A stretch of 63,257 bases of DNA, the filler included, from Kipferlia bialata (Eukaryota): assembly GCA_003568945.1 (NCBI GenBank). It is 4 parts of 4 records of this genome, joined end to end, with 100 filler letters (N's around TTAATTAATTAA, not from the genome) between each part and the next. Parts side by side here need not be neighbours in the genome. Positions count along the whole stretch, not along the records: positions 47,530 to 63,257 come from BDIP01000674.1; 3 more parts are not named here. One strand, 5' to 3'. The translations under genes were made by a program, and so were the position numbers. The notes beneath the pieces were generated by a model. It did no database searches and had not been told where the DNA came from. It was given only the letters and a program-made list of their open reading frames with translations. Of this stretch, positions 1 to 63,257 are shown piece after piece. Each line of letters opens with the position of its first letter. Positions within the stretch are counted from its first letter, which is position 1.

Positions 1-13700: not shown

Positions 13701-15402
13701 TACAAGAACACACACTCACCGAGGCTGAATATGCCGCCCCCTCCCTTCATGTTGTCCCTGTCGATGGTGTTGGCCATGACTACATTCAGCTGCAGGGCGC
13801 GGGAGGCACCTGGGGGTAAGAGTGTGGAAATGTACTTATAAAAGAGGGAGGGAGACAGAGAGAGAGAGACCACATGCACCTGCCCATCTATATTCATGTC
13901 TATATACATTCGTCTAAATATATATCAGGGTATGATATGTATAAAAATTAATATATATATATATATATACATATCATACCCTGTGCCAGCTGTGCTGCTG
14001 TCCCTAGCAGAGCTAACCAACTAACACACACACTCTCTCTCTGTCATATATATAGATATACACATATACAAACACATACCCTGTGCGAGCTGTGCCGCTG
14101 TCCCTAGCAGGGGAGGGAGGTTGGAGAAGGCGGTCTGGAACAGGATGTTGTAGATGCCCTGGGGTGAATATATTTACACAAAGTATACTATATACAAATA
14201 ATTATATGTGTGTACGTGTACGATATAAATACATATATATATATACCTTCTCGTAGTATGTGCCGAGGGGCTCTGAGTACTGGATGTCTGCACATATCAC
14301 TATGCCAAACTCAGTGCCCCTGAGCCTATGGAGTGAGCAGGGGGAGAGACACACTGTACTAGAACCGACGTACTACACACACCAACACAAGCATATGCAT
14401 CACACAACACTTCAATATCCTTCATGTACGATCTATCCTTCTATCTACACATACTCAGAGATATAGATGTCTATTTATACATACATAACTATATATATAT
14501 ACATATATCCCGTACTTGAAGTGCTGTGCGTCTGGGGTCTCTGGCTGGGACAGCACTGCACCGGTGCCACTCACATGGCTCTTGCGGTACCGGATCTAGA
14601 GGGTCAGCATACAGACACTACTACACTCACATCACCTGAACACCATATATTGCACATTCCCTAACTGGGGTATACCTGAATCTCCCCGTCTCCGATGAGC
14701 ACGGCTGTGTTGTACAGAGTGTCATCATCAACATACTCTAGCACATTGGTCAGTACCCACATACTGAGGTGAGAGGGAGTGAGGGTGTGACGTGCAAGCG
14801 TGTACACAGTATTACGTACTCGTTGTCGTTTGACGTCTGACACGCCCATGCCAACTGGTTGCCACTGTCTAGGAGGGTGTCCTCACTGGCACTCTGGATA
14901 GATGCACAGGACTGGTGGGGGGTGACCACAGAGGAATAGGACTGGGGTATGAGAGAGGGGGGAGAGAGAGAGAGAGAGAGACTGGTGGGGGGTGACTACG
15001 GACGCATAGGCCTTAGGGGGTTAGAAGGGAAGGCAGTGAAGGAGAGAGAGAGAGACTATAGAGAGGCAAAGGACTCGTGACTACTGAGGTATATGACTGG
15101 GGTCAGAGAGAGAGGGGAGAGGCAAAGAACTGGGGGTCTGAGAATATACAATTATAGATATAGAGACTGAGAAAGAGAGAGACAGAGAGGGAGAGTACCT
15201 TGAGGCTCTGTCTGAGGTATGCAATGTCCATACTGATCTCGGCATAGTGGTCCAGGGCCTTCATCCACCCATTCACACCCTGGGGTGAGACAAAAGAGGT
15301 ACACTAGTATATGTATGTGGGGGCATATACATGCTAAAGTGTATACCTCTGGTAGCACCACGAGGTCTCTGGCCTGCTGGCCTGCCATGGACATGGTGTC
15401 AC
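10752..15402 (-). CDS. Carbon-nitrogen hydrolase (nitrilase superfamily, vanin/biotinidase-like) with long C-terminal extension; 5' end lost at contig linker
   Basis: Spliced exons give the Glu-Lys-Cys catalytic triad: DLVVLPE, LYNTAVLI..IRYRKSH, EFGIVICADIQY. Also NVVMAN..GGGIFS. Ends MVFRDYDY* at 10752. Confidence 0.8.
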
Positions 15403-15432
15403 CTGGGGGTAAGGGAGAGCATACACTCACCC

Positions 15433-15468
<36 letters not shown>

Positions 15469-15766
15469 TAGCCATGGACATGGTGTCACCTGGGGGTAAG
15501 AGAGAGAGAGAGAGAGATACCGAATGAGAGAGAGAGAGAGAGAGAGAGAGTAGCCATGGACATGGTGTGAGCTGGGGGTAAGGGATATACATATATAATG
15601 GTATATTTGTTTACACGTCTATATTGAGAAAGATAGATATATATATTTAGAGAGAGAGAGAGAGAGAAAGAGAGAGAGTACTAGCCATGGACATGGGGTC
15701 ACCTATTAATGAGATGCGTGGGTGGGTGGGGGGGGGGGGGGGGTAGAGAGAGAGGGTGTGAGAAGA

Positions 15767-15866
15767 NNNNNNNNNNNNNNNNNNNNNNNNNNNNNNNNNN
15801 NNNNNNNNNNTTAATTAATTAANNNNNNNNNNNNNNNNNNNNNNNNNNNNNNNNNNNNNNNNNNNN
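15767..15866. other. Artificial contig-join linker (44N-TTAATTAATTAA-44N)
   Basis: Six-frame-stop 12-mer centred in a 100-nt N block. Identical structures at 31602 and 47430. Genes are truncated on both sides. Confidence 0.95.
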
Positions 15867-15898
15867 TCTGAGCATATCACTCTCCCTCTCACCCTCAG

Positions 15899-18800
15899 CC
15901 ACGTACTATGGCCAGATCCCCGACACATCCAACTGCTGCTACGATGTTGAGGTGAGTGTATGTATTCTGTTCTAGTATGTTGAAGAGAACATATATATAA
16001 GATTATATAAATACAATGATATATAATAGCATACAACTGCTGGTGCCGTGTTGGGGTGTGTTCTACATACAACCCCCCCCCCCCCCCCCCTCCTCTCTCT
16101 CCCTCTCGTTTCCCCTCCACTTGATGCCTTTCAAGTTTATTGCCTGACACCTACAATCACTTCTTCTCACCCCAGTTCCCAGCCTACTTCTGATATGCCA
16201 AGACGCATATACTATTATTTCTATACACATCCATATATCCTAAATAGTATGCCATATGTTTATAGTAGTCTCACCCCAGTTCCCTGCCTACTCCTGCTAT
16301 GCCAAGGCCCACATATACAGAATATACATTGTATATATAGGATAATTTGATATGGGTATACTATATCCCATATTACATATACCTCTTACTCCAGTTCCCT
16401 GCCTACTCCTGCTATGCCAAGGCCCACATCTGCCACACAGGCATGTACGGGGACAGGTACAAGATGTCACTGGAGGTATGTAGTTGTGTAACGGTAGTAC
16501 CCTGGTACTAACATATAGTATATATATTCCTATATATATACATGGTGTTCTCACCATGTTTGATATGGAGGGCGTAGTATGCTATCAAGTGGTGTTACCC
16601 CTTCATTGTCCTTTACTTCTCACCTTAGTTCACCCAATGGAACCCCTACTACAAAGCCAATGTCAACCAAATATATACAACAGTAATCAGACCATTAGTT
16701 ATGAATATATATATGAATAATGAATACTTGTTCTTCTCATTCTACCTCTCACCTTAGTTCACTCAGTGGAACCCCTACTACACAGCCAATGTCAACCACG
16801 TGACATATACATATATATATACACATATATACTATGTATCTACTGCTACTGTTCCTCTCACCCAGTTTACCCAATGGAACCCCTACTACACAGCCAATGT
16901 CAACCATGTGACTGTCGTGTCCCCCACCTCATCCATCGGCCACATCTACAGATACGCAGACAACACACCCATCACCGACTACAACGCTGATGGAAGGTGG
17001 GTATTTATCGGGTGTACTATGTAATTATTCATACATATGCCACACTATATGTGTATAGGCCAATACAGTTTTGTGTATTGAATCACTCTAACCCCTTAGG
17101 CTCCTTGCTGCAGTTGACAAGGACGCCTACACCCATGGGTTTGTCCTGAACTACAGCATCCCCAGCACCATCCACTTCACAGTCAAGGACTTAGAGGTAC
17201 TATATATATATATATATATTCATATATACATATGTGTGTGTCTGTGTGTGTCTATGCTGGTATTACCTACATATCCATCCACTTCACGGTCAAGGACCTA
17301 GAGGTACTCTCTCTCTGATCTCACTCTCTCTCTACATTCCTAATATCTAGGGGTACCATCGTGGCCATCTGCTTCCCTCTCTCTATATAATAATGTGTAT
17401 ACATATGTGTATATGTCCACCCACCCTCGACCCCCATCATCGTCATTGCCATTTCCGCCTTGTATAGGAAGTGTGTCTTCTTATACAGTTCAACATCTCT
17501 CTCCTGTTTACTTCCAGACCCCCATCATCGTCATTGCCCCTTCTTCCTCCACCAGGGCCAGGAACGTCAGCTGGGTGCACTTCACACCAGGTGGACGATA
17601 TATATACACTATATATATACACTATAAGTACTCTCGTGCAGTATACGTCAGCTGGGTGCACTTCACACCAGGTGCGTTATACACTATATATATACANNNN
17701 NNNNNNNNNNNNNNNNNNNNNNNNNNNNNNNNNNNNNNNNNNNNNNNNNNNNNATATATATACTATTGTGTAGTATATACGTCAGCTGGGTGCACTTCAC
17801 ACCAGGTGGATGATATACAAACACCATATATATACAATATATGTACTCTAGTGCAGTATACGTCAGCTGGGTGCACTTCACACCAGGTGCGTTTATACAC
17901 TATATACCGTACCAGCATATATGGGTGTGTATCTTCTCTTTCTTCTCACTCCAGGCGACAAGTGTGGCTCCTCCACCGGGGGTGGATACCCATCAGGTGA
18001 GGACTGCTGCTACATGTGTCATTATATCCATACCTCTAAAACAGTTGCTCATGCATTCAGAGTATAGGATATATTCGCACATACACTCTGGTCTATCCCC
18101 TAACTATCAGACGATGACTGTGGATGCACCTCCGGCAGCAACTGTGGGTCTAACCCATGCGTCGAGTACCCTGAGGTATATCTCGCTTCTCTCTCTCTAT
18201 ATATATGTGTTTACATATACTGTACTAACTATGAATATCAGTTCATATCTCTCATGTGTCTCACTCCAGGTCTCTGCCAAGGTCCAGTTCAAGTGCTCAT
18301 GCGACACCACCAGCCCATACAACTACCTGGACGTGCCCTTTGACTACACAATCAAGCACACAGGTACTTTTGTATGTGGTAGATACATATTCAGATATAT
18401 GTGTATCCATACATGTGTCTATATGTATTGATAGTAGTATACTCTTAGAGTGGACTGAGTTCCCTGTGACTGCACCATCAAGCACACAGGTACCATTCGT
18501 TGTAGTACACTTCCATTATTATATAGTATATGTGTGTACTCCGAGTGGTCTTACTGTCAGGTGCTGATATCAGTGACTGCATCAACAATTGGATGTGATA
18601 TGTATATATATATACATATATGACTATATGAACTATGCTAACCCTAGGTGCTGATGCCGGAGACTGCATTAACCGCCTGCACATTGGTGACAAGCTCTGT
18701 CTGACATGGGACGGGGTCAACGGGACAGACTACCCATGCTACTTCCCAGGTGCACGAAGTACACAATTGAGACTATATATAGGTTGTCACATAGCGTGTA

Positions 18801-20037
18801 TGCCTATTGGAGTTGTATCTTGTCCCATAGTGTGTATGCTCATGACTAGGCAGTAAGTGCTGGACCCTGGGGCGTGGCTGCAACCACCTCGTGGCAGATG
18901 TCGAGTGTGTGTCCCACTGCTGCTGCTGTGACAGTGTTATTGTAGGTATCCACATGTGCATATATATATACATTAATGTATATATATATATATATGTGTG
19001 TGTCTTTCTCTATGTCTCTGTCTTTCTTGTAGCCGATGTCGAGTGTGTGTCACACTGCTGCTGCTGTGACAGTGTGATTGTAGGTATCCACATGTGCATA
19101 TATATACAAACATATGCATATCTTTCTATATGTCTCTGTCTATCTTGTGGTAGAGGGTCATGGTGTGTCCCACTGCTGCTGCGATAGTGTGATAGTAGGT
19201 ATCAGCCATTCTCTCCCTGAAAGCACCTATCTACCTTTTGGGCACTGACGGTGACATTATCTCTATCGGTCTCTCATACGCTATATAGTATAAGCAACTA
19301 TGAACATTACTATCCTACCAGGCACTGTGACCAATGAGCTGAACGGTGACCAAGTCTCTCTCTCTCTTCTTCTATATATGTGGATTCTACTGATCTTTAG
19401 GCACTGTGACCAATGCACTCTCTTTCTCTCTCTCTTCTCCTGTTCTATATATACATGGTATATGTACTGATACCCAGGCACTGTGACCAATGAGTTGAAC
19501 AATGACGAGGTGGTCGAGGGAGTCATCATATCTCTGGATGGGGAGAAGGTGGGGTATTACTATTACAAACATAGAGATGTTGAATATTATGTGTGTTTCT
19601 ATATGAGAGGGTATGATCCTATCTCTGGACAAGGAGAAGGTGGGGTATTACATATACTACTATATACATTAGTATATACATATGATAGTGTCTTTCGGCG
19701 GTCATGTAGATGGAGTGATCTTTCAGTGATATACATATGGTTTCGTACCTGTCTAATATCCAGGTGGCTGAGACAGACGAGTACGGGCACTACACCATCC
19801 ACAACGCCCCCTCAGGTAAGACAACTTCCCATCTCTACTACTCGAGAGACCATATCACACATGCAGTGTGTGAGATACATACATCTACTCTGTTCAGACT
19901 TACCGCCAGGCTCTGTCGAGTATGATTTCACCAAGCCCACCAACCCAGCCTGTGCCCCTCTGACAGTCACGGTTGATGTTGATAAGTGTGATGTGGTGAT
20001 GGAGGATGTCTCGATGCAGTGCAGGGACCAGAGCTAA
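15899..20037 (+). CDS. Cysteine-rich, probably extracellular protein with C-terminal carboxypeptidase-regulatory-like (CarboxypepD_reg-type) beta domain; 5' truncated
   Basis: Exons include SNCCYDVE, DDCGCTSGSNCGSNPCVEYPE, VECVSHCCCCDSVIV, then GTVTNELNNDEVVEGVIISLDGEKVAETDEYGHYTIHNAPSGSVEYDFTKP. Stop TAA at 20035-20037. Confidence 0.65.
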
Positions 20038-20486
20038 ATTACATATATATAGATACTTAGCGAGATGGACCGGTCTATAGTATGTTTGGCGACATAATAG
20101 ATCAAGTGCGATGTGGTGGTGGAGGATGTGTCAATGCAGTGCAGGGACCAGAACTAATAGTCTAGTCTACCAGTAGCATAACTAGCCTATGACTATGTTC
20201 CACAAGACAATAGAGCAAGTGTGATGTGGTGGAGGATGTCTCAATGCAGTGCAGGGACCAGAACTAAACCCTATGGAGAGTATCCATACCAGCAATAGCT
20301 ATACTATTCTGTTCTTCGACCGAATAGATCAAGGTTGGTGTGGTGTGATGGAGAGTGTGTCGATGCAGTGCTGGGAAGCGCGGGCGAACTAGGCTGCCAA
20401 GTAATACTAGTCTCTACTGCCTAGGCATGTAGCACAGTCAGTCACTCTCTGTTCAAATACACAATAGAACTAGCAGGGACCAGAAG
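19981..20486 (+). repeat. Progressively decaying tandem echoes of the terminal coding segment (KCDVVMEDVSMQCRDQ*) in the 3' flank
   Basis: ATGCAGTGCAGGGACCAG recurs near 20014, 20134 and 20243, with degenerate copies near 20363 and 20473. Confidence 0.85.
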
Positions 20487-20872
20487 GGAGCCTTATAGAG
20501 AGTAGCGAGCAACGTATACTTGTTGTAGACTTTCGTTCTACTACACAGAGAGCTGCACAATCAAATAGTGCAAAAGTGTCACAACGTTTCAGACGCTTGA
20601 CGAGTAAGTCTTCCACTTGCAATGCATCTCTTTTCTATCCATCGACCTTTGTGCCTAGTCAACAGATGTACTCCCACATAACACGCACTTAGACACCTGA
20701 GTGTGATCAGACATGGCCGCTGCCAAGGGCAAGGGTGCAGCCAAGGGATAGACGTTTCATACGCTTGACGAGTGAAGCGGATCAGGAGCACTCACTCTCT
20801 TTACTCATCAACACTCTATCCTTAGTACTGTCAATAACCTCTTGTCCACTACTAGTGTATACTTAGAGTGAC

Positions 20873-21955
20873 ATGGCCGCTGCCAAGGGCAAGGGTGCAG
20901 CCAAGAGGAAGCCGGCCAAGAAGAAGGTGGCAGACTCAGTAGGTTAGAGGCTATATATACACTAATATATTTACACTAACGTACCCGGAAAGAGTATTGT
21001 TGTTGTAGTGGCGCTTGGTATATTGGAGGGTGGGTGGGAGTGTGTGCCTCGGGTACACTGCAGGTAAGATGGTGATAGGTTGACTCACTGTACATTGGTC
21101 CTCTCTCTCTCTCTCTCTCTCTTTCTCACTCTCTCTTCACATGTGCGTTAGTTTTCCACACACTATAGTACCGCATATGTTCTTGTATACATATAGGTAC
21201 CTCCCCCCCCCCCCCCCCCCCCCCCCCCCTTCCCCCCCCCCCCCCCTCCCCCCCCCCCCCCCCCCCCCCCGTGTTGATCCCCCGCTGACCCAGGTCCCAG
21301 CTGTCTGACGTTGTGACCGGAGCTGCTGCCGTGCCAACACCTGGCAGGAGGGTCAAGAAGAGTGGCGAGGCCCCCAGCGACACCCTCACCGCGGGCACCT
21401 TTGTGTCTGGACGGGAGGACGAGACCAAGGCTGCCACCGTGGCCTCTATCAACAGGGTGAGGCACGCCCCCCACTTCATGGACACCACTGCGTCCAGGGG
21501 GGTGGAGAACAAGCTCGAGAACCTAGGCCACCAGAGGGCCACAGTCATCCCCCCCCTGGACTCCAGGAGGGTCATCGGTATGTGGTGGCGTTCATACATA
21601 TACATACCTTATACATTCATTGTATACGTTGAATACACACCCATAGAAACTGCGGTAGTGTCTCTTCAGTGCCAGAGTGTATAACCGTCCCAACCCTCAC
21701 TCCAGGTGCTGGTTCGGACAAGATTCCCGTCACCTCCGGCATCTTTGCATCCCAGGCCGATGCCCCAGCCCACATCACCACGGCCCTGACCCCAAGGTGC
21801 GTATGTGTTTATTTATACTGTGTGTATCTGACTCCCACTCAGTTTGAGACCTATCACCTACGCAAGTATCACCCTCTTACCCAAGAACCAGGGCCCCTGT
21901 TGCTAAGCCGGTCAGGTCTCGCAACCCAGTCACCTGGGAGGGTTTCTCTGAGTAG
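20873..21955 (+). CDS. Small basic, low-complexity hypothetical protein (MAAAKGKGAAKRKPAKKK ... RSRNPVTWEGFSE*)
   Basis: Exons rich in G/C-ending codons at ~20873, 21294-21577, 21706-21796 and 21886-21955. The junction across the poly-C run at 21203-21270 is not resolved. Confidence 0.55.
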
Positions 21956-22458
21956 GTGGCTTTGAGACTGAAGGTGAAGCCTTGGGCACTGGGTCTCAGG
22001 CTACGCTGATTGAAAACTATTTCTTGTGGTTATTTTCCACTTCTGTAGCAGATTGTCTGTCTTCTTTATGGTAATAAAAGGAAGGTTACCATCGAACTTG
22101 TCTTCTCATGGTGTGGATTTCATATACAGCCGTGGTTACTGAGTGTTATATCCCGCTAGTCCATTGTGCACTGCCAAGGTCCACTGATGAGATGGGCTGT
22201 TGGAATCAGTACTTGGCCCTCAAAGCCAGGTTCTTTGCATCTTACAAATACACATATATTTACATATCGGAGTATGAAAAACGGAACAGTGATTCATTGG
22301 ATGCGTGAGACTCACTCAGTATCATAACAAGAATTGGATGTGGTTAGCGCGAGATAAATCAAACGGCAAAAACAAACCACCTGCAGCCTTTTTCTCGTGA
22401 GGTCAAGCGACTAGTTATGCCGAACCGGTCTCTCCCTCTCTCTGCATACACTGCTACC

Positions 22459-23846
22459 ATGGCCCCCACCAAGTTCAACTTCAGGTGTGTATTGTTTTTA
22501 ACGAGTTTTATGGTAGTTCTCTAATCGCTTTGTGCACTATTCTCAATCGTTCATTGTTTTTGTATTCTTATACAGCGCTGGACCCGCTCTCCTTCCCAAG
22601 GAGGTCCTTCTTGAGGCCCAGAAGGGTCTTGTGGACTATGAGGGAACTGGAATGAGCGTTATGGAGGTGAGTGGATAATTATTATTGACACCTTCTATTC
22701 GTGTCCGTCCGTCTTGTCATCATGTGTCCTATTGTATATTGTTCGTGAATCATCATAACCGTAATCTCACTCAGATGTCCCACCGTTCTGCCAACTACGA
22801 CAAGGTTCACAGGCACTGCATCGACATGATCCGCAAGGTTCTCGATATCCCCACCAACTACCACGTCCTCCTTCTGGCTGGTGGTGCCACCTACCAGTTC
22901 TCTGCCATCCCCTTCAACCTGCTGGGAGACGGCAACGCCGTGTACGTGAACACCGGTACCTGGTCCAAGAAGGCCTCCACTGAGGCCAAGCGTCTCTTCG
23001 GAGAGAGGATCAAGGTTGTGTCCACCCCCACCTTCACCCTCCCCAAGGTCGAGGACATCGAGATCCCCGAGAACTGCAAGTACGTGTACGTGTGCGACAA
23101 CGAGACTGTGCACGGAGTCGAGTGGCCCTCTGCCCCTGTCTTCGGCGACGTCCCCCTTGTGGCTGACATGTCCTCCAACCTGTTCTCCCGCAGGCTGGAC
23201 ATCTCCAAGTACGGCATGATCTACGGCTGTGCCCAGAAGAACTTCGGCCCTGCCGGTCTCACCGTTGCCATCATCCGTGAGGACCTTGTTGGCGCCGCCC
23301 ACCCCATGTGCCCCGTGCTCATGACCTACAAGACACACGTCGCCAAGACCTGGCCCGCTGAGCGCAACCAGGACTCTCTCTACAACACCCCCCCCACCCT
23401 CTGCATCTGGATCACCATGCTCGTCATGGAGTGGATCGACCGCTGCGGCGGCATCGACGGAATCGAGAAGATGAACAGGGACAAGGTGAGGTGGCCTGTG
23501 GCGTATTGACTTCACTTATACATGTGGTTCAACTATTCTTTCTCTCTTGCTTTACCCACGTCTCACCCAGGCTGCCATGCTCTACAACTACATCGACTCC
23601 TCCCCCTTCTGGACCACCTTTGTCGAGGGCGAGATCCGCTCCCAGATGAACGTTGTGTTCAAGTGCACCAAGGACGACGTCGACAGGGCCGAGATCCTCG
23701 ACTTCTTCCAGGAGCGCGGCATGTCCTCCCTCAAGGGCCACAAGTCCCTGGTCGGCTCCCTCCGTGCCTCCATCTACAACGCCATGCCCAAGGAGGGCGT
23801 GGAGTGCCTGATCCAGGCCATGAAGGACTTCGAGGCTGCCCACTAA
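22459..23846 (+). CDS. serC: Phosphoserine aminotransferase (4 exons: 22459-22484, 22576-22666, 22775-23485, 23571-23846)
   Basis: [52 protein letters not shown] (PLP lysine), [31 protein letters not shown]. All introns are GT-AG and in phase. Confidence 0.97.
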
Positions 23847-24104
23847 GCTGTGAGCAGTGCGGGGTTGGGTCCCACTGTATTTAGAATAGATTAGCAGGTC
23901 CTTTGGACCATGACATTCAACATGAGATGTGTATGTATGATATATATATAACACTAGGAATGTGGTTGGGGTGGGCCTGAATCGCGTAACAAGTCATTAC
24001 TAGTACCAATAACAGCACCGATACTGTATATTACTGCGCTCACGAGATAATGAATGACACACGTGCTACTTGTAGGCCAAGTAGGCTATGAAAACAGGGA
24101 CCCC

Positions 24105-26473
24105 TCACTCATCCTCACTGGGTTCCACGGAGGGGGGTGCTATGGCGTGCCCCCTCTTCCCCCTCATCGACTCCCGCATTGCCTCGTACCGCCTTGCATC
24201 AGCCACGCTGACACTGGGTCCCATCTGGGCAAGGGCAGCCGCAAAGTGCCTGGGCTCCACATAGACCTGGGAGGGCTCTGCCTCGGTGGCGTCAAACACC
24301 TCTGCCTCACCCTCTGCCTCTGCCTTGGCCGGTGCCTGCTTCCTCTCCCTGAGTGCGTGCATGGCCGACTCCCTGGCAACCATGGCAAGGTCAGCACCGC
24401 TGAACCCAGAGCACAGGTCAGCAACGCGGGCCAGGTCCACCGAGGCCCCCAGCGGCATGTCCCTACAGGCAGTGCCTAGGATGTCACGCCTGTCCCCGAC
24501 GGTGGGGAGGGGCACAAAGATGAGCTTGTCCAGCCTGCCTGGCCTGAGCATAGCAGGGTCGATGATGTCGGGTCGGTTGGTGGCTGCAATCACAAACAGT
24601 CCCTGTCTCCCAGTCTCCAGGCCGTCCAGCTCCGTCAGCAGCTGGTTGACCACCCTCTCTGTGGCCTGGTTGGCCTCTGACCCTCTCTTGGGACAGAGGG
24701 AGTCCAGCTCGTCAAAGAACAGGACGCAGGGGGCAGAGGACCGGGCCCGCTGGAAGACGCCTCTCACGGCCCTCTCAGACTCTCCAACATACTTGTTGAG
24801 GAGCTCCGGTCCCTTGATGGAGATGAAGTTGGCGCCTGTGGAGTTGGCGATGGCCTTGGCCAGCAGCGTCTTGCCACACCCTGGGGGTCCGTAGAGCAGC
24901 ACCCCGCTCTGCACACTGATGCCCATGCGCTCAAAGTCGGCTGGGTTGCGGATGGGCTCCAGCACAGACATCTCCAGCTCCTCTCTGACGTGGGACAGGG
25001 CTCCAATGTCAGCCCATGTCACGTCCGGCACTGTCACAAACCCTTCCCTCTTGGCTGCAGGCTGCACCTCCTTCAATGCATCCACGTAGTCCTGCATCAC
25101 AAGGTCCTCCACCCCCTCACCCTCGGCAGGCACGTCATCCCCCATGTCCTGTCCCTGGGCGGCATCCTCCGCAGCCACTGCCCTTCTGACAAAGGACATC
25201 CCGGCCTCCCTAGCCAGGGCGTCGAGGTCTGCACCAACGTACCCAGGGGTCAGACGAGCCACCTCGCTCAGGTCCACATCTTCTCCCAGCCGGTACTCTG
25301 CCGTCACCCTTCTCAGGATGGCCTCCCTGCCAGTGCGGTCGGGGATCCCAATGCTCAGCTCCCTGTCAAAGCGGCCAGGCCGCCTCAGAGCAGGTTCGAC
25401 GGCTGCTGGCTTGGAGGTTGCCCCCAGCACCACCACGGGCATGCCATCCCGACAGGTGGAGGGGTGGAGGGCGTCCATGGAGGCCTGGAGCTGGGCCACG
25501 ATTCTCTTCTCCATCTCCCTCTGGGCCTTGTCCTTGTGGGTGGCCACCACCTCAATCTCATCGATGAACACGAGGGAGGGGGCAGAGGCAGCCGCCTGGG
25601 TGAAGAGAGTGCGTATCCGACCCTCTGCCTCACCGGAGACACCGCCTACTAGCTCGGGGCCTGCCACACTGAAGAAGGCCACCTCCCCAGTGGACATGAC
25701 CTGGGGTGGGGGCCCAGTACAGCACAATACCAATGAGTATGAGTTATGGTAGATACACTATGGAAGTGAAGTATCAATCCAGACAAGTATATAGACTATA
25801 ATATATATATACAGAGCGACAGAGAGAGAGAGAGAGCCACACCCTCCCGTACCTCGTTAGCCAGGGCGTTGGCCAGGGCAGTCTTGCCACACCCAGGGGG
25901 GCCAGCTATCAGAATACCCCTCGGGGGGACGATATTGGCTGCCTTGAAGATGTGGGTGCGCTGGAAGGGCCACAGCACCAGCTCCTGGATGTTCTTCTGG
26001 AGCCTGTCCATGCCCCCCAGGTCGGAGAGGCGGATGGTGGTGGGCTGCTTCCGGAAGTTGGTGCTGGCAGTCTGGTCCTGCACAGGCCCAGTCCCCCCCT
26101 TGGCGGCACCCTTGGAGGCACCCTTGGTATCTGGCAGTGACCTGGACTGGCCCTTCCCCTTGGGGGTGTTGGGTACACTGGCCATGCCTCTATCCGTGGC
26201 ACTGAGCTTCGGAGATCCCCCAGGGGTAGACGTCCCCAGTCTCTTGCCCTTCAGGGGAGGGGACCGGATCATCACGGGCCGAATCCTGGCTGCAGTGTAA
26301 GAGGCCTTCTTGGCAGGCATATCGTTAGGAGGGGGGACCGTCCGCTGCTCAAGGTATGTCTGCTGCTGGGTGCGGTAGAATGACAACAGCTGGTCGTTTG
26401 GGGACTGCAACCCCATGCCTGGACGCCGCTTAGACTTGGGTGCACTTCCAAACTCCGGTCGTCTCTCTCCCAT
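24105..26473 (-). CDS. NVL: Type II AAA+ ATPase of the NVL/Rix7 (nuclear VCP-like) family; one intron at 25701-25852
   Basis: Two AAA modules (GPPGCGKT twice, FIDEIE/FFDELD, RRPGRFD, LRPGRLD). Also QREMEKRIVAQL, QPAAKREGFVTVPDVTWADIGAL and IKGPELLNKYVGESERAVR, which are typical of NVL/Rix7. Confidence 0.92.
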
Positions 26474-26711
26474 CCAGGACACACAGTGTGTGCTCCTCAG
26501 AGAGTGATGCAGTGTCTGAGACATATCTTAGTGAGTGACTCTGGACCCTTTCACATATCCATCATAGAGACGGCCTCAGCGGCAAACGTCTCTTCCTGTG
26601 CAAGATATACATCATAGTGATCAGTGAACATCTGCAAGGAGTTGCACAGAGAGAGGTACAGAGGAAAGAGTTATTTTTGTGAAACCACGAGAGGCAGAGA
26701 GTAGGTGGTAG

Positions 26712-52988: not shown

Positions 52989-54494
52989 GCGTCTTCGTCA
53001 AGGGTGTTTGACACCTCTCTGGACCAGATGCTGCTGACCAAGTTCTTCCTGACACCTGATGTGTCAAGGTAATATTCAAGTATCGTATGCATATATATAT
53101 TATTTACTTTGTATATACTGAACAATATTAGCTGAAATATTAGTGTTCCAGTGCACTCTTTCGTGCTATTACTACGATGATATATACTCTCCTCACCAAG
53201 CCACCTCTCGTGTACTACCTTTACATATCCTCCTCACCCTCAGGACTGTGTTGGTCCCATGCATAGTGGCAGCCCTCCAGGTATGACACGCACATCTCTC
53301 TCTCTATATATATTTACGTATACATTTATACTCTATACCTATCATATGCATCGTGGCATATGAAATGATAATATGCCTTCTGAAGAGAAATGAACATATA
53401 TGTTTTTAAGGTACCCTGTCTCTTACACCCAGGGCGGAACCATAGCTCATTTACATATTAGTATTGAATACATATATAGTGTATATATGCACACTGTTTA
53501 TGTCTCACACCCAGGGCATCACCAGTCAGGACGGATACACACAGCCCCCAGACATGCTAGTGGTCAAGGTACATATGTGTATGTATATAACACGTATACT
53601 ATATATATAGTATGTATAGACAATATATGTATGTTCATTACGTATATACAGTATTTGTACGGCATATATTCACCCAGCCCCCAGACATGCTGGTGGTCAA
53701 GGTAGGATATTTATCTGTAATGCATGTTTCCAATATTTCACTAAAATTCTTTTACACTCGTCAATAGAAAACTGACATCCTAGGAGATCTCTGCCATTCT
53801 CAAGAGATACATCCGGCTCCCGCCCCTCGTTGCATCAGCAGATGAGGGAGAGATAGACGGAGAGATAGCCGGAGAGAGAGAGAGAGAGGGAGAGGGGGAG
53901 AGAGAGGGTCAGGACTATGTCCTGCTGGTTCAGGGTGTCCTGTCACTCCTGACATACAGACAGCCCATGATCACAAACAAGGTACACACACACACATACG
54001 TATATATATACACATGTTGATATATGTAGATATGTAAATATATGTATATAGATATATATGTTTGTGCTAGGTGTCCTGTCACTCCTGAGATACAGACAGC
54101 CCATGATCACAAACAAGGTATATGAGTATGTATGTAGATCTATACGTCTCTCTCGCTACCCAGTTTTGTTTATCTTTCTCTCTCTTCCTCTACCCCCTTA
54201 ACTCCCAGGCCACTGTGTTCTTGACCAGGGACACCCCGGGCTCTCTGTCTGTGTCTGGGCCCTACATCGTGTCTGCCCTGTTCAGACTCCTATCACTAGG
54301 TATTTCTTGAGCTTTTGTCATTATTTATGTGTAATTAACAACGATTGGAATATGTCTCTGGGCCCTACATCGTGTCTGCCCTGTTCAGACTACTCTCACT
54401 AGGTATGTATGTTTTTCTCTTTTGAAGTATTCTACTGTCACTAGCTATATATGTATGTATTTTATTTCTAGTACGCGTGTTTAGGTCACACAGG

Positions 54495-54531
<37 letters not shown>

Positions 54532-56123
54532 TACTATATGTATGTGTATTATATCTGTATTTCTTTAAGATCTGACCCCCAGACATGCCCACCCCTGCCT
54601 CTCTCTATACATACATGTTCTTAGGTTATATATATATAATTATATATTATTACTATATCTGTTGGATTGTATCCTATTATAGTTGGATTGTATCCTATTA
54701 TGTAACTAACCCACCCAGACATGCCCGCCCCTGCCTCCCTGCCCCTGTCAGAGAGTGACACGCAGGTAACCTATATATATCATGTATATCACCCAATCAC
54801 ACTTTCTCTCTTGCTTTCATGTATATATTTGTAAACATGATTACATTACGTTTGTATTTAAGGATATATTCAGCTATCTATACATTGACACTTACACTGT
54901 GAGGCAGTGTCATACATGGTATTAATACCCCTCTCTATCACCCTGTAATCGGATTTGTCTCGATCTTTTGGCTCCTCTTTTCTATTGTTCTCCTTACCTC
55001 AGTCCGTGTCTCGCATTCTGCAGCTGGTGGAGGCTGTCCTGTTTGACATGAAGGTGTCGGTGTCACAGTTGTCAGGTAACGGTTGAGATACTCTTGTATT
55101 GAATACATCTATATATATATATATTGATATAGTACTCTATAATATATGGGGGCTGTGCTGTTTGACATGAAGGTGTCGGTATCCCAGTTTTCAGGTATAC
55201 ATATATGTATATATACATGTAAGTATTGTATTATTATGTAATAATATATAGGATACTGTGATGTTTGATATGAGGGTGTCGGTACCCCAGTTGTCAGGTA
55301 ACGTTCTGAGTTCCAATCCATAATGACATTGTATAACTACACTACTATTCTCCAGGTAGTGCTAAAGTATGCTAAAGTGTGAGATTGTCGGAGCATACAT
55401 CGGAGCATATATCGGAGTATATATCGGAGTATATATTTGGAAAATGCGTATAATCCACTCTCTCTTATTCTCCAGGTGGTGCTGAGACCCCCATTGAGGG
55501 TGAGAGTGGGGAGAGTGTGGATGGGTCTCAGTCCATCAGTGTCGGCCTGGCATTCTTCGACATTGTACTCTACTTAATCCTAAGGTAGGCATTAGATAGA
55601 TATTTATACTATATACATACTGCATTAGTTATAGTACATACCTTTGGTATAGTGGCTGTACTTAATACTTAGGTAAGCGGAGTAAGAAAGGTATTCCAAT
55701 GAGAAAATAGATACCGATCTCACCCTCCAGGGAGTACCAGTCCCATGGCCTAGCCGAGTCCCCACCCGCCATGAGGAGGCTCATGAAGGTATGTATATAC
55801 ATGTACATTTACAATAAGTATGCTAAATTTATCGTTTCTCACTCTTTCTCTCTCTCTCTAGACCCTTATTCCAGGTCTTCTCCAAGGCCCCCATCCTCGC
55901 CTTCTCCTCTGCCACCAGACTCATGGCATTCGGGGCACCAAGAGACCCCTTTTCAGGTGAGGATATACATATTCACACATATATGTATTTATCATAGGTA
56001 TACTGTACAGTTACTATACTAGATATATATATAGGTATATATTATATATATATGATATATATATATGTATATTGGTGGACTCATGGTATTTGGGGTATCC
56101 AGGGACCCCTTTTCAGGTACTAT

Positions 56124-56169
<46 letters not shown>

Positions 56170-56613
56170 GTCTTGGTGGACGTTCAAAGTTACATATTCG
56201 CACTAGGGTATCACCTTTCTGACCCTAGGCGACGCTGCCCTTGTGGGAGATGTCTATGCCAGCCAGGGACTCAGGAGGGCAGGGTCCACGGAGGTACAGT
56301 TTATGATATATATATATTGAAGTATATACTATATTGATATGATGTGAGTCATATATTTATGTATCTATATAAGCCAGCCAGGGACTCAGGAGGGCAGGGT
56401 CCACGGAGGTATGCAGTGTAGTTATACATATGTCACACACACACACATACACATTCCTTGCCTCAGGATGTGACATCTTGTAGTCTCTCTCTTATATTAG
56501 TTCTATATATAAGTATATATTATTTCAATTATTTAAGTAGTTGTACTTGAATCTCTTTATCCTCAGGATGTGCCCTCTATTGTCATTGTTCGCTCTCTTT
56601 CGCTCTCTTTCGC

Positions 56614-56663
<50 letters not shown>

Positions 56664-58369
56664 TTACCCCAGGATGTGGCATCCATAGTATCCTCCATGC
56701 TCCCGGTACATGTCCTACAGGTATCCACCGTAATACACATATGTATATATTATCTATATTCATATTTATATTAATGTATATATGTTGTGTCACCCGTGCA
56801 AGTCCTACAGGTATCTAATTGTTTATATATTATTGTTATAGTACTTATGCTGTACTGTTATATGTATATTGAGTCATGTGTAATTTGTTTTGGATATGGA
56901 TACCTTATTGAATGTGTAAATACACATTATATATGTACTTTCTCCTGGCAGAGCTAGAGGAGACCCCCTATTATTCCTTCATACATACCATGTCATTATG
57001 TATAATTATATATTGGTTACTTATATTATTATATATACTATATACCACTATGTACTCTGACCCTGCAGGCAGAGCTAGTGGAGATGGAGGAGGAGAGAGA
57101 GAGGGAGATAGAGGAGGACCAGTACAACAAGGAGAGAGAGAGAGACAGAGCATGTGAGGAGGGTGTAGGAGAGGACATGTCAGTGAGTGAGGGAGAGAGC
57201 GAGGAAGGTGAGCACTCAGTGAGCGAAGAGGAGGACGAGGCTGAGCTAGACCCCTTTGGCGAGTGTCTGTTTGATGTCCCAATGACAGTGTCAGAGGCAT
57301 ATGTCGAGTATGCTCTCATGGTGCTGCTCAGCGTTAGGTGTGTAGTTATACACTTAGTTCAATACATATGAACTATATGCATGCATTCGCTCTCAAATGT
57401 GTATCTATTTTTGGTACTACTTAGCGTTGGTGTGTACTCTGTCTCTCTCTCCACACCCTAATTGTCAGGGACAGCCTAGGCCCCTCCACCCTCTCTCTCT
57501 CTCTCTCTCCCCCCCTCTCTCTCTACACCCTTTTATCCCAGGGACAGTCCTGGCCCCTCCACCCTCTCTCTGGCCAGTGAGGTTCTGACTGTGGTGACTG
57601 GACACGGCATACTGAAGGAGATGTTCATGGAAGGGCTAGTTGAGGTACTAATATATACATATACATATATATATATAGACAATTACACATATATTCATAT
57701 ATGTGACTGTATATATACTTAATGTGGTCAGAGGGCATGAGATACTCAAGGAGATGTTCATGGAGGGACTGGTCGAGGTATTATTATAAATGTAAAGTAT
57801 CTCTTTCTCTTCATACCCCCTTTATTCACATCTAGAATCGTAGCAAGGAGTCCCTCTTTGGTGACATCACCTCTCTCTCTCTTTCTCTCTCTCTCTCCTC
57901 CTGACCCCCTTTATTCACTTCTAGAACCGTAGCAAGGAGTCCCTGTTTGGTGACATAATCATCATTCTCTCTCTCTCTCTCCCCCCATATACCCTTAACT
58001 CACCTCTAGAACAGGAGCAAGGAGTCCCTCTTTGGCGACATCATCAGGAACAGGCACCCCGAGACAGGGGCAGACTCAGTGATACAGGTATATATATACT
58101 TGTATGTACACAGATTTATATATATATATATATGTGTGTGTGTATATATATATATATATATGGTGACCGTGAGTCAGGAACAGACACCCCGAGACAGGGG
58201 CAGACTCGGTCATACAGGTTAGAAACCACACATATGTAAATATATGTATATATATAGAGAGAGAGATAATTTTTCAATATATATGGATACCGTGAGACAG
58301 GAACAGACACCCCGAGACAGAGGCAGACTCAGTGATACAGGTAGGGGTATATATATGTATATATGTATA

Positions 58370-58400
<31 letters not shown>

Positions 58401-58517
58401 GGAGTTTTTCTTTCCATATATGTGGATACCCCGAGACAGGGGCAGACTCGGTGATACAGGTATGTATAGAGACGTACATAGATATAGTGTAAATGATTCA
58501 AAATTGTCGATGGCAGC

Positions 58518-58555
<38 letters not shown>

Positions 58556-60224
58556 ACCCTTATTCCAGGTCATCCTCTCCCACATGACCTCTGTCATATC
58601 CTCCTCCAGTGACCCTGTCTGTCTGGACACAGTGTGCAGCCTAGTCCTCAGACTCATCACCTTAGTCTCTGGGTCTAGCAACCCTAGTGTAGAGAGACCT
58701 CTGGGAGAGAGAGAGAGAAGCCGCAGGGGCTCCAGGTCGTCTAGGGGGTCTAGGAGTGCTATTCCTACCCCCACTAGTGGCAGTGGTACTCTTTCCACCA
58801 TCATGGGAGAGAGAGAGGTTGCCACCCCACTTACATCCCTTGTGTCACCTGCGTGTCTAGGGGCACTCACTGATGCACTCATAGGGACAGAGAACCCCAA
58901 GTGCTACAGGTATGTATAACTATAGTGTATATATGTTGTGTCTATAGTATAGTGTATATGTATGATACCGGGCACTGGTAGGGAATTACTTCTACAGATA
59001 CCGACTAGATGGAGTATAGCCCCTTTGTGGACGGTTCCTGTTGACCTCCCGTTACTGCCCTATATGTGATTCTTAACACAATAATTGATTCTATAATTGA
59101 TCCCAGGTTCCTGTTTGACCTCCCCTTGTCTCTGTCTGCCCTCCATCCATCATTTGTGCAGACATTCACAGACATGGGACTGGACATACTGGACAAGGTA
59201 ACACTGCTCTCGCTATGATGTTGTATCAGTATCCCTTATTGCAGTTATATCATCAATACTCTCTCTCTCTCTCTCTACACCCTTATTCCAGGCCGTCGAT
59301 GCCAGTCTGGCCCATGCCCCCTACATCGAGTCTCTCTCTCTCTCCTCCTCTGAGTACTCGACAGAGACACCCCCATGGACTAATCTAATGGAATGGGCTC
59401 AGACGCTTAGTAGGTGTGAATGTGTTTATACATCAGTGTCCTACCATATCTCTCTACCTGTCTCCCCTCACTCTAGCTATCCCCTTCGTGTCCAGTCCCA
59501 CACATCTTCCATCCAGCTCACTCTCCCTCTCATTCTCTCTCTCTCTCATTATCTCTCTCTCCCTTAACCCTTTAGTTACCTGCTTCGTGTCCAGTCCCAC
59601 ACTTCCTATATCCAGCACCACATACTCTCTCTCTCTCTCTTTCTCTCTCTATGTGTATGTATTGATATTTATATTTACTCTCACTCTAGTTACCTGCTTC
59701 GTGTCCAGTCCCACACCTCTTCCATCCAGCAGGGTGACAGGGACAGACACCCGGAGAGAGAGATGGTATCTAAGGTATGTATAGTGAATATATGTGGTGT
59801 ATTCAAATGTATATTGGGTCAACATATTGTATATACACACTTATGTATATATTCTTGTATCCTCTCACCCCTTAGGTTGAGGAGGCCCTGCTCAACTGCC
59901 TGGGTCTACATATATAATATATATTTATATATATATACTCATATATGTATTGATTATATACATACTCTAATAGGTACTTACCCGGTAGGTTGAGGAGGTC
60001 CTATAAATATATATGTATACTTTAATAGATACTGATACTGACACCAGGTTGAAGAGGCCCTGCTGCACTGTCTGGGTGACTCAGGGAGAGTAGAGGACAC
60101 AGAGAGAGAGGTATGTGTGTACTACTACAGCAATATGGTATCCAATTATTTATATTATCCTGACCCCAAGGCCGAGAGACTTGCCTTGAGGGAGAGGTAC
60201 AGCTGCACGGATCAGCAGGTGGGG

Positions 60225-60258
<34 letters not shown>

Positions 60259-62228
60259 TAACTGAGAAATTCTATGTTACCTCACATATATATGCGCATA
60301 CTATATATGTGAGAGGTACAGCTGCACGGATCAGCAGGTATACTACTATTTGCATTCATTCGTCTTTATTACCATCATATTACATACTACTATATAAGAT
60401 GTGTGTACTCACCCTAGGCCGCCTTCTACCTCATTGTCTCCATGGCCTTGTCCAGCACAGCATCACGGTCATCTAGAGCGTCTAAGACGTCTAAGGCGTC
60501 TAGACCGTTCGTTGATCTGGGCAGGTGTTCCTTGGCTCTGTTGAGACCTGTTGAGGCAGCGACCAATGCACTCAAGTACCTAACAGCAATGTCGGGAGGT
60601 ATATATGTATAACTACATAGTTACAATGTATATTACTTATATAATCCATTATTCCTATAACCAATGCACTGAAGTACCTGACAGCCATGTCGGGAGGTAT
60701 GGTATATATTACTATATCTATTACATTACATTATTAACATGGGTATTACTTAAATATTACATCATTAATATATTCATTGACTTCAGTATTGTATTCATTG
60801 TACATATAGATACACTAACATCAGCCTCTGCCCCAGGTGCTGTCAGTCCCACCTCAATCATACTGGCACCAATACTGAGGTGTGTATATGGATGGTTGTG
60901 AGTGTGTCTTATGAATATACTACACGAATCTGACGAGCCAATCGTATATATTCCCCCATACACATATTCATTCACAGGACCTAGTCATCTCTCTCTCTCT
61001 CTCTGCATATATTTATGTATTTGTATATGGACATACACCTTCTCACTTCTTAGGGCCCTGTATCTCCCTGCCGGTCACCCCATGCGTACATATGTGTGCA
61101 CACACCTTCCCAGGGCATTCGAGGAGGGGCAGGTGGGTTTTGATTGATATTCATATGCTAAACAGAGATATATACGTATGTACATACGTACCACATGATA
61201 TATATATATATATGTATGCACACACCTACCCAGGGCATTCGAGGAGGGGAAGGTGGGTATTGATTAGTGTATGCATCTATTGATGTGTATATTCCATTTA
61301 CTCCCAGGGTCTAGTCTCTCTGTGCCTGACAGAGATGCACTGCATACCCATGCCCAGTTCCCAGAGGTATATATTAATGTATATTTATATATATATATAT
61401 AGAGAGAGAGGAAGGGAGAGATGCACTCCATACCCATGCCCAGTGCCCAGAGGTATATATGTATATAGACATATATACATATATATATCTATATACTGAG
61501 AGAGGGAGATGAATTCATTCATACATTTTGAGTGTGTGCATTTGTCTTCAGAAGGTTATACGTACCATATTTATTACTCAACCTTAGGGAAGGTGGACTG
61601 CGGGAGAGGGAGAGAGAGAGAAAGAGGGAGAGGAAGCCCAGCATGGGTGGCCGCAGAGACAGGAGGGAGAGAGAGAGAGATGCCCGTATCAGTGTGTTTG
61701 AGGCACTGGTGATAGCCTTAGTACCTCTACTTCACAAGGACAAGGAGAGGGAGAGGGAGAGGGAGAGAGAGAGAGAGGCTGAGGAGGGGGAGGCCCAGGA
61801 GATGAGGGACACATCAGTCGAGGATGCCGATCTCCTAGCCTCTATCCACTGTGTGTCTGCACTGATTGAGAGTGTGACTCTGTCACCCCCTCCCACATTC
61901 TCTCTGGCACAGGCTGGGCCAGAGAGGGAGAGCGGGTCTTTCGAGCAGCAGGTATATATTATCCCTACGTGAATGCATAAGAATATGGTGTTGCTAAATG
62001 TGTGCTAAATGTGTGCTAAATGTGTGTGTGTATGTATATTAGTGTACCCCTGTCGAGAGACAGGGAGTGGATGTCGTTTGAACACTTAGTACCGTGATAA
62101 TTTCACTCATTTACTCTCTCTCTCTCTCTATCTCTCTCTCACCCTAGGCCATGCTGTGCTCTGCTGTCCTTACTTCTATCTTCTCTCTCTCTCTCTCTCA
62201 TCCTATTATGTTGTCTCATCCTATTACA

Positions 62229-62276
<48 letters not shown>

Positions 62277-62454
62277 CTCACTCTAGACCAAGCTGTGCTC
62301 TGCTGTCATTGCTTCTCTCTCTCTCTCTCTCTCTAGCCCTCTCTCTCTAGCCCCCTCTCTCATTCCAGGCCATGTTGTGCTCTGCTGTCCTTGCTTCTAC
62401 CTCTCTCTCTCTCTCTCTCTCATCCTAATATGTAGACTCATCCTATTATATATG

Positions 62455-62494
<40 letters not shown>

Positions 62495-63202
62495 CTCACC
62501 CTAGGCCATGCTGTGCTCTGCTGTCCTTGCTGCTGAGAAGTTGGTACCTGCACTGTGCCTCTATCTGTACAGGTATCCTCTCTCTCTCTAGCCACACCAG
62601 TCAGTTCATGTCTCCCTCTCCCTCTCCCTCTCTCTCTATTCATATGTATACTGTGTCTCTCCCCGGCCACATCTCCCAGTTTATGTATCCCTTTCTCTCT
62701 CTCTCTAGATGAAGTCATATTCCCATCTAATACCAGCCACACCTCCCAGTTCATGTCTGGCCACCCCATATCAGTCAGTCAGACGGTCGGGGTATTATCC
62801 CTGATTCTACAGGTATACTTGTAGTCATACATGTGTTATGGATGTATTCATTTATGGATGCTACATATATCAGACGGTCGGGGTACTATCCCTGTATCTG
62901 CAGGTACATATATATATATATATATACTTGTATATATACATGTATTTAAATATGTATCAATTGTATCAGTCAGTCAGACGGTCGGGGTGCTGTCCCTCAT
63001 CCTCCAGGTATATGTATTCTTTTATATGTGAATATATTGAGACCTCACTGCCTAAGCTTATGTTTCTGTCTATATTCAATCTCATTTATACTTCGAATTT
63101 CTTTGTCTTGAGCTTGTTTGTTGTCTGACGTCAGCTCACCACCATTGTACGGCGTTTCTTCAGGATATCGGCCCCTGCTGCCCTGTCCCTCTTGCACCAG
63201 AG
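52989..63202 (+). CDS. Very large, intron-rich hypothetical protein (helical, possibly HEAT-like, with acidic/ER-rich loops); continues beyond window
   Basis: More than 25 small GT-AG exons with amphipathic-helix translations (VGLAFFDIVLYLILR, EAYVEYALMVLLSVR, VCSLVLRLITLV, SVFEALVIALVPLL). No family recognised. Confidence 0.6.
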
Positions 63203-63204
63203 GT

Positions 63205-63257
<53 letters not shown>

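What the first reader, a model, noticed from the sequence alone, without database searches (positions are those of the whole stretch)
57591..58040. Deeply diverged but protein-conserving echoes, including an Arg CGT/AGG switch
Exon end 57591-57644 (VVTGHGILKEMFMEGLVE|GT) versus echo 57724-57777 (VVRGHEILKEMFMEGLVE|GT): 10 of 18 codons differ and 8 are silent. The next exon start NRSKESLFGDI is preceded by two acceptor-bearing echoes with AAT/AAC, CGT/AGG, CTC/CTG, GGT/GGC and ATC/ATA. This much silent divergence implies long independent evolution as coding sequence, which is hard to explain by recent slippage.
Basis: partly seen in the sequence, partly recalled or inferred. Interest (0 to 1): 0.72.

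Follow-up and report, generated by a model that had tools for sequence, protein, structure and literature searches.

The report
Allele-derived exon-end copies inside introns
In the free-living protist Kipferlia bialata, about a third of the introns examined here hold short spare copies of the neighbouring exon ends that differ from the real exon mostly at silent positions and are skipped in the one transcript seen; they are likely scars copied from long-diverged working versions of the same gene during DNA repair, which would make these introns an archive of other alleles.

Summary
Confirmed, and far wider than reported. The window is Kipferlia bialata. The echoes at 57724-57777, 57836 and 57925 are real DNA at single-copy depth and are 3 of 88 echoes: 45 of 89 introns in six genes, 0 of 39 in seven others. 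Echoes keep GT/AG (80 of 88) and nest strictly, donor copies before acceptor copies (13 of 13 introns). One spliced contig uses the outermost sites. Echo-versus-exon K0/K4 is 0.12-0.18, whereas copy-then-decay gives about 0.5; echo-versus-echo is 0.25. Amino-acid changes look like unselected decay. So echoes diverged as coding DNA but are probably non-coding now. No second allele was found in this strain. Best reading: pieces copied from diverged alleles when intron breaks were repaired from a homolog (inferred). Structurally these resemble amphioxus 'mirages' and the F7 intron-7 repeat, and this scan noted similar duplications in other genomes; the silent bias, unalignable intron flanks and density differ.

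The parts
57542..57644 (+). True exon (ends ...MEGLVE|GT); its last 54 nt, 57591-57644, are echoed
   Evidence: Exact spliced match to P0001; RNA-like contig X2 record 9 matches 57540-57642 with 0 differences
57645..58009 (+). 365-nt intron actually spliced (outermost GT..AG), holding one donor echo and two acceptor echoes
   Evidence: spacing in X2 record 9 fits 57644->58010->58087->58569
57724..57779 (+). Donor echo: copy of the exon end plus GT (57778-57779); 8 silent and 2 replacement codons
   Evidence: inside DNA contig 57688-57865, depth 383, 0 differences
57778..57835 (+). Inner complete GT..AG unit of 58 nt between the donor echo and the first acceptor echo
   Evidence: inner units are 55-180 nt in 13 of 13 such introns, shortest modelled intron 48 nt
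57836..57869 (+). Acceptor echo 1 (AAT CGT ... GGT), preceded by AG; all 3 changed codons silent
57925..57961 (+). Acceptor echo 2 (CGT, CTG, GGT, ATA), preceded by AG; all 4 changed codons silent
   Evidence: not covered by any laid contig piece (region skipped as repeat)
58010..58087 (+). True next exon (NRSKESLFGDIIRNRHPETGADSVIQ)
   Evidence: length fits X2 record 9
58174..58461 (+). Three donor echoes of exon 58010-58087 in the next intron (GT at 58218, 58341, 58460)
   Evidence: two of them seen as separate DNA contigs at depth 394-399
57469..57498 (+). Acceptor echo of exon 57542
52989..63202 (+). Host gene of unknown family; 19 of 28 introns carry echoes
   Evidence: Pfam finds only the L1 domain of the upstream gene fused in P0001
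37110..41821 (-). WD40-repeat gene with echoes in 8 of 16 introns (same system, other scaffold)
   Evidence: Ab initio model, echoes
15899..20386 (+). Gene with echoes in 7 of 12 introns plus three echoes of the stop-codon end
10557..15402 (-). Gene with echoes in 6 of 16 introns plus three echoes of the stop-codon end

Best explanation
The echoes are short copies of exon ends, with their splice sites, lying inside the neighbouring intron and skipped in the one transcript seen, and they were likely copied from long-diverged working alleles of the same gene when breaks in the intron were repaired from the other chromosome. Shown: position, nesting, intact splice sites, silent-biased divergence, outermost-site splicing in one contig. 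Inferred mechanism: a break falls in an AT/microsatellite-rich intron; the homolog's intron is too different to pair, so one end invades in the flanking exon, copies the homolog's whole intron and runs 14-60 nt into the far exon; instead of annealing to the mismatched resident exon end it is end-joined (polymerase theta type) to the other broken end. That leaves resident exon | resident intron stump | foreign exon end | foreign intron. Unequal exchange between an echo and an exon end of another allele then expands arrays and refreshes them. Selection keeps only products whose extra copy falls in non-coding DNA, and the spliceosome takes the sites nearest across the exon (inferred exon definition / first-donor scanning). 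After capture the echo decays neutrally.
For: Silent bias: 4-fold sites differ 19-25%, 0-fold 2.6-5.2%, K0/K4 0.12-0.18, also without the focal intron and with one echo per junction; neutral-copy simulation through the same detection gives 0.50-0.56, an allele-source simulation gives 0.15-0.23. Echo-echo ratio 0.25 and echo-private 0.29 where 1 is expected; where the exon differs from all echoes, 0 of 411 0-fold sites change. Replacement changes are no more conservative than random (BLOSUM62 -0.61 vs -0.68, p=0.38), 3 of 88 echoes carry stops, and they lean G/C->A/T (36 vs 20). Silent and replacement divergence are uncorrelated across echoes (rho 0.02). A 50:50 mix of self-copies and foreign copies is rejected (0 of 400 replicates at each of two settings), a uniformly deep source fits, as expected if divergence itself causes the scar. 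Intron flanks are mostly unalignable (21 of 88 rank in the top 5%). Each echo adds 91 nt, about one intron; donors precede acceptors 13 of 13, inner GT..AG 55-180 nt, 0 wrong-side copies. Echoes also flank stop and start codons. Several arrays share distal breakpoints. Echo genes have AT/TA-richer introns even where echo-free (p<=0.001). K. bialata has PolQ, Spo11 and four Dmc1 entries (PMC8516963 supplement); metamonads lack Ku/NHEJ (main text).
Against: No diverged allele was seen in this strain: no variant contig at >=88% over 52900-63180 or >=80% over 57535-58480, uniform depth (contigs drop bubbles), and P0001 has one member. The model needs source alleles about 20-30% apart at silent sites, very high for one species. 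A simple panmictic coalescent fits only marginally (P about 0.05). At silent differences the exon more often holds A/T and the echo G/C (50 vs 27, p=0.012, nearest echo per junction; 57 vs 39, p=0.08, all unique; 27 vs 27 in multi-echo junctions), which exchangeable alleles do not predict. Innermost donor and acceptor echoes do not share divergence (rho -0.24, n=13). No break, junction microhomology or repair step was demonstrated.
Confidence: 0.5

Rival explanations
1. Mirage-type route: echoes start as ordinary same-chromosome tandem duplications of a splice junction; in a hyper-polymorphic recombining population the exon and echo are then reshuffled or converted with other alleles, so exon-echo distance equals allelic diversity. 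Same source of silent change, different birth.
For: Head-to-tail geometry and no wrong-side copies; shared breakpoints and homologous spacers in some arrays, e.g. 18946/19084 and 39218/39116; described for amphioxus mirages (PMC3087553).
Against: No echo has an identical 40-nt intron flank among the 23 with 0-1 exon-part differences; dispersion disfavours a class of fresh self-copies and only marginally allows exponential coalescence; spacers are never under 33 nt.
Confidence: 0.25
2. Echoes are still used as coding sequence, by non-canonical splicing, template switching or DNA-level collapse in some cells, so purifying selection acts on them directly.
For: K0/K4 0.12-0.18; echo splice sites score as well as true ones (donor p=0.40, acceptor p=0.54).
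Against: Spliced contig uses the exon copy with 0 differences; using an echo site keeps the frame open in only 11 of 86 and offsets are random mod 3; most echoes lack a second splice site (19 of 88 have one nearby); replacements are random and include stops; echoes also occur beyond stop codons.
Confidence: 0.1
3. Frozen snapshots: echoes are old self-copies held nearly constant at the nucleotide level (a splicing or structural role, or much lower mutation), while only the exon's silent sites drift.
For: Exon-A/T versus echo-G/C asymmetry; uniform divergence; scrambled intron flanks suggest age; 30 of 41 echo pairs are compatible with a ladder.
Against: 11 of 41 pairs (7 of 22 junctions) have private silent changes in both echoes, and the 'younger' echo still shows pS 0.061 vs pN 0.030; no known force would hold first and second codon positions of a non-coding copy while its exon drifts 20%.
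Confidence: 0.1
4. Assembly artefact: two haplotypes or a paralog stitched in tandem.
For: Short-read assembly; the genome was suggested to be diploid from k-mers (PMC5874029).
Against: Independently built DNA contigs match the window with 0 differences across many exon-echo pairs (e.g. 54540-55833, 60265-61369); the focal donor echo sits between intronic sequence in one contig at full depth. Caveat: X1 may be the assembly's own source sample, and no single contig bridges exon 57644 to the echo by 31 letters on both sides.
Confidence: 0.02

Closest known systems
Amphioxus 'mirages' (Adh3, globins BflGb6/BflGb9, TnC, PGBD5; PMC3087553 and PMC3902484, passages read)
   Same: Tandem copies of 5' or 3' exon-intron boundaries inside introns; many keep AG/GT; reported not to disturb splicing; unequal crossing-over proposed.
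   Different: Mirage units are 81-100% identical over the whole unit with concerted evolution; here the intron part is mostly unalignable, the exon part differs mainly at silent sites, copy number is 1-5 and half the introns of affected genes carry them. The passages read give no synonymous-bias test and call the mechanism unclear.
Human F7 intron 7 37-bp VNTR (PMC1557585, abstract read)
   Same: Authentic donor followed by functional but silent pseudo-donors; the most upstream donor is used.
   Different: Single locus, identical repeats, donors only. It does not explain use of the last of several equal acceptors.
Polymerase-theta-dependent tandem duplications / templated insertions after aborted homologous repair (search listing only; mechanism otherwise recalled)
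   Same: Aborted strand invasion finished by end joining leaves a duplicated stretch at a break.
   Different: Here the template would be a deeply diverged homolog and the scars are bounded by exon homology; not shown directly.

Membership tests
Amphioxus-type mirages / boundary-spanning minisatellites | Direct, tandem copies that span an exon-intron boundary and lie in the adjacent intron | tested here: met
   88 echoes, all on the adjacent side, 0 wrong-side copies
Amphioxus-type mirages / boundary-spanning minisatellites | Many copies keep GT/AG | tested here: met
   80 of 88 intact
Amphioxus-type mirages / boundary-spanning minisatellites | Normal splicing is undisturbed (first donor, last acceptor) | tested here: met
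   One contig of run X2 (RNA by guess) and the annotated protein fit the outermost sites; minor isoforms cannot be seen in contigs
Amphioxus-type mirages / boundary-spanning minisatellites | Minisatellite-like units highly similar over the whole unit, intron part included | tested here: not met
   Only 21 of 88 intron flanks rank in the top 5% against other introns; 9 of 23 even among near-identical echoes. Met only by the stop-codon array at 10557-10752 and a few arrays.
Amphioxus-type mirages / boundary-spanning minisatellites | Copy-number polymorphism between haplotypes or somatic instability | not testable with these tools
   One strain, contigs only; no relative found in metagenomes
Mutually exclusive or tandem alternative exons | Each copy has its own acceptor and donor and keeps the frame | tested here: not met
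   19 of 88 have a second site near the far end; frame kept in 11 of 86; an acceptor echo never precedes a donor echo
Polymerase-theta templated insertion from a homolog | Enzyme set present (PolQ, recombinase) and NHEJ absent | tested here: met
   From the literature only: PMC8516963 text and Supplementary Data 2
Polymerase-theta templated insertion from a homolog | Microhomology at the junction and an identifiable donor allele | tested here: inconclusive
   Junctions listed but microhomology cannot be separated from echo sequence without the donor; no donor allele available

The most novel reading that the evidence does not exclude
K. bialata grows and renews its introns genome-wide by inter-allele repair that leaves nested exon-end scars, so that tens of thousands of introns archive codon variants of alleles 20-30% diverged at silent sites, and its reduced spliceosome reliably picks the outermost of several equally strong donors and acceptors in introns of only 150-550 nt.
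Probability: 0.35. Interest if true: 0.8.

Novelty: new variant of a known kind. Interest (0 to 1): 0.66.

Why it matters
Boundary duplications are known as curiosities at single loci. Here they occupy 45 of 128 modelled introns on four unlinked scaffolds; if typical of the 124,912 introns reported for this genome (PMC5874029), that is tens of thousands of natural tests of how a spliceosome chooses among equal splice sites, in particular the last of several acceptors, in a short-intron protist with a reduced spliceosome (87 of 174 proteins, no snRNA candidates, PMC6679479). The silent bias would let one genome report on alleles, outcrossing or hybridisation in a group where sex has not been observed (PMC8516963), and offers a concrete route of intron growth and turnover.

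Tried and rejected
No whole genome was held, so the test is limited to this window. Metagenome scans with P0001 and with a 26-nt acceptor motif found no relative; a search with the PSAT exon found no close relative, best 51% Dysnectes brevis. In one search no X2 contig was laid on 57535-58480 and 57866-57995 and 58105-58480 were skipped as repeats: no evidence either way. Joint tables were dominated by low-complexity matches and cut (158 rows not shown), so use of echo splice sites was not measurable. No listed run is on record as RNA; X2 is RNA by guess, though its contig is exon-only. The repeat finder and ORF lists were uninformative. Rejected: neutral decay after self-duplication; cassette or mutually exclusive exons; 50:50 self/foreign mixture; gene conversion alone with low polymorphism (by reasoning its floor is also K0/K4 0.5); antigenic-variation cassettes (changes are silent and occur in a WD40 housekeeping-type gene). 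Rows dropped: one off-register hit at 58321 (89 -> 88); gene 20873-21796, whose model gave no open frame; two short models (46741, 30221) and intron-poor 2760-10000 were not analysed. Per-gene bootstraps crashed after the first gene; one search had NaN rows and was rerun. Literature: ten full-text searches and term finds in PMC5874029 ('duplicat' 0 hits) showed no description of these echoes in Kipferlia and no synonymous-bias analysis of mirages; the library lacks most subscription journals, and the original Adh3 mirage paper was not read.

Full report
1. Observation. The donor echo is as described: 57591-57644 versus 57724-57777, 10 of 18 codons different, 8 silent, 12 nucleotide differences with 10 at third positions, both followed by GT. 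The next exon (58010-58087) is preceded by two acceptor copies at 57836 and 57925 whose changed codons are all silent, including CGT for AGG in both.

2. Organism and gene. Exon 58569-58907 is 100% identical to P0001, labelled Kipferlia bialata. P0001 aligns exactly to 51514-62821 using the first donor and last acceptor at every echo-bearing intron (one solver exon at 59989 corrected to 60048-60110). It is a fusion of a ribosomal L1-domain gene with a downstream gene of no Pfam family. The window is four scaffolds of about 15.7 kb joined by N-run linkers; the last, 47530-63257, equals the 15,728-nt contig length given for P0001.

3. Real DNA, not a second haplotype. Contigs of DNA run X1 match the window with 0 differences across many exon-echo pairs at depth 348-393. 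One contig covers 57688-57865 (intron, donor echo, inner intron, acceptor echo 1) at depth 383 and another the exon to 57643 at depth 304. No variant contig was listed at >=88% or >=80% likeness. Limits: X1 may be the assembly's source sample, contigs drop bubbles, echo 2 was skipped as repeat, and no listed piece bridges exon and echo. A contig of run X2 (RNA by guess) is exon-only, matches 57540-57642 with 0 differences, and has 77 letters between 57642 and 58566, exactly fitting 57644->58010 and 58087->58569.

4. Extent. With 13 gene models (one from P0001's downstream part plus one ab initio last exon, one from its L1 part, 11 ab initio, one hand-corrected) an anchored scan found 89 hits, 88 after dropping one off-register duplicate: 42 donor and 46 acceptor echoes at 58 junctions, in 45 of 89 introns of six genes and 0 of 39 introns of seven genes, on all four scaffolds. 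Control pairings gave 0 hits in 1261. Exon-like parts are 14-60 nt, offsets 49-372 nt; each echo adds 91 nt (r=0.86), spacers are at least 33 nt. Donor echoes precede acceptor echoes in 13 of 13 introns with both (p=4e-7), enclosing a complete GT..AG unit of 55-180 nt; no copy lies on the wrong side. Echoes also follow stop codons (10752, 20037) and precede a start codon (20873), so the rule is coding/non-coding boundary, not splicing as such. Echo-free introns of echo genes are richer in AT, TA and microsatellites than introns of echo-free genes (p<=0.001).

5. The silent bias is general. Exon versus echo: 4-fold sites differ 0.19-0.25, 0-fold 0.026-0.052, K0/K4 0.12-0.18 under three trimmings, 0.16 with one echo per junction, 0.18 without the focal junctions; bootstrap upper limit 0.26. 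A copy that decays neutrally beside a constrained exon cannot go below about 0.5; simulation through the same detection gave 0.50-0.56, lowest 0.34 in 360 replicates. Echo versus echo gives 0.25 (p=1e-8) and echo-private changes 0.29 (p=2e-5) where 1 is expected (pairs are not independent). GT/AG is intact in 80 of 88, against 0.74 expected for neutral copies with the observed 4-fold divergence.

6. But echoes look non-coding now. The 75 replacement changes are as radical as random ones (p=0.38) and 3 echoes carry stops; they lean G/C to A/T; they are strongly clumped among echoes (p=3e-7) and uncorrelated with silent divergence. Using an echo site would keep the frame in 11 of 86 cases; offsets are random mod 3. 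This gives two layers: about 0.2 silent divergence gained as coding DNA and about 0.03 of later decay.

7. Where the coding layer came from. Silent divergence is nearly uniform: observed dispersion 0.99 for 58 junctions; constant or gamma-distributed source divergence fits (P 0.46-0.89), exponential is marginal (P 0.045-0.053), a half-self mixture is rejected (0 of 400 at both settings). Intron flanks are mostly unalignable, even beside near-identical echoes. Both point to a foreign, deeply diverged template rather than the same chromatid. In 7 of 22 multi-echo junctions two echoes each have private silent changes, suggesting more than two source lineages. I infer homolog-templated repair of intron breaks that overshoots into the far exon and is finished by end joining, followed by unequal exchange (shared breakpoints). 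K. bialata is listed with PolQ, Spo11 and four Dmc1 entries, and metamonads lack Ku and Rad51A is lost in fornicates (PMC8516963: passages and supplement rows; one supplement was a picture PDF and not searched). Against: no such allele is seen in this strain; the needed divergence of 0.2-0.3 is extreme for one species (comparison recalled, not from a call); the exon-A/T, echo-G/C asymmetry is unexplained, though G/C-biased one-way conversion could produce it; innermost donor and acceptor echoes are not correlated.

8. Splicing. Echo sites score as well as true ones, yet the outermost are used. First-donor scanning is established for human F7 (PMC1557585 abstract); last-acceptor choice suggests cross-exon definition or inner-first nested splicing (inference, untested).

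9. Known kin and novelty. The structure matches amphioxus mirages (PMC3087553, PMC3902484; passages; the term was recalled after a lead) but fails their whole-unit similarity feature and adds a strong silent bias and high density. This scan noted boundary duplications in other genomes, one with a weak silent bias; these are leads, not support. Papers seen: PMC5874029 (passages and section 7), PMC6679479 (passages), PMC8516963 (passages, supplement hits), PMC1557585 (abstract), PMC3087553 and PMC3902484 (passages); others as listings only. Verdict: real, not an artefact, a new variant of a known kind; mechanism inferred at about even odds.

Noticed in passing
window 51514-62821: The public protein P0001 fuses a ribosomal L1-domain gene (51514-52540) to the unrelated echo-rich gene; probably an annotation fusion.
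   Followed up: partly
window 58536-58569 and 59259-59292: An identical 34-nt CT-rich acceptor module ends two different introns, with near copies at 55850 and 57510; the bin holding 59259 draws very high summed contig depth (253,437), suggesting a genome-wide repeated acceptor motif. No match in metagenome contigs.
   Followed up: partly
window 48811, 48891, 48933: A modelled GC-AG intron in the radical-SAM-like gene; both of its donor echoes also end in GC.
   Followed up: partly
window 10557-10752 (-), 20037-20386 (+), 20713 (+): Echoes of stop-codon ends in 3' flanks and of a start-codon end upstream of the ATG at 20873.
   Followed up: yes
window 15811, 31646, 47474: N runs with a TTAATTAATTAA linker: the window is four separate scaffolds of about 15.7 kb.
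   Followed up: yes
window 37110-41821 (-): WD40 protein resembling the dynein assembly factor DAW1/ODA16 (resemblance recalled, not tested); a conserved gene that still carries 19 echoes.
   Followed up: no
window 22459-23846 (+): Phosphoserine aminotransferase, GC3 0.86, three introns and no echo; best hit Dysnectes brevis 51%.
   Followed up: partly
window 2760-10000: Intron-poor stretch of different character, with a minus-strand P-loop-like reading near 8500-9100; not modelled.
   Followed up: no
echo-covered exon ends, six genes: Exon ends with echoes have lower GC3 (0.67) than other exon ends of the same genes (0.74, p=0.004, not corrected for gene).
   Followed up: partly
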